A stretch of DNA of 64,000 nucleotides from Clostridia bacterium (GTDB lineage: Bacteria > Bacillota > Clostridia > Christensenellales > Aristaeellaceae). Position 1 is the first letter of the stretch; every line of letters starts with the position of its first letter. The notes under the pieces are model-generated. The model made no database searches. It saw only the letters and a list, made by a program, of their open reading frames with translations, and had not been told where the DNA came from. The position numbers were made by a program, and so were the translations under genes. Positions 1-64,000 of this stretch are shown one piece after another. The stretch is taken from positions 1,539-65,538 of the forward strand of contig JAFUHD010000292.1 in the NCBI GenBank assembly GCA_017469025.1. The letters are read 5' to 3'.

Positions 1-4
1 CCCG

Positions 5-373
5 ATGATGGATGATCATTTCACCCATGAAGCACCGCAGATGCGGAGCGACATCCGTGAGTATGATGACCATTACAATCTGTCCATGGAACTCGCGGGC
101 TTTGGAAAGAATGATGTAAAGGTAGATCTTGACAACGGCTACCTGACCGTTCATGCCGAACGCAACAACACGAATGATGAAAAGGACGACAACGGCCGTA
201 TCATCCGCAGCGAGCGCTTTTCGGGCAGCTGCCAGCGCAGCTTCTACGTCGGCGATAAAGTCAAAAAGGAAGATATCGCCGCCCAGTTTGAAGATGGTAT
301 TCTTCACCTGAACATTCAGAAGCCGGCACTGACTGCTCCAGCCGATACGACAAAGTACATCGAGATTCAGTAA
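5..373 (+). CDS. Hsp20/alpha-crystallin family small heat-shock protein (possibly 5'-truncated by the window edge)
   Basis: ORF 5..373. It shows an alpha-crystallin domain pattern (YNLSMELAGFGKNDVKVDLDNGYLTVHAE ... FEDGILHLNIQK ... IEIQ). The frame stays open to base 2, so the true start may lie upstream of the window. Confidence 0.85.
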   Translation: MMDDHFTHEAPQMRSDIREYDDHYNLSMELAGFGKNDVKVDLDNGYLTVHAERNNTNDEKDDNGRIIRSERFSGSCQRSFYVGDKVKKEDIAAQFEDGILHLNIQKPALTAPADTTKYIEIQ

Positions 374-392
374 TGTGCAGGAGGACACCGCT

Positions 393-779
393 ATGATGAG
401 CACCTATATGACAGTTCCCCATGCAGATTTAAGGCATGGTGCACACAATTCATCCCGTCCGATGAACTGCGATATTCTGGAATTTGAGGATCGTTATGAG
501 CTGAACCTTGAATTACCTGGTTTCCAGAAACAGGAGATTAAAATATCCCTCGAAAAGAACTATCTGACCGTTGAGGCAGTACATCCAAAGGCAGAAAATG
601 AGAACTGCCGCATCCTGCACAGCGAGCGTTATAACGGACCGTACCTGAGGACATTCCATGTTGGAGATGACGTCGATGATTCTGCTGTGACTGCAAAATA
701 TGAAAACGGCATTCTGCAGATTGTTCTTCAGAAACGGAAGGAAGTACCGGCACCATCCGGGCGCATTGAAATCCAGTAA
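393..779 (+). CDS. Hsp20/alpha-crystallin family small heat-shock protein (second tandem copy)
   Basis: The ORF track starts at GTG 375. ATG 393 is preferred because GGAGGA at 380-385 lies 7 nt upstream. It carries the same domain pattern as the first copy (YELNLELPGFQKQEIKISLEKNYLTVEA ... YENGILQIVLQK ... IEIQ). Confidence 0.88.
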   Translation: MMSTYMTVPHADLRHGAHNSSRPMNCDILEFEDRYELNLELPGFQKQEIKISLEKNYLTVEAVHPKAENENCRILHSERYNGPYLRTFHVGDDVDDSAVTAKYENGILQIVLQKRKEVPAPSGRIEIQ

Positions 780-785
780 ACATAA

Positions 786-814
786 AGGACCTGTTCCATA
801 TAGGAACAGGTCCT
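786..814. terminator. Bidirectional intrinsic terminator between the convergent Hsp20 and GH31 genes
   Basis: A 12-bp perfect stem AGGACCTGTTCC / GGAACAGGTCCT with a 5-nt loop. It is flanked by AAA on the 5' side and GTTTCTTT on the 3' side. Confidence 0.75.
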
Positions 815-820
815 GTTTCT

Positions 821-2839
821 TTATATGCGCTCAAATACTGGAATGCTGTCAATGGGTGCAGATGCAGCAACAATTCTGCCGCCGCTTATGATCTCTCCGC
901 TGCGTATATCTTTCCACTGCCCATTTGGAAGATAAACATTACGGCTCTGTACCTTCGGTTCAAGAACCGGTGCCACAAGATAATCCGGACCGAACATATA
1001 CTGGTCTGAGAGCGTCCAGCATACCGGATCATCCGGAAACTCATAAAACATTGCCCGCATCAGTGGAGATCCATTCTCGTGTGCCTCCCTGAATATCCGG
1101 CTGATATACGGTTTCATGGAAATACGGAGCTCATAGTGCCGGCGCATAATTCCGTAAATTTTCTCACCATAACTCCACATCTCATTGTCCTGACCGGTAT
1201 GCAGATAGCCGCCGCCAAAGTTCCGGTCATCCAGTGCGGGAATTGTAAAAGGTTCCCTGTCGCCATGCAGCCGCATGACCGGCTGGAACACTGCCCATTC
1301 ATACCAGCGGACCAGAAGCTCCCTGAATTCAGGATCAAATACATTTCCTTCCATAAAACCGCCAATATCCGTGTTCCACCATGGAATACCTGCAAGTCCG
1401 ATATTCAGTCCTGCCTGCAGCTGATCCCGCATGCTTTCCCATGTGGACGGCACATCGCCTGACCAGAGCACATTCCCATATTTCTGGCTGCCTGCCCATC
1501 CGGAACGCAGCAGATTAACCGGTTCATCACCCAGCGCCCGCATCGGTTCATCATAAGCACGGCTGTACCATTGTGGATAGATGTTTGAACACATCATTGC
1601 AGGTCCGATATAATAACGGAAATTATCAAAATCATACCTGGTCAGATCAGGTTCCGAATTATCCAGCCAGAATCCGTCGATGCCGTAGTCATAATAATGT
1701 GCCTTGCACTTTTCCCAGACATATTCTCTGGTCTCCGGATTGGTCGGATCAATCTCCACACAGTCTCCCTGATAATCATAAGTCTGCATGGCACCACGTT
1801 CTGTCCGCATCAGCAGACCGCGCTCAACCATTTCCGCAAAGTTTTCGCTTCTGCGGTCTACACTTGGCCACACGGATACAATAACCCTGATCCCCATGCT
1901 GTGAAGCTCATCTACCATTGCCTTTGGATCTGGCCAGTATGTTTTATCAAACTTCCAGTCCCCCTGTACTGTCCAGTGAAAGAAATCAATGATAATCACA
2001 TCCAGATGAATGCCCTGTTCATGATACCGCCTTGCAACAGAAAGCACTTCCTCCTGCGTACGGTATCTCAGCTTGCACTGCCAGAATCCCATTCTGTCCT
2101 CCGGCATCATGGGCGCACGTCCTGATACGGCTGTATAATGTTCAAGCAGTCCTTTCGGATCATCTGCCACTGTGATCCAGTAATCCATATCCTTGCAGCA
2201 GGCTGCTTCCCACATGGTCTCATTCTTTCCAAATGTCACACGCCCAACTGCCGGATTGTTCCAAAGCAGTCCATAACCCAGACTCGATACAAGGAACGGA
2301 ACCGTCGTCTGGCTGTTTTTTTGTGCAAGTTCCAGCGTACATCCTTTGAGATCCATATACGGCTGCTGATACTGACCCATTCCGAAGAGCTTTTCAACAT
2401 CATTCGGTTCAAAGCGCACCGTCAGACGGTAATCTCCGCCGATATAGGGAACCCATTCACGATTGACAACTTTAAGACAGTGACTTTCCTTCGTGATACT
2501 TCCGCCATAATTTTTGAACACTTCACGCAGAATTTTAATACCATCCCGGTACAGTGTAATGACACCGCCGTGATTCACCATCGCACGTATACGTCCGTTT
2601 GTAATTGCGGCAGCAGGATACTGCCTGAAGCTTCCGTCACCTTCCCGTTTCGTTTCCTCGAACAGTTCTATCTGTGCTGAAGCGGAAGGAACAGATTCCG
2701 TCAGTGCCCAGTCCTGCACGCTGAATGCAGGATACATGGTTGCCCGGATCCTCAGTGCATCCTGACCCCATGCTTCAATGCGAAGCATTTCTCCCTGACG
2801 TCTGCAGACAAGCGCATTTTCTTCAACGATAAACTGCAT
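821..2839 (-). CDS. Glycoside hydrolase family 31 (alpha-xylosidase/alpha-glucosidase-like)
   Basis: 672-aa ORF. GH31-type catalytic region motifs are present: GIDGFWLDNSEPD, VLWSGDV and IPWWNTDIGGF. Confidence 0.85.
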   Translation of the reverse strand: MQFIVEENALVCRRQGEMLRIEAWGQDALRIRATMYPAFSVQDWALTESVPSASAQIELFEETKREGDGSFRQYPAAAITNGRIRAMVNHGGVITLYRDGIKILREVFKNYGGSITKESHCLKVVNREWVPYIGGDYRLTVRFEPNDVEKLFGMGQYQQPYMDLKGCTLELAQKNSQTTVPFLVSSLGYGLLWNNPAVGRVTFGKNETMWEAACCKDMDYWITVADDPKGLLEHYTAVSGRAPMMPEDRMGFWQCKLRYRTQEEVLSVARRYHEQGIHLDVIIIDFFHWTVQGDWKFDKTYWPDPKAMVDELHSMGIRVIVSVWPSVDRRSENFAEMVERGLLMRTERGAMQTYDYQGDCVEIDPTNPETREYVWEKCKAHYYDYGIDGFWLDNSEPDLTRYDFDNFRYYIGPAMMCSNIYPQWYSRAYDEPMRALGDEPVNLLRSGWAGSQKYGNVLWSGDVPSTWESMRDQLQAGLNIGLAGIPWWNTDIGGFMEGNVFDPEFRELLVRWYEWAVFQPVMRLHGDREPFTIPALDDRNFGGGYLHTGQDNEMWSYGEKIYGIMRRHYELRISMKPYISRIFREAHENGSPLMRAMFYEFPDDPVCWTLSDQYMFGPDYLVAPVLEPKVQSRNVYLPNGQWKDIRSGEIISGGRIVAASAPIDSIPVFERI

Positions 2840-3179
2840 ATTTCTTCCTCCATTGCATCTCTTGATTCTGCCGCACTGTTCATTACATGCGAAACATAAA
2901 CTCTGTGTGCATGCATTATATCTGAAACTCTACTTTCTGAAAAGCAAGAACATGCTGCTGTCCACATTCAGTCCGTACGCAGAAAACCAGACAGGATTTT
3001 CATGCCAGCTACGCCTTACAGCCCTGTTATGTTTCTATACGCAGGCGTACACTTTTCACCCCTGAGTATTTTCATCCTCGTCATTACCGCCGACAGCTTT
3101 TTATATAAAACTGACTGCAGAAAACCCATGACTGAACTTTGAAAGCAGCAAATGACACCTTGCATAGCACATAAAAAAA

Positions 3180-3200
3180 GCCCTGCATATCCTGCAGGGC
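3180..3200. terminator. Intrinsic terminator downstream of tRNA-Thr (usable on both strands)
   Basis: Stem GCCCTGCA / TGCAGGGC with loop TATCC. It is preceded by A7 and followed by T5, and lies 6 nt from the tRNA 3' end on the minus strand. Confidence 0.75.
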
Positions 3201-3206
3201 TTTTTG

Positions 3207-3282
<76 letters not shown>

Positions 3283-3292
3283 AACGGGAGAT

Positions 3293-3321
3293 ATTCTAAC
3301 AGATTAACTTTCAAAATGCAA
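3293..3321 (-). promoter_or_regulatory. Sigma-A type promoter for tRNA-Thr
   Basis: On the minus strand: -35 TTGCAT (3316..3321), a 17-nt spacer, and an extended -10 TGtTAGAAT (-10 at 3293..3298). The predicted start is a few nt before the mature tRNA 5' end. An almost pure A/T tract (about 3322..3390) lies upstream, like an UP element. Confidence 0.6.
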
Positions 3322-3420
3322 CACTTTTTTTATTTTTATTTTTAAATATTTTATTATATAATTATTTATATTATAAATAAACCATCAAAATGGCTCTGCC
3401 TTCAGGCAGAGCCTTCAATA

Positions 3421-4500
3421 TCAGATGGTTGTCGGAGGAAGCGTACTCTCAATGATAGGCGCTTCAGTTTCGGTCTGCGGGGCAGGTGTAGCTTCAGGCT
3501 GGGTAAAACCATATCCTTCGGTTGCTGTTCCAGGAACTTCCTCAACAATTTTCAGCTCAGGCGTCGGAACAGGGGTTGGGACTGGCGTTGCCTCAGCAGC
3601 AGCTTTTGCCTCTGCTTCTGCACGGGCTGCAGCCTCTGCGGCCTCTCTCATGCGCCGGGCCTCAAGGATCGCCGCCTCGGTAACCGGTGCACGTCCTGAT
3701 TCCGTTACGCCAAGCGCCTGCTGCATGATTTCATACGGACAGTCACTGCTCAGTTTGGTATCACGGTATTTACTTGAAGATGTATGACGTCCCTTGCGGA
3801 GTTCAACATGCGTATAATGGGATGTCTTTACATGGCGGATACCGTATTTGGCATAAGTCACATTGTTCTCATAACCGGCATAAATAGCCTTGCCGCCTTC
3901 CTCGCCGATAATATCTCCCGCTTTGATCTCCTGACCGCGCTTCACATTGATCTTCTGGCAGTGGAGATACAGAAGGGTAATATCATATTCCTCGTTATAA
4001 ATGCCGATGGTACCATTTTTGTCGCCGGCACGTGTTACGACGCCGTCCAGAATGGAATGAAGCTTGCTGCCTTTATAGCTGACAAAATCAATTCCCTCGT
4101 GAACACCTGAAAAACCGCTTTTACCGTTTTTCCCCTTAATACGCTCACAGTACTGGCCGTAGAGCAGTGCGGTTTCGCCGAAATCAGCACCATACAGTCT
4201 GATACGCATCGCATCCGTAATATCCATTACGATCGGTGCCACGGCAAGCGTGCCATTGCTGTCCTTGACAAAGTACTCTGCAGGTACTGCAGAAGAAAAT
4301 GGTGTAAGTGCATATTCTCCATGATTGTACGCATACACATTGTCATAGTATGAAACCTTGACGCTGCGTACATTTCTGTAGCTGTTGACAAACCAGCGGT
4401 ACGCCGTAGTGATCTTAAAGGTATCCTCTGATTCTGCAAAACATGTACAGACAATGCTTACAAGCAGAACTGCCAGAACAAAGATAACAGTCTTTTTCAT
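3421..4500 (-). CDS. Secreted M23/LytM-family peptidase with Ala/Glu/Pro/Thr-rich C-terminal tail
   Basis: The start is set at ATG 4500 (MKKTVIFVLAVLLVSIVC..., signal-peptide-like) with GGAGGG upstream. The HxxxD motif is present (VHEGIDF), and the YLHCQKINVKRGQEIKAGDIIGEEG block is typical of M23. The tail is low complexity (AEAAARAEAEAKAAAEATPVPTPVPTPE). Confidence 0.75.
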   Translation of the reverse strand: MKKTVIFVLAVLLVSIVCTCFAESEDTFKITTAYRWFVNSYRNVRSVKVSYYDNVYAYNHGEYALTPFSSAVPAEYFVKDSNGTLAVAPIVMDITDAMRIRLYGADFGETALLYGQYCERIKGKNGKSGFSGVHEGIDFVSYKGSKLHSILDGVVTRAGDKNGTIGIYNEEYDITLLYLHCQKINVKRGQEIKAGDIIGEEGGKAIYAGYENNVTYAKYGIRHVKTSHYTHVELRKGRHTSSSKYRDTKLSSDCPYEIMQQALGVTESGRAPVTEAAILEARRMREAAEAAARAEAEAKAAAEATPVPTPVPTPELKIVEEVPGTATEGYGFTQPEATPAPQTETEAPIIESTLPPTTI

Positions 4501-4756
4501 ATTCCCTCCGAAATAAAATCGGACATTGTCCAATTATCATACATGATAATATAAGCTGCCAGATAGATTATATCAAATCAGGCAAAAAACTCAAGCCTTC
4601 ATCAAGGATTTGCAAGGAAAATGGTAAAATTTACGGAAATGCTGAGTTTTGCGAAAGCTGTTTTTTCCAACATACAGTATTAAGATCTGGACTGGAGACG
4701 AAAACCATGAAAAATGATCATATCACCTCAAGGCGATTGACACCCCAACAGGGGAG

Positions 4757-4837
4757 ATGACCTGGCACTATGTGCTGGTTTGTCAAATAATGACAACTGC
4801 AATTGATACGGTGCAGAAAACACAACTGTGCCATTAA
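4757..4837 (+). repeat. Copy A of the ~85-nt structured dispersed repeat (orphan copy, no gene downstream on this strand)
   Basis: ATGACCTGGCACTATGTGCTGGTTTGTCAAATAATGACAACTGCAATTGATACGGTGCAGAAAACACAACTGTGCCATTAA aligns along its length with the copies at 15461, 18106 (rc), 18192 (rc) and 57786. Confidence 0.8.
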
Positions 4838-4928
4838 TGGATCCTTAAAACATCTTTACTGCCATCAGTGAAAACAGAGATGATTGTAAGCCAGTCGCAC
4901 TGAAAGGCGACTGGCTTATTCTCCTGGA

Positions 4929-5954
4929 TCAGGTATTATTGTTCACATTTTCTGAAGGATTAGCAGTGCTATTTTTTCCTTTTCCCTGCGGAAGTTTCAT
5001 TTCAAGCCGGTGGTGCCGTTTGTTTTCTGGAATCATCTTGAATGCATGATACTTGTTTTTGACACTCTTTACCTGTGACTCGCCTGCCTGTGATATCCGC
5101 TGGCTGACAACAATCTTCCCATTTGACCCTTTTTTGAAATGCATGTTTCCCTGAAGATAACCGTGACTGTGACAGCGGACAATTGCCTCATACTTTTCCT
5201 TGCCGGCATCAAACCATGGAACAGCAAAATTCGCCCTGCTGCCGCAGACCGGACAGTTGATCCGCGTTACACGGCTGTCACCGATCGCATCTGCATAATT
5301 GATGTATGAGGTTGGAAATGTCAGTATCTTCGCCAGTGCAATTCTTTTCTCTTTATCAAGGACTTCCAGAAGATGTGCGAATTTTTCTTCAGGAAGATCA
5401 TTGAGTTTTTCATTGATCAGCGGCAGAAGAAGATTGGTTGCCTCTGCATCATATACAGCCCGGTGTGCAGGAATTTCACTTTCAATGGACATCTCCGCAA
5501 GCGCAGAATGCAGATTGAACTGACGGCTTTCAGCACCATAAAACAGATATCCGAACAGCAGCTGCGCATCCAGCGGCGGATCAAACGGCATCTTTTCATG
5601 ATAAAATTCCGTATTCCGCTTGAGTACGGGAAAATCATCCCGTCCCCATGTCACAAGATGTGCGCCGTCCGCCCACTGGACAAACTCATGCCAGGCAGAA
5701 GGAAAACTGCAGCCATGATTCAGTTCTTCCTGTGTTATCCCTGTTACTTTCTGAATATGCTTATCAATCTGCCTGTATATCTTTGGATGGAGCAGACGGC
5801 TGAAAAAGGACTCTATATGTCCTTCTGCATCAATCCGGCAGGCACCAATTTCAATGATCTCATGAGGCAATTTTGGATTTGTATAATAAGTTCCCTGATT
5901 CCATTCAAGATCCAGTATTACAACAGGCTGATCATCTATGAGTCGGTTAAACAT
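4929..5954 (-). CDS. DEDDh 3'-5' exonuclease (DnaQ/KapD-like) fused to a C-terminal zinc-ribbon-like region
   Basis: Exo motifs are ILDLEWN (Exo I), VTWGRDDF (Exo II) and HRAVYDAEA (Exo III, DEDDh). The C-terminal part has CPVCG ... RCHSHG. The start overlaps the stop of the upstream HAD gene by 8 nt. Confidence 0.8.
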   Translation of the reverse strand: MFNRLIDDQPVVILDLEWNQGTYYTNPKLPHEIIEIGACRIDAEGHIESFFSRLLHPKIYRQIDKHIQKVTGITQEELNHGCSFPSAWHEFVQWADGAHLVTWGRDDFPVLKRNTEFYHEKMPFDPPLDAQLLFGYLFYGAESRQFNLHSALAEMSIESEIPAHRAVYDAEATNLLLPLINEKLNDLPEEKFAHLLEVLDKEKRIALAKILTFPTSYINYADAIGDSRVTRINCPVCGSRANFAVPWFDAGKEKYEAIVRCHSHGYLQGNMHFKKGSNGKIVVSQRISQAGESQVKSVKNKYHAFKMIPENKRHHRLEMKLPQGKGKNSTANPSENVNNNT

Positions 5955-6567
5955 GCTCTACCTTTCTTACGGTATTGGAATAATCCTCAAGAGAAATTCT
6001 GGTGACACTGCCGCTCTTAGGATCCACGAGATACTGCTCGGAAGCCAGTTCAAGAAGCGGTCTGTCTGCCCGTATATTGTCTGTATACATCGCCCTGACC
6101 GATACATTGCCGTATTTTTCCCGGATTCTTCTGATTTTTTCCGAACTCTTGCAGTTTTTTCCGATAACCCGTCCTGTTTCTGCATCACAGCAGGTGCAGA
6201 TGAGATCCGTTCCAAGCTGCCCGGCGATCCACTTCAGCTCAAAATCCGGCGAGGCTGATGCAATTACGACCGGCAAATCACTTCGCCTGTCTGCAAACCA
6301 GCCGTTAATCTTCTCCTGTGCACGCCTGGATGCCCAGAATGCTTTCCCGGATGCTTCAAGATCCATATGCCGTGAAAGCATTGAAAACAGCTTTGACTTA
6401 AAACGTGTCAGATCACGTGTCACACACAAATGAATGACATCCGGAATCAGCAGAACCAGAAAAAATGCCAGCCATTTCTGCCTGTTCAGGACAAAGAAAA
6501 GAAAATCAACTGTAGAATCTCCACGATAGATGGTACCATCAAAATCATATACATCAATAGTCTGCAC
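5947..6567 (-). CDS. HAD-superfamily hydrolase (subfamily IB-like)
   Basis: N-terminal DxDxT motif (VYDFDGTIYRGDST), followed by VIASASP and MYTDNIRAD motifs typical of the HAD fold. Confidence 0.75.
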   Translation of the reverse strand: MQTIDVYDFDGTIYRGDSTVDFLFFVLNRQKWLAFFLVLLIPDVIHLCVTRDLTRFKSKLFSMLSRHMDLEASGKAFWASRRAQEKINGWFADRRSDLPVVIASASPDFELKWIAGQLGTDLICTCCDAETGRVIGKNCKSSEKIRRIREKYGNVSVRAMYTDNIRADRPLLELASEQYLVDPKSGSVTRISLEDYSNTVRKVEHV

Positions 6568-6725
6568 GATACGCTATCCTCTTTGAAAGTGGTGTTTAGT
6601 AATCCAAAATAAGATATTTCCCGGTTAAAAATGGAGCATATGTGGAGAAAAATACGTCTAATACATTGACATTTGGAGTAAATGTTATAAAATTGAACTG
6701 AATCTATAAAAAGGAGATCTTCAAC

Positions 6726-7538
6726 GTGAAAGACATCTCTGTCACTTATCTGGGCGGAAGCGGCTTCCTGACCTGGTATGGTGATACAGGATTTCTGTTT
6801 GACGCCAGCAAAAACAGCCCTGATGAGCGCATACTGCCTGATTCTGAAACGCTCAGCCGGTTCAGCCGACTCTTCGTTTTTGTCAGCCAGCATCATGAGA
6901 ATACATTTGACCCGGAGATATATGAGATTGTTCCGGATCACACTGTCTTCTTCCTTGGATATGATATTCCGGAACCCTACACCGGCATACGGCTGAAGCC
7001 CGGAGAAACCACACAGATAGATGGCCTGACTGTCAAAGCCTATGATTCTACAGATGAAGGCGTTTCCTTCCTGATCAGTCTGGACGGTATCACTCTGTTC
7101 CACGCAGGAAATCTGAATCTCTGGCACTGGCGCGATGAATCATCTGTTACTGAAATTGAAGCTGCTGAACAGGATTTCTATAACTGCGTCGCCCCGATCA
7201 TTGAAGACAGGCCGGAAATCGATATCGCCTTTTTCCCGGTGGATCCGCGGCAGGGCAGTATGTACGATGTTGGTGCAGGATACTTTCTGATGAATCTCAA
7301 GCCTCATGTCATGATTCCCATGCATTTTCAGGGCAGAGGCGATGTCGCCCTCCGTTTTGCAGTAACTAATGAAAATGATGCCACAAAGGTTATCGCCCTG
7401 CAGAAAGCAGGCGATCAAACAAGTGTGAGCATTCCTGATTCCGAACAGACAGCCCCGGATCAGAAACTCATTGATTTTCTGAAAAACAATCCGGCTGAGG
7501 AACCGGAGGAAGCCATACAGGACCACGCCTGCAGATGA
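6726..7538 (+). CDS. MBL-fold metallo-hydrolase family protein
   Basis: GTG start with AGGAG about 9 nt upstream. The layout is beta-lactamase-fold-like (YLGGSGFL..., FVSQHHENTFD, LFHAGNL, IPMHF). The product is assigned at family level only. Confidence 0.6.
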   Translation: MKDISVTYLGGSGFLTWYGDTGFLFDASKNSPDERILPDSETLSRFSRLFVFVSQHHENTFDPEIYEIVPDHTVFFLGYDIPEPYTGIRLKPGETTQIDGLTVKAYDSTDEGVSFLISLDGITLFHAGNLNLWHWRDESSVTEIEAAEQDFYNCVAPIIEDRPEIDIAFFPVDPRQGSMYDVGAGYFLMNLKPHVMIPMHFQGRGDVALRFAVTNENDATKVIALQKAGDQTSVSIPDSEQTAPDQKLIDFLKNNPAEEPEEAIQDHACR

Positions 7539-7588
7539 GAAGGATTCTGAAACCGAAGATCATTCTGAAAACATTGAATGATGTGTAT

Positions 7589-8260
7589 TCAGGCATGCTC
7601 CACTGAAATGACTCTCAGCTGCTTATCCTTTACACAGAACCGGATATTGAATCCGGCAAACAGCATTCCATATATTCTTTCCGGATCAGACTGATAGGCT
7701 GGTCTGGGATCCAGTGCAAGCGCTTCAAACAGCGCTTGCCTTTTTTTATCTGGAATCTTTTGAGACAGATTTTCGGGAAAATCAACCGACAATATCTGGA
7801 CAGATTCATCCGAAAAACCATGCGCTGCTTCCGGATGTGCATCCGTATAAGGCAGATATGGCTTGATATCAATGATCGGCGTGCCATTCAGCAGATCTGC
7901 GCCGCTGACAATCAGTACAGGCGCCTCCGGTGATGTAAGATCTACCGATTCAAGACGTACACACGAAAGTCCTATATGATTTGGACGGAACGGGGAACGC
8001 GTTGCAAAAACACCTCTGCGTTCATTGCCTCCAAGCCTTGGCGGACGAACAGTTGCACTGAAAGGCGCCTCAGGCGGAACTTCAGAAAACAGCCACAGCA
8101 ACCATAGATACGAGTATCCCTCAATCCCCCTTACCGCCTCGATCTGACGGTACGGTTTTTCAAAGATAATCCTTTCCCTGGAGGAAACAGCCAGTCCGCT
8201 CTGCCTCGGTATGCCAAATTTTTCATCATAGGCACTTTCAATCCTGGCAATGATTTCCAT
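7589..8260 (-). CDS. trmO: tRNA (N6-threonylcarbamoyladenosine(37)-N6)-methyltransferase TrmO (YaeB/TsaA family)
   Basis: Conserved YaeB/TsaA blocks are present: FGIPRQSGL, SYLWLLWLF, RGVFATRSPFRPNHIGLSCVRL and TPIIDIKPY. GGAGGA precedes the ATG. Confidence 0.85.
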   Translation of the reverse strand: MEIIARIESAYDEKFGIPRQSGLAVSSRERIIFEKPYRQIEAVRGIEGYSYLWLLWLFSEVPPEAPFSATVRPPRLGGNERRGVFATRSPFRPNHIGLSCVRLESVDLTSPEAPVLIVSGADLLNGTPIIDIKPYLPYTDAHPEAAHGFSDESVQILSVDFPENLSQKIPDKKRQALFEALALDPRPAYQSDPERIYGMLFAGFNIRFCVKDKQLRVISVEHA

Positions 8261-8579
8261 CCCATCCTCCTAAATATTGTTGTGCTTTCGGCATCATATC
8301 AACTGCTGATGTTTTTTTTTTGACAAATTGGCACGAAGTGACGGGCAATTCAAGCATTTATACCACCGGCAGTTGTCCGGTATGCATTATATCGCCTGCA
8401 TCAGGCTGCACCATTCTAGCATTTCTTATTTAAGGAATCAATCTGCCGGGATAAAACTTGTGCTGTACTTCACCTGCAGGCTTTACATATTTCGGAAGAA
8501 TCATTGAATCCCTGTCCTGTCTGCCTGTTATATTGAAAGTATTTTTCAGCTGTTTTTCATGGTTATTTCAGCTGCTTTC

Positions 8580-8608
8580 TTGACAATACCAGGCTTTTTC
8601 TTCATAAT
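8580..8608 (+). promoter_or_regulatory. Candidate sigma-A promoter upstream of dnaN
   Basis: TTGACA (8580..8585), a 17-nt spacer and CATAAT (8603..8608). The DnaA boxes lie downstream, in the would-be leader. Confidence 0.45.
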
Positions 8609-8662
8609 AATCATGGCGTATTTCGCAGGTCAGATATCATTATCCTGCCAGCCCACAATTTT

Positions 8663-8774
8663 TGTGGATAAATTGTGGATTATTTTTGAGTTTTCCACGC
8701 TGTTTTCAGGAAGTTATCCACAGGCATTTTTCCTTGTATTTACGCTTTTCCCGGGTTTATCCACATTATCCACC
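8663..8774. promoter_or_regulatory. DnaA-box cluster 1 (oriC-like, upstream of dnaN)
   Basis: Perfect 9-mers: TGTGGATAA 8663..8671, TTATCCACA 8714..8722 and TTATCCACA 8757..8765. One-mismatch boxes: 8674..8682 (TGTGGATTA) and 8766..8774 (TTATCCACC). A weaker box lies at 8691..8699. The cluster is followed by CCCGAC and an AT-rich tract at 8779..8817. Confidence 0.8.
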
Positions 8775-8829
8775 CGACTAATACTTTTACTTCTATCTAT
8801 ATATACTACATCTACACATGGAGGATATT

Positions 8830-9921
8830 ATGCGCTTTACCTGTAATGCAGCAAAACTGAATGAAGCCCTCTCCATCGCCATACATGCCATCCCCGTCAA
8901 ATCTCCGAAGGCTGTACTCGAAGGAATCATGATTGAAGCACAGAATGATTCCATCATTCTGACAACAACGGATATGGCAATCGGCATTGAATGTAAAATC
9001 ATGGCTTATGTTGAAGAAACAGGCAGTGTTGTTCTGCCAGGCCGTTTCTTTTGTGAGATTGCCCGCAAGCTGCCAGGTGAGGATGTCCGTATTACTGTAA
9101 ATGACCGTAATGTAGCCAGCATTGTCAGCGGTCAGTTCAAAACAAGCCTTTCAGGTTCAGACGCCCTTGAATTTCCTGAACTGCCAATGGTTAAGGGACA
9201 GACAGCCAAGCTGACTCAAAAGCAGCTTAAGCGGCTGATTAATGGTACGCTTTTCTCCGTTGCTGTAGATGAGAGCCGTCCCATTCTGACAGGATGTCTT
9301 TTTGAAATTGATCATGATGAAATCAGCATTGTTGCACTTGACGGATATCGCCTTGCCATCTGCAAGGAAACCATAGAAGATTGCAATGAAACCATCTCAC
9401 AGGTAATCGGCGGTAAAATTCTTGGAGACATCGCTAAAATCGTCAATGACTCTGACAGCGAAGCCATTATCTGTTTCAGCAAAAGTCATGCCAGCATCAG
9501 GATTGATGAGAATATCATTATTGCCCGTCTTCTCGAAGGCGAATATATGCGTTACAAGCAGATTCTGCCGATGGATTATCTGACACGCATCAGAATTAAC
9601 CGGATGCAGCTGGCAGATGCCATCGACCGCGCCATGCTGATCGGACGTGAATCAAAGTCAAATCTGGTCAGCTTCAAGGTAGATGGAGATGTTATGACCA
9701 TTGTCATGCAGAATACCAGCATGGAAGAAAAAATCGGCATCAGCAGTGAAGGCAAGGAACTTGAAATTGCATTCAACATCAAGTATGTCATGGATGTACT
9801 GAAGGCCATTCCTGATGAAGAAATTGAGATGAGATTCAAATCTTCTGTCAGTCCGTGTCTCGTTTATCCGCCGGATGGCGGCAGCCAGTATCTGTATCTC
9901 CTTCTGCCTGTCCGTGTATAG
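8830..9921 (+). CDS. dnaN: DNA polymerase III beta sliding clamp
   Basis: The start is set at ATG 8830 (GGAGGA at 8820..8825). The product is 363 aa with the typical N-terminus MRFTCNAAKLNEALSIA...VLEGIMIEA, LTGCLFEI, and C-terminal PVRV. Confidence 0.93.
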   Translation: MRFTCNAAKLNEALSIAIHAIPVKSPKAVLEGIMIEAQNDSIILTTTDMAIGIECKIMAYVEETGSVVLPGRFFCEIARKLPGEDVRITVNDRNVASIVSGQFKTSLSGSDALEFPELPMVKGQTAKLTQKQLKRLINGTLFSVAVDESRPILTGCLFEIDHDEISIVALDGYRLAICKETIEDCNETISQVIGGKILGDIAKIVNDSDSEAIICFSKSHASIRIDENIIIARLLEGEYMRYKQILPMDYLTRIRINRMQLADAIDRAMLIGRESKSNLVSFKVDGDVMTIVMQNTSMEEKIGISSEGKELEIAFNIKYVMDVLKAIPDEEIEMRFKSSVSPCLVYPPDGGSQYLYLLLPVRV

Positions 9922-9956
9922 AAGACAGAAGGACACAGCAAAGAGGACCACATAAT

Positions 9957-11060
9957 ATGAAAGTGAATACGCTCATCCTGAAGGATTTCCGGAATTATGA
10001 GGGCGTTGAAATACAGCCGGGCTCTGGGATGAATGTTTTCATCGGAAGCAACGCACAGGGAAAGACCAATATCATTGAAGCACTGCATCTTTGCGGTGTC
10101 GGCCGCAGTCACCGGACCAGCAAGGATGAGGAAATGATACGCTGGGAACAGCCGTTTGGACGGGTAACGGTCAGGAGCAGCCAGCAGGATGGAACACATG
10201 AGGTAACAATCATCCTGGCAAGGGGCCAGAAAAAGAAAAAGAACATCAAAATAGGGGAACGGAAAGCGGAACGTATCGGTGAACTTTTTGGTCATATTTG
10301 CGGTGTTCTGTTTTCTCCTGAAGATCTGCTTATCGTCAAAGGCGGACCGGCAGAACGAAGACGTTTTCTGGATATGCTTCTTTCCCAGCTGAGTTCGGTC
10401 TATTTTTATCATCTTCAGCGGTACAATAAGGCACTTTCCGAACGGAATGCTGTTTTGCGTGAGATTTCCATAAAACCCGGACTGCGCAGTACGCTGGATA
10501 TGTGGGACGAGATGCTTGCAGACAGTGGTGCCGCAGTTGCAGAGCGCAGAATTGAGGCAATTGAACATCTGTCAGCCCTCGCTGCATTGGAGCACAGGCA
10601 TCTGACCGGTGAAAAGGAAGAACTGACCCTTCGATATATGACATCGCTCAGGGATCCATCTGATCTCAGGCAGAAATTTCTTGACCAACTGTTTTCTGCA
10701 CGCGATGATGATATAAGACGGCAGACTACCGGATATGGTGTACACCGGGATGATATCAGTATCCGGATTAACAACAGGGAAACAAGAATATTCGGCTCCC
10801 AGGGACAGCAGCGCAGTGCAGTTCTGTCTCTCAAAATGGCTCAGCTGGCGTATATGGCAGAAAGCAAAGGGGAAAATCCGATTTTACTCCTTGATGATGT
10901 CATGAGTGAGCTGGATATGAACCGACGTCGTGCACTTGGTGAGCGGATCAATCAGATTCAGACATTTGTTACCTGTACTGACATTTCCGATCTCGGAGAG
11001 ACGGAACGGGGGATGCTGTATCAGGTAGATAAAGGCACACTGAATAGTTTTCCACAGTAA
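9957..11060 (+). CDS. recF: DNA replication/repair protein RecF
   Basis: The start is set at ATG 9957 (AAGAGGA upstream). Walker A is GSNAQGKTNIIEA, the signature is GSQGQQRS and Walker B is ILLLDDVMSELD. The product is 367 aa. Confidence 0.93.
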   Translation: MKVNTLILKDFRNYEGVEIQPGSGMNVFIGSNAQGKTNIIEALHLCGVGRSHRTSKDEEMIRWEQPFGRVTVRSSQQDGTHEVTIILARGQKKKKNIKIGERKAERIGELFGHICGVLFSPEDLLIVKGGPAERRRFLDMLLSQLSSVYFYHLQRYNKALSERNAVLREISIKPGLRSTLDMWDEMLADSGAAVAERRIEAIEHLSALAALEHRHLTGEKEELTLRYMTSLRDPSDLRQKFLDQLFSARDDDIRRQTTGYGVHRDDISIRINNRETRIFGSQGQQRSAVLSLKMAQLAYMAESKGENPILLLDDVMSELDMNRRRALGERINQIQTFVTCTDISDLGETERGMLYQVDKGTLNSFPQ

Positions 11061-11133
11061 TCCACAATTTATCCACAGAGTTTTCAGGTTTTCCACATTT
11101 CCTGTGGAAAACTAAGAAAAATGATGTGGAAAA
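11048..11133. promoter_or_regulatory. DnaA-box cluster 2 (overlaps the recF 3' end and downstream spacer)
   Basis: Six boxes lie within 86 nt: TTTTCCACA 11048..11056, TAATCCACA 11058..11066, TTATCCACA 11069..11077, TTTTCCACA 11089..11097, TGTGGAAAA 11103..11111 and TGTGGAAAA 11125..11133. Most fit TTWTNCACA. Confidence 0.75.
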
Positions 11134-11268
11134 CGTGCGGAAAAGGCGAAAAACTGAGTATGGCCGTGATATTCAAAATCAGGCATATATAATAGGAAGA
11201 AAAAGCCTGTTCAGGAAGTCTGGCAATATGGGATTTCTGTGTGCATTTCAAAAAAGTGGAAAAGTTCA

Positions 11269-12462
11269 ATGGATAAAAAAAGAAACATGTACCGCTATGC
11301 TATGAGTGGCGGTACCGCGAACAATTTCTACATCAACGATGACAGAAAACAGAATCAGAAGAGAAGATCACGTTTTCTGAAAACGTTTGCTGTTATGGCA
11401 GTTGTTGCGGTTGTTCTGGTGTATGCTGGTTTTCAGATGTTTGGAGATAAGGGAAGATCCGGCGTTGGCAAGATTACCAGAATAGTGGCAACTATCTCCC
11501 AGAACATAAAACCATTCGGAGATAGAATTCTCTATTATGACGGCACGACAATTCACTGCGTATCCGCGAATGGCACGAATGAATGGAGTTATCAGATCGG
11601 GACAAATGCGGATTATGATGCAGCGGAGGACAAGATTGTTGCCTGGTCAGGAAATGACCTGTATATACTGAACAGCCGGGGGCGTCTGATCTATAACAAT
11701 AAAATGACAGACAGCATTCAGTTTGCAAGTGCAGGGAAAACCTATGCTGCGGCATTTATCGGAACAGCCAACACGGGTGTGGTTACAGTAATTGACGGGG
11801 AAGGACGTGTCATTGACAATATAACTGTTGATTCACAGACACTGCTGGATATCGGCTTTTTTGAAGCGTCATCGGCTTCAAATACCCAGACGGCTGAATA
11901 CATGTGGATGCTGGGACTTGATACAAACGGGACAGTTATATCCACTCAGCTTCAGACATTCCAGCCCGGCAGACTTTCAACAGGAAAGACTACGCTTGGT
12001 GATTACATTGCCTACAAGATATTTGACAGCAATGGGATTCTCAATATTGTAACGACGCGTGAAATTCTGCATTATACATTCCGTGCAGTTGAAAGCGAGT
12101 CATCGACGCTCATTTACGGCTATACACTGCAGGATGTTAGAAAGATCGGAAATACGGTTTATGAGCTGCTTATTCCTGCAAAAGAACAGAGCGGCGGTGC
12201 AACCATCAATAATGTTCGGCTGATGCACGGGAGTGTTGACCGTATGATCCATCTGCCTGGAAACTGTCTGGGTGCCACACTTGGCAGCCGCTGTATTTAT
12301 GGTTTTTCCGAAAATGCGATCTATGCATGCAGGTTTGATGAAACGTCATTTACAGCATATCCGATAGATATCAGTATCAGCAATGTACTTGGGATGATCA
12401 GTGACAACCGTGCGGTAGTCGCTGACGGCTCGTCTATCTATATTGTTGAACTGCCATCCTGA
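11269..12462 (+). CDS. Hypothetical membrane-anchored protein with a repeat-rich (beta-propeller-like) extracytoplasmic domain
   Basis: It has one N-terminal TM segment (FLKTFAVMAVVAVVLVYAGF), followed by about 330 aa rich in short beta-strand-like repeats. No catalytic motif was recognised and the start choice is uncertain. Confidence 0.55.
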   Translation: MDKKRNMYRYAMSGGTANNFYINDDRKQNQKRRSRFLKTFAVMAVVAVVLVYAGFQMFGDKGRSGVGKITRIVATISQNIKPFGDRILYYDGTTIHCVSANGTNEWSYQIGTNADYDAAEDKIVAWSGNDLYILNSRGRLIYNNKMTDSIQFASAGKTYAAAFIGTANTGVVTVIDGEGRVIDNITVDSQTLLDIGFFEASSASNTQTAEYMWMLGLDTNGTVISTQLQTFQPGRLSTGKTTLGDYIAYKIFDSNGILNIVTTREILHYTFRAVESESSTLIYGYTLQDVRKIGNTVYELLIPAKEQSGGATINNVRLMHGSVDRMIHLPGNCLGATLGSRCIYGFSENAIYACRFDETSFTAYPIDISISNVLGMISDNRAVVADGSSIYIVELPS

Positions 12463-13178
12463 TGGAAATAAAGGATTTTTTAATGAACATAATCGATATC
12501 ATTATACTGATAATTCTTGGCGTCAGTGTGCTTTACGGCATGCATCGCGGTTTTATCAGCAGTGTTCTTGGCATAGCAGCTGTGATCGTTTCTGTTGCAT
12601 TGTCATTGATGCTCAGCGGTCAGGTTGCAGACCAACTCCGGAAAAATGAGACACTGGTCAATACTCTGATGTATTATACTGATGCGAGCAGCAGGATTAA
12701 AAATATGGATCTTTCCGGTATTACAGCCGGCAGCGTGTCCTCATCTGTGCTTGACAATCTTCTGACACAGATAAATCTGCCTGAAAGTTTTAAGACGGTT
12801 TTTCTGGATGAAATCCGTTCAGCCGCTCTGTCAAAGACCCAGACGGTTGCATCTGTTCTCAGCCATACCATAGTGGATGTTTCCATTTCGATTCTCAGTT
12901 TTCTTATTACCTTCCTTGTTATATTTTTATTGGCAACTTTCCTTGTTCATATGATTGCCTATGTCTTTGAATTTCCTGTACTCAGGCATATGGATGCCCT
13001 TGTCGGCGGTATATTTGGAGGTATCCGGGGAATACTGATTGTTTTTATTCTGTTTGCCCTGGTACCGCTTGTCATGGCCGTTGTGCCCATTGATGAGGTT
13101 GGCCAGGTAATCAGTGAATCAAAACTGGCACCCATGTTTGACAGCAAAATTATTTTCATGATTCTGAATCGGATTTAG
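12462..13178 (+). CDS. cvpA: CvpA family membrane protein
   Basis: The N-terminus (IIDIIILIILGVSVLYGMHRGFISSVLGIAAVIVSVALS) and multi-TM layout are typical of CvpA. The ATG overlaps the previous stop (TGATG). Confidence 0.7.
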   Translation: MEIKDFLMNIIDIIILIILGVSVLYGMHRGFISSVLGIAAVIVSVALSLMLSGQVADQLRKNETLVNTLMYYTDASSRIKNMDLSGITAGSVSSSVLDNLLTQINLPESFKTVFLDEIRSAALSKTQTVASVLSHTIVDVSISILSFLITFLVIFLLATFLVHMIAYVFEFPVLRHMDALVGGIFGGIRGILIVFILFALVPLVMAVVPIDEVGQVISESKLAPMFDSKIIFMILNRI

Positions 13179-13184
13179 GAAGCA

Positions 13185-15095
13185 ATGACATCAATTATAT
13201 ATTCCGTATATTTTGCGCTTGGCGGTCTGATGATGGTCCGCAGACTTCTGCCGGAAAAGAAGACGCTGACGCGGATGTGGCTTGGTCTGTGTCTTGGAAT
13301 CATCTGTGAAATGTGGCTGCCTGCCCTGATGGCTTATCCGCTGCGTTTTTCCATTCCTGCCCATATCGCTGCTGCAGTTGTCTATCTGATTCCTGTTGCG
13401 CTGATCTGGAAGAATTCAGGAAAGAATATGAAAGCCGCTGCAGAGGATGATGCAAAATTTCTGCGCATGTTCTGGCTGCTTGTGATTCCATTTACGCTCT
13501 TTTCAGGATATCTGCAGTGGACACATATGCTGAAACCTTCTCCGGATGGATCCTACTGGTGCGGCCAGTCGACATATGGCGATCTGTGCATGCATCTGTC
13601 ATTCATCTCATCACTCAGAAATGCCTCTTTTCCGCCTTCCTATCATCTGCTTTACGGGACCAGCCTTGCTTATCCGTATCTGACGGATTCCCTCAGTACA
13701 ACATTTATGCTGATGGGAATGCCCATCAATCTTGCTGTTGCAGTACCGGGCACATATCTCATGTTTCTGACATATTCCGGATTTATTCTGCTTGCAAGAC
13801 GTGTGCTTGGCAGCCGGCCTTTGACGATTGCTGCAGCATTTCTCTTTTTCTTCCTGAATGGCGGTCTTGGATTTCTGTATGACTTTGATCTGGCTTTCCG
13901 GGATCACTTTGAACGGGTTCAGGAAATTTTTACCGGATATTACAAGACACCTGCAAATCAGCCGGATGTCAATCTCCGTTTTTCAAATGTCATTGCAGAC
14001 CTGATGATTCCGCAGCGCTCCCTCCTCGGCGGATGGGCCATGGTGCTGCCTGCGTTCTATCTGCTGATTGATACGTTTGAATCGCGCCAGGTTAAAAAGC
14101 TGATTATGCTGTCGCTTTTTGCCGGTGCACTGCCGCTGATACATACGCATACTTTTCTGGCACTTGGACTGTTTTCGGGTGGATATATTCTGGTGCATCT
14201 GATTCAGGAACGGACTGAAATCCGGCACGTGCTCAGATATGCCGGAATCTATCTGGTTATTGTCCTGATTCTGGCATTGCCGCAGCTGCTTGGAAATGCC
14301 ATAAAGCAGACTGTTGAAGGCGGTGCCCTCCGTTTCCAGTTTAACTGGGTCAATAACAGCGGCGGGCGCGGGTTCATTGACGGTTATTTCTGGTTCTGGA
14401 TCAAGAATGCCGGTCTGCCGTATATTCTCATGTTTTGTGCAATTTTGAATTGCCGCCGGCGTGGCAAACTGGATATTGTACTTGGCATGATGGCAGTGTA
14501 TGCTGTTGCGGAACTGATTCTGTTTCAGCCGAATGAATATGACAACAACAAGCTTTTTTATCTCTGGTATGTTTTTGCTGTTATGCTTGCGGCGGATTAT
14601 GGTTCTGTTATCATGTGCAGGCTGGATGGACTCAGGGGAAGGATTGTACTGTGTGCTTTGTTTATGGCAGGCAGCGTGTTTTCAGGAGCGCTTTCTCTCG
14701 CAAGGGAAACTGTTTCCGGATATCAGCTCTTTTCCTCGAGTGCGGTCGAAGCCGGCCAGTGGGTGGACAGCTATACCGATCCGGACAGCGTATTCATGAC
14801 CGGACAGCAGCATATCAATCCCGTTTGTTCTCTTGCCGGACGGCAGATTATCTGCGGCAGTGATTTGTATGTCTTTTTTCATGGGCTTGATTATCAGGAA
14901 CAGAAACAGGACTGCATCATGTTTTATGCAGATCCCGCCGGAAGAGCGGATATTCTCAGAAAATATCAGGTCGATTATATTTACGAAAGTGATTATGAGC
15001 GGGCTGAAATGGTTATAGATACAGAGGAGCTCCGCGAAAATTATGAACTGGTTTATGAACGCGATGGTGTCCGGATTTATAAAAGCGGGATTTGA
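13185..15095 (+). CDS. Large polytopic membrane protein of unknown function (about 12+ TM segments plus a C-terminal soluble domain)
   Basis: 636-aa ORF with many hydrophobic segments. The C-terminal roughly 130 aa are hydrophilic. No family could be assigned with confidence, and a GT-C-like fold is only a guess. Confidence 0.5.
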   Translation: MTSIIYSVYFALGGLMMVRRLLPEKKTLTRMWLGLCLGIICEMWLPALMAYPLRFSIPAHIAAAVVYLIPVALIWKNSGKNMKAAAEDDAKFLRMFWLLVIPFTLFSGYLQWTHMLKPSPDGSYWCGQSTYGDLCMHLSFISSLRNASFPPSYHLLYGTSLAYPYLTDSLSTTFMLMGMPINLAVAVPGTYLMFLTYSGFILLARRVLGSRPLTIAAAFLFFFLNGGLGFLYDFDLAFRDHFERVQEIFTGYYKTPANQPDVNLRFSNVIADLMIPQRSLLGGWAMVLPAFYLLIDTFESRQVKKLIMLSLFAGALPLIHTHTFLALGLFSGGYILVHLIQERTEIRHVLRYAGIYLVIVLILALPQLLGNAIKQTVEGGALRFQFNWVNNSGGRGFIDGYFWFWIKNAGLPYILMFCAILNCRRRGKLDIVLGMMAVYAVAELILFQPNEYDNNKLFYLWYVFAVMLAADYGSVIMCRLDGLRGRIVLCALFMAGSVFSGALSLARETVSGYQLFSSSAVEAGQWVDSYTDPDSVFMTGQQHINPVCSLAGRQIICGSDLYVFFHGLDYQEQKQDCIMFYADPAGRADILRKYQVDYIYESDYERAEMVIDTEELRENYELVYERDGVRIYKSGI

Positions 15096-15100
15096 CAGTG

Positions 15101-15331
15101 ATGGATAATATTGCACACTTTCTTCATTATTCCCTGGATAAGAAAAGGAAAATCGTTCTGATCTATCTGGATGACCAGAACCGGGTGGTCAGAAAAAATG
15201 CGTCTGTAACCGCACTCAGCGATGCGGCTGCAGAGGTAATCATTGGCAGAAAGAAAATGATACTGCCAAGAGAGTCACTGCTTGGTGCAGGGTATGCGCG
15301 AGGGGACAGTGGTGACCTTGAGAAGGCATGA
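15101..15331 (+). CDS. Small hypothetical protein (76 aa)
   Basis: The ORF lies immediately after the stop of the membrane protein gene. No motif was recognised and the SD is weak. Confidence 0.35.
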   Translation: MDNIAHFLHYSLDKKRKIVLIYLDDQNRVVRKNASVTALSDAAAEVIIGRKKMILPRESLLGAGYARGDSGDLEKA

Positions 15332-15361
15332 TATAGGGATACTGACCTGCGTATATGGTTA

Positions 15362-15543
15362 TTTTGTTGTCAAAAGCTTAAGCTGTACCATTAAGAGATG
15401 GCCTGCTGTGCGGTACCGGGCTGTCAGAAAATGATATGATGCTGAAAGCTTAAAGAGTAGATGGCCCAGCACTTCGTGCTGGTTTGTCAAATAATGACAT
15501 CTGCGATTGATACGGTGCCAAAAGCACGACTATGTCATTAAAA
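15362..15543 (+). repeat. Tandem array of the structured repeat upstream of kduI: two decayed copies plus full copy B (15461..15543)
   Basis: Copy B is ATGGCCCAGCACTTCGTGCTGGTTTGTCAAATAATGACATCTGCGATTGATACGGTGCCAAAAGCACGACTATGTCATTAAA, followed directly by AGGAGG and the kduI ATG. Segments 15398..15457 and 15362..15396 are internally deleted versions. Confidence 0.8.
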
Positions 15544-15557
15544 GGAGGAATTTAGAA

Positions 15558-16394
15558 ATGAAACTAACTGTCCGTCAGCCCTCTGCATCGCTCGATGCAA
15601 AGCACTATACCACTGAGCGTCTGCGCAGTGAGTATCTGATTGAAACTGTTTTTGAACCGGATGAGGCTGTATTTACCTATTCCCATTTTGACAGAATCAT
15701 CGCAGGCGGTGTAATGCCGGTAAACAAGACGGTTGCACTTGTTGGCTGCAAGGAACTGGCAAGCGAAACATTCCTTGAGCGCCGCGAGATGGGCGTTATC
15801 AATATCGGCGGAAAAGGCCGCATCCGCGTGGATGAGAATACGTATGATCTCAAACAGTATGACGGGCTGTACGTCGGCATGGGCGCGAAAGTCATTGAAC
15901 TTAGCAGTGAAGACGCTTCAAATCCTGCAAAGTTTTATATCAATACCTGCCCGGCACACAAGACATATCCAAATGTCCTGATTGACATTGACAAGGCAAA
16001 CAAAAGGCCGCTCGGCTCACCGGAAACCTGCAATAAGCGCGTGATTAACCAGTACATCCATCCCGCTGTTATGCAGAGCTGTCAGCTGTGCATGGGTATG
16101 ACCCAGCTGGCACCGGGAAGCAACTGGAATTCAATGCCATGCCATACGCATGAGCGCCGTATGGAAGTCTATTTCTATTTTGAACTCAAGGACAACAATA
16201 TTGTGTTCCACATGATGGGTGAACCGAAAGAGACGCGTCACATCATCATGCACAATGAACAGGCAGTTATCTCTCCGTCCTGGTCAATTCACACCGGTGT
16301 TGGTACCAGCAACTATACCTTTATCTGGGGTATGTGCGGTGAAAATCAGGATTTTGATGACATGGATAACTTAGATCCTATGGATCTGTTATAA
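15558..16394 (+). CDS. kduI: 5-dehydro-4-deoxy-D-glucuronate isomerase (4-deoxy-L-threo-5-hexosulose-uronate ketol-isomerase)
   Basis: Start ATG 15558 with AGGAGG upstream. The product is 278 aa and carries the cupin metal motif region [13 protein letters not shown] and SPSWSIHTG. Confidence 0.9.
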
Positions 16395-16431
16395 GGAGAC
16401 CCTTTGACTTTGCAATGTGGAGGAAAAAGAC

Positions 16432-17235
16432 ATGAACGAGTTTATGAAGAATTTTTCTCTTGAGGGCAAGGTAGCCCTTGTAACCGGTGCATCTTATGGT
16501 ATCGGTTTTGCGATTGCAACAGCACTTTCTGATGCAGGTGCAACCATTGTGTTTAACGACATCAAGCAGGAACTGGTAGACAAGGGACTGGCTGCCTATG
16601 CTGAGAAGGGCATCAAGGCTTATGGTTATGTCTGCGATGTTACCAATGAGACCCAGGTTACCGAAATGGTTGCCAAGATTCGTGAGGATGTAGGCATCGT
16701 TGATATTCTTGTCAACAATGCCGGTATCATCAAGCGCATTCCCATGATTGAGATGAGTGCAGAAGATTTCCGCAAGGTTATTGATGTTGATCTTAATGCA
16801 CCGTTCATCGTATCCAAGGCCTGCATCCCCGGCATGATTGAAAAAGGTCATGGCAAGATTATTAATATCTGCTCCATGATGTCCGAACTGGGTCGTGAGA
16901 CAGTTTCTGCTTATGCGGCAGCCAAAGGCGGCCTCAAGATGCTGACCAGGAATATCTGCTCTGAGTATGGCGAAGCCAATATTCAGTGCAATGGCATTGG
17001 ACCTGGCTATATCGAGACGCCTCAGACAGCGCCGCTTCGTGAGCGTCAGCCGGACGGCAGCCGTCATCCGTTCGATCAGTTTATCGTATCCAAGACACCT
17101 GCTGCCCGCTGGGGAACAACTGAAGATCTTAAGGGACCGGCAGTATTCCTGGCATCCGATGCTTCAAACTTCGTCAACGGCCATATTCTGTATGTCGATG
17201 GCGGTATTCTTGCTTATATCGGAAAACAGCCGTAA
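16432..17235 (+). CDS. kduD: SDR-family 2-dehydro-3-deoxy-D-gluconate 5-dehydrogenase / gluconate 5-dehydrogenase
   Basis: Start ATG 16432 with GGAGGA upstream. It has TGASYGIG (NAD(P) binding), NNAG and the YAAAK (YxxxK) catalytic motif. Its position next to kduI supports the KduD assignment. Confidence 0.8.
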   Translation: MNEFMKNFSLEGKVALVTGASYGIGFAIATALSDAGATIVFNDIKQELVDKGLAAYAEKGIKAYGYVCDVTNETQVTEMVAKIREDVGIVDILVNNAGIIKRIPMIEMSAEDFRKVIDVDLNAPFIVSKACIPGMIEKGHGKIINICSMMSELGRETVSAYAAAKGGLKMLTRNICSEYGEANIQCNGIGPGYIETPQTAPLRERQPDGSRHPFDQFIVSKTPAARWGTTEDLKGPAVFLASDASNFVNGHILYVDGGILAYIGKQP

Positions 17236-17249
17236 TAGTAAATAAAAAA

Positions 17250-17275
17250 AGGACTGCTGCAGCTGCAGCAGTCCT
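17250..17275. terminator. Bidirectional intrinsic terminator between kduD and the convergent M55 peptidase gene
   Basis: Palindrome AGGACTGCTGCA GC TGCAGCAGTCCT, flanked by A7 on the 5' side and TGTATTTT on the 3' side. Confidence 0.8.
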
Positions 17276-17281
17276 TGTATT

Positions 17282-18094
17282 TTACAGACAGAACATGAAG
17301 AAACGAAGAACGTCATAGTAAGCATCCGAAGAGAAGCGTACAGAGCGGGGACCGGTCTGACGGACGCCCGGATAGAATGAAGCACGGCGTGCCTTGTTGT
17401 GCTGTACGAAGGATACCTCTACATCAAACTTGTTTGGCAGACTGACTGCAAAACGCTCAGGATGGGCAATGCCTTCTTCGAATGCGGTTTTTGCTGTTTC
17501 CTGAATACGCTTAAGCGCAACATTCGGATGAATCGAGATGGAGCCGTTTCCGCGTCCCTGGGAAACCGGCACGGTAAAAATATTCGGAGAAATCCGTTTT
17601 GCCTGCTCACAGACGCCAAGGTCTCCCGTGATCATAAGTACGGGTACATCGTACAGTGCCGCTGCATAGAGGTTGATCAGCATTTCACTGGTCTGGATAC
17701 CGTTGATTGTAATGGAGATGTTCTGCGTATTCATGGTATGGGACAGGGGATTGGTATCCGTATTTGAAGAAGAATGATACCCTGTAAAAAATGCACCGGT
17801 GAAACTTCCATCAATACCGGACATCATGGAGTGAATATCGCTGCCCCAGCCGCGGAAAATTTGAATCTGTTCAGGCAGCATTTCCGGCATCAGATTTCGT
17901 GCACTGTCATGTGCATCCTTGATGAGTATATCCTCTGCACCGGACTCGAGTGCGCCAAGACAGGCTGCATTGACCTCACGGGTCATCTGCTGACGGAAAG
18001 GCGTATAGTCAGGTTTTCCAAGTTCGGTTTCATCCCAGTGTGCAATGCCGCATGTACCTTCGATGTCGGCAGAAATAAAAAGACGATGAAGCAT
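17282..18094 (-). CDS. M55 family metallopeptidase (D-aminopeptidase DppA-like)
   Basis: N-terminus MLHRLFISADIEGTCGIAHWDE, followed by ILIKDAHDS and TGYHS blocks typical of peptidase M55. Confidence 0.85.
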   Translation of the reverse strand: MLHRLFISADIEGTCGIAHWDETELGKPDYTPFRQQMTREVNAACLGALESGAEDILIKDAHDSARNLMPEMLPEQIQIFRGWGSDIHSMMSGIDGSFTGAFFTGYHSSSNTDTNPLSHTMNTQNISITINGIQTSEMLINLYAAALYDVPVLMITGDLGVCEQAKRISPNIFTVPVSQGRGNGSISIHPNVALKRIQETAKTAFEEGIAHPERFAVSLPNKFDVEVSFVQHNKARRASFYPGVRQTGPRSVRFSSDAYYDVLRFFMFCL

Positions 18095-18105
18095 AGAGTT
18101 TCTCC

Positions 18106-18270
18106 TTTAATGACATAGTCGTGTTTTCGGCACCGTATCAATCGCAGTTGTCATGATTTGACAAACCAGCATGAAATGCTGGGCCATTTTCTTTAATGAC
18201 ATAGTCGTGCTTTCAGCATCGTATCAATAGCAGATGCCATTGTTGGACAGACCAGCATGAAGTGCTGGCC
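18106..18270 (-). repeat. Two tandem full copies (C 18106..18187, D 18192..18270) of the structured repeat in the 5' leader of the M55 peptidase gene
   Basis: The reverse complement of C is ATGGCCCAGCATTTCATGCTGGTTTGTCAAATCATGACAACTGCGATTGATACGGTGCCGAAAACACGACTATGTCATTAAA, followed by GGAGA and the ATG at 18094. D is a diverged copy directly upstream. Confidence 0.85.
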
Positions 18271-18392
18271 TGATAACATGGCTGTGCCATATCATTCAAT
18301 AATCAGGCTTTTGTCTTCGGACAGGTGCCTTTAAGCACAGGTGGTAAAATGGCATTCAGGCTGTGTATGCCGCAGAAAAGGCTGTTTTCAGA

Positions 18393-19100
18393 TCAGGCTA
18401 TTTCGAGTGCAATTTCCATCATCTGGGTAAATGTATTCTGACGGTCTTCTGCAGGAAGCGATTCACCCCTGAAGATATGATCTGAGATGGTGCAGATTGC
18501 CAGTGCCTGCTTTCCGGCTCTGGCAGCATTCAGGTACAGTCCGGCTGCTTCCATTTCTGTTGCCAGAACGCCCAGGTTTTTGAGCTTTGCTGAACTGCCG
18601 GTTTCATCATAAAAGATGTCTGAAGAATAGAGGGCGCCTATCTTCGGATCAATTCCCAGATGCTTTGCAGCCTCGTAGGCTTTCATCAGCAGATCGAAGG
18701 AACAGCAGGGAGCAAGATTGCCGTCAAAGCCGAACTGGCGGCCAAAGCAGGAATTGGTGTAGGCACTCATGCCAAATACGATATCACGAAGCTTGATATC
18801 ATCGCCGATACCGCCTGCTGAACCGATACGGATGATATTCTCAACATTGTAAAAATTATAAAGTTCATATGAATAGATGCCGATGGATGGAATACCCATT
18901 CCGGATGCCATGACAGATACTCTTTTTCCTTTGTATGTGCCGGTGTATCCCTGAACACCGCGTACATTGTTTACCAGTTCTGCGTTTTCAAGATAGTGTT
19001 CAGCGATAAATTTGCTGCGCAGTGGATCTCCGGGCATAAGAACAGTACGGGCAAATGCGCCTTCTTTTGCAGTAATATGCGGCGTTGGAACTTTAGCCAT
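18393..19100 (-). CDS. deoD: Purine nucleoside phosphorylase, DeoD type
   Basis: 235 aa. Motifs include TPHI, VLMPGDPLR, SVMASGMGIPSIGIYSYEL and ATEMEAAGLY. Confidence 0.92.
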   Translation of the reverse strand: MAKVPTPHITAKEGAFARTVLMPGDPLRSKFIAEHYLENAELVNNVRGVQGYTGTYKGKRVSVMASGMGIPSIGIYSYELYNFYNVENIIRIGSAGGIGDDIKLRDIVFGMSAYTNSCFGRQFGFDGNLAPCCSFDLLMKAYEAAKHLGIDPKIGALYSSDIFYDETGSSAKLKNLGVLATEMEAAGLYLNAARAGKQALAICTISDHIFRGESLPAEDRQNTFTQMMEIALEIA

Positions 19101-19187
19101 AATTCAGTCTCCTTCCAGGACAGAAGTAATCTTACGGGAATTACTTCTTAATGACAGACACTAAGTCGTTTTTCGGTGTCGAAACCC

Positions 19188-19216
19188 ATTATACGTGTTT
19201 TTACTGCTGGTTTCAA
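19188..19216 (-). promoter_or_regulatory. Near-consensus sigma-A promoter of deoD
   Basis: On the minus strand: TTGAAA (19211..19216), a 17-nt spacer and TATAAT (19188..19193). This predicts a leader of about 80 nt. Confidence 0.6.
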
Positions 19217-19385
19217 TTGTCTTCCGGACATACTGCCTGATATGAAGACAATCTGAAGAAATCGAAATCGAAATAGGCCAGGCAGGCACAAACATGCTTG
19301 ACAGAAAACTGGGAAATCGCTAATATTAAACTGAAGTGATTTCGCCCTGAATTAAAGAATCGGGAAAGCCAGGAAAGGAACATTC

Positions 19386-20423
19386 ATGCAGATTCGAACT
19401 GAAAAGTGGACAGCACTCTGTCTTATCTGTGCTGTTGTTCTGCTGAGCGTTTGTGCAGCACTGACCTTTCTGGTAGATCCGTTTGAGCATTACCGGGAAT
19501 CATCCATACTGCCACTGTATGATCAGGAAAGCTATAATAATCCGGGTATCGCGCGGAATTACGATTATAATGCTGTCATTCTGGGCACGTCCATGGTAGA
19601 GATGAGTATGCCGTCCGTGATTGATGACTGCTTTTCGGTTTCATCTGTTAAGCTTCCGATGCGCGGTTCACATACTGCACAGATGGGATGGCAGCTGGGT
19701 CATGTTTTGCAGACACATCCGCTTTCACTGGCAATACTGGCTGTAGATGCTTACAGTCTCATGGGACCGCCGGATGATGATGAGGAGATTATTACCTATC
19801 TTTGGGATGACCGGCTACTGAATGATGTATACTATCTGCTTAACCGGGATGTTCTATTCGTCAGGATTCCCAGAATGCTTAAAAACCGCGGACTGCCGCT
19901 GGATGGCAAGCGGGACAGTATGTATCAGTGGACGGACGTGGTCTTTTCGGAAGCCAGTGTAATCAGTGCTGTTGAATTCAGCAGTCAGAAGGAGATGCAG
20001 CCGGTGGATTCGAGGCTGGAGAGATCGACGGAAAATATAAGCCGCCATCTGGAATCGTATATATCAGCTTATCCGGAAACACGTTTTGTCATTTATTTTC
20101 CGCCCTATTCAGTGGGATACTGGTATATGATGACCAGAGGCGGACTTTCAGAACAGCAGTATCGATCAAGACAGAGAGTATGTGAGCTGCTGCTTTCCTA
20201 TCCAAATGTGGAAATCTATGATTATTCATCCAGAACAGAATGGACTGAAAATCTATCGCAGTATTTTGATTATTCACATCATAATACTGCGGTCAGCAAT
20301 GCTGTGATGCGTGCTATTGCGGCAGGAGAAAACAGAATTCTGACCCTTCAGGACATCGAAAGAAATAATGAGGGGATCCGGCAGTCGGTAGAGCGCTTTA
20401 TAGAAAAGTACGAACCAAAGTAA
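19386..20423 (+). CDS. Hypothetical membrane-anchored extracytoplasmic protein
   Basis: It has an N-terminal TM segment (WTALCLICAVVLLSVCAALTFLV) followed by a soluble domain of about 310 aa. No confident family was assigned, although the layout is DltD/SGNH-like. Confidence 0.5.
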   Translation: MQIRTEKWTALCLICAVVLLSVCAALTFLVDPFEHYRESSILPLYDQESYNNPGIARNYDYNAVILGTSMVEMSMPSVIDDCFSVSSVKLPMRGSHTAQMGWQLGHVLQTHPLSLAILAVDAYSLMGPPDDDEEIITYLWDDRLLNDVYYLLNRDVLFVRIPRMLKNRGLPLDGKRDSMYQWTDVVFSEASVISAVEFSSQKEMQPVDSRLERSTENISRHLESYISAYPETRFVIYFPPYSVGYWYMMTRGGLSEQQYRSRQRVCELLLSYPNVEIYDYSSRTEWTENLSQYFDYSHHNTAVSNAVMRAIAAGENRILTLQDIERNNEGIRQSVERFIEKYEPK

Positions 20424-20441
20424 TTTGCGGAGGATTCAGAT

Positions 20442-20885
20442 TTGATAATCGATCGTATTGAAGAACAAAAACGGTATTATGCCCTGCATGTTGAGATGGA
20501 GCAGGCATTCTCATTCATATCCGAGGCGATTGATCTTGAAACCGGACGTTATGATCTGGACAATGGCCTGTTTGCTACAATTTCAGAAGGAACAACGCGT
20601 CCGAAGGACAGTATTCATTTCGAAGCACATAAAAAATACATTGATCTGCAGTACTGTATAACAGGCAGTGAACGTATTGCATGGGCGAATATTCATGAAC
20701 TGAATCCGGTTGATTCTGAAAATGCAGGTGATAATTACTATTATGAAGGTCCTTCAACTTCTTTTTCCATTCGTCCGGGAACGTTTTATATCATGTTTCC
20801 AAGTGATGCACACAAAACCAGCTGTCACAATGAGTTTCCAAAATATTATAAAAAAGTTGTCATAAAACTACCAGTTGAGGAATGA
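20442..20885 (+). CDS. YhcH/YjgK/YiaL (DUF386, EbgC-like) family protein
   Basis: TTG start. The FEAHKKYIDLQYCITGSERIAW and FYIMFPSDAHK blocks are typical of the family. Confidence 0.7.
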   Translation: MIIDRIEEQKRYYALHVEMEQAFSFISEAIDLETGRYDLDNGLFATISEGTTRPKDSIHFEAHKKYIDLQYCITGSERIAWANIHELNPVDSENAGDNYYYEGPSTSFSIRPGTFYIMFPSDAHKTSCHNEFPKYYKKVVIKLPVEE

Positions 20886-21154
20886 TAACACAGAAATCAG
20901 ACTTCAACAGATGATGTTTTTCTGTTTTTCTCCGATGAAGATGATTCGGGATGATATTTAACGGTTTTCCGGAGAATGAAATTGAAATTGTTTCTTTCGA
21001 TGAAAAAGTAATGATACTAACCGTTCAAACTTTATGAAGTTTCGCTCTTTCCTTCACATAATATAGTTCATATGCTAATATGATGTCATGAAAATAATAA
21101 AGTAGTTGCTTTATATCATTTTCATATGAGCATATATAGAGGGGAGGGTAACTT

Positions 21155-21565
21155 TTGAGAACATTTGAGACAGGCAAAACAGCGGTTGAGATTATCGCCT
21201 GGCCCAAGGACAGAAAATGGGATGGACGGTATCAGACATCAGGCAGTATGGATGGCGGCATTTGTAAGCTGGTGCTGTCAAATGAAGTATTTCATGATGC
21301 TGCCAAAGCGAATACAGCTTACCGTAGATTTGCAAAACGAATGATCAAGGAAGGTTTGGTCCCGCCCAGTATAGAATTCCGGAATATGGTCAGCAATGCG
21401 GCAAAGAATATATTCTGCATTCTGACTACTTCGGAATCTGTATTTAATTCTTCCTGCGAGGTCGGAAAGATGTATGTCATTGAATCCGGCAAGGAAGAGA
21501 ATCGCCGGGTCTGTGCGGTTCTCCTGAGGGACGATAATCAGAAGACGGAGGAAAGGGTAATTTGA
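21155..21565 (+). CDS. Hypothetical protein (136 aa)
   Basis: TTG start preceded by GGGGAGGG. The stop overlaps the start of the downstream rsmF-like gene. No motif was recognised. Confidence 0.45.
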   Translation: MRTFETGKTAVEIIAWPKDRKWDGRYQTSGSMDGGICKLVLSNEVFHDAAKANTAYRRFAKRMIKEGLVPPSIEFRNMVSNAAKNIFCILTTSESVFNSSCEVGKMYVIESGKEENRRVCAVLLRDDNQKTEERVI

Positions 21566-22992
21566 GCACGCAGATCGCTGCAGGTTCATTGCCGGAAGCA
21601 TTTCTTGAACAGATGAAAAGTCTGCTTGGTGAAGCAGACTTTTTTCAATATCTTAAAACACTGGAAGAACCGGCAAAAAAAGGCATGCGTTTAAATCCAA
21701 TGAAATGTCCTGTGGATAAAACAGAGCGTTTTAAATCAGAGTGTGCATATCTTGCAGAAATGATGAGCCGCATGACAGACGGCATATCAGAAAGACAGAT
21801 GGAAAGCATACTGAAACCGGTTCCATGGGCTGAACATGGATATTATTATGAAGACCCGCTGCATCCAGGTCAGCTCCCGCTGCATGAGGCGGGCATGTAT
21901 TACATTCAGGAACCGAGTGCGATGAGTGCTGCAGCGCTGCTTGATCCGAAACCAGGGGAAAAGGTGCTGGATTTATGTGCGGCACCAGGCGGCAAGAGTA
22001 CTCAGATTGCCTCCATGATGCGGGGACGGGGACTGCTGGTCAGCAACGAACCGGTACCTGGAAGGGCCAGGGTACTGTCATCAAATATGGAACGTATGGG
22101 TGTCCGGAACAGTCTTGTTGTCTGTGAACTTCCGGAACGGCTGTCTCCTCATTTTCCGGCATTTTTTGACCGGATACTGGTTGATGCACCATGTTCAGGA
22201 GAAGGAATGTTCCGGAAAACACCGGAAAGCAGGTCCGAATGGAATGCCGGAAGTCCGATACAGTGCGCGGCACGCCAGATGGATATTCTGGAGCAGGCAG
22301 CTGTCATGCTGAAACCAGGCGGTATACTGGTATATTCCACATGTACGTTCAATGCTGTGGAAAATGAAGGCGTCATTGAGCAGTTTACCGGGAAACATCA
22401 GGAATTTGAAATGGTTCCTTTTGAATTGCCGGGACTCGGGAATGCACCGGGGGGCATGATGCATCTGTATCCGCACCGGATAGATGGAGAGGGACATTTT
22501 CTGGCAAAGCTGATAAAGTGCTCAGATGATACCTGCAGCACTGAGAAAAAGGAAGCTGTGTCCAGAAACAGAAAAAAGGGACAGATCTGTCCTGCGTTGC
22601 CGGATATCTATAAAGAAAACTGTTTTGCTGAGGAACGTCTGACCGTCCGAAATGAGATTCTCTGGTATATGCCGGACGGCATAAATCCTGGACAGCTGGA
22701 TGGAGTCAGAATGCTCCGCTCCGGCATTGCCCTGTGCAGTCTGCACGGCAGGCAGCCGGAACCTGATCATGCGGCAGGCATGGCGCTTACCAGCCTGGAA
22801 GTGAAAAACGTATGCGAACTGAGTGTATCTGAATTAAAACAGTATCAGGCAGGGGAAACAGTCAGGAAAACCTGTGACAGGGGATGGGTAATGCTACAAT
22901 ATGAAGGAATATCCGTAGGATGGGGCAAGCAGTCAGATGGAGTGATAAAGAATCATTATCCAAAGGGATTGAGGCGTCGTGCAGGAAATTAA
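21562..22992 (+). CDS. RsmB/RsmF-family rRNA cytosine-C5 methyltransferase (NOL1/NOP2/Sun)
   Basis: SAM-binding motif DLCAAPGGKST, and the catalytic Cys motifs DAPCSGEGMFRK and YSTCTFN. Confidence 0.88.
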   Translation: MSTQIAAGSLPEAFLEQMKSLLGEADFFQYLKTLEEPAKKGMRLNPMKCPVDKTERFKSECAYLAEMMSRMTDGISERQMESILKPVPWAEHGYYYEDPLHPGQLPLHEAGMYYIQEPSAMSAAALLDPKPGEKVLDLCAAPGGKSTQIASMMRGRGLLVSNEPVPGRARVLSSNMERMGVRNSLVVCELPERLSPHFPAFFDRILVDAPCSGEGMFRKTPESRSEWNAGSPIQCAARQMDILEQAAVMLKPGGILVYSTCTFNAVENEGVIEQFTGKHQEFEMVPFELPGLGNAPGGMMHLYPHRIDGEGHFLAKLIKCSDDTCSTEKKEAVSRNRKKGQICPALPDIYKENCFAEERLTVRNEILWYMPDGINPGQLDGVRMLRSGIALCSLHGRQPEPDHAAGMALTSLEVKNVCELSVSELKQYQAGETVRKTCDRGWVMLQYEGISVGWGKQSDGVIKNHYPKGLRRRAGN

Positions 22993-23024
22993 AAAAGAAA
23001 GCCGAAAGGCTTTCTTTTAATCTA

Positions 23025-23315
23025 TTATTCAAGGCCGATTGTATTTTCGATTCTGGAAATACGTGTCTCAAGATCGCTGTTTGAGGTATCAGGAGAGGAG
23101 GAGGAAAGCTTATTTTCAGTTCTGGCAAGCAGATAATCGACCGAAACTTCCAATGTATCAGCTAAAAGGCAGAGCGTTTCGAGACTGGGTTGCCGTAAAC
23201 CACGCTCGTAAAGGCCGACGGTATTCAAACTCTTACCGATTATGTCAGCCAGAGCCTGTTGGCTCATATGTTTGGCGGCACGCGCTTCTTTGAGGCGTTC
23301 ACCAAACTTCACCAT
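23025..23315 (-). CDS. XRE-family helix-turn-helix transcriptional regulator
   Basis: The HTH_3 pattern is LKEARAAKHMSQQALADIIGKSLNTVGLYERGLRQPSLETLCLLADTLEVSVDYLL. Confidence 0.85.
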   Translation of the reverse strand: MVKFGERLKEARAAKHMSQQALADIIGKSLNTVGLYERGLRQPSLETLCLLADTLEVSVDYLLARTENKLSSSSPDTSNSDLETRISRIENTIGLE

Positions 23316-23583
23316 AATAACACCCCCTTAAGTGGCTGCTCCCCTCAGCGCATCATAATTCTTTCTCTAAGTATACGATTAGAAACTTTTCTGTCTACTT
23401 ACAAAAATGATGTATTTAAAGGAAAGTTTCGATATTTTTGAAAAAATCATAGATTCAGAAAAGAAAAAGATAACAGTTTTCCTATACTTTAAGAGACTTA
23501 AAAGAGTTGCAGGAAATCAGCTGACTGTGATAAGATGATTTCAGTACCACGGCAGATTTACTTAAGCTGCTTTTTGATATCAG

Positions 23584-24726
23584 TTGACAGAGGAAGGGAT
23601 AAAATTGACAGAAAACAGGCAGACCGAAACGGAAAATTATACGTTCCGGATGCTATACCTGATGGCCATTCTTTTTGTGGTGGATGGTCATATTCCGCTT
23701 ACCGGAGAACTGCTGAACTTTGGCGGATTGTTCCGGTATTATTCCTTTCATATGCTGATGTTTGCATTTGGTTCCGGATACTTTTTCCATTCAGACTGTT
23801 CCTTTGGCAGTGCACTGCTCAAGGACTGCCGTCGTCTGCTGCTTCCCCTCTATCTCTATAACATTGCTTATGGCCTGATAGCAGCTTTTTTAAGAAAAGG
23901 CCTGGGAACAGAAATTGGCTCATCGCTTTCGATGTATACGCTGCTGATTGCCCCCATTTTGGATGGACAACATTTTGCGTATAATCTGGGCGCCTGGTTC
24001 ATCGGTGCACTGTTCCTGGTCAGAACAGTGTATCGTGCTTTGTATAATCTGTGCAGCCGTTATATGACAGCACCGGATGCTGGTGCAGCGGTGCTGTCCT
24101 TTGTGCTGGGTTCGCTGGCCGTTTACTCAGCCCGTACTTTTGAGGTTTTACCTGTCATGCTGCCCCTTCTGCGTGCAGGTATTCTTCTTCCCGGGTATGC
24201 ACTTGGATTTCTGTACCGGACACGTCTTGAACGGATCGACAGGATGCCAACGCTTCCCTATCTGACGATTCTGGTTCTTCTGAGAGTACTCTTTACGACA
24301 ATTGTACCGGAGAATGCGTACCTGCTTTCAGATCTTTCCTACATCCCCTGCGGACCGGCAGGCATTTATCTTGGCGGGCTGCTGGCCATAGCTTTCTACC
24401 TCAGAATTGCCAGAATTCTGTCGGTTCATATTGCCGGTTGCCGTCCGCTGCTGTATGTTTCCCGGCATACATTTGAAATAATGATGCATCACGGACTTGG
24501 CTTGTTTGTACTGAATGTCGGTTTTCTTTTGCTGAACTGGTTGCATCTCGGTGCACGGGACTTCAGTGTATTACAGCTGAGGACTGTCGTGAATTATGTG
24601 TATGCACCGGATGGTGCGCCGCAGTGGGCAGCACTGTATCTGATTTTCAGTATCGTATTTTCCTGTCTCATTGCCTGGCTGACTGAACGGGCAGCAGGCC
24701 AGATCAGACAAATGATCAGAAAATAA
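23584..24726 (+). CDS. Acyltransferase family 3 (membrane O-acyltransferase)
   Basis: About 10 TM segments and an N-terminal FRMLYLMAILFVVDGH block with the conserved His. The start codon (TTG) is uncertain. Confidence 0.65.
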   Translation: MTEEGIKLTENRQTETENYTFRMLYLMAILFVVDGHIPLTGELLNFGGLFRYYSFHMLMFAFGSGYFFHSDCSFGSALLKDCRRLLLPLYLYNIAYGLIAAFLRKGLGTEIGSSLSMYTLLIAPILDGQHFAYNLGAWFIGALFLVRTVYRALYNLCSRYMTAPDAGAAVLSFVLGSLAVYSARTFEVLPVMLPLLRAGILLPGYALGFLYRTRLERIDRMPTLPYLTILVLLRVLFTTIVPENAYLLSDLSYIPCGPAGIYLGGLLAIAFYLRIARILSVHIAGCRPLLYVSRHTFEIMMHHGLGLFVLNVGFLLLNWLHLGARDFSVLQLRTVVNYVYAPDGAPQWAALYLIFSIVFSCLIAWLTERAAGQIRQMIRK

Positions 24727-24757
24727 AAATGGGACTGCAGAAATGCAGTCCCATAGA

Positions 24758-25867
24758 TTATTTGTTCGCCCTGAATTCATGCTTTTTGTAAAGATCAATC
24801 ATCTGTTTGATACGCACAGCCGGCTTGATGAGATCATGAATGCTGTTTCCGCTGTTCAGGGTATCGATCAGGGCAGCGATATAACGGTTCATATTGACAG
24901 ATACATACCAGCTGCGTGCTTTCAGTTCCGGTTTCTGATAGATCAGATTGGTTGTAAATATCCGGTCAAACTGTCCTTTCGCATAAGCCTGATCGAATTT
25001 GTCAAGACCATTCGTAAACAAACCAAAGGTGGAAAAGATGAATACCCGTTTTGCACCCATTTCCTTGAGCTGACGGGCGGTATCCAGCATGCTGCCGCCG
25101 GATGAAATCATATCGTCCACAATGATGACATCCATGCCCCTGACGGATGATCCACAGAAGTCATGGGCGATTACAGGATTGCTTCCATTGACAATCTGTG
25201 TGTAATCGCGGCGCTTGTAGAACATGCCGATATTGACACCGAAAAGGGTCGCAAGGAATACCGCGCGTTCTGTGGCACCTTCATCAGGTGCAATGAACAT
25301 GACGTGATTGCTGTCCAGTATCAGATCTTCATATTCGGTCAGCATAGCCTGTGTGAACTGCAGGGCGGGAGATATATTTTCAAGGCTCATGAGGGGCACG
25401 ACATTCTGCATTCGGGGATCATGTGCATCGAAGGTCAGTATGCTGTGCACGCCCATCTGTTCAATTTCACGGAGCATGATGGCACAGTCAAGGGATTCAC
25501 GTGTGGTTTTCCGGTGCTGGCGTCCCTCATATAGGAAAGGCATGATAACGGTGATGCGGTCCGCTTTTCCATTGCAGGCTGCAATGGTCCGTTTCAGATC
25601 CTGATAATGGTCATCAGGCGACATGTGGTTGATTTCTCCATTCATCGTATAGGTGATGGAAGAATTGCATACATCAACAATGATGTAGATGTCTCGGTCT
25701 CGTACAGATTCCCTGATGACACATTTTGCCTCTCCGCTGCTGAAACGGGGATGTTCAGCCGGAATCAGAAAATGTTCACCTTCGTGCCATTCAGACAAAA
25801 TTCTGTCCACACGTTCTCCGATTTGAGCGGCAGATTTAAGTGCAATTACGCTTAATTTTCCAGGCAT
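24758..25867 (-). CDS. prs: Ribose-phosphate pyrophosphokinase (PRPP synthetase) family, long form
   Basis: N-terminal FSSGEAKCVIRESVRDRDIYII, the PRPP-binding loop DVIIVDDMISSGGS, and an AGGA SD. Confidence 0.8.
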   Translation of the reverse strand: MPGKLSVIALKSAAQIGERVDRILSEWHEGEHFLIPAEHPRFSSGEAKCVIRESVRDRDIYIIVDVCNSSITYTMNGEINHMSPDDHYQDLKRTIAACNGKADRITVIMPFLYEGRQHRKTTRESLDCAIMLREIEQMGVHSILTFDAHDPRMQNVVPLMSLENISPALQFTQAMLTEYEDLILDSNHVMFIAPDEGATERAVFLATLFGVNIGMFYKRRDYTQIVNGSNPVIAHDFCGSSVRGMDVIIVDDMISSGGSMLDTARQLKEMGAKRVFIFSTFGLFTNGLDKFDQAYAKGQFDRIFTTNLIYQKPELKARSWYVSVNMNRYIAALIDTLNSGNSIHDLIKPAVRIKQMIDLYKKHEFRANK

Positions 25868-25884
25868 GTTTTTTCCTCAGCTGT

Positions 25885-26481
25885 TCATTGGTTACGGGCA
25901 GATTCTGAGCTTCTATTCAGGTCACTTTTAAGAATGGAATACAGACTGACATCTACATAACGGCCTTTATTGTATAGCCGCTGACGCAGAATGCCTTCTT
26001 TATGCATGCCGCATTTTTCCATGACACGGCCGGAAGCCGGATTTTCCGTTTCATGCTGTGCTTCAATACGGTTGATATCCATGGATGAAAAGGTGTACTG
26101 AATGACTTCACCAAGCGCTTCGGTCATTATGCCCTGATTCCATTTCCAGTGTGCCAGTGAATATCCGACTTCAGTACTGTGGTTATGCTCATCAAAGGAC
26201 ATATAACCGATGGTGCCAATCAGGTGGCCAGAAAACCGTTCAATAATCCCCCAGCTGGATGGTTCATCCAGCCGGTACTGCCGAATCATTGAGCGGCAGT
26301 ATTGTCTTGCCTCACGAATATCGGTCTGTGCATCCCAGAGTACATAACGTGCGACCTCCGGGTCTTTGCTGTATGCAAATATATCATCTGCATCAGACAT
26401 ACGGATACGCCTCAGAATCAGACGTTCCGTTTCAAGCTGGGGCAGATAAAACAGGTTTGAACGAAAAAAGATCATAGGCAC
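25885..26481 (-). CDS. GNAT family N-acetyltransferase (RimJ/RimL-like)
   Basis: TERLILRRI..., HWKWNQGIMTEAL and RIEAQHETENPASGRVMEKCGM are typical of the Acetyltransf_3/RimJ type. Confidence 0.8.
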   Translation of the reverse strand: MPMIFFRSNLFYLPQLETERLILRRIRMSDADDIFAYSKDPEVARYVLWDAQTDIREARQYCRSMIRQYRLDEPSSWGIIERFSGHLIGTIGYMSFDEHNHSTEVGYSLAHWKWNQGIMTEALGEVIQYTFSSMDINRIEAQHETENPASGRVMEKCGMHKEGILRQRLYNKGRYVDVSLYSILKSDLNRSSESARNQ

Positions 26482-26860
26482 CTCTGCTTTTTTACGTTAC
26501 TGGTATTATACCTCATCTTTTCTGGATAAAACAGGGTTCTGACAAAATGAGTTGAAAAATGTGAATGAATTTCCCTGACAAGACAAAAATTTACATGATA
26601 CTGAAAATGCAGAAGTGAGTCAGTTATAGTAAACGAATATTATATTTGTGCATTGACGATTCCCAAAAATCTGGCTGAGTCGTCTCAAATAAGCTGAAAG
26701 CGCAAAGATCAAATTCGTTTACTATATCTGTGGACTGGCTGAAACAGCTTTATACTGAACGTCCTGAATAAACCATGAATGACGGTTGTATCGAAGGGAA
26801 AAGTATGATATTCTCGAAGCTGTCCGGAAGATCTGTAATCTGACAAAGGGGAAATGCAAA

Positions 26861-27364
26861 ATGGAAAATCCGATTGTTATCTCAATTGACAGAAAAGTCA
26901 GGCCATCAGAAGTTTTCCTGAGAAGGGGTATGGCTGTGCTGGCGGCTTTTTTTCTTCTAGAGGGAATTATGTTATCTTCCGGGTTCATGCTGCCGTGTTT
27001 TCTTATGACGGCAGGCTACTTTGTCTACAAACATGTATCCAAAAGAGAATATGAGTATATTCTCGAAAACCGGGTGCTGACAATAGAGCGTGTCAGTGAT
27101 TATGGACGAAATGTGATATGGGAAATTCCGTTTTCTTCAATTCAGCTGCTCTGCAGGCCGGATTCTCCTGAGGCAGCACCCTATCGCCGCGGCGGCAGTA
27201 TTCCCGTCAAAAAATATGATTATACATCATATTTGCCTGAAATCCCGTACTTTACGCTGATCGCAAAAGAAGCTGGAAAACAGCCGGTAAAACTGCTGCT
27301 GGATCTGACACCCGAAGCGATTGACAAAATTCGGAAGACTGTTCCGGAAAGTGTCAGATGCTGA
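26861..27364 (+). CDS. Hypothetical two-TM membrane protein
   Basis: The start is set at ATG 26861 (AAGGGGA upstream). It has a hairpin of two TM segments (MAVLAAFFLLEGIMLSSGFMLPCFLMTAGYFVY) followed by a soluble domain. Confidence 0.5.
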   Translation: MENPIVISIDRKVRPSEVFLRRGMAVLAAFFLLEGIMLSSGFMLPCFLMTAGYFVYKHVSKREYEYILENRVLTIERVSDYGRNVIWEIPFSSIQLLCRPDSPEAAPYRRGGSIPVKKYDYTSYLPEIPYFTLIAKEAGKQPVKLLLDLTPEAIDKIRKTVPESVRC

Positions 27365-27534
27365 CGTCATTTTCTAAAAATTATGGACTTTTTTTATTGT
27401 ATGTGTTATGATCTGTATGATTTTCAGAAGTAAAATCTGAAATAATGCGGCGGGTAAATACCGTATTCTGATTGTATTTTACGGTCTCCTCTGGAGCCGT
27501 GGAAGAAATATCATTATAGGAGGATTGGTTCATT

Positions 27535-28794
27535 ATGACCAAGAAACTTGTTTCCCTGGTTCTGGCCCTTTGCCTGGTACTGGGTGTCTCCGCAGCGATG
27601 GCAGAGAAGCTGTCCATCACCGTTTGGGACGAAAATTTCAATGGCAGCGCAATCAAGGCTGCAGTGGCTGACTATAAGGCAAATGTAGATCCGGAGTTTG
27701 ATGTGGATCTGACCATCGTTTCCGGTTCCTCTGATGTTGAAAATGACATCACCCTGGCTGCATCCTCCGGCGATTACAGCAACCTGCCGGATATCGTTCT
27801 GTTCCAGGATCACTATATTCAGCGCTATGTGCTGGATTATCCGGATGCATGGAAGAACATCGACGACGCCGGCATCAACTGGGATGACTTCGGCGCTGAG
27901 AAGCTGAGCTACAGCACTGTTAACGGCGTACATTATGGTGTACCGGTTGACAACGGCACCGTTATCATGGCCTATCGTGTGGATCTGCTCGAGCAGTGCG
28001 GATACACCATCGCTGATATGACCGGCATCACCTGGGACAAGTTCCTTGAGGTGGGCAAGGAAGTATATGCAAAGACCGGTAAGGCGCTCCTTTCCATGGA
28101 CGGCAGCGGCAACGATCTGCCTTACATGATGCTGCAGGCGGAAGGCGAGTCCCAGTTCAAGGACGGCAAGGCCAACATCGCCGGCAACGAGAAGCTTGCC
28201 CGTATTATCAAGGTTATCTGCGACATGGTTAATGAGCATGTCCTGATTCTGGCCAACGACTGGACCGGATATACCAACGAGACCATTATGCAGGATCAGG
28301 TTGCCGGCGTCATGAACGGCAACTGGATTATCCCGACGATGAGCCAGGTTACCGACAACAGCGGCAAGTGGCAGATTACCACCATGCCGACACTCGATGG
28401 CGGCGAAGGATATGCTGCCAACGGCGGATCTTCCCTGTATATCACCGCAAACTGCAAGAACGAAGAGCTGGCCAAGAAGTTCCTGGCCTATACTTTCGGC
28501 GGTTCCACCGAGACCTATGACAATGCACTGCGTAACGGCGGCGTCATCACCTGCTGCATCAGCGCCGGCAAGTCTGCTGTATATTCCGAGGGTGTTGAGT
28601 TCTTCAATGGCCAGGCAGTTTACAGCGATATCGTCGCAATGGGCGCGAATGTACCGATCATTGAGCAGAATGACTTCCACTACACCGTACGTACTTCCAT
28701 CGGCAATGCGATCCAGAACATTCTGAACGGTGCTGATGTTGAGTCCGCTCTTCAGGAAGCGCAGGAGCAGATTGACTTCGCAATGGATATCTGA
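27535..28794 (+). CDS. Carbohydrate ABC transporter substrate-binding protein (family 1)
   Basis: It has a signal peptide (LVSLVLALCLVLGVSAAMA), an SBP_bac_1-like length and pattern, AGGAGG upstream, and two permease genes downstream. Confidence 0.85.
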   Translation: MTKKLVSLVLALCLVLGVSAAMAEKLSITVWDENFNGSAIKAAVADYKANVDPEFDVDLTIVSGSSDVENDITLAASSGDYSNLPDIVLFQDHYIQRYVLDYPDAWKNIDDAGINWDDFGAEKLSYSTVNGVHYGVPVDNGTVIMAYRVDLLEQCGYTIADMTGITWDKFLEVGKEVYAKTGKALLSMDGSGNDLPYMMLQAEGESQFKDGKANIAGNEKLARIIKVICDMVNEHVLILANDWTGYTNETIMQDQVAGVMNGNWIIPTMSQVTDNSGKWQITTMPTLDGGEGYAANGGSSLYITANCKNEELAKKFLAYTFGGSTETYDNALRNGGVITCCISAGKSAVYSEGVEFFNGQAVYSDIVAMGANVPIIEQNDFHYTVRTSIGNAIQNILNGADVESALQEAQEQIDFAMDI

Positions 28795-28891
28795 TTTCGA
28801 AGTGGTCTGATTGAAAGAAACCCCTGCAGGGAACCGGTCAATCCGGTTCCCTGCTTCTTTAAAAAACAGAAGATGGAGGGTGCAAAGCTCC

Positions 28892-29791
28892 ATGAAAAAG
28901 AAAAAAGGTTTTGGACTCCTGGCAAAGCAGGAGGCGGCAGGCTGGGTATTTCTGGCACCTGCTTCCCTGTTGATTTTCGTCATGAGTTTTTACCCAATGG
29001 TGCAGGCATTTATCAATTCCCTGAAAACCGGTTCTTCTGCAAATATGAAATGGGCTGAACCGCTGACCAAGAATTACCTGCGCATGTTCAAGGACAAGGT
29101 GTTTATGACGTCCATGGGAAACACCTTTATGTACCTGATTATTCAGGTACCGATCATGCTGATTCTGGCCATTCTGCTGGCGCAGCTCCTTAACAACAAG
29201 GATCTGAAGTTCAGGGGTCTTTTCCGTACACTGATTTTCCTGCCCTGTGCTACGGCACTTGTTTCCTATGCATTGATCTTTAAGACGCTGTTCTCAAATG
29301 AAGGCCTGATCAATGCGTTCCTGAAAGGAATCGGCATTATTCAGGAAAATGTCAACTGGCTTGGACAGTCCGGAACAGCAAAGGCGGTTATCATTATTGC
29401 GCTTTTGTGGCGGTGGACAGGCTATAATATGGTATTTTTCCTGGCGGGTCTTCAGAATATTGAGTATTCCGTTTATGAGGCCGCCAATATCGATGGCGCC
29501 AGCGGATGGAAAACATTCTGGAATATTACCGTACCACTGCTGCGTCCGGTCATTGTTATGACAGGTATTATGTCGATCAATGGTACACTGCAGCTGTATG
29601 ATGAGTCGGTTAACCTGACAAACGGCGGACCATCCAATACAACCATTACCATGTCTCACTATATTTACAACAACTCTCTGGGACAGGGTGTAGCTAACTT
29701 TGGTTATGCTTCAGCACTGGCGATGATTGTTTTTGTTCTGGTTGCTGTTCTTGCGTTCATCAATATGAAAGTAGGTGATACGCGTGACTGA
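28892..29791 (+). CDS. Carbohydrate ABC transporter permease (MalF/UgpA-like)
   Basis: The start is set at ATG 28892. It has six TM segments and the EAA-loop region YEAANIDGASGWKTFWNITVPLLRP. Confidence 0.88.
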   Translation: MKKKKGFGLLAKQEAAGWVFLAPASLLIFVMSFYPMVQAFINSLKTGSSANMKWAEPLTKNYLRMFKDKVFMTSMGNTFMYLIIQVPIMLILAILLAQLLNNKDLKFRGLFRTLIFLPCATALVSYALIFKTLFSNEGLINAFLKGIGIIQENVNWLGQSGTAKAVIIIALLWRWTGYNMVFFLAGLQNIEYSVYEAANIDGASGWKTFWNITVPLLRPVIVMTGIMSINGTLQLYDESVNLTNGGPSNTTITMSHYIYNNSLGQGVANFGYASALAMIVFVLVAVLAFINMKVGDTRD

Positions 29792-30623
29792 CGGCAGCAA
29801 AAAGCACGCTGTATCCCATATTCAGCGTAAGCTGATTCCGGCGTACATCTTTCTGATTATTGTATCCTTTATTTCCGTTTTTCCGCTGTACTGGATGTTT
29901 ACAGCGGCAACCAACACCTCTCTTGAGGTAGCTCAGGGTAAAATCTGGTTTGGCACGTATCTGCTTGAAAACTATAAAAATCTGACAGCCCAGCAGGATC
30001 TGTGGCAGGCGATGGGAAATTCCTTTTTCTACGCCATTGTGCAGACAGTAGCGACGCTGCTGGTATGCTCGCTTGCCGGATTTGGTTTTGAGCTGTATCA
30101 TGATAAGGGAAAAGACCGTCTGTTCGGTATCCTGCTGCTGGCCATGATGGTCCCGCAGGTTGCAACACTGATCCCGCTGTTCACGATGGTTTCAAGACTG
30201 AAGCTTCTGAATACCGTATGGGCCTTCATTATACCCGGTATTGCAACCCCCTTTATGATCATGATGTTCCGTCAGAATTCCCGGAACTTCCCCATTGATA
30301 CAATGGAAGCATCCAGAATTGACGGTTTGAGTGAGATAGGCATCTTCTTCAGAATGTATTTCCCGATGATGAAGTCTACGTATGCAGCTGCTGCGGTCAT
30401 TACCTTTATGAACTCCTGGAATGCCTACATGTGGCCCAGGACAGTCATGAAGGGCAATTCCGTGCAGACGATGCCCATGCTGATTGCCAATATGTCCAAT
30501 GGATATGCTGTTGATTACGGCATGCTGATGCTGGGTGTTCTGTTCTGTTCGCTGCCGACGATTATCGTGTTCTTCGTTCTGCAGAAGCAGTTTGCAGAAG
30601 GTATTACCGGTTCTGTGAAGTAA
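29775..30623 (+). CDS. Carbohydrate ABC transporter permease (MalG/UgpE-like)
   Basis: It carries the EAA-loop region MEASRIDGLSEIGIFFRMYFPMM and overlaps the upstream permease gene. Confidence 0.88.
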   Translation: MIRVTDGSKKHAVSHIQRKLIPAYIFLIIVSFISVFPLYWMFTAATNTSLEVAQGKIWFGTYLLENYKNLTAQQDLWQAMGNSFFYAIVQTVATLLVCSLAGFGFELYHDKGKDRLFGILLLAMMVPQVATLIPLFTMVSRLKLLNTVWAFIIPGIATPFMIMMFRQNSRNFPIDTMEASRIDGLSEIGIFFRMYFPMMKSTYAAAAVITFMNSWNAYMWPRTVMKGNSVQTMPMLIANMSNGYAVDYGMLMLGVLFCSLPTIIVFFVLQKQFAEGITGSVK

Positions 30624-30648
30624 ATATGATTTGCCATGAACGGTGTCT

Positions 30649-30668
30649 GAGACGCAGAAATGCGTCTC
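30649..30668 (+). terminator. Intrinsic terminator of the sugar ABC operon
   Basis: GAGACGCA GAAA TGCGTCTC followed by T8. Confidence 0.85.
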
Positions 30669-30781
30669 TTTTTTTGTCCAGGCTGATATGACCGGATGAA
30701 GGTTTCTATGGACAAGGTCCCATAGAATCGGTATAATGGCATTCCCTGACTGAAAACAAAGAATAAAAGTTTTAATAAAAA

Positions 30782-30822
30782 TTGATTACAGTCAAAGTTT
30801 TAACAGAACTTTGTGTTATAAT
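30782..30822 (+). promoter_or_regulatory. FNR/CRP-family box plus extended -10 promoter upstream of the sufC-like gene
   Basis: TTGAT-TACA-GTCAA (30782..30795) and TGtTATAAT (-10 at 30817..30822). The box centre lies about 41 nt upstream of the predicted start. Confidence 0.5.
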
Positions 30823-30851
30823 GAGGCTGTTCCAAGGCAGGGAAGCCAATC

Positions 30852-31601
30852 ATGGATCAGAGAAGGATGAGAAGTATGCTGGAACTCAAACATGTATCAT
30901 ACAATGCAAAAGATGATCTTGATAAAGAGATCATTCGAGATATCAGTCTGACTGTCCCGGACGAGCAGCTGGTGGTGATTACCGGTCCAAACGGCGGCGG
31001 CAAATCCACACTGGCAAAGCTGATTGCAGGTATTGAAAAGCCGACATCCGGTCAGATTCTGCTCAATGGTGAGGATATTACAGACTGGGATATTACAACA
31101 AGAGCCCGTGCCGGTATTGGATTTTCCTTTCAGCAGCCGGTTCGCTTTAAGGGCATTCAGGTTCTGGATCTGATCCGTCTGGCGGCAGGAAAGCAGCTTT
31201 CTGCAGCGGCAGCCTGTAATTATCTGTCAGAGGTAGGACTGTGCGCACGGGAGTATATTGACCGTGAGGTTAACAGCAGCCTGTCCGGCGGTGAATTAAA
31301 GCGTATTGAAATTGCAACGGTTCTGGCGAGAGCAACAAAACTTTCTGTATTTGATGAACCGGAGGCGGGAATTGACCTCTGGAGCTTCCAGAACCTGATT
31401 CAGGTTTTCCAGCGTATGCGGGAAAACATCAAGGGCAGTTCTATCCTGATCATTTCGCATCAGGAAAGAATTATGAATATTGCAGATGAGATTATTGTGA
31501 TCAAAGACGGACGTCTTGAGAAACAAGGTCGGCGGGAAAATATACTGCCTGAGCTGATTGGAACAGCTTCAGCAATGCCGTCCTGTGTACGGGCCGGCTG
31601 A
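30852..31601 (+). CDS. SufC-like ABC ATPase
   Basis: Walker A is GPNGGGKST, the signature is LSGGELKR and Walker B is LSVFDEPEAGID. The gene is paired with a SufB/D-family gene. Confidence 0.8.
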   Translation: MDQRRMRSMLELKHVSYNAKDDLDKEIIRDISLTVPDEQLVVITGPNGGGKSTLAKLIAGIEKPTSGQILLNGEDITDWDITTRARAGIGFSFQQPVRFKGIQVLDLIRLAAGKQLSAAAACNYLSEVGLCAREYIDREVNSSLSGGELKRIEIATVLARATKLSVFDEPEAGIDLWSFQNLIQVFQRMRENIKGSSILIISHQERIMNIADEIIVIKDGRLEKQGRRENILPELIGTASAMPSCVRAG

Positions 31602-31630
31602 GGTTTTCGGAAGTAGGAGGAGAGAGATCC

Positions 31631-32557
31631 ATGTTAAAACTGGATGAGATTCAGATGCGTCTTTTGAAGGAGGTTGCAGATCTTCACGAGATTCCTGAGG
31701 GAGCATACAACATCCGTTCGAATTCCCAGGCAGCGGGACGCAAATCTACAGCAAATATTGAGATTATTCCGAAGACTGAGGTAAGCGGTATCGATATCCG
31801 TATCAAGACGGGAACCAAAAATGAGAGCGTTCATATTCCGGTTGTGATGACGCAGAGCGGTCTCAAGGAAATGGTTTATAATGATTTCTACATCGGAGAG
31901 GATTCCGATGTGGTTATCGTTGCCGGATGCGGCATTGACAACTGCGGTGGTGATGATTCCGAACATGACGGCATTCACAGATTCTTTCTGGAGAAGAATG
32001 CGAAGGTGCGGTATGTTGAAAAGCATTATGGATCCGGAAACGGTAAGGGCAAGCGCATTTTAAATCCTCAGACTGAGGTTTATATGGCAGAAGGAAGCAC
32101 CATGGAGATGGAGATGGTCCAGATCAAGGGTGTGGATGATACTGACCGTAAGACGATTGCAGAGCTTGATGCAAATGCAAAACTGGTGGTTCGTGAGCGT
32201 CTGATGACACATGGCAGCCAGCGCGCGCTCTGCACATACGATATCAGGCTGAATGGTGAAGGATCCAGCGCAGACGTTGTTTCCCGCTCGGTTGCCAAAG
32301 AAGATTCATATCAGCGGTTTGATGCAAAGATTGTCGGCAATACTGCCTGCTATGGACATACAGAATGTGATTCCATCATTATGGACCGCGGCAAGATTCT
32401 GGCTGTACCGGGTCTTGAGGCGAATCATGTGGATGCGGCACTTGTGCACGAGGCGGCAATCGGCAAGATTGCAGGTGATCAGATTATCAAGCTGATGACG
32501 CTGGGTCTTACGGAGCAGGAAGCAGAAGAGCAGATTATCAACGGATTCCTGAAATAA
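31631..32557 (+). CDS. SufB/SufD family Fe-S assembly scaffold-like protein
   Basis: The C-terminal SufBD block is HTECDSIIM ... ANHVDAALVHEAAIGKIAGDQIIKLMTLGLTEQEAEEQIINGFL. Confidence 0.75.
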   Translation: MLKLDEIQMRLLKEVADLHEIPEGAYNIRSNSQAAGRKSTANIEIIPKTEVSGIDIRIKTGTKNESVHIPVVMTQSGLKEMVYNDFYIGEDSDVVIVAGCGIDNCGGDDSEHDGIHRFFLEKNAKVRYVEKHYGSGNGKGKRILNPQTEVYMAEGSTMEMEMVQIKGVDDTDRKTIAELDANAKLVVRERLMTHGSQRALCTYDIRLNGEGSSADVVSRSVAKEDSYQRFDAKIVGNTACYGHTECDSIIMDRGKILAVPGLEANHVDAALVHEAAIGKIAGDQIIKLMTLGLTEQEAEEQIINGFLK

Positions 32558-32592
32558 GAGAAGTTGCCTCATCTAAACCGTTTCATCCAAGT

Positions 32593-32618
32593 CGCCTCAT
32601 CTTGAAACAGATGGGGCG
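32593..32618 (+). terminator. Hairpin (possible partial terminator) between the sufD-like and crp/fnr genes
   Basis: CGCCTCATCT tgaaac AGATGGGGCG (10 bp with one G-U), followed by ATTATTGTCTTTT. Only about 25 nt remain before the regulator start. Confidence 0.45.
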
Positions 32619-32643
32619 ATTATTGTCTTTTGAAAGGTGAACA

Positions 32644-33342
32644 GTGAATATGATGCCAGAAAGATGCAGCGGATGCGGCATGCCGTGCATGGAGAAAATT
32701 GACTTTCTTTCCGGTCTTACCAATTCGGCCAGAGAGATGCTGTTCTCTGATTCACAACTGAAGACATTTGCAGCAGGATCGGTGATTTTCAGGGAATCCG
32801 ATGCTGTCCAGGCACTGTATCTGATTCATTCCGGAACGGTAAAACTGGCCAGATGGGACAGCGACGGGCGGGAACAGATAGTGGGTCTTTTTTCGCAGAA
32901 CGATGTAATCTGGGAGAGCCTCTTCCTCGAAGATGGACGATATTCTTATACCGCGGTCTGTGTGAATGAGGTTACACTGTGCCAGATCAGCAGGGAAGCT
33001 GTACGTACTGCAGTGTCACAGCCAGAGATCGCATACAGGGTTATTGATCTGCTCAGCAGAAAACTGCATGATGCCAATGAACGCAGCCAGTTTCTGGCCT
33101 CTGCAGATCCGGAACGCCGTCTGGCAGGATTTCTGCTTTACCGGACACGGCATGGAAATACAGATACGGTGAGTCTCAGGCTGGAGGAGATTGCAGGAAG
33201 CATCAGTCTTCGTCCGGAAACGGTCAGCCGGAAAATAAAGTCTCTTGAACAGCAGAAACTTGTGATGAAAGTGGGGCAGAGCCGGATCCGGATTCTGAAC
33301 CGCGAAGCATTAAAGAAGATTTACCTCGGGGATACAGTGTAA
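32644..33342 (+). CDS. Crp/Fnr family transcriptional regulator with an N-terminal Cys cluster
   Basis: It has a cNMP-binding-like beta-roll (FRESDAVQALYLIHSGTVKLAR) and a C-terminal HTH (EEIAGSISLRPETVSRKIKSLEQ). The N-terminus carries CSGCGMPC. Confidence 0.85.
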   Translation: MNMMPERCSGCGMPCMEKIDFLSGLTNSAREMLFSDSQLKTFAAGSVIFRESDAVQALYLIHSGTVKLARWDSDGREQIVGLFSQNDVIWESLFLEDGRYSYTAVCVNEVTLCQISREAVRTAVSQPEIAYRVIDLLSRKLHDANERSQFLASADPERRLAGFLLYRTRHGNTDTVSLRLEEIAGSISLRPETVSRKIKSLEQQKLVMKVGQSRIRILNREALKKIYLGDTV

Positions 33343-33428
33343 CGATTGAAAAGAGCATTTGTTTTTCTGGAAAGAACCGTACAAGTACCGGGGTGCTGAG
33401 AACCGGAATGCTTTAGGGAGGAATAAAT

Positions 33429-34598
33429 ATGAACTATGCTGAGGAATCAAAACGGCTGCATGCACAGTGGCAGGGAAAAATAGAGGTTGTCTCCCGTGTG
33501 CCTGTAACCAATCGGGATGAACTTTCACTGGCGTATACACCGGGTGTTGCTGCGCCATGCCTGGAGATTCAGAAGGACTACAATAAATCTTTTGAACTGA
33601 CACGGCGCCACAATCTCGTCGCAGTTGTAACAGACGGTACTGCAGTACTGGGGCTTGGAGATATAGGTCCTGAAGCCGGAATGCCCGTGATGGAAGGCAA
33701 ATGTGCGCTGTTTAAAGCATTTGGAGACGTGGATGCATTCCCGATCTGTGTCCGCTCAAAGGATGTAGATGAGATCGTGAACACCATTTACCTGATTTCA
33801 GGTTCCTTCGGCGGCATCAATCTGGAAGATATTGCTGCGCCGCGCTGTTTTGAAATCGAGCGTCGTCTGAAGGAAAAATGCGATATCCCCGTTTTCCATG
33901 ATGATCAGCATGGAACGGCCATTGTCGTCGGAGCAGCGGTACTGAATGCACTGAGGGTTGTCGGAAAGGATATCGGTGAAGTAAGGGTAGTCATCAATGG
34001 TTCAGGTTCTGCCGGGATTGCAATCGGCCGTCATCTGATGACACTGGGTGTGCGTCATCTTAAGATGGTTGACCGCTGCGGCATACTCTGTGAAGGTGCT
34101 GAAATGAATTCTGCTCAGGCGGAAATGGCAGCACTGACCAATCCGGGAAAACAGAGCGGGACACTGTCAGATGCCATGAAGGGTGCCGATGTATTTATCG
34201 GTGTGAGCGCACCGCATGTAGTGACAAAGACCATGATTCAGTCCATGGCGCGGGATGCAATCGTCTTCCCAATGGCCAATCCGGTTCCGGAAATAGAGCC
34301 GGATGACGCGAAGGAAGCGGGTGCTGCCATTGTTGGAACAGGCAGAAGCGATCATCCAAACCAGATTAACAATGTACTGGCTTTCCCTGGGTTATTCCGC
34401 GGTGCACTGGATGTACGTGCCAGTGATATCAATGAAGCCATGAAACTGGCGGCATCGTATGCACTGGCGGATTTGGCCCGTGAGGATGGTATTCATGCCG
34501 AATACATCCTTCCGCTGGCTTTCGATAAGCGGGTCGGTCCGGCTGTTGCATCGGCTGTGGCCAGAGCTGCAAGGGAAAGCGGGGTTGCACGCATATAA
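33429..34598 (+). CDS. NAD(P)-dependent malic enzyme (short, single-domain form)
   Basis: [25 protein letters not shown] and the [10 protein letters not shown] Rossmann motif. The product is 389 aa. Confidence 0.9.
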
Positions 34599-34604
34599 TA
34601 AAAA

Positions 34605-34623
34605 ACAGCAGCACTGCTGCTGT
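34605..34623. terminator. Bidirectional intrinsic terminator (malic enzyme / convergent ABC exporter)
   Basis: ACAGCAGC ACT GCTGCTGT, flanked by A-run and T-run tracts. Confidence 0.8.
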
Positions 34624-34627
34624 TTTT

Positions 34628-36409
34628 TTATTCAAACTGTGCCCGGTACAGATTGTAGTAAAAGCCTTTAGAAGCCATGAGTGAGGCGTGTGTTCCCTGT
34701 TCAACGACATCTCCATGGTTGAGGACAAGAATAAGATCCGCATTCTGAATCGTCGAGAGGCGGTGGGCAATGACAAAACAGGTTTTGTCACGCATGAGAT
34801 CACGCATGGCACTCTGAATCGCACGTTCTGTACTGGTATCTACGTTGCTGGTAGCCTCATCCAGAATGAGCATGCAGGAATTGTCCTGTGAGGAGGCGAG
34901 CATGGCTCTGGCAATTGTGAGCAGCTGTTTCTGCCCCTTGGAGATATTGCCTCCGTCTTCTGCAACAATAGTTTCATAACCGTCAGGCAGACGCATGATG
35001 AATGGATGAATATGGGCAGCTTTTGCGGCGGCGACAACTTCATCCATGGTGGCGTTTTCCCTGCCGTATGCGATATTTTCAAAGATGGTGCCTCGAAAGA
35101 CCCAGGTATCCTGGAGGACCATCTCATAGGCGGAGCGGAGCGAACGGCGTGTCAGATGTCTTATGTTTTTGCCGTCAACCCGGATTTCTCCGCTGTCCAC
35201 ATCGTAAAAACGCATGAGCAGGTTGATGATGGTTGTTTTCCCGGCACCGGTCGGACCGACGATGGCGATGAGTTTTCCGGCCTGTGCATTCAGGGAAAGG
35301 TCATGAATGATGGTTTGTTCCGGTGTATATCCGAAGGCAACATGGTCAAGGGAAACATTGCCGTTGACATCAGTGAGATGCTGTGCATCCGGCAGATCTG
35401 ACAGTTCTTCCTCCTGATCCAGCAGATTGAAGACGCGTTCAGCGGCAGCCAGAGCAGAGAAAAGCTCATTGATGATGTTGGCTACCTCATTGATCGGACC
35501 GGAGAATTTTCTTGAATAGAGGACAAAAGAGGAAATAGATCCAAGGGTGATGGCGTGGTTCATGTAAAGAATGGAACCGAAAAATGCAATCAGACTGAGA
35601 CAGATATTGTTGATAAAGCCCATGGTAGGACCGATGGTGACACCAATTGAATCCGCATCATAATACGCATTTGCAGCACCATTGTTGATGTCATCAAAAC
35701 GTTTGTCAACTGTATCTTCATAAGCATAGGCAAGAATGGTTTTCTGGCCTGAGAGCATTTCCTCCACAAATCCATTCATGGTCCCGTAGGATTTGGAGCG
35801 TTTAACAAAGCGCGGCTGAGTGATTTTCCGCATCTTCGCAGTGTACAGGACAGAAGCGGGAATGGTAATAAGCGCCACTGCCGAAAGCGGCAGGGAAATG
35901 GAGATCATCATAAAAAGCGAGCCGATGACCGTAACAACACTGGTCAGAATGGAAACGATATCCGTAGACATGCAGGTGCTGATGACGTCAATGTCATAGG
36001 ATACCCGGCTGATGATGTCACCGGCCTGATTCTGATCAAAGAAGCCGACCGGCAGCCGCATCAGCTTTTCAAAAACACTTTGACGCATCCGGAAGGCGAC
36101 ACGCTTGCTGATCCGGACCATGGTAATATTGATGATGATGGTCAGCAGGGAAGCGGAAACGTAACAGATGAGCATGCGCAGTGCATAAGCATAAACGCGT
36201 TCAAAGTTGACACGTCCCATGCCGGCAGCCGCTTCATTGATGGCAGCTCCTGCAAGGTTCGGTCCCCAGAGAGAGAGCAGATTGGACAGGATGGAAAGAA
36301 TGGCGACAAAGAGGATCATATAGCGGAAAGGACCCAGAAAACGGAGAAGACGTTTGAATGTTCCCTTTGAGTCCTTTGGCTTGGTCATAATGGAATCACG
36401 TCTGGCCAT
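34628..36409 (-). CDS. ABC exporter, fused permease/ATPase subunit (type I, multidrug/lipid-like)
   Basis: Six-TM N-terminal domain. Walker A is GPTGAGKTT, the signature is ISKGQKQ and Walker B is LILDEATS. The start overlaps the partner gene's stop. Confidence 0.9.
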   Translation of the reverse strand: MARRDSIMTKPKDSKGTFKRLLRFLGPFRYMILFVAILSILSNLLSLWGPNLAGAAINEAAAGMGRVNFERVYAYALRMLICYVSASLLTIIINITMVRISKRVAFRMRQSVFEKLMRLPVGFFDQNQAGDIISRVSYDIDVISTCMSTDIVSILTSVVTVIGSLFMMISISLPLSAVALITIPASVLYTAKMRKITQPRFVKRSKSYGTMNGFVEEMLSGQKTILAYAYEDTVDKRFDDINNGAANAYYDADSIGVTIGPTMGFINNICLSLIAFFGSILYMNHAITLGSISSFVLYSRKFSGPINEVANIINELFSALAAAERVFNLLDQEEELSDLPDAQHLTDVNGNVSLDHVAFGYTPEQTIIHDLSLNAQAGKLIAIVGPTGAGKTTIINLLMRFYDVDSGEIRVDGKNIRHLTRRSLRSAYEMVLQDTWVFRGTIFENIAYGRENATMDEVVAAAKAAHIHPFIMRLPDGYETIVAEDGGNISKGQKQLLTIARAMLASSQDNSCMLILDEATSNVDTSTERAIQSAMRDLMRDKTCFVIAHRLSTIQNADLILVLNHGDVVEQGTHASLMASKGFYYNLYRAQFE

Positions 36410-38193
36410 CAGTCCACCTCCCCCATTTGTGTCTCATGGATTTCACGGTAGGCAGGACATGTCTTCAAAAGTTCCTCATGCGTACCCCGTCCAATCAGTT
36501 TTCCTTCATCGATCACAAGTATTTCATCCAGATTCATGATGGAACTGACCCGCTGTGCAATGACAATCAGAGTCGTGTCCGAATGATGCTCCCGGATTGC
36601 CTGGCGCAGGTTTGCATCTGTCCGGTAGTCAAGTGCGGAGGAAGAATCGTCCAGAATGAGTATTTCCGGTTTGGCAGCCAGTGCACGTGCAATCAGCAGC
36701 CGCTGCCGCTGACCGCCGGAAAAGTTGCTTCCGTGAATGGCGGACTGGTGATCCACAGTCTCCGGATATAATGAGACAAAGTCATACGCACGTGCATCTT
36801 CAAGTGCAGCGGTGAGGCCGTCATCATTCACATCGCGGCCAAAGGTGATATTTTCACGGATGGTATCGGCAAAAAGGACGTCATTCTGGAAAACAACACC
36901 GAATCTGCGGTGCAGATCGTCTTTGTCCATGGTCCTGACATCCTGCCCGTCAATGAAGACGTGTCCCTGACTGGGGTCATAAAAGCGCATAAGCAGGTTG
37001 ATGACAGTGGTTTTGCCGCTGCCTGTAGCACCAATGATGCCAAGAGAACCTCCCTTCGGCAGGGTAAAGTCAATGTCATTGAGACAGACCTGCCGGTTGG
37101 CACCGGCAAATCTGGTATTGGAATGCGAATCCAATTTAAAAGGAGGTGATTTCTGTATGCCCTCATCATAAGAGAATGTGACATGATCAAATACGATAAA
37201 GCCGTCCCTGTCGGTATGGGCACCCTTTTCCTGAGGAAGACGCGGCAGGTCTTCGGGCACATGCATAACGGCAGCAATGCGGTTGGCAGAAGTATTTGCC
37301 TTGGAGAGCATCATAAAGACACGGTTGAGTCCCATGACGCCCATCATGATCATGTTGAAATACGTGAGGAATGCCAGAATGACGCCCGGCTTTGTGACAC
37401 CTGCATTGACACGCTGCGCGCCGAAGATAACAACCAGTGTAAGGCCAATATTGAGAAACATGGTGACAATCGGTCCGGGCATGGCCATGGTAATACTGGC
37501 ACGGATATCACGCTTTGCGGTTTCCTGGTTTGCTTCGGAAAAACGGCGGGTTTCATAAGACTCTTTTGAAAGTGCCTTAACGACCCGGATGCCGGTGATG
37601 TTTTCACGCATGATCCGGACAATCTGGTCCATTCCCTGCTGGACCCTGTTATACAGCGGGATTCCGTGCATGGAGACACAGACAACCAGGACAATCATAA
37701 CAGGCGCCATGATGCACAGTATCATGGCAAGGCCGCGGTCCATGGAGAGTGTAACCGCGATGCCGCCAATCAGCATGATCGGCGCACGGATGCCGATGGT
37801 CTGAACAGACTGAATGAAGCTCTGTACATTATATGTATCAGAAGTCATCCGTGAAATCAGGGACGGCAGGGTAATCTGATCCATCTGATTGCCGGTGAGA
37901 TTCAGTGCTGTATGGAATAAATCCCGGCGGATGGCATAGATGCTGCGCTTGGCAGTACGGACGGACAGCCGGTTGGCTGTTACGTTAAGAAAACGGACAG
38001 CCATGGCCAGAAGAAGCATGAGCCCGCCCCAAAGACAGACGAGGGACAGACGTTCAAGCGGGACAATGTTGTCGATGAGGTGCTCCATGATATAGGGAAT
38101 AAGGAGTTCGACCGCTGTCCCTGCCAGTTTGATAAACATGACACCCAGTATGACCCAGATGTGTTTTTTAAGATAAGACCAGAGAAATTTCAT
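36409..38193 (-). CDS. ABC exporter, fused permease/ATPase subunit (heterodimer partner)
   Basis: Six-TM domain. Walker A is GATGSGKTT, the signature is FSGGQRQR and Walker B is ILILDDSSSALD. Confidence 0.9.
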   Translation of the reverse strand: MKFLWSYLKKHIWVILGVMFIKLAGTAVELLIPYIMEHLIDNIVPLERLSLVCLWGGLMLLLAMAVRFLNVTANRLSVRTAKRSIYAIRRDLFHTALNLTGNQMDQITLPSLISRMTSDTYNVQSFIQSVQTIGIRAPIMLIGGIAVTLSMDRGLAMILCIMAPVMIVLVVCVSMHGIPLYNRVQQGMDQIVRIMRENITGIRVVKALSKESYETRRFSEANQETAKRDIRASITMAMPGPIVTMFLNIGLTLVVIFGAQRVNAGVTKPGVILAFLTYFNMIMMGVMGLNRVFMMLSKANTSANRIAAVMHVPEDLPRLPQEKGAHTDRDGFIVFDHVTFSYDEGIQKSPPFKLDSHSNTRFAGANRQVCLNDIDFTLPKGGSLGIIGATGSGKTTVINLLMRFYDPSQGHVFIDGQDVRTMDKDDLHRRFGVVFQNDVLFADTIRENITFGRDVNDDGLTAALEDARAYDFVSLYPETVDHQSAIHGSNFSGGQRQRLLIARALAAKPEILILDDSSSALDYRTDANLRQAIREHHSDTTLIVIAQRVSSIMNLDEILVIDEGKLIGRGTHEELLKTCPAYREIHETQMGEVD

Positions 38194-38340
38194 GATGTTT
38201 CCTGTCCTGTTTTAATAGGCAGTCATTTGCCTGATTTGCAGCTCCGGCACAGAAACTGCAGGTATGAAGCGTGCAGCACAGTGTGATAAATGATCCCCTG
38301 TATTTTTTATCAGTTCATGCCGTCAATGGGACGGTTTCAT

Positions 38341-39870
38341 TCAGAATTCATCGGGCAGTTCAAGCGTGCTCTCGAGTTCGTCAATCTTCTGAATGACATC
38401 AATCTGGCGCTCGTAGAAGAGCAGGGATTTGTTGTGGCGGAAATAAGCATCGCAGCCGTATTGCGAGATGAAGCGCGCAGTGCTTTCCATGGCAGTCAGT
38501 TCAGTGACAATGATCAGCATCTCCTGGCCTTCTGCATCGAAGGTTTTCTCGGCAAAGTCAAAGACATTGTTCAGTGATTTTTTAACTTCAGCTGCTTTTT
38601 TCTTGAGTGCTTTGCTGGCTGTGTCAAAATCATGCTTCATGGAATCGAGCTGGACACTGTCTGCGTCATCGTTCAGCCTGGCCATTGAAGCTTCGAGAAA
38701 CTGAATCAGGGAATAATAGGCATATTCCTGATCACCTGAAAGCATGTTGCCGCTCTGTCCCTGCTTCAGCCGGAGTTTTACGCCGTCAATTTCATTTGAA
38801 AGTGTCTGACGGGGATTGCTGTGACGGGTCAGACAGATTCGGCGCACATTTCCGAGGGACTTCTGGGCCATCTCCAGCATGGTGCGTTCGTTCATGACAG
38901 GTTTCACGACTCCGAGCACAGCATCCATGATGAGTGCGATGAGAGAGATACGTTCGTCAAAGCGTGCTGCTTTTGCCCGCTCAAGAATCTCTCCGGATAT
39001 CTTGCCGGACAGAATCTGGTCAACCTGATAGTCGCTCTGGTACTTTTTCCAGAGATCATAGTAGTTGGCAAACTGCTTGGCGGTCTTTGGATTCTGAATG
39101 TACTGGGCAATCAGAGTTTCTTTGACATCGATATTGTGCATCTCATAGAGACGGATCATGTCACTGAGATCTACCCAGCCGCGGGGCGTTACAAAATGTT
39201 TGCCATCAACAGTGGATTCGACCATGTAAAAATCGCCTTTGCGTATATCCAGATAACTCGTTACTGCCGGATGGACGCCCTGATCCATTGCCCAGGTATG
39301 CCAGACATCATAATTAGCCTCGACGTCAATGCGCTTGAGACGGTCCCATGTAACCATGTCAAATTCTCGGACAGACTGGTTGTATTCCGGTGGATTTCCA
39401 GCAGTAACAACAATCCAGCCATCCGGTACACGGTGCTGTCCGAAAACCTTGTACTGAAGAAACTGCAGCATGGCCGGTGCAAGTGTTTCGGAAACACAAT
39501 TGATTTCATCCAGAAAAAGAATGCCTTCATTTACACCGCTCTGCTCCATTTTCTCATAGACAGCAGAGATGATTTCACTCATGGTATATTCGCTGACCCG
39601 GTATGTTTCTCCCTGATAGGTCTTTTCGGTGATAAATGGGAGTCCGAGTGCACTCTGGCGGGTATGATGGGTCATGGAATAGGAAACCAGCGGAATGCCC
39701 ATTTCCTGAGCAATCTGTTCCATAATGGCTGTTTTGCCGATGCCTGGTGCGCCGATCAGGAAAATCGGGCGCTGGCGGTGGACAGGAATGACCGGACGGC
39801 CATACTCATCCTTTGTCCGGTAGGCCGTAATGGCATTGCTGATCTGCTGTTTTGCTTCAAAGATATTCAA
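38341..39870 (-). CDS. MoxR/CbbQ-like AAA+ ATPase with a long helical C-terminal extension
   Basis: TTG start 9 nt after GAGGAGG. Walker A is GAPGIGKT, Walker B is ILFLDEIN and the sensor-1-like motif is VVTAGNP. The roughly 250 C-terminal aa have no recognised motif. Confidence 0.8.
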   Translation of the reverse strand: MNIFEAKQQISNAITAYRTKDEYGRPVIPVHRQRPIFLIGAPGIGKTAIMEQIAQEMGIPLVSYSMTHHTRQSALGLPFITEKTYQGETYRVSEYTMSEIISAVYEKMEQSGVNEGILFLDEINCVSETLAPAMLQFLQYKVFGQHRVPDGWIVVTAGNPPEYNQSVREFDMVTWDRLKRIDVEANYDVWHTWAMDQGVHPAVTSYLDIRKGDFYMVESTVDGKHFVTPRGWVDLSDMIRLYEMHNIDVKETLIAQYIQNPKTAKQFANYYDLWKKYQSDYQVDQILSGKISGEILERAKAARFDERISLIALIMDAVLGVVKPVMNERTMLEMAQKSLGNVRRICLTRHSNPRQTLSNEIDGVKLRLKQGQSGNMLSGDQEYAYYSLIQFLEASMARLNDDADSVQLDSMKHDFDTASKALKKKAAEVKKSLNNVFDFAEKTFDAEGQEMLIIVTELTAMESTARFISQYGCDAYFRHNKSLLFYERQIDVIQKIDELESTLELPDEF

Positions 39871-39911
39871 AATCGATGTCCTCCTCGATGAATGCTCGGG
39901 TGAGCATGAAT

Positions 39912-41612
39912 CTATTCGATGTCGTCTGTTTCAAGAATAATCCGGATTGCCCAGGGCGGAACCAGCCGTTCGCCCTCAGCATCATTATCCAGGAACACAA
40001 ATGCCGTCTGATAGTCTGTCTGTGTGGACGGATAGATGCCAAATCCATCTGTAAAGTACAGAAGCCCTTTCAGATTGGTAAACTGATGCTGTGCGCGCAG
40101 CTGTTCCACATATTCAAATACAGGACGAAAATCTGTACCGCCGAATCCATGAAGTTTCATGCCTTTCAGATAATTCTGGAATTCGGTCTGTGTTGTGATG
40201 ACCGCATCCTCCTGTATTTCCGAGTCACACTGGATGATGTGCAGGTTGAAGCGTCGGTCATAGGTTTCCTCCTGCATCAGAATATTGTATGTCTTCTGAA
40301 GAAACATCTGGACGATTTGTCCCTGAACGGATCCGGAGGTATCTATGGCAATGACAAAGTCACGGATACGCTTGTCTTCTCGGTATTCAAGCGGTTCAAT
40401 CAGTGGCATATCCTGATACAGGTTCAGCCCGTATGTGTAATAGACATAGTCGAATTCGTCCGGAGACAGGTGCATGACCTCATGCATCGTTGCAAATTTT
40501 CTCAGAAATGAAGTATAGTCGTATCGCTCACGGTTCAGTGACCGCAATGCCTGTTCCATACCGCCGGCACTGATACCCTGCTGCCTGGCAAAGGTTTCAA
40601 GATCTGTCTGGACATGTTCGGAAATGTCCCGCCACATCTTTTCTAGTTCCTGCAGCTGGTTTTCATACAGGTCATTTTGAGATGCTGATGTATTGTTCTC
40701 ATTGCTGCTGTCCGGGCTGTCAGCATCAGGGCTCTGGGTGACGGATTCAGATCCGGCAGACTCAGCGGATTCATCCGAAAAGGAATCGGCATCCATCGTG
40801 CCGGACGTGTTCGCATCAGTTTCCTGTTCGGTCTCACTTTCATCTGACTGCGGATCATTGTCATCGTCGCCGCCATCTATGCCGCCAGATTCTCCGGAAT
40901 CAGTCTGATCGTCGTCTGTTTCATCTGTCTCATCAGGATTATCGGACTGGTTCTGAGGCATGGAACTGCGCTGAAACTGCCGGTTTGAATCGCGGGTATC
41001 ATCCGAAACAGGCTCTGGCTTCTGATACCACAACGTATGTTCGTCAACGTTGAAAAGATCGAGCAGTCTCTGCATTTCAACGGAATCGGGTGGATTTGAC
41101 TGAAAATACCGGTAGAGCTTTTCCGCAGTAATGTTTTTTATCTTTGTTTTAAAGTCATCTAGTATCCGTTCACGTTCCTGCTGACCGGGTGCATCCTGAA
41201 GCTGACGGATCTGAAGTTCACGGACCATGCTCTCCGCAGCCAGATCACAGGACAGGTTCCACAGCGTCTGATCGATGCTGTAGGGAATGAACATGTGCCG
41301 GAACAGGCTGTGCATGAGCGTATGTGCCACTGCCCTCAGCGCGAATGACTGGGACTGCCTGTAGCCGCGAAGCAGATAGAGCGGTTCATAGATCAGATGA
41401 CGTCCATCGGAGGCAAGCGGGTATTCTGAATTCGGCATGGGCTTCAGCTCAAAAAGCGCGCGGTCCAGAAAACGCAATTTGACGATAATCTGTGCTTTGG
41501 CAATGGACAGGATTTCTTCGGCAATTTCCTGAGATTTTTCAGTGATCTCCCGGACTTTGACATCTGCTTCCGCGGACGGCCTGTAGACGTCAGAGGGGTT
41601 CAGGATTTTCAT
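39912..41612 (-). CDS. DUF2201-type protein: degenerate metallopeptidase-like N-domain, acidic linker and VWA domain
   Basis: The start is set at ATG 41612 (AAAGGAA upstream). It has AHTLMHSLFRH ... WNLSCDLAAE (a DUF2201_N-like pattern with Thr in place of the HExxH Glu). A D/E/S-rich linker spans about 110 aa. The MIDAS motif DTSGS is followed by YFTDGFG. Confidence 0.75.
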   Translation of the reverse strand: MKILNPSDVYRPSAEADVKVREITEKSQEIAEEILSIAKAQIIVKLRFLDRALFELKPMPNSEYPLASDGRHLIYEPLYLLRGYRQSQSFALRAVAHTLMHSLFRHMFIPYSIDQTLWNLSCDLAAESMVRELQIRQLQDAPGQQERERILDDFKTKIKNITAEKLYRYFQSNPPDSVEMQRLLDLFNVDEHTLWYQKPEPVSDDTRDSNRQFQRSSMPQNQSDNPDETDETDDDQTDSGESGGIDGGDDDNDPQSDESETEQETDANTSGTMDADSFSDESAESAGSESVTQSPDADSPDSSNENNTSASQNDLYENQLQELEKMWRDISEHVQTDLETFARQQGISAGGMEQALRSLNRERYDYTSFLRKFATMHEVMHLSPDEFDYVYYTYGLNLYQDMPLIEPLEYREDKRIRDFVIAIDTSGSVQGQIVQMFLQKTYNILMQEETYDRRFNLHIIQCDSEIQEDAVITTQTEFQNYLKGMKLHGFGGTDFRPVFEYVEQLRAQHQFTNLKGLLYFTDGFGIYPSTQTDYQTAFVFLDNDAEGERLVPPWAIRIILETDDIE

Positions 41613-41640
41613 ATAAAATTCCTTTCGCAATGGGTGGGAT

Positions 41641-44600
41641 CTATTCGTGAGCTGACTGGAGCAGCAGCGCTGTCCATTCGGTTTTATTGTGGCGGGTTGT
41701 TATATCAACCAGATTCCTGACATTCCGCTTGTGAATCAGACCGGTTTTACACAGTTTCCTGAGCATAAAATAGTCATCTGTTTCGCAGAGATATTCAAGG
41801 CAGCGTTTCATGGAACGTGAAAGATACAGCCGCAGGCGTGCTGCAACCTGTTCGTCCAGAAGATAAGGGTTCACAATTCTGATCATTGTCATCCTGAGCT
41901 TGTCATCGCCGCTTTTGATTTCATCGAAAGCTTCATCATGGCGCCGTATGAGCCATGGAAGATCCAGCTTTATTTTGCCGGATATGTAATCCTCAAGTGA
42001 TCTGCCGTCAAAAAGCCGTGGTGAATTGTTTGAAAGATCTGCAGCATGTCTGAGTGCGGCTCCGGTCAGCCTGCAGATTTCACGATCATGTCCGTCGGTT
42101 ATGGAAATCCATGTTGCATTGTAGAAAAGTCGTGCAATACTAGCCTGCGTTTCCGGCAGAACAACTGTGTCAATGGTATTTGGTGAAATTTTAACATTTA
42201 AAACCGTCGCCTTGATAATGAGACGGTCCAGGTGCCCTCCTAAAAAGATATCTCCGAGCATCCGTAACGGATGATTCAGGACGAGTTCATGCCGGTGCTG
42301 CATTGTGTAGGAGTAATCGCAGAGAATTTCAACATCTTCCATTGCGGGAGTGGCATCACATTCCTGCGGACAGAAGAGCAGGCGTTTTTTGTGATCATAA
42401 ACCTGTCCACCGACAGACATGAACACCGGATTGTCTTTATCAACGATGATCTGCTTTTTTGCAAGCGTATACAATCCGTTGATTGCATTCAAGAGTGTTT
42501 TTGGAATCCGGAGCGTATCAGGCGTTTCCGTATCAGGCCAACGGTATGTGGCTGTAACCGGAAGGTTTCCAATATGATCCGGAAGGCAGGCATCCCGTTC
42601 AGGTCCAGTATAGCCATGAGACACATATCCGTATTTGGATACGGTTCTATCCGTAAAAGTATATTGAGTGGGAAGCATTTTAAACTTCCGGACAAGTTCC
42701 TGCTCCTTTTCCGGGAGCGTCAGATCAACAAAAACGCAGTGATTCGAACGGGCAAAATTCAGTGCGGCAGAACCTGTAAAGCCGAATATTGTCAGTGGGT
42801 CTGAAAAGGAACTTTTGACGCTGGTCGCAGTTGAAATAAACGAAATCGAAATGGGAAGGTACAATTCCTTCAAATTCGGACAGTAACGGAAAACACTGGG
42901 GTCAATTTTTTTGGTGCCTGCACGGACAGACAGCCTTTTTTCCTGTCTGGCAGATGGAAGGATCAGTTTCAGGGTAGAAGTAGTCTGTTCATAAAGCACG
43001 CCGTTTTCGATCGTGAAATATGGATTTTCCGGATCAATTTCGATGTCCGTCAGCTTTTCCAGTGCATCATAATACGGTATCTCAAGTGTTTTAAGGTTAC
43101 GGCCTATGCGCATTTTTTTCCGTCCGGGGTCACTGGGACAGGAAAGAGAAACGACAGGTTTTCCGTAAATGGTATCCGGTATGACTATCGTATCTGATTC
43201 GTCATGTTTAAGAATATCCTTAATCTCTATGGAGTCAGGTGTTTCGCGGAATGAGAAATATTCCCGGAAATCAACAGACGATGAAGCGGTTTCACGATAG
43301 TCTTTGAATGCATATCCGCCGGCAGCGGCAAAAGCTTCTGCGTTGCTTCCTGGTATTCCATAAATCAGACGCTGGTTTCCGGACAGAAGCGGAACCGGTG
43401 TGCAGCCAAAGAGATCAGGATGAATGGTTTCAACATGTTCCGGGATTATCAGTTCACCAAGCAGCGCACAGCCTGTAAAAGCACCTTTTTCCAAAGTGCG
43501 CATACTCTCCGGAAGATGAACGGAATGAAGATGGCTGCAGCCTGCAAAAAAATGCTTTGGAAGGCAGGTCATTCCATCCGGAAGGATAACGGTCTGAAGT
43601 TCGGTGTGTTTTGCAAAAAGACCGTTTTCAAAGACAAGCTCCGGGTGCTTCAGCAGAAGAGACTCTAGGTTCAGATCGGATTGACTTTTATAATTATACC
43701 GTACAACGTGGTTATCGTTTACAGTAAACAGCATGATAGGATCTGAAATCGGGGTTGAGTCAGAAACGGTCTGTTTTGTGCGTTGTGCGGCGGACAATTT
43801 CAGGGAATGGGCGTATCCATTGGAAATTGCCCAGGACGCAGCAGCGGATCCCTTTTTACAATTTATAGAAAAGAGTAAGTCTAATTTGCATTTTCCAACA
43901 GACTGAACAGATGCGGGCAGAATCAGCGTTAATACAGAGAGGTTGTGTGCCCAGTCATCTTCAAGAATTTCACATCCCTCCTGTATCTCCAGTCTGTATA
44001 TGTACGCTTCAGAAAAGGCCTGACTTTCAATGCGCCTGACAGAAGGAGAAACGATAACGGAAGCACATTCAAGATCTGAAAATGTCTTGCTGCCGATACA
44101 GGTGACGGAATCGGGAACCTCAACTTTATTCAGATCGAACGGACAGATATAAAGCGTTTTGAGTCCGTCAGAGGTTTTTTCAACGAAGAAACTGCCGGCA
44201 AATCCATACCTGGGATTCGATAGGGAAATTGTGAAACCCGGAAAGTAATCACCGGTGTAACTGTGATATGTGAACCCCATAAATCCCGGAGATTTTATGT
44301 TCGTGATGGATTCAGAAATGATAATCTGACCGATTTTTACGCGGGAAAAATCCGTTGGATTGATGCTGGTGATCCCGTCTTCAAACTGTAACCTGCCTAT
44401 TCTTTCGCATTCATCAAAGGCAGATGCAGCAATTTCACTGACAAAAGCAGGAATGGTAAGTACCCTTGGATTCTTTTTTCTGCATTTCAGGAGAATGATC
44501 TTATCGGATGTTTTCCTGTAAACAAAAGAATTGTCTTCCCAGATTCCGTTTGCTTTTGATTCAGCTTTTTTTCTTTTTTCCTGTTCGATCAGTTCCTGAT

Positions 44601-45447
44601 CTTTGTACAGAATGATTTTCTGCAGGAAAGCACAGCCATGAAAAGGCGAGAGCAGCTGGTTTATCCATGTTTTTTTTACAGAAACAACAGTCGTGCTGGC
44701 AGGAAGATCCTCCTCTGAGACAAAACCAACAGAGAGGAATGCCGTCCGTGACATAGTGATTCTCTGAAGAGATGCGCAATAGGTGAACGTGAATGGTGGT
44801 ATTCTTTCGACCGCTTCAGGCAGAATGATTTCCTGTAGGGCGGAGCAGTCTTTAAAAACCGAATCTTCCAGAATGGATACGGAATCCGGAATAGTGATTT
44901 TGCGCAGCTGGTGACATCCACAGAAGGCACCGGCTGCAAGTTTTGTAACGTTGTCTGGAAGTTCTATGGCTTCAATTCCATCTACGTTTGCATACAATGG
45001 AAGGAAAGTCGGACTGTCCAGCAATTCTGCGGGAAAGTCTATTTTCCGGATGGAACATCCTTTAAGTACATTTTGTCCGAGAAATTTAAGTGATGCGGGC
45101 CAGTGGATTTCCGTGAGATGTGTACAGCCGGAGAATGCTTCATCTTTGATTGTCGAAACGGAATCGGGAATTGAAATGCCTGTCAGGGACTCGCATTGTT
45201 TAAAAGCCTTTTTACCGATGGTATGCAGTCTGGCAGGAAGGATGATCTCTTTGAGAAGATGCAGATCCTCGAAACATCTGTCAGGTATCGAGACTACAGA
45301 TTCAGGCAGAATGATCTTTAGTATAGCCGAGCAATATCTGAATGCCTTTGGACTGATGCGGACGATTTCATCCGGTACAGTGATAACGGTTTCTCCGATG
45401 TCGGGATCGATGTCTATAAGTGTTTTTTTCACACAGGTATATTTCAT
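41641..45447 (-). CDS. Large BspA-type leucine-rich-repeat (LRR_5-like) protein, no signal peptide, C-terminal helical module
   Basis: Many repeats of the form F..C..L..I.IP.SV..I. are present, for example ISPKAFRYCSAILKIILPESVVSIPDRCFEDLHLLKEIILPARLHTIGKKAFKQCESLTGISIPDSV. There is no N-terminal hydrophobic segment. ATG 45447 is preferred (AGGGG upstream). Confidence 0.8.
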   Translation of the reverse strand: MKYTCVKKTLIDIDPDIGETVITVPDEIVRISPKAFRYCSAILKIILPESVVSIPDRCFEDLHLLKEIILPARLHTIGKKAFKQCESLTGISIPDSVSTIKDEAFSGCTHLTEIHWPASLKFLGQNVLKGCSIRKIDFPAELLDSPTFLPLYANVDGIEAIELPDNVTKLAAGAFCGCHQLRKITIPDSVSILEDSVFKDCSALQEIILPEAVERIPPFTFTYCASLQRITMSRTAFLSVGFVSEEDLPASTTVVSVKKTWINQLLSPFHGCAFLQKIILYKDQELIEQEKRKKAESKANGIWEDNSFVYRKTSDKIILLKCRKKNPRVLTIPAFVSEIAASAFDECERIGRLQFEDGITSINPTDFSRVKIGQIIISESITNIKSPGFMGFTYHSYTGDYFPGFTISLSNPRYGFAGSFFVEKTSDGLKTLYICPFDLNKVEVPDSVTCIGSKTFSDLECASVIVSPSVRRIESQAFSEAYIYRLEIQEGCEILEDDWAHNLSVLTLILPASVQSVGKCKLDLLFSINCKKGSAAASWAISNGYAHSLKLSAAQRTKQTVSDSTPISDPIMLFTVNDNHVVRYNYKSQSDLNLESLLLKHPELVFENGLFAKHTELQTVILPDGMTCLPKHFFAGCSHLHSVHLPESMRTLEKGAFTGCALLGELIIPEHVETIHPDLFGCTPVPLLSGNQRLIYGIPGSNAEAFAAAGGYAFKDYRETASSSVDFREYFSFRETPDSIEIKDILKHDESDTIVIPDTIYGKPVVSLSCPSDPGRKKMRIGRNLKTLEIPYYDALEKLTDIEIDPENPYFTIENGVLYEQTTSTLKLILPSARQEKRLSVRAGTKKIDPSVFRYCPNLKELYLPISISFISTATSVKSSFSDPLTIFGFTGSAALNFARSNHCVFVDLTLPEKEQELVRKFKMLPTQYTFTDRTVSKYGYVSHGYTGPERDACLPDHIGNLPVTATYRWPDTETPDTLRIPKTLLNAINGLYTLAKKQIIVDKDNPVFMSVGGQVYDHKKRLLFCPQECDATPAMEDVEILCDYSYTMQHRHELVLNHPLRMLGDIFLGGHLDRLIIKATVLNVKISPNTIDTVVLPETQASIARLFYNATWISITDGHDREICRLTGAALRHAADLSNNSPRLFDGRSLEDYISGKIKLDLPWLIRRHDEAFDEIKSGDDKLRMTMIRIVNPYLLDEQVAARLRLYLSRSMKRCLEYLCETDDYFMLRKLCKTGLIHKRNVRNLVDITTRHNKTEWTALLLQSAHE

Positions 45448-45564
45448 GGACACACCCCTGTAAACTTGATTGTATCAAGAATATATGATAAAATCAATAA
45501 AATAAAATATACATCATTAAACACAAATTTATTTACATGATATTGATAGAAAGACAACTAAAAT

Positions 45565-47226
45565 ATGAGAAATAGTATGAAAGATTTTGTACTGGAAAGG
45601 GATAACTCTTGGCGCAACAGCGAGTATTACCGGTTGAAAAAGTATACCGGCAACAGTCCGTCGGTTGTGATTCCGGAAAATATCAGATACATTGATCAAT
45701 CTGCTTTTCAGGAAAAAAAGGTAGTAATGCTGACGTTTCGGAATTGGCTTGGAATCTTTGAATTGGAAGGGACATTTCCGACAGTAGAAAGTCTGAGATT
45801 TGAGAATGTCAGGCAGCCACGTCTTTCAATTGAGAGTTTGCTGAAGCTTTTTCCAAATATTCGTACAATTGAGTATCCCTCATCGGAAGAACTTACCATT
45901 TGTTATGACAGGAAGGTAAATGAACCCATTGTGTTTCGTCTGCCCTGGGTGTTTATAAAGCGGATATCCGTTCAGAAATATGGTACATCCAGCGTACCTG
46001 AATTAGGTTCGGTAATGATTTTTGCACCGTTTCTCTCTCCGGGAAAGGCAGCACCGGAAATCCGTTGTCAGGTCATAGAGACATTTCTTACGCATCCTGA
46101 GTGGTATGATGACAAAGCGACGGCGATGTATCAAATGTGGATCCGAAAAAATGGTATCAGCTTTCTGCCGTTATGCATGAAAAACGGGTACATGAACCTG
46201 CTTAACAAACTGGTATTTGAACAGAATATACCTTTCACGTCTGCGGCATTTGATGCGATCATTCAGGCAGCTGAGGATCAGAAGGATACGGCACTTAAAG
46301 CAGCCTTCATCGGCGCCAAAGAGAAACATCATGATCTGGCAAAGATCAACCAGAGAATGGAAACACTGGCATCGAATGATCTGGAAAATCCGCTGAGACC
46401 GCATGCGATGCAGCGTCTGTGGTCCTGGTCAAATCAGGAGGATGGGACACTCTGTATTAAAAAGCTGAAATATGATACTGAAGCTCCGATGATGGAAAGC
46501 AGCATTCTGATTCCATCGGAAATTGCCGGGAAAAAAGTTGCTGAAGTTACAGGAGCGGTGTTCAGGGAGTCACAGGCAGAGGAAATTATTTTTCCGGAAT
46601 CCATTGAATGGATTCGTGGAAAGGTGCTTGAAGGGAACCGGGCCATTCAGCGTGTCAGATTTCTGGGACCAGTCAGAATCATTCCGGAAAGTGCTTTTTC
46701 CGGCTGTGAGAATATCAAATCGATTACCTTTTGTGATAAAGAGCAATGGATTGGACGGCCTGATGATCAGCTTTTATCGGAATTCCAGCAGGAATATCCG
46801 GAAAAGCTGGACAGCATTGTGATTCTGAGAAAAGCGTTTGAATACTGCTACAGGATCGAAGGCGTGCGGCTTAACCGTGCTGTTCTTGAGGACTCAGCCT
46901 TTTACAATTCAGGACTCAGAAGGATCCATCTGAGAGATGTGATGGCAATTCCAAAAAGGTGTTTTGAATCCTGTACGATGCTGGAACTTGCAGACATCCA
47001 AGGGACAGTTGTAATTGGGCCAATGGCATTTTACGGGTGTTCGGATCTTCAGGAACTGCATGTTTCCGACAGTCTCACTTCTGTCGGGACGCAGGCATTT
47101 GCTTACTGTAAAAAACTGAGCAGAATTTATCTGCACAATGTCAGCCGGCCGGGACAGATCAGGCGCCTGTTTCAGAATAATGAAAATTACAGAAAAATTG
47201 AATTCATCCAGACAAATGAACCATAA
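45565..47226 (+). CDS. BspA-type LRR (LRR_5-like) protein paralog, no signal peptide
   Basis: C-terminal LRR_5 repeats (IPESAFSGCENIKSITF, LEDSAFYNSGLRRIHL, IPKRCFESCTMLELADI, IGPMAFYGCSDLQELHV, VGTQAFAYCKKLSRIYL). The central helical module is shared with the 55903..57699 product. Confidence 0.8.
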   Translation: MRNSMKDFVLERDNSWRNSEYYRLKKYTGNSPSVVIPENIRYIDQSAFQEKKVVMLTFRNWLGIFELEGTFPTVESLRFENVRQPRLSIESLLKLFPNIRTIEYPSSEELTICYDRKVNEPIVFRLPWVFIKRISVQKYGTSSVPELGSVMIFAPFLSPGKAAPEIRCQVIETFLTHPEWYDDKATAMYQMWIRKNGISFLPLCMKNGYMNLLNKLVFEQNIPFTSAAFDAIIQAAEDQKDTALKAAFIGAKEKHHDLAKINQRMETLASNDLENPLRPHAMQRLWSWSNQEDGTLCIKKLKYDTEAPMMESSILIPSEIAGKKVAEVTGAVFRESQAEEIIFPESIEWIRGKVLEGNRAIQRVRFLGPVRIIPESAFSGCENIKSITFCDKEQWIGRPDDQLLSEFQQEYPEKLDSIVILRKAFEYCYRIEGVRLNRAVLEDSAFYNSGLRRIHLRDVMAIPKRCFESCTMLELADIQGTVVIGPMAFYGCSDLQELHVSDSLTSVGTQAFAYCKKLSRIYLHNVSRPGQIRRLFQNNENYRKIEFIQTNEP

Positions 47227-47374
47227 CTCTCTGCTGACGAAAGCAGATTTTAAACTCAGAAACAGGGCCGTTTTTCACACGGCAGTGATGCGTTGGTATT
47301 TTACCAAAGGCTTAAAATGATGACAAGGGAATCCCGTATGACAAAAAGTTCTGATTACAGAAAAACATACAAAA

Positions 47375-47391
47375 AGCGTGCACAGCACGCT
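47375..47391. terminator. Bidirectional intrinsic terminator (LRR gene / convergent GH2 gene)
   Basis: AGCGTGC ACA GCACGCT, flanked by A5 and T5. Confidence 0.75.
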
Positions 47392-47396
47392 TTTTG

Positions 47397-49193
47397 TTAT
47401 CCTCTGCTGACTGGATTTACATTGATGGAAGCAAGACGTTTCGGGTCTACCTTTGGCCGGCGGTCCGGTGTCAGCAGGCCGTTAATTTCCTGCATGACGT
47501 CCGTCAGCTGAGTGTAGCAGTAGCCCTGACAGTAGGGAATGCTGCGGATGGCATTGGTGACAGATGTGAACCGTTCAAAGAATGCTTCCTCTCCCGTTAC
47601 CTTGTCATGATATCCCCAGGTGGACATACCGCCCATATTTTCCTGCACACCAATATCGGCAAAGGCGATTCCGCCATACTCGGTGATGAGGAATGCTTCC
47701 CGGCCGGTTGGCGTACATCCCTGTGCATAACAGGGGCGCATGTCACAGGAATGCTGCTCAACGTATTTCCGGCTTTCAAAATGGCGGCTCAGCGTATCCC
47801 CGTCTGCAGCATAGTCATGCAGTGCACAAAGATCGGTTTTTACCTGTTCCCAGCCGTCATTGGATGAGCAGAGCCGGGTATTGTCCAGGGCTTTGGTCAG
47901 GTAATAGAGCATCCTGGCAGCAGCCTGCTGTCTGGGATTTGTGCAGATATTCTGAACGCCCCAGCTTTCATTGAGCGGAACCCAGCAGATGATGGATGGA
48001 TGATTAAAGTCTCTCAGGATAAATGCCCGCATGGTATCCATGAGATGCCGGACAGTATCGTCTGAATAATCATAGGCAGATGGCAGTTCGCCCCAGACGA
48101 GCAGACCCAGGCGGTCCGCCCAGTAGTAATAACGGGGATCCTCCATTTTCTGGTGTTTTCTGGCACCGTTATACCCGAATGCCTTTGTTAATTCGATATC
48201 CCTGCGTATTGCTTCGTCAGAGGGCGGCGTCAGCAGGGACTCCGGCCACATTCCCTGATCCAGTATCAGGCGCTGGTACAGGAGGTGATTGTTCAGGTAA
48301 ACCATACCGTCCCGGACTTCAATTTTCCGCATGCCAAAGTAAGTGCTGACATGGTCAAGTGCTGTATCGCCGTCCAGCAGCTCTGTGGAAAGGTCATAAA
48401 GATTCGGATGCTCCGGAGACCAGTGACGGACCGGGTCGAGACGGCCGGATACGATCATGTCCACGGGAATCCGTGTAATGCGGTCCGTTACAGAGACAGA
48501 TACAGTGCGGACAGGTCTGCCGTCAAAGCTGACTGTCAGGCGGAGCAGGAGCGGTTTTTTGATCATCTGATTCAATGTAATTTCGGCTGTGAACAGATGA
48601 TGGTCAATGTCGGGCGTTACATGAATCGTACGGATGTACAGATCGGATACCGCCTCAAGGTACACGGTCTGCCAGATGCCGCTGACGGGTGTATACCAGC
48701 AGCCCATAAGACCGCGTTCCCAGTACTGTTTGCCGCGCGGCTGTGTGGTATCCGGGTCATCCTGCACCCTGATGCAGAGGCTGTTTTCTCCTTCATTGAG
48801 ATACGTTGTAATGTCAAAGTCAAAGGGACTGTAGCCGCCCTCATGGGTACCGGCGAGCTGTCCATTGATGTAGACACGACAGGCAAAGTCGACTGCTCCA
48901 AAACGCAGAAGCAGATTTCTGCCCTGCATTTCGGCAGGAACAGTAAAAGTACGCTTGTACCAGAGCACCGGATGAATTTCATCTGTCGGTCCGATACCGC
49001 TTATTTCTGTTTGATAGGCAAACGGCACCAGGATCGTTCTGTCGAAAACTGTATCCGGGAGATACCACCTTTGGGCAAGGCCAGTATCGTTATCATCAAA
49101 GGCAAACTGCCATTTGCCGTTCAGATTCAGAAAAGTATCACGCATGAAGTCCGGACGTGGATGTTCCGGCCGTGGAATGGATGGAGTATTCAT
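47397..49193 (-). CDS. Glycoside hydrolase family 2 (beta-galactosidase/beta-glucuronidase-like)
   Basis: It has a GH2 sugar-binding N-domain pattern and a TIM-barrel acid/base region NHPSIICWVPLNESWG. GGAGGA lies upstream. Confidence 0.85.
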   Translation of the reverse strand: MNTPSIPRPEHPRPDFMRDTFLNLNGKWQFAFDDNDTGLAQRWYLPDTVFDRTILVPFAYQTEISGIGPTDEIHPVLWYKRTFTVPAEMQGRNLLLRFGAVDFACRVYINGQLAGTHEGGYSPFDFDITTYLNEGENSLCIRVQDDPDTTQPRGKQYWERGLMGCWYTPVSGIWQTVYLEAVSDLYIRTIHVTPDIDHHLFTAEITLNQMIKKPLLLRLTVSFDGRPVRTVSVSVTDRITRIPVDMIVSGRLDPVRHWSPEHPNLYDLSTELLDGDTALDHVSTYFGMRKIEVRDGMVYLNNHLLYQRLILDQGMWPESLLTPPSDEAIRRDIELTKAFGYNGARKHQKMEDPRYYYWADRLGLLVWGELPSAYDYSDDTVRHLMDTMRAFILRDFNHPSIICWVPLNESWGVQNICTNPRQQAAARMLYYLTKALDNTRLCSSNDGWEQVKTDLCALHDYAADGDTLSRHFESRKYVEQHSCDMRPCYAQGCTPTGREAFLITEYGGIAFADIGVQENMGGMSTWGYHDKVTGEEAFFERFTSVTNAIRSIPYCQGYCYTQLTDVMQEINGLLTPDRRPKVDPKRLASINVNPVSRG

Positions 49194-49238
49194 AACAGTC
49201 CTCCGTTATCTGGCTGTTGATTCTGTGCAAAACTGTTT

Positions 49239-50192
49239 TTATGACAACTGCTGCATGCTGGCTTTCATGATCAGAAAAAACGCCTGGCCCTCCGGTGCAG
49301 TACCGGGTGCATCAAACCGTGGTGCACCGCAGACAGGATATACGAACCCGTCCGGCCGGAGAGCACGCATGGCTGCATCCGCCATTCTTTCTGCGGCGTC
49401 TGAATAAGGTGCTTCATGCCTTATCCACTTGTTTTTGAAGGCTGTAAAGAGAACGGATGCACACATCTGGGACAGATTTACCTCAGGGAAAGTCGACGGG
49501 TTATCCACAATATTGTGGAAAAGTCCGTCATTCCGCAGCCAGGGCAAAAGTGCGTCAGTCAGGCGGCGCAACAGGCAGATCATACGGGTCTGACATGCGC
49601 CGGCAGTCAGGAGCGGAATGATGCGCGCGATGGCGCACAGCGCCCAGCCATTGCCGACACCCCAGTGGTTTGGATTGATAAAAGTTCGTGTGGCATCGTC
49701 ATAGCGGTGAGCCAGCAGACCGCTTTCATCCTGAAGACAGGAAAAATAGCCTTCCACCATAGCAGCTGCTTCTTCCGGAAAACCGGCTTCGGCAAGGAAC
49801 GGGGGCAGCATGTAAATGGAATCGGCCCAGATTTCCTGTGAGTCCAGGAAATGATAGACAAGTCCGTCTCTGGAACGGGGTGCTTTTTCTCTGGCCCACT
49901 GAAGCAGGGATTGTGCACCGGCAAGAAGATCCGGATCCTGCTTTTTTTTCGCAATATAAAGAAGTGGTCCGCCAATACTGCACGGGTCCGTGGCGGCTGT
50001 TTCGCCGCCAACGATGCCGGCACGTCCGTCAGGCTGCTGACGCAGGACAGCATCCTTGGCCATCAGGTAAAGCAGGTCGTCCCGCCCGATAGCCCGTATG
50101 GCTTCCATGGCAATCCCCTGTTCCCAGGCATGCCGCTGTGAACAGAGCAGGGCGGACAATACAGGGTTTATCTGTTCGGAAAAAGCGCTCAT
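49239..50192 (-). CDS. Glycoside hydrolase family 88/105 (unsaturated glucuronyl/rhamnogalacturonyl hydrolase-like)
   Basis: The start is set at ATG 50192 (GGAGG 7 nt upstream). Motifs are IWADSIYMLPPFLA and HWGVGNGWAL. Confidence 0.8.
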   Translation of the reverse strand: MSAFSEQINPVLSALLCSQRHAWEQGIAMEAIRAIGRDDLLYLMAKDAVLRQQPDGRAGIVGGETAATDPCSIGGPLLYIAKKKQDPDLLAGAQSLLQWAREKAPRSRDGLVYHFLDSQEIWADSIYMLPPFLAEAGFPEEAAAMVEGYFSCLQDESGLLAHRYDDATRTFINPNHWGVGNGWALCAIARIIPLLTAGACQTRMICLLRRLTDALLPWLRNDGLFHNIVDNPSTFPEVNLSQMCASVLFTAFKNKWIRHEAPYSDAAERMADAAMRALRPDGFVYPVCGAPRFDAPGTAPEGQAFFLIMKASMQQLS

Positions 50193-50218
50193 GTGAATGC
50201 CTCCGGTATGAGTATTTG

Positions 50219-51745
50219 TCAACAGGACACTGTCTGCCGGATGATCTGTACTGCCATGTACTGCTTTCCGGGCAGTTCAATCCGGAATCTGCCGGTATGG
50301 ATGCCGCGTTCCTCAATCAGCATGTTCCAGGTATCAATGACGCGGACGCGGAACGGTGTGTCATTGTCAAAGTAGAAATCGCGGAATGAGGGACGCATGA
50401 AGCTGTAATAGTAGAGGTAATAACTCTTGACCGGCAGCATGAATTCGGATTCCGGAACAGCACAGACCTCATCCCATCCGCAGTGTTCATATGGCGCAAG
50501 TCCGATGCCTGGCGTCATGCAGAGAATTTCGGAGAGCAGATCCAGCCGTTTCCAGCTTTCACCGTGCAGCAGGCCGCCGTGAGACCACCAGAGCACATCG
50601 TCCGGATTCATATAGGTTTCACCGTGTCCCGGATAACCGCCGCGGCAGGCAGCTTCCCAGAACCGCCGGTTCATCTCTTCGGGGGTGATGTTGCCCCAGC
50701 CGTGCTGAATGTTTCCTTCATAGGCAATTTCGTCCAGTACGATGGGCTTGCGGTACCTTGCCCGCCATTCATTGACCTGTTCACTGGAACGGTAAAGATC
50801 CTGACGCTGGATGCTGCAGTGGGTAATCCAGGGACGGCTGTGGTCATAGAATGCCCTGCAGTTATGGATGGAACGCAGGTGCTGATAAGGATCGCTTGCA
50901 CAGAGAATGGAGGCATACCGTTCCCAGTCGGAAAGTGTCTTTGATGGCAGAAGGTCATATTCATTGGCCAGGGACCACCATATATTCCTGAAAGCTGCAA
51001 ACCGGGCTATGGCATAGCGCCAGTACAGGTCATCCTGCTCCGGCGTCATGGAGGAAAAGCCCCAGCGGTCATACGGATGCATCATGATGAGATCTGCTTC
51101 GATGCCTAGGCGCTGGAGTTCAAGAATACAGTGTTCGATATGGCGGAAGTATTCCGGATTGAACCGGGTATAATCGAACGCATTCCCTTCGGTTTTGAAG
51201 GTATATTCGTAGAAGTTATCCCTGGTCAGCACACTGCTGTCCATTGGTGTGCCTTCATAGGGATATGAACGCGGTTCACCAAGATTGTAATCATAATGTT
51301 TGGGGAAGATGCAGAAGCGGATTTTGTTGAAAGCGCTTTCTCTGAGGCTTTGCAGCGTCTCGGAAATGCGTTCGTCAGACTGCAGATGCCAGACATAGCA
51401 GGTGGTGCCAAGCGGATAATAAGGGGTTCCGTCAGCATAAGCAAAGTGATATCCGCCTGCAACATGAACGGGGCCGTGACTGTCCACAGCAGGCGGTAAA
51501 ACGGTAAAGCAGCCTTCGACACGTCCGCCGCCATAGCTGCCATCCAGAACATAGGTGTATTCACCTTCGAATGACGGCATGAATCTGACTCGGTAAGTCC
51601 CGTTTCCGTCGTAAAATCCATCTACGGAAATCCGTTCACTGGAACCTTCAAAGACAGCGGAAACCGTTCGCTCCAGATATGGATTGCCTTCACTGGCTCC
51701 ATGTACGCTGATCTCAAAAACATCCCATTTTCTCACAGTAACCAT
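50219..51745 (-). CDS. Putative glycoside hydrolase with DUF5060/DUF4038/DUF5605-like architecture
   Basis: It has an N-terminal Ig-like block (WDVFEISVHG ... YRVRFMPSFEGEYTY) followed by a (beta/alpha)8-like region with WSLANEY. The family call comes from memory of this architecture only. Confidence 0.6.
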   Translation of the reverse strand: MVTVRKWDVFEISVHGASEGNPYLERTVSAVFEGSSERISVDGFYDGNGTYRVRFMPSFEGEYTYVLDGSYGGGRVEGCFTVLPPAVDSHGPVHVAGGYHFAYADGTPYYPLGTTCYVWHLQSDERISETLQSLRESAFNKIRFCIFPKHYDYNLGEPRSYPYEGTPMDSSVLTRDNFYEYTFKTEGNAFDYTRFNPEYFRHIEHCILELQRLGIEADLIMMHPYDRWGFSSMTPEQDDLYWRYAIARFAAFRNIWWSLANEYDLLPSKTLSDWERYASILCASDPYQHLRSIHNCRAFYDHSRPWITHCSIQRQDLYRSSEQVNEWRARYRKPIVLDEIAYEGNIQHGWGNITPEEMNRRFWEAACRGGYPGHGETYMNPDDVLWWSHGGLLHGESWKRLDLLSEILCMTPGIGLAPYEHCGWDEVCAVPESEFMLPVKSYYLYYYSFMRPSFRDFYFDNDTPFRVRVIDTWNMLIEERGIHTGRFRIELPGKQYMAVQIIRQTVSC

Positions 51746-52045
51746 TGGAAAAGGCGTCCTTTCACTTTAATGGCGGATACAGCGGGCAGGGCACATATCC
51801 ACTAAGTATTATAGGGAATCTTCGGGCTTAGATCAAGTGCAGATACACCGTCATATTTTTGACAGTCTTTTGAAAGGGATGTTCCAAAATTTTAAGAATA
51901 TGGACTGTTCAGTTCATCATGACGGCGCAGCCTGTTTCAATGCAGGAAACAATCCCATGGGCATCCGGCAGCGAATCAGAAAGGCGGATGATATCGGGAA
52001 AGAGAGAAAACTGCATCTGAAAAAATGACACATGGAACGATGAAA

Positions 52046-52078
52046 AACCGATAATCAAAACGATTCGTTCGGTTTTTT
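52046..52078 (+). terminator. Intrinsic terminator with no annotated gene upstream
   Basis: AACCGA-t-AATC-aaaac-GATT-cgt-TCGGTT followed by TTTT. Confidence 0.55.
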
Positions 52079-52151
52079 GCAGCATTCAAGGGTCTTCAAG
52101 GGTCTTTGAAACAAGGCCATGGAAAAGCCGGACATCTGGTCCATGTTTCTG

Positions 52152-52180
52152 TTGCCCGGATTCGTGAATTTCGTTATAAT
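52152..52180 (+). promoter_or_regulatory. Candidate sigma-A promoter of the dehydrogenase operon
   Basis: TTGCCC (52152..52157), a 17-nt spacer and TATAAT (52175..52180). Confidence 0.5.
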
Positions 52181-52213
52181 GATGCCAACAGATTACTTTT
52201 TTGGAGTGTAAAT

Positions 52214-53176
52214 ATGGAACGCAAAATTGTGATGGTTATGCCGAATCTTACGGCAGAACTGAAGGCGTGTATTGAGTCAGAGGCCGTATCACTTGGATTT
52301 GTTCCTTACTTTTTTAAAACGCCGGAGGATGCTGAGGAGACCGTAAAGGATGCGGAAATTCTCTTTGGAAATGTGCCCGGACTCTGTGCGCACGCATCCG
52401 GGCTTAAATGGATGTGTACAGCGAACGCGGGTGTTGAGCCGTATCTCAAGCCGGGTGTACTGCCGACACCTGAAACGGTTCTGACGAACTCTTCCGGTGC
52501 ATACGGCGTAACAATTGCGGAGCACATTGTCATGGTAACTCTGGAGATGATGCGCCGTGAGGCAGAATACAGGGAGATTGTTAAGGCACATACGTGGAAG
52601 AGGGACCTTAAAATCAGTTCCATCTATGATTCCAGAATAACCATGCTGGGAACCGGGGACATAGGTCGGAAGGCGGCGGTGCGTCTGCGAGGATTTGGAC
52701 CAAAGTGCATTGTTGGGATCAGCCGGAGCGGCAGAAGGGTTCCGGAGATGGATCAGAATTATACGGTGGAGGCACTTGACCGGATTCTTCCTGAAACGGA
52801 TCTTCTGATCATGTCGCTGCCAGGCACACAGGAAACCATGCATATCATGAATGAGGCACGTCTCAGGAAACTGCCGGAAACCGCATACCTGGTGAATGTC
52901 GGGCGCGGCAACGCGATAGACCAGGCAGCACTTGAACAATGTCTGCGCGGGGAACGGCTGGCTGGAGCAGCACTGGATGTCTTCGAGACAGAGCCAGTGC
53001 CGGCAGATGCATCCATCTGGAGCTGCCCGCATCTGCACATTACGCCGCATACAGCTGGAAACATGACCCTTACACATACGGTCCGCTTTATTGTGGAACA
53101 GTTTTTGACGAATCTGCAGAATTATGCTGCCGGAAGACCGATGAATGCCGTGGTGGATCGGCAGATGGGTTATTAA
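52214..53176 (+). CDS. D-isomer-specific 2-hydroxyacid dehydrogenase family protein
   Basis: The start is set at ATG 52214. The NAD-binding motif is GTGDIGRK, and NVGRG and HITPHTAG are also present. Confidence 0.85.
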   Translation: MERKIVMVMPNLTAELKACIESEAVSLGFVPYFFKTPEDAEETVKDAEILFGNVPGLCAHASGLKWMCTANAGVEPYLKPGVLPTPETVLTNSSGAYGVTIAEHIVMVTLEMMRREAEYREIVKAHTWKRDLKISSIYDSRITMLGTGDIGRKAAVRLRGFGPKCIVGISRSGRRVPEMDQNYTVEALDRILPETDLLIMSLPGTQETMHIMNEARLRKLPETAYLVNVGRGNAIDQAALEQCLRGERLAGAALDVFETEPVPADASIWSCPHLHITPHTAGNMTLTHTVRFIVEQFLTNLQNYAAGRPMNAVVDRQMGY

Positions 53177-53193
53177 CACTGGGAGGAAGACAT

Positions 53194-54798
53194 ATGAGAC
53201 TGACAATAGACGGACTTGGAAGTCCGGAATGGGCAGAAAAAGGAATTCATCTGCCTGAATTCGATATTGGAAAAGTCAGAGAGCGTACCTGTGAACATCC
53301 TGTGTGGGTACACTTTGGCGTGGGAAACATCTTCCGCATTTTTAACGGAGGCATCGCAGACCGACTGATTGAAGCCGGTGAACTGGACCGTGGTATCACC
53401 TGTGTGGAAACATTTGATTTTGAGGTGATTGACCGCGTGTACCGTCCACATGATAATCTGGCACTGGCGGTTACGCTGTATGGAGACGGTACCACGGATA
53501 AACGGGTCATCGGATCTCTCAGCGAGGCAGTTGCCATGCGTCCCCATGATCACGCGGCGAGGGAACGTCTGTGGACGATTTTTACAGATCCGGGTCTTCA
53601 AATGGTGTCCTTTACCATTACAGAGAAAGGATATGCCCTGAAAAACGCGTCAGGCGCTTATTTTGACTTTGTAAGGGCGGATATTGAGCAGGGACCTGCT
53701 ACTGTAACCAGTGCTGTTTCGCTGGTGGTTTCCCTGCTTCTTGACCGCTATCTGGCGGGCGGCGCCAGCCTTGCACTGGTTTCCATGGACAATGTATCGC
53801 ACAATGGTGAAAAACTGCGTAATGCCGTTATTGAAATTGCGGAGGCGTGGCAGGACAGGGGCTATTGTCAGGAAGGGTTCCTTGCGTATATACGGGATGA
53901 ATCCCGGATTGCATTTCCATGGACAATGATTGACAAAATTACGCCGAGACCGAGCGAGAGCACACAGGCACTGCTGACAGATCTCGGTGTATCGGATATG
54001 GATATCGTCATAACGGACAAAAAGACGTATATCGCTCCGTTCGTCAATGCAGAAGGTCCCCAGTATCTGGTTGTGGAGGATCATTTTCCAAACGGCCGGC
54101 CGGCATTTGATAAAGCTGGCGTGTATCTGTGCAGCCGGGATACGGTCAATGCAGCCGAACGGATGAAAGTGACTGTCTGTCTGAATCCGCTCCATACGGC
54201 GCTGGCACCGTATGGCTGTATACTGGGGTATACCCGTTTTTCGGATGTTATGCAGGATCCGGAAATGCAGCTGCTGGTCCACAGGGTTGCAGATGAAGGT
54301 ATGAAAGTGGTCCATGATCCGGGAATTCTGTCTCCGAAAGCGTTTATTGACGAATGTATCAATGTCCGTTTTCCAAATCCGTACATTCCCGATACACCGC
54401 AGCGTATAGCAGTAGATACATCCCAGATGGTTGGCATCCGGTTTGGCGAAACCATTAAGGAATATGTAACTGCACAGGGAAGTGCTGCATGTCTGTCCGG
54501 AATTCCGCTGGCAATAGCCGGATGGTTCCGTTATCTGCTGGGCAGGGATGAGTCGGGGAATGCATTTGAACTTTCTCCGGATCCCATGAATGCGGAACTT
54601 CAGTCAGCGCTTGCGGGTATTGAGATCGGCAGACCTGAAACGTATCAGGGACAGCTGAAACCCTTCCTGCACAATAAGAGTATCTTTGGCAGTGATCTGT
54701 ATGAAGCCGGAATCGGTGAAAAGATCGAAACCATGTTCTGCGAGGAAATTGCAGAGTTTGGTGCTGTCCGCGCAGTCATCCGGAAATATCTGGCATAA
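53194..54798 (+). CDS. Mannitol dehydrogenase family oxidoreductase (fructuronate/tagaturonate reductase-like)
   Basis: The start is set at ATG 53194 (GGGAGGAAG upstream). It has the N-terminal Rossmann motif VHFGVGNIFR. The 534-aa length and pattern are typical of the UxuB/UxaB family. Confidence 0.75.
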   Translation: MRLTIDGLGSPEWAEKGIHLPEFDIGKVRERTCEHPVWVHFGVGNIFRIFNGGIADRLIEAGELDRGITCVETFDFEVIDRVYRPHDNLALAVTLYGDGTTDKRVIGSLSEAVAMRPHDHAARERLWTIFTDPGLQMVSFTITEKGYALKNASGAYFDFVRADIEQGPATVTSAVSLVVSLLLDRYLAGGASLALVSMDNVSHNGEKLRNAVIEIAEAWQDRGYCQEGFLAYIRDESRIAFPWTMIDKITPRPSESTQALLTDLGVSDMDIVITDKKTYIAPFVNAEGPQYLVVEDHFPNGRPAFDKAGVYLCSRDTVNAAERMKVTVCLNPLHTALAPYGCILGYTRFSDVMQDPEMQLLVHRVADEGMKVVHDPGILSPKAFIDECINVRFPNPYIPDTPQRIAVDTSQMVGIRFGETIKEYVTAQGSAACLSGIPLAIAGWFRYLLGRDESGNAFELSPDPMNAELQSALAGIEIGRPETYQGQLKPFLHNKSIFGSDLYEAGIGEKIETMFCEEIAEFGAVRAVIRKYLA

Positions 54799-54855
54799 AT
54801 AACCGGGGACGGCATTGCCGTTCCCAAAAACCGGTATATAAACTGGTATAAAAAA

Positions 54856-54880
54856 GCAGGGACGGCATTGCCGTTCCTGC
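54856..54880 (-). terminator. Intrinsic terminator of the HTH-HisKA-REC gene
   Basis: GCAGGGACGGCA-T-TGCCGTTCCTGC, followed on the minus strand by TTTTTTAT. A second copy of the 19-20 nt core lies at 54806..54825. Confidence 0.65.
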
Positions 54881-54891
54881 TGATAGTGTTT

Positions 54892-55770
54892 TCATTTTTC
54901 AAGAAACTGACTGAGAATGGAAAACAGTTTTTCAACGGAGATGGGCTTTTCGGTAAAAGCATTCATGCCTGCATCCATGGCAGCCTGCCGGTCTTTATCG
55001 CTGACACTGGCCGTCATGGCAACAATGGGAATGGAGGCTTTCTGCGGATGATTCATCTGACGGATGTGGCGTGTGGCTTCCACACCATCCATGTTCGGCA
55101 TCAGAATGTCCATCAAAATTAGATCGTAGTGACCGGGCTCGGCCTGTCTGAGTTTCTCTACACATGCATTACCATCTTCGGCAAATTCCACGCTGGCACC
55201 TGTCTGACGCAGAACCGCCTCGGCAATTTCACGGTTCAGAGCCATATCTTCCGCAACAAGAATTCGTTTTCCAGTGAAATTGCAGGAGACAAATCGGCTT
55301 TGAATGGTCTGTTCTTCAAGCCGTCGACGGAGTTCGTTCGGATCTGCCGGTGTACTGCTGTCTGTAATCTCCAGAAGCCGGTTAAATGTATTGAGCAGAT
55401 AGTCTGCTGAGATCCGGATGCTGCGCAGGTAATGATCGAGCATCGGCTCTCTTTCGGTGTGTGTCTCAATGAGATCAGTACATCCCAGAATGATGTGAAT
55501 GGGCGTTCTGACATCATGGGTGATCTGAAACAGGTGCATCAGACGGGAGGGATGTCTGGCATCTGTAAAGTGATTCAGGAGATCTTCAACCGGGATGCCA
55601 AACAGATCTGCGATCTTTGTGAACAGCGTGATATCTGGAAATGAAATGTCCCGTTCCCATTTGGAAACAGCCTTGTCTGTAACATGCAGTTTTTCAGCAA
55701 GTGCTGCCTGTGTCCAGTTTTTCTGAACCCTCAGAGAACGGATATACTGTCCAAGTGTGGACGAATTCAA
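54892..55770 (-). CDS. Hybrid signalling protein: XRE-type HTH + HisKA (H-box) + receiver domain, without an HATPase domain
   Basis: The HTH is LGQYIRSLRVQKNWTQAALAEKLHVTDKAVSKWERD. The H-box is ITHDVRTPIHIILGCTDLI. The REC domain has ILVAEDM, DLILMDILMPNMDG, AMTAS and EKP. No N/G1/F/G2 boxes are present. Confidence 0.8.
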   Translation of the reverse strand: MNSSTLGQYIRSLRVQKNWTQAALAEKLHVTDKAVSKWERDISFPDITLFTKIADLFGIPVEDLLNHFTDARHPSRLMHLFQITHDVRTPIHIILGCTDLIETHTEREPMLDHYLRSIRISADYLLNTFNRLLEITDSSTPADPNELRRRLEEQTIQSRFVSCNFTGKRILVAEDMALNREIAEAVLRQTGASVEFAEDGNACVEKLRQAEPGHYDLILMDILMPNMDGVEATRHIRQMNHPQKASIPIVAMTASVSDKDRQAAMDAGMNAFTEKPISVEKLFSILSQFLEK

Positions 55771-55902
55771 TACGGATCACCTCCCGAAGAAACTATACCA
55801 CAGCTCAGAAGACAGAAACAATCGACTGACGGTTTACATGATTTCTTTACGGTCATATGTCAGTCAGGCGTTGTCTGTGAAGGAAAGTCGAGGAACAGTA
55901 TC

Positions 55903-57699
55903 ATGAAAAGGATAAAGCAGAATGATGATCAGCAGATGATGAAGCTTTATGAATCGTGGACATATCGGACAGTAAACGGTCATCTCTATGCAGATAAGTA
56001 CACTGGAAGTGATCTGAATGTCAGGGTTCCCAAGTTCTATGATATTGCCAGGGATGCATTTGAAGGATTGAACATAGAAAGTCTGACACTGCTCAGGGCA
56101 GAAAAACTGCACCATCTCTGGGATGCTCCGATGCCGGGCTGTGAACATGTACATCATCTGACACTCTGTTACAGTGGAGATGGGGCAGCGTTCCTGCATC
56201 TGTGCGGCTGGACTGAGCGCCTGCCAGAACTTGAGGAGATTGAGATATCCTGCCAGGTACCCCATCAGCTGATTCTCTGGGAGGGTGTGCCAAATCTTTC
56301 ACATGATGTAACAGTCCGTGATGAAAAGTGCAACAAATTCAATGTTTATGGGCATATGATTACGGAGGTTACCCTTCCAACGGACCATTTTTTCCTGTCC
56401 ATTCCGCTGCTGCCGTCAAAGGTGCCGGATCCTGCAATCCGTGCAGCACAGCTGCTGACGCTGCTTCGGAAACCAGAACTTGTTCCACCGGACCTGCTGG
56501 AGGCGTATCAGGCGTGTCTCAACAGAAACGGTGTACGCTGGATTCCGGTTTTTATGGAGAATGGTGTTGCTGACAGTGTACTGCTTCCGATTTTTCGCGA
56601 AATACAGCCATTGAAACCTGAGAAATATGAGACGCTCCTGGAAGCAGCCCAGACAGATGGGAACGTGGCAATGGCTGCGGCAATTGTCGAGGAACAGAAC
56701 AAATATGTCGACCGTGAGAAAGAACAGAGAAAGCGGGAACGGCAGGAAAGCTATGATTTGGACCATCCTTTTTCAGCACGCAACATGAAGAAAGAATGGG
56801 ACTGGATGATTCTGCCGGACCAGACAGTATGCCTGACCAAATGCCGGGTTAAGGATACGGGCACGGTTTATGTGCCTCCGGAGATAGCCGGCAAACCTGT
56901 AACATGTCTTGGAGAAAAACTGTTCTATAATTGTCCGGCTGATGAAATCGTCATTCCTGAAACTGTAAAACGAATTGAAAGTAACTGCTTTTTAAATGCC
57001 AGAATATCATCCGTAACAATACCTGAATCTGTTGTCTGGATAGGAAGAGGCACTTTTGAATCATGCAGACATCTTGCTGCTTTTTCTGTTCCAAAGCAGA
57101 TCACGTCGCTTCCAGCTTATATGTTTTATAACGCTTCTTTGCAGAAAATTGAACTGCATGACGGAATTAAACGAATTGGAGCGGGTGCTTTTACCGGATG
57201 CAGTCAGCTCAAGGAGATTGTATTGCCGGAGCATATTGATACGCTGCCGGATCATGTGTTTCAGGGCTCCGGCCTGACTTCAATAACGATTCCAAAGAAG
57301 GTTCAAAGAATAGAAGGATTTGCTTTCGACAGGTGTGAAAATCTGGTCTCCGTTGTCTTTGACAGGGATTCCGAACTGGATTACATAGGACATGACTGTT
57401 TCAGCTTCAGCGGATTGAAAGCGTTTGAAGTTCCAGAAAGTGTAAGTTTGATTGAAAACTATGTGTTCTCATTCTGTGGGCATCTTGAACACTTTGAGTG
57501 TTTCAGGAAAACGAAACTTCGAAAAAATGCCCTGAGCGATACACGTCTTAAACCGGTGGAGCAGGGTGAAAAGCTGATATGGGAGGCAAAAAAACCGAAA
57601 TGGATGAATATGGTTGATTGGAAAATGATTCGCGCTGGCAGTCTGAACTTTCAGCACAGAAGAGAAGCAGGGAAGGAAGCACTGAAATCCGTGCATTAA
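55903..57699 (+). CDS. BspA-type LRR (LRR_5-like) protein paralog, no signal peptide
   Basis: The start is set at ATG 55903, because the longer ORF would overlap the divergent gene. C-terminal LRR_5 repeats are present (IESNCFLNARISSVTIPESV, IGRGTFESCRHLAAFSVP, IGAGAFTGCSQLKEIVLPEHI, IEGFAFDRCENLVSVVF). Confidence 0.8.
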   Translation: MKRIKQNDDQQMMKLYESWTYRTVNGHLYADKYTGSDLNVRVPKFYDIARDAFEGLNIESLTLLRAEKLHHLWDAPMPGCEHVHHLTLCYSGDGAAFLHLCGWTERLPELEEIEISCQVPHQLILWEGVPNLSHDVTVRDEKCNKFNVYGHMITEVTLPTDHFFLSIPLLPSKVPDPAIRAAQLLTLLRKPELVPPDLLEAYQACLNRNGVRWIPVFMENGVADSVLLPIFREIQPLKPEKYETLLEAAQTDGNVAMAAAIVEEQNKYVDREKEQRKRERQESYDLDHPFSARNMKKEWDWMILPDQTVCLTKCRVKDTGTVYVPPEIAGKPVTCLGEKLFYNCPADEIVIPETVKRIESNCFLNARISSVTIPESVVWIGRGTFESCRHLAAFSVPKQITSLPAYMFYNASLQKIELHDGIKRIGAGAFTGCSQLKEIVLPEHIDTLPDHVFQGSGLTSITIPKKVQRIEGFAFDRCENLVSVVFDRDSELDYIGHDCFSFSGLKAFEVPESVSLIENYVFSFCGHLEHFECFRKTKLRKNALSDTRLKPVEQGEKLIWEAKKPKWMNMVDWKMIRAGSLNFQHRREAGKEALKSVH

Positions 57700-57785
57700 A
57701 ATGATCTAAGTGCTGTTTTGACATGGATTCAGACAGAAAATGCAGGGGATTCATCTGGAAAGGAAGAGACTCTGACAGAAGATTG

Positions 57786-57860
57786 TCAGGCACATTGTGC
57801 TGTTTTGTCAAACAACGACATTGATGGATACAGTGCCGAAAGCAAAGCTGTGTTATCAAA
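57786..57860 (+). repeat. Copy E (diverged) of the structured repeat, directly 5' of the panE-like SD
   Basis: TCAGGCACATTGTGCTGTTTTGTCAAACAACGACATTGATGGATACAGTGCCGAAAGCAAAGCTGTGTTATCAAA is followed by GGAAGG and ATG 57873. A decayed partial copy lies at about 57709..57745. Confidence 0.7.
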
Positions 57861-57872
57861 GGAAGGAAACCC

Positions 57873-58823
57873 ATGACGAATGAACGGAAAATATGTGTTG
57901 CCGGCATTGGCGGTGTCGGCGGGCTGCTGGCCGCAATGCTCGGAAAGGTATATGGCGGTCAACTGACGCTTGTGGCACGTGGACACCGGGCAGAGATGCT
58001 GAGGGAGAATGGACTGGTCCTGCACAGCGAGTTCTATGGTGAAGTTCGCGCGAGGCCGCAGCGAATCTGCGAAGACCCTGCGGATATCGGAGTAAAGGAT
58101 ATTATTTTTGTGTGCGTTAAGAACTATTCGCTTGAACAGATTGCAGAGACGATCCGTCCTGCGGTGGATGAGCATACTGTCATAGTTCCGGTGCTTAACG
58201 GTGTTGAAGCGGGAAACCGTATGCGTGCACTGTTTCCGGAGGCAGTTGTCGGAGATGCGGTTATCTATACCATCTCTGGAGCCAATCCGGATGGATCCGT
58301 GACACAGTCCGGCAGCTATACCCATCTGTTTCTCGGCAGCAAAATGCCGGACAGACGGTTTCAGGAAGGCGTGCACATGGCGTATGATCTTCTTGTGCCT
58401 ACCGGATTTGATGTCCGCTGGTCCCAGAATATCGAGAGCGAAATATGGCAGAAATTTATACTGAACTGCGCATTCAATATTACAACGGCACGTCATCAGA
58501 CGACAACCGGCGTGATCCGTGAGAATGAGCAGATGCGGGCGGATCTGCACGCGCTCCTGTCCGAGGCATATCAGGCCGGTATGGCTGAGGGGATTGACCT
58601 GCCGCCGGATCTTGTTGAAACCAAGTACAGTTATGTGATCAACAATCAGCCGCCGAACGGAACCAGCTCCATGAAGCGGGATGTGGATGCCGGTCGTCCG
58701 ATTGAGCTGGATGCCTTTACGGGGACTGTAATCCGTCTGGCTGAAAAACATGGGTTTGATGTACCGGTAATCCGGGCATACCATGAAGCCCTTGAACGGA
58801 TGGTAAGTGCCTATTCCCATTAA
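57873..58823 (+). CDS. 2-dehydropantoate 2-reductase (ketopantoate reductase, PanE/ApbA family)
   Basis: The N-terminal Rossmann motif is ICVAGIGGVGG. It also has an ApbA_C-like region (SSMKRDVDAGRPIELDAF). Confidence 0.8.
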   Translation: MTNERKICVAGIGGVGGLLAAMLGKVYGGQLTLVARGHRAEMLRENGLVLHSEFYGEVRARPQRICEDPADIGVKDIIFVCVKNYSLEQIAETIRPAVDEHTVIVPVLNGVEAGNRMRALFPEAVVGDAVIYTISGANPDGSVTQSGSYTHLFLGSKMPDRRFQEGVHMAYDLLVPTGFDVRWSQNIESEIWQKFILNCAFNITTARHQTTTGVIRENEQMRADLHALLSEAYQAGMAEGIDLPPDLVETKYSYVINNQPPNGTSSMKRDVDAGRPIELDAFTGTVIRLAEKHGFDVPVIRAYHEALERMVSAYSH

Positions 58824-58865
58824 GAAAGACAAGCCTGGCAAATGCCAGGCTTGCTGTATTTTTGG

Positions 58866-60734
58866 CTAATCAATGCCATATTTGTGCATTTTGCGCCAGA
58901 GCGTGGAACGGCTCATGCCGAGCTGCTGTGCAGCAATGTTCCGGTTGTTTCCGGTTTCATGGAGAATGCGGCGGATACGCAGTTCTTCCTGATCAGCCAC
59001 AATATGGATCTGCTGTTCGGATTCTCCCTGATCGAGGTCAGGCAGCAGACGTTCCCGGATAAATGCCAGCGATATTTCCGGCTCTGGTGCGAGCATAACT
59101 GCGCGCATGCAGAAATACTCGATATCACGCAGGTTGGAAGGCCAGGGATAGCGGCACAGATGCGTCATGGCTTCATCCGTCAGATGGACCTGCTTTTTGA
59201 ATTTTTTGGCGGCCAGGTCCAGATATTCCGTGACATAGGCGGGAATATCTTCCGGAATTTCCCGTATTGGAGGCATTGGCAGGGTAAGGCCCAGCAGCGT
59301 GTTGGCCAGCTGCCACATCCACCGGTCTTCCCGGGCGAGCTTAAGCAGATCCACGAATGTGGAGCAGATGAGCCGGACAGAGGCGGGAATGGGTTCGGCG
59401 GAATCTTTGCGCTGAAAGGTTCCTTTACGGAGAATGCTGAGAAGCTGACGCTGACAGTCCGGCTCCAGCATATGGACATCGAGAAGAAACAATGTGCCTT
59501 CGTGGGCTGTGGAAACAAGACCTATATCCCTGCCGGTCCGCCGGCCGAAGAGAACATCGAACTGGTTTTCGGGCTGAATGGTACTGATGTCTACAGAAAC
59601 AAAGGGGTTTTTTCTTCGAAGACTGGCATTGTGGATGCATTCGGCAAGCCGGGATTTTGCCAGACGTGGTTCTCCGGTAATCAGAATGGGAACATCATAT
59701 TGGGCATACGTTTCTGCACACTCGATGAGTGCACGCATTTTCGGGGATTTGCAGGGAAAATTCTCAAAGCGGGCTTTTGCGACAAAACCGCGCCGGTGAC
59801 GTTCCTGGCGGACGCGTTCATCGAGATTATCAATTGCTGCAAATTCCTGCATGGAAATGATGAAACCGTCATGCTGTCCTTCAAAAGTCATGGAGGCAAC
59901 GTTTGCAACATAGGATGCCTGACCAAACTGCAGAACAACGGCATAATTATCCCGTTTGAGTTCAAGTGCACGAACCAGGGCGGGTGAGGGGGACAGACCA
60001 TCCAGTTCCAGCAGTTTGGTTCCATGAACAGTCTGTTCAGGGCATCCCATGGCTTTTTCGGCACGCGGGTTGGCAAACAGTATTTCACCTTCCGCATTCA
60101 GACGGATGATGGCATCTGAGGAGTGCTGGAGCAGAAGGCGCATTTCCTGCATATGACGCTGGTCGCGCAAAAGTATTTCAGACAGATGAACGGCATTGCC
60201 CAGTGCTTTTACAATGCTGTTTTCAGACAGCCCAATGGATTCGCAGGGCAGACCTTCGCCCTGTGCAATGGCACAGGTCTGGGCATCTCCGATAATGAGC
60301 TCGGCACCGTCGGCTTTTGCCGCACGAACGGCTTCTACAGTGTCAGAACTGGAGGCAGCCGGATAAAGCCGGATTCTGGTACCGGACAGACTTGCAATGG
60401 GTGCAGGATCCGGAAACAGATTCGGGGATCCGATCAGTGCAATGGTGCGGGGACATCCCATACGCTGTGAGGCGCGTACCAGAATGGCAGCCATTTCATC
60501 ACCGGAAAGAGTGACCTCAATCAAGGGAAAATGCTGCTGCGTTTTGAGAATTTCACTAAGCTGTCCTCTTGTGATAATGACACCGATGCTGTCATGAAAA
60601 TAGGCATTCACTCCGCTGATGACACTGTCCGGCTCAAATGGAAGGACATCGGCACTGACACCGGACTCGATGCAGATTTTGAGGAGCGGGTCAATATAGT
60701 CAGGGGATGAAGTGACAATCAGGATAGGTTTCAT
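58866..60734 (-). CDS. PrpR_N-PAS-AAA+-HTH regulator, homologous to sigma-54 activators but with degenerate ATPase/GAFTGA motifs
   Basis: The start is set at ATG 60734 (AGAGGAG upstream). The C-terminal Fis-type HTH is NRNIAAQQLGMSRSTLWRKMHKYGI. The Walker A position reads GEPRLAKS, the Walker B position reads TLFLLDVH, and the GAFTGA position reads LFGRRTGRD. Confidence 0.8.
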   Translation of the reverse strand: MKPILIVTSSPDYIDPLLKICIESGVSADVLPFEPDSVISGVNAYFHDSIGVIITRGQLSEILKTQQHFPLIEVTLSGDEMAAILVRASQRMGCPRTIALIGSPNLFPDPAPIASLSGTRIRLYPAASSSDTVEAVRAAKADGAELIIGDAQTCAIAQGEGLPCESIGLSENSIVKALGNAVHLSEILLRDQRHMQEMRLLLQHSSDAIIRLNAEGEILFANPRAEKAMGCPEQTVHGTKLLELDGLSPSPALVRALELKRDNYAVVLQFGQASYVANVASMTFEGQHDGFIISMQEFAAIDNLDERVRQERHRRGFVAKARFENFPCKSPKMRALIECAETYAQYDVPILITGEPRLAKSRLAECIHNASLRRKNPFVSVDISTIQPENQFDVLFGRRTGRDIGLVSTAHEGTLFLLDVHMLEPDCQRQLLSILRKGTFQRKDSAEPIPASVRLICSTFVDLLKLAREDRWMWQLANTLLGLTLPMPPIREIPEDIPAYVTEYLDLAAKKFKKQVHLTDEAMTHLCRYPWPSNLRDIEYFCMRAVMLAPEPEISLAFIRERLLPDLDQGESEQQIHIVADQEELRIRRILHETGNNRNIAAQQLGMSRSTLWRKMHKYGID

Positions 60735-60934
60735 AACGATCTCCTCTTTTCCCGGTTCTGCTGTGAATAAATCCGGATTAAGCATATCAGGTTCAGCGGA
60801 ATCATACAAGCGTCTGTTTTAATTTTGAAACAGTATTTGATACGAATGAAACACTTTGTTTTATATATTGAAACATATCCGAAAATTTCTTTTGTAAAAC
60901 CCGTAAAAAGTGACGAAATGGGGGTGTTCGTTCG

Positions 60935-60963
60935 TTGACTCTGCTTTTTTGGAATGATATGCT
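60935..60963 (+). promoter_or_regulatory. Candidate sigma-A promoter of the peptide ABC operon
   Basis: TTGACT (60935..60940), a 17-nt spacer and TATGCT (60958..60963). Confidence 0.5.
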
Positions 60964-61016
60964 GAGTCCAGACATTGAGAAAGCTCATGTATTAAGCCCT
61001 GTAAGGAGGTATGAAG

Positions 61017-61961
61017 ATGGCAAGATATATTGCCCAGCGGCTGGGACAGACCCTTCTGGTTCTGCTGATTGTTTCATTCCTGACATACATGCTGGTGGAT
61101 TTTCTCCCGGGTGATCCGATTGCAGCAATGACAGGCGGTGAAATCTCCGGTGAGACGTATGAGCGGCTGTATAAGGAAATGAACATGGACAAGCCGGTAC
61201 TGGTCAGGTATGCACTTTGGCTGAAAGGTGCCCTGACAGGAGATCTGGGCACATCCCAGTCCTATCACCGCCGTGTGGTGGATATTATCAGCGAACGTGT
61301 TCCGGTGACGATTTATTTTTCGCTGCTGGCCTTCGTGATCAGTGTACCGCTGGGCATTCTGTTCGGCATTATCAGTGCGGTGAGACGTGGCAGTGCAGCG
61401 GATACGGCAGTTACACTGACAGCCAATGTCTGCTGCTGTCTGCCGCAGTTCTGGCTGGGCATTCTGTTTATGTATGTGTTTGCCATGAAACTCGGCTGGC
61501 TACCGTCCAGCGGCTTTGTCTGGCCGCATGAAGACCTTCTGCTCAGTATCCGGCAGACCATTATGCCGCTTCTGTGCCTGGCTATCGGCGGTATTGCCTC
61601 CATTACGAGGCAGACACGTTCCTCCATGCTGGAGGTCATCCGTCAGGATTATATCCGGACGGCACGCTCCAAGGGACTCAGGAGCAAGGCGGTCATTTAT
61701 GTGCATGCATTAAAGAATGCGCTGCTTCCGGTCATTACGCTCATGGGTCTGCGTCTTGGCGGTCTGATCGGCGGCTCTGTATTTGTTGAAAATGTCTTTG
61801 TTATCCCGGGCATGGGCTCCCTGCTTGTCAATGCGATTACCAGTGTGGATATTCCGCTGATTCAGGGATGTGTTCTTCTGATCGCTGTATTCTCCTGCGT
61901 TGTGAATCTCATTACGGATATTGTCTATGTCTACGTTGATCCCCGGATCAAGGTAGCCTGA
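61017..61961 (+). CDS. Oligopeptide/dipeptide ABC transporter permease (OppB/DppB-like)
   Basis: ATG 61017 lies 8 nt after AAGGAGG. The N-terminus is MARYIAQRL and the RTARSKGL EAA-loop region is present. Confidence 0.9.
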   Translation: MARYIAQRLGQTLLVLLIVSFLTYMLVDFLPGDPIAAMTGGEISGETYERLYKEMNMDKPVLVRYALWLKGALTGDLGTSQSYHRRVVDIISERVPVTIYFSLLAFVISVPLGILFGIISAVRRGSAADTAVTLTANVCCCLPQFWLGILFMYVFAMKLGWLPSSGFVWPHEDLLLSIRQTIMPLLCLAIGGIASITRQTRSSMLEVIRQDYIRTARSKGLRSKAVIYVHALKNALLPVITLMGLRLGGLIGGSVFVENVFVIPGMGSLLVNAITSVDIPLIQGCVLLIAVFSCVVNLITDIVYVYVDPRIKVA

Positions 61962-61975
61962 GAAAGGAGCAGAAC

Positions 61976-62878
61976 ATGAGTCAGACGCGAACCGATTCTG
62001 CAGCTGCCCAGGCAGCCATTCGGGCCAATAAGGCAAAAAAGCGGAAACAGTTTATCCGCGCGCTTTTCTCAAGGAAGATCGTTCTGGTATCAGCGGTTAT
62101 TGTTGTCCTGATCATTCTGGTGGCACTGTTTGCCAATCAGCTGATGCCCTTTGATCCGAACAAGCCATCTGTTAGAGACCGGAATCAGGGCCCGTCAGCG
62201 GTTCATCTGCTCGGTACGGATGAATTCGGACGCGATGTGCTGAGCCGTATCATCATCGGCAGCCGGGTATCTCTGATTGTCGGTGTTCTGGCAGTTGTCA
62301 TCGCCTGTATTATCGGAACCAGTCTCGGCATGATTGCGGGTTATTTCGGCGGCATCGTAGACGATGTCATCAGCAGAATTGCGGAGGCTGTGCGTGTCAT
62401 CCCGCAGGTAGTGCTGGCAATAGCACTGTGTGCGGTATTTGGCGGCGGCATCGTGAATATGTCCATTATTCTTGGTATATCAAACATGACGGTTTATATC
62501 CGTATGATGCGTTCTCAGGTTATGTCCATCAAGGAGCGGGACTATATCATGGCAGGACGCCTGCAGGGCAACAGCAATGCACGGCTCATGCTGAGACATA
62601 TCCTGCCCAACAGCATCTCACCGATTATTGTTACCATGACGCAGCAGATTGGCGGCACGATTCTTTCTGAAGCCGGTCTCAGTTTCCTCGGTCTCGGTAT
62701 TTCGACGCCGACGGCTTCCTGGGGCACGCTGGTATCCGGCGGACGGTCTTATCTGCTGACTAATCCAGTCTATTCTCTCGCGCCTGGTGTATGTATCGCG
62801 CTTCTGGTCATCTGCCTCAATTCGCTGGGCGATGGTGTCCGGGATGCACTGGATCCGCGGCTGCGCGGAGAACTGTAA
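61976..62878 (+). CDS. Oligopeptide/dipeptide ABC transporter permease (OppC/DppC-like)
   Basis: HLLGTDEFGRDVLSR and MAGRLQGNSNARLMLRHILPN are typical OppC/DppC blocks. Confidence 0.9.
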   Translation: MSQTRTDSAAAQAAIRANKAKKRKQFIRALFSRKIVLVSAVIVVLIILVALFANQLMPFDPNKPSVRDRNQGPSAVHLLGTDEFGRDVLSRIIIGSRVSLIVGVLAVVIACIIGTSLGMIAGYFGGIVDDVISRIAEAVRVIPQVVLAIALCAVFGGGIVNMSIILGISNMTVYIRMMRSQVMSIKERDYIMAGRLQGNSNARLMLRHILPNSISPIIVTMTQQIGGTILSEAGLSFLGLGISTPTASWGTLVSGGRSYLLTNPVYSLAPGVCIALLVICLNSLGDGVRDALDPRLRGEL

Positions 62879-62896
62879 GGAAGGGGGTGTGTGCAA

Positions 62897-64000
62897 ATGG
62901 CATCGAAGCATCTGCTTGAAATCCGGAATCTGGTCACAACCTTCCGTTCGGACAACAGGGAATTCAACGCCATAGAGGGCGTGAGCATGCATGTGGACCG
63001 CGGCGAAATTGTCGGTATTGTCGGCGAAAGCGGCTCCGGCAAGTCGGTTACCATGCTTTCAAGTCTGCAGCTGATTGCCAGCCCGGGCCGTGTAGCCGGC
63101 GGCGAGGTTTATCTGGAGGGTGTAAAGGATAACCTTCTCAGCTACGGAAGCGACAGTGAGGAAATGCGTCAGATCCGCGGCGGCCGCATTTCCATGATTT
63201 TCCAGGAGCCGATGACCAGTCTGAATCCTGTTCTGACAGTTGGATATCAGATTCAGGAAAACATTCTGCTTCACAAAAAGGTTACACCGGAAGAGGCAAA
63301 ACGCAGAACGATTGAGGCCATGAAGATGGTCAATATACCGGATGCGGAAACACGGTATGATTACTATCCGCAGCAGTTTTCCGGCGGAATGCGCCAGCGC
63401 ATTATGATTGCCATGGCGATGGCTCCGGGGCCGGACATCCTGATTGCCGATGAGGCAACGACGGCACTGGATGTGACAACGCAGGCCCAGCTGCTTGAAA
63501 TGATCCGTGATATTGCCAAGAAGACCAATACGGCCGTGATTATGGTTACGCACAACCTCGGTCTGGTCGCACGCTATGCAGAACGGATTTATGTCATGTA
63601 TGGCGGACATATCATGGAAACCAGCGACTGTGTTGAGGTGTTCCACAATACGAAACATCCTTATACCCGTGCGCTTCTCAGAGCGATTCCGCGTCTGGAT
63701 GATCCCAAGGACCGTGTCCTGATTCCGATTGACGGGCTTCCGCCAGTGCCGTCCCAGCGCCCGCCGTACTGTCCGTTCTACGAGCGCTGTGAGTACCGCT
63801 GTGATGCCTGTAAGGCAAATACGGATTATTCGCTCAAGCAGGTTGGTGAGAACCACTGGTCCAGCTGTATTCTGACACAGCAGCAGCTGGACGAGGGAGC
63901 AGAGGCACTGCTGCACAAGAATTACGGTGAGTCGCCTGTGCGTCCGCAGCTGGATGATTACTGTCTCAAGGTCTCCAATGTCCGCAAGTATTTCCCGGTT
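62897..64000 (+). CDS. Peptide ABC transporter ATP-binding protein, apparently a fused OppD-OppF type (3' partial, runs off the window)
   Basis: This frame is not in the ORF track because no stop is reached. ATG 62897 follows AAGGAAGGGGG. Walker A is GESGSGKS, the signature is FSGGMRQR, Walker B is [12 protein letters not shown] and an HPYTRALL C-terminal block is present. The frame then continues into [12 protein letters not shown], which looks like the start of a second ABC domain. Confidence 0.85.

Follow-up and report, generated by a model that had tools for sequence, protein, structure and literature searches.

A family of short repeats at AGGAG sites of a Clostridia genome, probably a small mobile DNA element without terminal inverted repeats

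We analyzed a repeated unit of ~86 nt in a 64-kb stretch of ruminant-gut Clostridia DNA (the window), and our findings make it probable that this unit is a mobile DNA repeat, small and non-autonomous, which lacks terminal inverted repeats and inserts orientation-specifically at AGGAG. We class it with small mobile repeats of a kind already known, as a family not described before, and not as a new regulatory RNA. A mobile, MITE-like module had been one of the options in the original prediction, and this option fits the empty sites in relatives, the arrays of non-sister units and the specific flank motif.

A repeat family in the window and on other contigs

Using a covariance model we found six full copies in the 64-kb window and one weak remnant (E-values between 5e-22 and 1e-12 for the six; Table 1), and the core pattern matched six times compared to 0.00 matches expected from shuffled sequences. 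The five copies reported earlier were all recovered at their positions. Other contigs added 14 full units, giving 20 aligned in all, and two truncated or partial copies. The copies had been described as near-identical, which is overstated: pairwise identities within the window range from 58 to 89%, and the diverged copy X shares 58–67% with the others.

Table 1. Copies of the repeat in the window
Copy	Description	Coordinates	Strand	Score
A	orphan unit	4757..4842	+	covariance model 92.3 bits
X	before trmO, absent from the original prediction	8266..8349	-	covariance model 65.9 bits
K0	possible degenerate unit directly 5' of copy K	15398..15460	+	16.7 bits, E 0.11
K	full unit before kduI	15461..15547	+	covariance model 108.3 bits
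B	gene-proximal, promoter-distal unit of tandem pair	18102..18187	-	107.7 bits
C	older upstream unit of tandem pair	18188..18273	-	89.9 bits
D	diverged, 3-nt deletion, before PanE/ApbA-like gene	57782..57866	+	68.1 bits

The downstream genes in the window (encoding TrmO, KduI, an M55 peptidase and a PanE/ApbA-like protein) are indeed unrelated, as had been noted. The further statement that the copies are always sense and gene-linked was borne out at 8 of 14 independent loci, where the unit is sense-oriented and a start codon follows directly; it does not hold for five orphan loci, two of which are antisense to both adjoining genes. Copy A is antisense to the minus-strand genes on either side of it, which encode an M23 peptidase (3421–4533) and RNase_T (4929–5954). 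It is preceded by GGGAG (4752–4756), and its 3' end has decayed to CATTAATGGAT and therefore holds no Shine–Dalgarno sequence (SD). In copy X the AGGAGG at 8271–8266 is the SD of the TrmO start codon at 8260, and a promoter-like TTGATT-17-TAGAAT is located upstream of the copy at 8441–8413. Copy K ends in AAAAGGAG, which is followed by a G and a 10-nt spacer up to the kduI ATG at 15558. Copy B provides the M55 peptidase gene (ATG at 18094) with its SD (GGAG, 18105–18102) and belongs to a young subfamily, being 97% identical to L026b and 95% to L006a, two units on other contigs. Its tandem neighbor, copy C, sits in the intercistronic gap between PNP_UDP_1 and M55, is 79% identical to copy B, has lost the 5' ATG and shows a 3' AGGAG mutated to AGAAA. 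Copy D has AGAAG as its left flank and ends in AAAGGAAGG before the PanE/ApbA-like ATG at 57873. Searching for extra degenerate units upstream of copies K and C, we found that only K0 reaches even weak support; it begins with ATGGCC and includes TGATATGATGCTGAAAGC, and in local alignment its score coincides with the 95th percentile of random windows.

Among the matches listed, the family was confined to two MAGs and the samples from which these derive. One MAG is a Clostridia bacterium with locus tags IJ242_* that carries MBQ8094706.1, the other is Lachnospiraceae RGIG5021. A scan of a genome collection gave at least two true loci and four chance matches, again among the matches listed. Two pattern scans of JGI metagenomes yielded 0 matches, as did four patterns applied to viral contigs, including left-end-only and right-end-only patterns aimed at an autonomous parent, and blastn gave no match in plasmids and phages. 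Several copies are located at contig ends (L003, L006, L024, L027 and L033), which is expected because repeats break assemblies.

Unit boundaries and the flanking AGGAG motif

The unit runs from ATGGCCCAGCA to GTCATTAAAGGAG, and the copy-to-copy repeat ends in AAAGGAG. In the arrays of L003, L006, L024, L026, L027 and L030 the same tandem junction, CATTAAAGGAG/ATGGCCC, recurs, and in the window itself this junction is present in decayed form (CATTAAAGAAA/ATGGCCC). These junctions identify AGGAG as the last five bases of the unit, so that the SD lies inside it and not 3–4 nt beyond its end as had been proposed. The distance from the GGAG of the unit to the ATG of the host gene is 6–10 nt in seven of eight gene-linked copies, the exception being copy D with GGAAGG five bases before the ATG.

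On the opposite side, 12 independent insertions could be compared: the left flank ends in exact GGAG in 7 of them (binomial P = 5e-15) and is one base off in three more. As the GGAG left flank is present at orphan copies too, a motif rather than a gene seems to be targeted. Most copies have (R)GGAG on both sides, and the element core would comprise ~80 nt (ATGGCCCAGCA...GTCATTAA) bounded by (R)GGAG as a 5-nt direct repeat. Two orphans (copy A and L027:1403-1488) have the motif on the left side only, which disfavors a simple target-site duplication. The missing right-hand AGGAG of these two copies is awkward also for an element that carries its own AGGAG. Inspection of the alignment revealed no terminal inverted repeats between the left end ATGGCCCAGCAC and the reverse-complemented right end (CTCCT)TTAATGACATAG.

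Arrays and empty sites in syntenic relatives

Besides solo units there are head-to-tail arrays, which comprise from 2 to at least 3.3 units. Tandem neighbors are 79–87% identical, whereas copies at unrelated loci or in the MAG of another species reach 95–99%, from which we infer that the arrays arose by separate insertions. The highest value, 99% between L006a and L026b, is a between-MAG match that could stem from a mis-binned 4.3-kb contig.

In syntenic relatives, whose M55 protein is 79–88% identical, the corresponding sites are short and empty. The gap between PNP and M55 measures 298 nt in the window compared to 15 nt in L016–L021, and in L022 and L023 it consists of 79–85 nt of unrelated sequence. 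Likewise, the gap upstream of kduI measures 226 nt in the window and 59–61 nt in the relatives. Neither nhmmer nor the covariance model gave a match anywhere in the relatives' loci of 4–21 kb. PNP and M55 are co-oriented, as are kduI and its upstream gene. Contigs of the same species (L007–L009, L031–L033) carry identical insertions, with no presence/absence polymorphism among them. An indel upstream of M55 in L010–L015 was considered as a copy of the element and turned out to be an unrelated GC-rich repeat.

Secondary structure and covariation

The strongest competing explanation is a functional cis-acting structured RNA in 5' leaders, which would stabilize the mRNA, mark a site of processing or form a platform for protein binding, with its fold under selection and its spread secondary. 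We consider this unlikely, although the sense position directly 5' of a start codon at 8 of the 14 loci is what such an RNA would show, and its SD-like sites and 5' hairpin resemble STAB-SD stabilizers: extra SD-like sites together with a 5' hairpin are known to stabilize Gram-positive mRNAs (PMC4113751). The five orphan loci, two of them antisense to the local genes, and the orthologous leaders of relatives that do without the element argue against it.

The fold itself points both ways. A consensus fold on the 20 copies pairs 86% of the cells, and hairpin 1, a stem of 7 bp located 5 nt from the 5' end of the unit, is conserved (94% paired in the 20 copies), with its loop and closing pair varying more than any other columns of the unit. 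A small 3' hairpin with a 4-bp GTGC/GCAC stem is paired to 87%. The long stem is paired to 79% in the 20 copies, with its end pairs broken in half or more of them, and it competes with an alternative fold. Minimum-free-energy folds of the single copies disagree (z-scores from +0.35 to -3.5), and RNAalifold settles on another fold of the 3' half (covariation term +0.35). Of the three helices originally proposed, hairpin 1 alone is robust. For the long stem of copy D the predicted G-U pairs are present, but two mismatches occur there besides.

A compensatory change from C-G to U-A in hairpin 1 had been reported as well. This change exists at the closing pair, although it had been assigned to the wrong copies: it distinguishes the kduI copy (CCAGCAC/GTGCTGG) from copy B (CCAGCAT/ATGCTGG), while copy C has CCAGCAC/ATGCTGG with a C.A mismatch. 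Across the alignment the closing pair is C-G in 10 copies, U-A in five, U-G in two and mismatched in three (C.A and C-U intermediates), and it is the main source of the covariation signal. Since all five U-A copies belong to one closely related subfamily, they represent one inherited event. The covariation score of the 20 copies was matched by just 3 of 500 shuffles, a statistic in favor of the structured RNA that nevertheless lies within the tool's stated false-positive range for related sequences; in essence the covariation comes down to that single inherited event. The argument that a G-U pair is valid only on the sense RNA is not upheld at the same position, where two U-G copies stand beside two C.A copies and C.A would be a wobble pair on the opposite strand.

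Rfam also speaks against a structured RNA, and the earlier remark that the element matches no named RNA family held at gathering as well as at permissive thresholds. In the whole window only a tRNA (3210–3282) was found at the gathering threshold, and between 15300 and 18450 with E-values up to 10 no family was aligned with a unit as such. The sole overlap was a chance match to CLRN1-AS1 at 15393–15476 (16.2 bits versus a gathering score of 48) that covers just the 16 nt at the start of copy K. A riboswitch or attenuator was rejected because of the unrelated downstream genes, the orphan and antisense copies and the inconsistent folds. The internal palindrome TTGTCA-N5-TGACAA was rejected as an operator, being broken in the L024, L026 and L030 copies.

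Mini-ORF and promoter analysis

The unit contains an ORF of 26 codons that spans it exactly, from the ATG at its first base to a TAA overlapping AAAGGAG, and is intact in 12 of the 20 copies. This raised the alternative of a translated mini-gene or uORF whose stop abuts the SD and which hands ribosomes on to the host gene by translational coupling, as proposed for MIRUs. The 3-nt deletion of copy D keeps the frame, and where the stop is retained (K, B, L024p) it lies 11–17 nt before the host ATG; a -4 stop-start overlap with the downstream gene was not found. However, variable columns are distributed over codon positions 1, 2 and 3 as 12/13/13 (extra states 13/16/15), C, X, L003a and L006b, 4 of the 20 copies, have lost the frame through indels of a single nucleotide, and all seven database proteins matching the peptide are spurious read-through ORFs. 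Furthermore, the only SD before the ATG of the mini-ORF abuts it with zero spacing (GGAG/ATG), an arrangement unfavorable for initiation. We therefore rejected a protein-coding mini-gene, given the missing codon-position signal and the frameshifts, and regard the translated uORF as quite improbable.

A repeat bearing a promoter, of the REP2 or Correia type, was not supported either, as no convincing sigma-70 promoter is present in the unit: none of this type was called in units K, B and C, and only the diverged copy X has an internal promoter-like 9/12 match (TTGATA-18-AATATT), made by its own substitutions.

Finally, a non-mobile repeat, be it a minisatellite or a leader sequence, that multiplied through local tandem duplication and through gene conversion between paralogous leaders would account for the head-to-tail arrays, yet it is very improbable in view of array neighbors that are less similar than copies at unrelated loci, of unrelated flanking genes, of sharp-ended solo copies with a specific flank motif and of the empty sites in syntenic relatives.

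Proposed mechanism and significance

For the small mobile repeat that we favor, the following course can be envisaged. The element would integrate at AGGAG sites in a single orientation. Intergenic AGGAG would mostly be SD sequences, and for this reason most tolerated copies would be sense and immediately 5' of a start codon. Every unit would end in a new AGGAG; owing to this terminal motif the host gene would retain an SD at working distance (5–10 nt), and the next insertion would be offered the same type of site, giving rise to head-to-tail arrays. The elements are probably co-transcribed as leader or intercistronic RNA, and their effect on expression is presumably near-neutral by design; as possible side effects, leaders would gain further SD-like sites, and the 5' hairpin might stabilize the mRNA. 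The hairpin probably acts as a handle for the mobilizing enzyme. Our favored guess for this enzyme is an HUH/Y1 single-strand DNA transposase as in IS200/IS605 and REP elements, with an IS110-type site-specific recombinase as the alternative. Among ~40 ORFs of the window that were scanned, no transposase or recombinase Pfam domain, including Y1_Tnp, was found, and none was called in the extra loci.

More speculatively, the element may be a transposable element that targets the SD core (AGGAG) itself and restores the SD at its own 3' end, i.e. a 'ribosome-binding-site parasite', mobilized by an AGGAG-recognizing single-strand-DNA or guide-directed recombinase, able to form arrays and adding STAB-SD-like sites to leaders. 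We put this forward tentatively and think it rather doubtful as a whole. We are aware of no transposon that targets the SD, and the literature that we searched contained nothing resembling one.

If targeting of AGGAG is confirmed, the family would be a clear case of a selfish element that limits its damage by inserting at a translation signal and replacing it, a harm-minimizing logic that parallels MIRUs at start codons. For annotation, the repeat accounts for spurious small ORFs such as the seven read-through 'proteins', for broken assemblies of ruminant-gut MAGs and for long leaders before housekeeping genes. It is also a caution for RNA discovery that a hairpin repeat before many genes can mimic a new RNA family. 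The arrays could act as VNTR-like strain markers for uncultured rumen Clostridia.

Comparison with known repeats

Classical MITEs (Correia, RUP, ERIC, BOX) are likewise short, non-coding, multi-copy and intergenic, and they are often co-transcribed with their neighbors and able to alter expression. They are, however, defined by terminal inverted repeats and by target-site duplications of DDE transposases, whereas the unit described here has no such repeats and is strictly directional.

IS200/IS605-derived PATEs and REP/REPIN sequences (HUH Y1) share with our unit the lack of terminal inverted repeats, a subterminal hairpin, insertion in one orientation beside a short specific motif and high copy number in one lineage; the two copies here without a right-hand repeat, which speak against simple target duplication, are a further likeness. 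They differ in that the window ORFs scanned include no cognate TnpA or RAYT gene and that the second (right-end) hairpin is just 4 bp here. On inspection, the sequence directly 5' to the hairpin showed no evident complementarity of guide and cleavage site as in IS608, and the replication-strand bias of IS200/IS605 was uninformative (three loci with, two against). In addition, REPs usually lie 3' of genes, whereas our units are mostly located before start codons.

The closest analogues are the Neisseria REP2 repeats and the mycobacterial MIRUs, with the Borrelia IR-A/IR-B repeats grouped with REP2. REP2 elements are longer (120–150 bp), carry a promoter and are tied to a co-regulated gene set, whereas we see no convincing sigma-70 promoter in the unit and no such link; descriptions of REP2 mention neither tandem arrays nor a defined motif in the flank, both of which are present here. 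MIRUs are units of 40–100 bp that occur solo or head-to-tail in sense orientation within transcription units, show filled and empty sites between species and have short direct repeats as flanks. Here, too, sense units, solo or in arrays, lie before eight genes, and the PNP–M55 and kduI gaps, each between co-oriented genes, are filled in the window and empty in relatives. There is no sequence relationship between the two, MIRUs belonging to Actinobacteria and our family to Clostridia, and MIRUs are said to carry imperfect terminal inverted repeats, of which we saw none here. Moreover, insertion at start codons with a -4 ORF overlap is described for MIRUs, whereas the junction here is formed by AGGAG, the core of the SD, and what the unit contributes is an SD rather than a coupled stop-start.

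Six copies of a directional repeat in the window

A repeat search without prior bias joined copies of an ~86-nt element at 83–91% identity across 77–88 nt. All five copies of the original prediction were present, and a sixth, diverged copy (X) was indicated by this search and confirmed by alignment. The core pattern TGTCNAA-N(11–19)-GATAYRRTGCNRAAARCA matched exactly the six copy sites in the window, with 0.00 matches expected from shuffles. A covariance model scored these copies at 66–108 bits and added only a weak remnant (E 0.11). The downstream genes are unrelated, as had been proposed. In 7 of the 8 gene-linked loci the unit's GGAG lies 6–10 nt 5′ of the ATG, and in copy D a terminal GGAAGG is found five bases 5′ of its ATG. 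Substitutions of copy X's own give it an internal promoter-like site (9/12 match), a route by which a decaying unit could gain a promoter.

Coordinates of the repeat copies and other features in the window
Feature	Position	Strand	Remark
HSP20 (alpha-crystallin) genes	5–779		two, adjacent, tandem
tRNA gene	3210–3282	-	
Copy A	4757–4842	+	orphan; strand opposite to both neighbour genes
TrmO gene	start 8260		directly downstream of unit
Copy X	~8266–8349	-	diverged
Promoter-like site in copy X	8273–8302	-	TTGATA-18-AATATT
DnaA-box cluster	8663–8774		5 boxes; region 8560–8810
dnaN	8818–9921		
DnaA-box cluster	11048–11133		6 boxes; region 11040–11140
Weak remnant	15398–15460		covariance model
Copy K	15461–15547	+	
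KduI gene	start 15558		directly downstream of unit
M55 peptidase gene	start 18094		directly downstream of unit
Copy B	18102–18187	-	
Copy C	18188–18273	-	
35-nt direct repeats	54790–54877		two, 53 nt apart
Copy D	57782–57866	+	
PanE/ApbA-like reductase gene	start 57873		directly downstream of unit

The two DnaA-box clusters (TTATCCACA, at most 1 mismatch) flank dnaN and a recF-like gene and are probably a bipartite oriC; the GC skew changes sign at ~8–10 kb, no dnaA gene adjoins, and copy X is ~300 nt away. The 35-nt direct repeats (CTGGYATAAA...GGGACGGCATTGCCGTTCC, 89% identical), just 3′ of a gene ending at 54798, may be a duplicated terminator-like hairpin.

Further copies and unit boundaries

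Among the matches listed in a genome-collection scan there were at least two true loci, both in roe-deer gut MAGs: L003 (Clostridia, RGIG4336) and L006 (Lachnospiraceae, RGIG5021). JGI metagenomes and viral contigs, scanned with DNA patterns, gave no copies, nor did plasmids and phages searched by blastn. Because the unit has an open frame along its length, we also searched a protein collection with its concatenated translations. This returned seven 'hypothetical proteins' of 79–97 aa (P0121–P0127, e.g. MBQ8094124.1, MBR1812727.1), which are artefacts: ORFs running from flanking DNA into the repeat and stopping at its TAA. Their contigs (L024–L030) carry additional copies, and 20 full units were aligned in total. 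Several copies lie at contig ends, as expected for a multi-copy repeat. Judging by accession numbers (MBQ8094706, MBQ8094124 and MBQ8094793; locus tags IJ242_11190 and IJ242_14655 on the latter two), a single MAG seems to include the window together with the NCBI contigs of P0121 (ENA counterpart L024) and P0125; several other contigs come from the same sample.

At one contig start (L027:1–390) at least 3.3 tandem units precede a small ORF (MKDPEIRKEHIEEGPEKQEELAQEDLKKVSGG|VPLL...) that looks like a bacteriocin-like double-glycine leader peptide. The L006 pair (L006:3229–4292) has on one side an HTH/zinc-ribbon ORF together with an ORF whose tail is SHOCT-like, and on the other a serine-recombinase-like gene start (MKKINILEP...RVAAYARVS), all identified by eye from translations. 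These surroundings suggest a mobile island that could move the repeat between species; since the contig is only 4.3 kb, mis-binning is possible.

L003 and L006 each hold two head-to-tail units with the junction ...GTCATTAAAGGAG|ATGGCCCAGCA..., which sets the unit at ~86 nt, starting with ATGGCCCAGCA and ending with AAAGGAG. The Shine–Dalgarno (SD) sequence, originally placed 3–4 nt beyond the element, is therefore part of it. Directly 5′ of the unit, 7 of 12 independent insertions have exactly GGAG (P = 5e-15) and three more have GGAT, GGTG or GAAG. As orphans also carry this motif, the motif and not the gene appears to be the target. The orphans A and L027:1403–1488 end in CATTAAT and lack the right-hand GGAG, which disfavors plain target-site duplication and fits better, without being proof, with insertion beside a recognized motif as in single-strand (HUH/Y1) transposition.

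Evidence for mobility

Six related loci (L016–L021) are syntenic with the window between positions 7.5 and 21 kb (PNP, M55, SDR, KduI, small ORF, 640-aa ORF, RecF, DnaN, TrmO; M55 protein 79% identical). Their PNP–M55 gap measures 15 nt versus 298 nt in the window, and the gap upstream of kduI 59 nt versus 226 nt. Neither nhmmer nor the covariance model found a copy in them or in L022 (87% identical) and L023 (88%). By this comparison the short gaps appear to be empty sites and support mobility. Tandem neighbors share 79% (B–C), 86% (L003a/b) or 87% identity (L026a/b, L030a/b), whereas identity between unrelated loci is far higher, at 97% for B and L026b and 99% for L026b and L006a, the latter from a MAG of another species. 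Judged from these identities, the arrays are not local duplications.

In a GC-rich relative, an ~83-nt indel 5′ of the M55 gene (L011–L015 versus L010, e.g. L011:9828–10001), bounded by GGGGC(GC)AAAGCC direct repeats, is a presence/absence polymorphism between strains with identical M55 protein; it is a different small insertion, unrelated to the element.

RNA structure and the mini-ORF

An Rfam search gave no match, in line with the original prediction, in which the repeat could not be assigned to a named RNA family. The claim of a structured RNA found support for hairpin 1 (CCAGCAC-NNN-GTGCTGG) only. Hairpin 1, a real feature that has been maintained, was 94% paired on 20 copies, and no columns of the element vary more than its loop and closing pair. 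C-G closes it in 10 copies, U-A in 5 and U-G in 2, with a mismatch in the other 3, so that both kinds of intermediate occur; the change from C-G to U-A is a single event, as the five U-A copies are all from the same subfamily. Minimum-free-energy folds varied from copy to copy (z-scores +0.35 to -3.5). The long stem was 79% paired, and at least half of the copies had its end pairs broken; a TTGTC/GACAA hairpin is a competing fold, and for the 3′ half RNAalifold preferred a pairing different from both. Covariation shuffles gave 3/500, within the false-positive range the tool quotes for related sequences. Hairpin 1 could equally serve as a DNA-level recognition structure. A new riboswitch-like RNA was rejected as a reading of the family.

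The unit also reads as a 26-codon ORF from ATG to a TAA overlapping AAAGGAG, for which a coupling role is possible by analogy with mycobacterial interspersed repetitive units (MIRUs). Of 20 copies, 12 keep it intact and four carry 1-nt indels, substitutions are even across codon positions (12/13/13 variable columns) and the sole SD 5′ of its ATG has zero spacing; this mini-ORF is probably untranslated.

Proposed mechanism and comparison with known systems

The element is lineage-restricted, directional and multi-copy; AGGAG marks the sites it occupies and also forms its own 3′ end. By inserting at the SD core in a single orientation it would regenerate a functional SD, which would explain tolerance, sense orientation, gene-start position and array growth. 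The units are presumably co-transcribed with neighboring genes, given that M55 shares the orientation of PNP, that kduI and panE share that of their upstream genes, and that a TTGATT-17-TAGAAT site lies 5′ of X. As possible side effects, leaders would gain additional SD-like sites and a hairpin, features that can stabilize mRNA in Gram-positive bacteria (STAB-SD, PMC4113751).

The repeat family is real and previously undescribed. Having no terminal inverted repeats, the unit is not a classical MITE, and placing it among IS200/IS605-derived elements would require its transposase; the window yielded none. The preferred reading adds the family to an established class, that of small non-autonomous mobile repeats at gene starts, and its link to the SD motif is unusually clear. 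Neisseria REP2 and Borrelia IR repeats resemble it: they too lack terminal inverted repeats, contain internal stem-loops and bring a ribosome-binding site (PMC3184786). Closest in logic are the MIRUs, short, sense-oriented units that occur singly or in tandem within operons, are flanked by short direct repeats and show both filled and empty sites; their insertion at start codons, with host gene expression preserved, has been described (PMC3184786; PMC12548453).

Follow-up and report, generated by a model that had tools for sequence, protein, structure and literature searches.

Few AAA+ modules whose clients are unknown are as widespread as MoxR-VWA pairs. The usual comparisons for a dedicated client role are CbbQ-CbbO (Rubisco), NorQ-NorD (cNOR), and RavA-ViaA. 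Pairs of this kind have also been described with a third component. The vWA-MoxR ternary conflict systems, of the VMAP, iSTAND, FtsH, and beta-propeller types, add to a MoxR AAA+/vWA core a third component whose repeats form superstructures and which includes fast-evolving regions (Kaur et al. 2020, eLife, PMC7159879; Kaur et al. 2021, PMC8195603), and they favor multicellular taxa (PMC7159879). Their third component is VMAP, iSTAND(2), FtsH, TERNS3, or a TPR-plus-beta-propeller protein, the propeller protein having a transmembrane (TM) segment. LRR proteins are mentioned as a component in neither PMC7159879 nor PMC8195603, and we found no published description of an LRR-linked cassette.

We analyzed a window of 64,000 nt, meaning the whole stretch from position 1,539 to 65,538 of the forward strand of contig JAFUHD010000292.1 (GCA_017469025.1). 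It carries a MoxR-class ATPase gene and a VWA gene next to genes for BspA-type LRR_5 proteins. Judged from sequence, this cassette is best read as an LRR-type variant of the MoxR-VWA ternary systems, with a constant ATPase core onto which tagged binding proteins would dock. It shares with the beta-propeller type the lack of a conventional effector. In contrast to all described types, the third component is an LRR_5, ankyrin, DUF6273, or DUF4132 protein with a helical module, and none of the third components listed above is found here. An inactive zincin-like domain precedes the vWA domain, with neither an effector nor a propeller at the C terminus; the P-loop is the canonical GAPGIGKT and not the GxxxTAKS variant of the propeller and FtsH types; and the cassette is carried by Clostridia and Eggerthellaceae of the gut and rumen.

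Several other systems resemble the cassette in part. As in CbbQ-CbbO, NorQ-NorD, RavA-ViaA, and CoxD-CoxE, an AAA_5-class ATPase gene lies beside a MIDAS-VWA gene, and the coupling of ring and VWA plug is probably that described for MoxR-VWA chaperone pairs (PMC9976466). Unlike those pairs, however, the partners form a variable set of repeat proteins, and a DUF2201_N zincin-like domain forms part of the VWA protein. No family-specific chaperone match of the CbbQ/NorQ/RavA type was obtained in NCBIfam or Pfam, and no Rubisco, NOR, LdcI, Frd, or CODH client gene is present nearby. The Escherichia coli cluster yehH/yehI (DUF4132)-yehL (MoxR)-yehM-yehP (VWA)-yehQ (SWIM) likewise sets MoxR and VWA genes beside large DUF4132 proteins, and DUF4132 partners, one of them fused to LRR_5, occur at the loci studied here. 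However, the Yeh cluster includes YehM and a SWIM protein but lacks an LRR, and the AAA+ protein, VWA protein, and module showed no significant homology to Yeh proteins (hmmsearch --max, 10 sequences; best E values 0.018-0.5). Midasin/Rea1 also pairs an AAA_5 motor with a MIDAS domain, through which it holds an adaptor domain of its substrates, but all six AAA modules of this eukaryotic protein lie in one giant chain that acts in ribosome biogenesis, and the similarity covers only ~45-60 residues. The STAND/NLR-type immune receptors are alike in design only, namely variable repeat sensors coupled to a conserved P-loop NTPase; here two different polypeptides supply sensor and NTPase, the latter belongs to the MoxR class of AAA+ proteins and not to STAND, and there is no effector or death-fold domain.

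Gene organization and the AAA+/VWA core

The features of the cassette are listed in Table 1. The AAA+, VWA, and LRR1 genes are organized as an operon, with no terminator-like sites of note between these three minus-strand genes. The open reading frames (ORFs), the 28- and 41-nt gaps, and the TTG start of the ATPase gene with its Shine-Dalgarno sequence were exactly as given in the preliminary description, but the divergent spacer is longer than the 110 nt reported there. The TTG lies 8 nt downstream of GAGGAGG and is supported as the start by homologues that align from residue 1. For the VWA gene, an alternative in-frame TTG at 41630 is less likely than the ATG. The spacer contains promoter-like hexamers in both directions, at a level not above the shuffled background. 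Inverted repeats were sought there and none was convincing, so no inverton is indicated.

Table 1. Features of the cassette and of the unlinked paralogue; coordinates are those of the window
Feature	Coordinates	Strand	Remarks
AAA+ ATPase, MoxR-class	38341..39870	-	509 aa; TTG start
Walker A, GAPGIGKT	39730-39753		aa 40
Walker B, ILFLDEIN	39499-39522		aa 117
VWA/MIDAS protein	39912..41612	-	566 aa; ATG start
VWA domain	39915-40370	-	aa 415-566, C-terminal
MIDAS DTSGS	40329-40343	-	aa 424
GGTD Thr	40128-40142	-	
YFTDG Asp	40044-40058	-	
Acidic low-complexity linker	40674-41015	-	lineage-specific
Zincin-like DUF2201_N domain	~41013-41486	-	Pfam
H-x3-H-C-x3-H motif	41295-41324	-	within DUF2201_N
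LRR1, BspA-type LRR_5, cytoplasmic	41641..45447	-	1268 aa; 5-6 LRR blocks
LRR1 helical module	~41644-41970		C-terminal
Divergent spacer, AT-rich	45448..45564	.	117 nt; GC 0.23
LRR2, divergent partner	45565..47226	+	553 aa
LRR2 helical module	46054-46386		aa 164-274; module HMM 1e-36
LRR3, third module + LRR_5 paralogue, unlinked	55903..57699	+	module HMM 1e-16; LRR HMM 1e-44; start is an estimate, ORF as listed begins at 55684
LRR3 helical module	~56404-56835		

The ATPase matches AAA_5 in Pfam (2.7e-10; 40.8 bits against a cut-off of 22 bits) and consists of an AAA_5 core (~aa 30-180) followed by a helical C-terminal region of ~200 aa. The Walker A, Walker B, and MIDAS motifs of the cassette are intact, as had been claimed. 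Among ATPase homologues, which form more than 8000 clusters with the top 120 at least 58% identical, GAPGIGKT and ILFLDEIN are invariant and long stretches do not vary. The bpMoxR profile (PF20030) is below threshold on the window ATPase (21.1 bits against a 27-bit cut-off), and many of its homologues have a precomputed PF20030 match. The best PDB sequence match, midasin, is weak (E 6e-9) and confined to the P-loop region. A VWA gene lies adjacent to or near the AAA+ gene in essentially all loci where the contig permits. The ATPase is a MoxR-class AAA_5 member, as seen in the AAA_5 match above threshold, the intact Walker motifs, and the adjoining VWA gene. The more specific label "CbbQ-like" found no footing in the Pfam, NCBIfam, and PDB matches, which go no further than the general AAA_5/MoxR class.

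The VWA protein matches DUF2201_N (9.6e-11; 42.2 bits, cut-off 23.2) and DUF2201 (1.2e-13; 51.7 bits, cut-off 26.4), and DUF2201_N is the only domain N-terminal to the VWA domain. In an alignment of 74 homologues, DTSGS, GGTD, and FTDG are conserved. The three His residues of the zincin-like domain are invariant (74/74) within the motif H-[IMVTLS]-x-x-H-C-x3-H, in which the position of the catalytic Glu is occupied by Glu in none of the 74 sequences. On this result, the protein falls outside the active zincin metallopeptidases with HExxH.

LRR partners and the shared helical module

LRR1 and LRR2 match LRR_5 (2e-85 and 5e-30, respectively), and no further Pfam domains were found in the four cassette proteins. 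LRR1 is colinear with orthologues of 1269 and 1275 aa (45% and 35% identity), with the C terminus best conserved. LRR2 begins with a degenerate LRR-like beta region (aa 1-153), followed by the helical module, a beta hairpin, and LRR_5 repeats (aa 313-550). Its AF2 model (pLDDT 81.7) matched the BspA-type LRR structures 4gt6 and 6mlx in Foldseek, and only two full-length homologues were present among 5.8 billion proteins. As had been noted by eye, the LRR genes are more AT-rich than their neighbors, with GC3 of 0.44-0.46 compared with 0.55-0.58 for the AAA+, VWA, and flanking genes. The unlinked LRR3 has a similar GC3 (0.456) and is probably a further partner of the same AAA+/VWA core.

The module is an ankyrin-like helical region of ~110 aa, predicted with pLDDT 81-90, that occurs on LRR1, LRR2, and LRR3 and on LRR_5, DUF6273, ankyrin, and DUF4132 partners at other loci. 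It corresponds to no Pfam family and matched no fold in the PDB, and at least 1014 protein clusters (50% identity) contain it. Between orthologues it is the best-conserved region of the partner, and the same holds among tandem paralogues in three of four arrays. It contains no invariant acidic residue able to act as a MIDAS ligand. At the loci analyzed, module-bearing ORFs all lie within two genes of the pair or farther within the same neighborhood, mostly in runs of partner genes. In the reverse test, the module-bearing P0164 sits between VWA and AAA genes, and three module-less LRR_5 proteins have no AAA/VWA neighbors. Because DUF6273, ankyrin, and DUF4132 proteins with the module fill the same slots, the common denominator of the partners is the helical module and not the LRR itself.

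The partners are cytoplasmic, as far as a crude test can tell. LRR1, LRR2, and the VWA protein lack a signal peptide and TM segment by a crude hydropathy test rather than SignalP, in agreement, for LRR1, with the preliminary description. By the same kind of heuristic, signal peptides, TM segments, and anchors are absent from 114 of the 121 partner ORFs, and only three show a clear signal peptide, all of them without the module and none adjoining the pair. No membrane component is present in the cassettes. The BspA-type LRR_5 proteins Treponema pallidum TpLRR (6mlx) and Faecalibacterium prausnitzii 4gt6 are alike in LRR_5 repeats and fold; the partners here differ from BspA-type surface LRR adhesins in bearing the helical module, in sharing an operon with the ATPase and VWA genes, and in lacking a signal peptide or anchor.

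Linkage of the LRR genes to the pair was measured across 81 non-redundant homologous AAA+/VWA loci, about the 80 best-matching of at least 593, mostly on MAG contigs and many of them incomplete. Same-strand LRR genes made up 79 of the 195 genes flanking or between the pair (40%) compared with 6 of 437 genes more than three positions away (1.4%; odds ratio 49, p = 7e-39), a strongly positive answer to the neighborhood check proposed earlier. At 56 of the 81 loci, a same-strand LRR gene directly flanks the VWA or AAA gene or lies between the two. Where at least 3 kb was available on both flanks, a partner lies within two genes at 38 of 43 loci, and two of the five scored as partner-negative have a divergent module gene. 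The number of partners ranges from 0 to ~9 per locus, and one close relative (81% identity) has the pair with no partner nearby. The linkage persists for pairs merely 42-56% identical.

The divergent arrangement of LRR2 is conserved in a syntenic relative (L091), with identities of 85% for AAA, 65% for VWA, 45% for LRR1, 42% for LRR2, and 68-80% for the flanking genes. This synteny, the enrichment, and the module common to LRR1 and LRR2 support the earlier proposal that the LRR genes belong functionally with the pair. The suggested accessory origin fared less evenly: it agrees with the GC3 dip and with cassette contexts that differ among genomes, but not with L091, in which the same glycosidase genes are shared. 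In the window, the cassette neighbors ABC exporters and glycosidases. Among gut and rumen anaerobes, at least several hundred species-representative genomes contain the pair, whose distribution crosses phyla (Firmicutes, Eggerthellaceae, Coriobacteriaceae), all at a similar identity of ~52%.

Possible roles of the cassette

Our leading explanation, which we hold tentatively, is one cytoplasmic multi-component system with a constant core and interchangeable module-tagged adaptors or sensors for variable targets. The core would comprise the MoxR-class AAA+ ring and the VWA protein, with an intact MIDAS and a zincin-like domain minus its catalytic Glu. The variable part would be one to several binding proteins, mostly BspA-type LRR_5 with some DUF6273, ankyrin, and DUF4132 proteins. 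The module may dock these partners onto the VWA/ATPase core, and their fast-evolving repeats may bind the target molecules. By hydrolyzing ATP, with the VWA domain as the coupling element as in NorQ/NorD (for the general MoxR/VWA mechanism, see PMC9976466), the ring would then remodel, release, or signal the bound complex. The LRR proteins would accordingly be adaptors or sensors, not substrates, and the most likely role would be surveillance of variable, possibly invader-derived, proteins. Against this explanation, such strong conservation of the ATPase is unusual in a gene involved in conflict, no effector domain recurs consistently across loci, the window proteins have no convincing antiphage match, the contexts examined are ordinary metabolic genes, the module lacks an invariant acidic residue for the MIDAS, and one close relative has the pair alone.

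The direction of action may instead be reversed, with module-tagged LRR, ankyrin, and DUF6273 proteins as the substrates of a dedicated AAA+/VWA chaperone or maturase and the module as its recognition tag. The linkage and the shared module fit this arrangement equally well, the characterized MoxR-VWA pairs (CbbQO, NorQD, RavA-ViaA) all act on a specific client encoded nearby (PMC9976466), and the strictly conserved metal site of the VWA N-domain could serve metal delivery. We nevertheless regard it as doubtful. The partners are simple solenoids with no cofactor or metal center needing maturation, they vary in number from locus to locus and differ in fold (LRR, ankyrin, DUF6273, DUF4132), and their fast divergence outside the module is typical of binding surfaces and not of chaperone clients.

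A dedicated anti-phage or conflict system is rather unlikely. It would be a split receptor resembling NLRs, with the partners sensing invader proteins and the core either switching on an effector, such as SIR2 at loci that have it, or acting directly on the invader complex to disable it. The partners do form hypervariable arrays with a steep conservation gradient, the spread across phyla at similar identity is in keeping with such a role, and the concept parallels the vWA-MoxR ternary systems (PMC7159879). SIR2_2/AbiH-like genes lie inside the operon in three lineages (L022, L038, and L097-L102), one with weak ThsA/LmuA SIR2 similarity and one overlapping the AAA start by 4 nt, and DUF4760 genes are inserted in L012 and L020. 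DUF6273, for its part, is reported as a known target of diversity-generating retroelements (DGRs) (PMC10743442). The SIR2_2/AbiH-like genes and DUF6273 are hints of a conflict role and count likewise for the leading explanation above. However, an effector is absent from most loci, the window included. The four window proteins gave no convincing match to antiphage models (PADLOC 2.0, NCBIfam); the ATPase had P-loop-level matches only (IetA 3.5e-6, ~55 aa), the VWA protein a single marginal one (E 0.008), and the LRR proteins none. We found no phage association of the cassette and no visible defense islands around it, the contexts examined being ordinary metabolic genes. Between relatives, a stretch of 200 aa in the ATPase is 96-97% identical, and self-BLAST of all loci and the window revealed no DGR template/variable repeat pair with adenine-specific mismatches.

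The zincin-like domain might also be an active processing protease with unconventional catalytic residues, which cuts or activates module-tagged proteins fed by the ATPase. DUF2201_N is a putative metallopeptidase domain in Pfam, and conservation is strong for three His, one Cys, and a W-x-x-x-C-D-x-A-x-E block farther downstream. This is improbable, since the general-base Glu of HExxH is missing throughout the alignment and the partners have no conserved cleavage-site-like motif. Least credible of all is that the LRR proteins are BspA-type surface adhesins, exported non-classically with the aid of the AAA+/VWA pair, or that the adjacency is functionally meaningless: LRR_5 proteins are usually annotated as cell-surface, and the structural matches are to surface proteins with a weak match to the adhesins HupY/LrrG, but nearly all partners lack export or anchor features, the cassettes have no membrane component, the LRRs with signal peptides neither carry the module nor adjoin the pair, and the linkage statistics exclude chance adjacency.

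Implications for MoxR-VWA systems

The partner set is defined genomically here, which makes this AAA+/VWA family directly testable. The helical module is an undescribed domain defined in this analysis, and it is this domain rather than the LRR that predicts membership. Many "leucine-rich repeat" or "cell surface" annotations in Clostridia would be reassigned to a cytoplasmic, ATPase-linked role. The combination of a conserved motor ATPase, a metal-site adaptor, and fast-evolving LRRs suggests a sensor-plus-motor machine for surveillance or remodeling.

To our knowledge, the LRR immune receptors of eukaryotes have few bacterial counterparts. If the partners are sensors, the cassette would represent bacterial LRR-based recognition coupled to an NTPase, in parallel to those receptors. 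Pressed further, to a point at which we give it little credence, the cassette would be a split NLR-like innate immune receptor of gut and rumen Firmicutes and some Actinobacteria, in which hypervariable cytoplasmic LRR, ankyrin, and DUF6273 sensors dock via the module on a MoxR-VWA hub that disables the bound complex or triggers a SIR2-like NADase. If that were true, it would be a bacterial immune system with free-standing LRR proteins as its recognition layer.

Composition and linkage of the cassette

The four ORFs of the cassette, encoding a MoxR-class AAA+ ATPase, a VWA protein and the LRR proteins LRR1 and LRR2, were re-checked and lie on the strands given in the preliminary description. 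The gaps of 28 and 41 nt reported there for the minus-strand trio were reproduced, and the packing of the trio is tightly operonic. By contrast with the 110 nt described, the divergent LRR1/LRR2 spacer measured 117 nt (GC 0.23). The TTG start of the AAA+ gene is supported because 16 homologues align from residue 1, and the Walker A, Walker B and MIDAS motifs noted earlier are all present in the window proteins. The suggested Pfam search assigned AAA_5 to the ATPase (plus a bpMoxR match below threshold), DUF2201_N and DUF2201 to the VWA protein, and only LRR_5/LRR_8 to LRR1 and LRR2. No signal-peptide-like or TM-like segment was detected in LRR1, LRR2 or the VWA protein by hydropathy scan, consistent with the earlier statement that the LRR protein has neither; by this crude test, the LRR proteins are cytoplasmic. 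Their AT-richness, previously judged by eye, is real on GC3 (0.44-0.46 versus 0.55-0.58 for the AAA+, VWA and flanking genes). The flanks are ordinary chromosome: a pair of ABC exporters lies to one side, and GH2, GH88 and an apiosidase-like gene lie to the other.

Features of the window and of homologous AAA+/VWA loci from other genomes (L numbers)
Feature	Location	Strand	Remark
AAA+ ATPase	window 38341-39870	-	TTG start, 8 nt after GAGGAGG
VWA protein	window 39912-41612	-	
LRR1	window 41641-45447	-	1268 aa
LRR2	window 45565-47226	+	553 aa
Acidic linker of VWA protein	window 40674-41015		aa 200-313; D/E/S/T-rich, low complexity
Gap between AAA+ stop codon and ABC-exporter genes	window 38194-38340		147 nt
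LRR3	window 55684-57699	+	helical module and LRR_5
Divergent gene adjoining LRR3	window 54892-55770	-	product reads like HTH and receiver-domain regulator
~85-nt repeat	window 4755-4841	+	
~85-nt repeat	window 15459-15541	+	
~85-nt repeat	window 18103-18257	-	two in tandem
SIR2_2/AbiH-like genes	L022 9090-9995; L038 5010-5939; L097-L102 (e.g. L097 6099-7004)		301-309 aa; inside or directly after cassette
Small DUF4760 genes	L012 1902-2351; L020 7751-8281		between LRR and AAA+ genes; two unrelated loci
LRR_5/DUF4132 fusion gene	L097 8516-10819		single partner polypeptide
Small-ORF array	L004-L007, about 9-14 kb		78-108 aa; repeated 60-nt segments
Macro-domain gene	L093 11885-12670		directly downstream of AAA+ in VWA-LRR-AAA cassette

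A promoter and terminator scan gave signal no higher than shuffled background. There is no terminator-like site in the gap after the AAA+ gene, so read-through into the two same-strand ABC-exporter genes is possible. The possibility that the divergent spacer carries an invertible promoter was rejected, as its inverted repeats are only weak and AT-rich. The Rfam scan of the window detected one tRNA and nothing else. An ~85-nt repeat (80-90% identity), containing ...GCTGGTTTGTCAAATAATGACA...ATTGATACGGTGC... and matching no Rfam family at the gathering threshold, is a candidate regulatory RNA or REP-like element.

The ATPase family is very large and very conserved, with more than 8000 homologue clusters; the best 120 are full-length, at least 58% identical and from Clostridia MAGs, and are named in their sources merely 'AAA family' or 'MoxR family ATPase'. 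When one genome per GTDB species was scanned, at least 593 ATPase relatives came up, and the best-matching 80, many on truncated MAG contigs, were fetched with 10-kb flanks. The hosts of these 80 were Oscillospiraceae, Acutalibacteraceae, Lachnospiraceae, Ruminococcus, Roseburia, Erysipelotrichaceae, Mogibacterium, Eggerthella/Paraeggerthella and Coriobacteriaceae. Locus ORFs were called and then searched with the window's proteins as queries. At least one same-strand LRR gene lay directly at the AAA+/VWA pair in 56 of 81 non-redundant loci, the slots being directly upstream of VWA (18), between VWA and AAA (27) and directly downstream of AAA (22). Among genes flanking or inside the pair, 79 of 195 were same-strand LRR genes, compared with 6 of 437 genes more than three positions away (Fisher odds ratio 49, p = 7e-39, 81 non-redundant loci). 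The preliminary description had proposed a link between the LRR genes and the pair, and had held that a lack of LRR enrichment beside homologous pairs would speak against it; enrichment was found, and the proposed link therefore holds. These results strongly support the link, and the finding is real.

A partner gene, encoding an LRR_5, DUF6273, ankyrin or DUF4132 protein, was present within two genes of the pair in 38 of the 43 loci flanked by 3 kb or more in each direction; two of the five partner-less loci, both from Eggerthellaceae, do have a divergent partner gene, which was dropped by the greedy gene set. Loci have between 0 and about 9 partners, with about nine in a row at L020, and one relative with 81% identity has the pair without a partner nearby. 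Strain-level partner turnover was rejected, since contigs with one identical AAA+ protein have an identical partner set.

Across 74 VWA homologues, the MIDAS residues DxSGS, GGTD and FTDG are conserved. The zincin-like N-domain carries the motif H-x3-H-C-x3-H, in which the three His are invariant and a hydrophobic or small residue always takes the place of the catalytic Glu (Glu in 0 of 74). The MIDAS motif is thus intact and the peptidase motif inactivated; metal binding is probably retained, and a conventional peptidase is unlikely. The acidic linker between the zincin-like and VWA domains is lineage-specific, being found in the window, in L001 and in the syntenic relative L091; most homologues have a short version or none. 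Sequence comparison linked the VWA protein to no solved structure; the best PDB match of the ATPase was the P-loop region of midasin.

A common helical module and its conservation

Besides LRR_5 proteins, the slots at the pair can hold an LRR_5+DUF4132 fusion, proteins of the DUF6273, ankyrin and DUF4132 types, and a few without a Pfam match. When the non-LRR C-terminus of LRR1 and residues 131-300 of LRR2 were used as jackhmmer queries against the loci set, one common helical segment of ~100-110 aa was detected in about 100 partner ORFs, including non-LRR partners and the divergent partners of Eggerthellaceae. This module was borne by 88 of the 109 LRR ORFs in the loci. All module-bearing ORFs lie at most two genes from the pair or farther in the same neighbourhood, mostly within partner-gene runs; clear signal peptides are confined to a small number of LRR genes that are without the module, none of which adjoins the pair. 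Further divergent pairs on IMG/VR contigs (42-56% identity) had a module-plus-LRR neighbour in 4 of 4 cases. In a small reverse test, the module-bearing protein P0164, found via its similarity to LRR2, was encoded between a VWA and an AAA gene, and three module-less LRR_5 proteins on long contigs had no VWA/AAA neighbours.

The module has no Pfam family, with weak ankyrin matches for single members only, and its profile gave weak whole-sequence matches to ankyrin-repeat chains in the PDB. AlphaFold2 predicted five short helices and one long helix, with a beta hairpin after them leading to the LRR (pLDDT 83-91 within LRR2, 81 overall alone). Foldseek with this model against the PDB yielded nothing at E <= 0.001, the best matches being TPR/PPR-like (E 0.5-3). 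A profile built from window and database sequences only matched 1014 representative clusters (E <= 1e-3) among 1.84 billion proteins, and in the sampled matches LRR_5 was also present in 73 of 74 and ankyrin repeats in 10; a search with a short module profile returned 9 fragments only and was of little use. An invariant acidic residue as MIDAS ligand was looked for in the module and not found. The idea that the module and the ATPase C-terminus are homotypically related was rejected (hhalign probability 0.3%; a jackhmmer match between the two was spurious). This new ankyrin-like partner module, carried by binding folds that are otherwise unrelated, defines the cassette family.

LRR3, a third paralogue with LRR2-like architecture and low GC3, is encoded 8.4 kb away from the cassette, so the genome also has LRR proteins with the module at dispersed sites. 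At L097, the fusion gene is followed by a 419-aa gene of no stated family and then by a UvrD-type helicase gene.

In L091, the four genes recur in an identical arrangement beside the same GH2, GH88 and apiosidase genes. Identity between the window and L091 was 85% for AAA+ (96-97% across the first 200 aa), 65% for VWA, 45% for LRR1 and 42% for LRR2, versus 68-80% for the flanking enzymes. The module region was the best-conserved part of LRR1 (58-68%) and LRR2 (60%), and was also best conserved in three of four arrays of tandem paralogues (62% versus about 43% elsewhere in L026 and L030). A relative with 76% AAA+ identity shows the order LRR(1275 aa)-VWA-AAA again; its context is unrelated and its LRR identity only 35%. 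Among 5.8 billion proteins, LRR2 has just 2 homologues of full length. The conservation gradient is steep: a frozen core is paired with a rapidly diversifying, copy-number-variable periphery that has a constant tag.

Possible roles of the partners

In NorQ/NorD and other MoxR-VWA couples, a single VWA protein sits as a plug in the hexamer pore and forms the bridge to the target (PMC9976466). On this analogy, the module would be the docking element by which interchangeable binding proteins attach to the VWA/ATPase core, the partners' variable repeats would bind targets, and ATP hydrolysis would drive remodelling or signalling. We tentatively favor this reading, in which the partners may be adaptors or sensors for the AAA+/VWA core. 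That the partners are instead clients on which the pair acts seems unlikely.

A dedicated anti-invader role, a narrower form of the adaptor/sensor reading, is somewhat more doubtful still. The partner arrays are hypervariable, and DUF6273 partners belong to a binding fold known as a DGR target (PMC10743442); however, no DGR was found, the search for a TR/VR pair having led us to reject DGR diversification of partners. SIR2_2/AbiH-like genes, which may be occasional effectors, occur inside the operon in three lineages, and DUF4760 genes are inserted in two loci, but an effector is missing from most loci, the window included. When the four window proteins and the inserted genes were scanned with PADLOC and NCBIfam, no known defence system was matched convincingly, and the contexts examined were not defence islands. 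Firmicutes and Actinobacteria copies are similar in identity, suggesting horizontal spread; yet the motor is unusually conserved, and the cassette is not phage-borne: among phage sequences, close relatives were carried only by 4 of 2.9 million IMG/VR contigs and by short unannotated faecal 'Bacteriophage sp.' fragments.

Other neighbouring genes were also recorded. The SIR2_2/AbiH-like gene of L097 has a 4-nt overlap with the ATPase start codon, and the L038 copy shows weak similarity to the SIR2 domains of ThsA and LmuA. The small-ORF array of L004-L007 lies downstream of a partner-less AAA+/VWA pair and adjoins a PDDEXK_2 gene, and L004 has a TIR-domain gene 5 kb upstream. A Macro-domain gene is present at L093.

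Relation to known MoxR-VWA systems

The closest concept is that of the vWA-MoxR ternary conflict systems of Kaur et al., which are concentrated in multicellular bacteria and whose four-plus types are defined by VMAP, by iSTAND, by FtsH, by TERNS3, or by a propeller-bearing vWA together with a TM/TPR/propeller third protein (PMC7159879, PMC8195603). The window cassette has none of these defining features, and neither paper mentions LRR components. CbbQO, NorQD and RavA-ViaA have the class-level core in common with the cassette and nothing more. The E. coli yehI (DUF4132)-yehLMPQ cluster resembles the cassette in theme, DUF4132 being common to the yehL/yehP MoxR-VWA cluster (L092) and the cassette partners; homology to YehL, YehP or YehI was rejected, as none was detectable. 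Full-text searches of open-access papers found no published description of the cassette, although such absence is not proof. The cassette is apparently an undescribed, widespread LRR-type variant of the MoxR-VWA multi-component theme.
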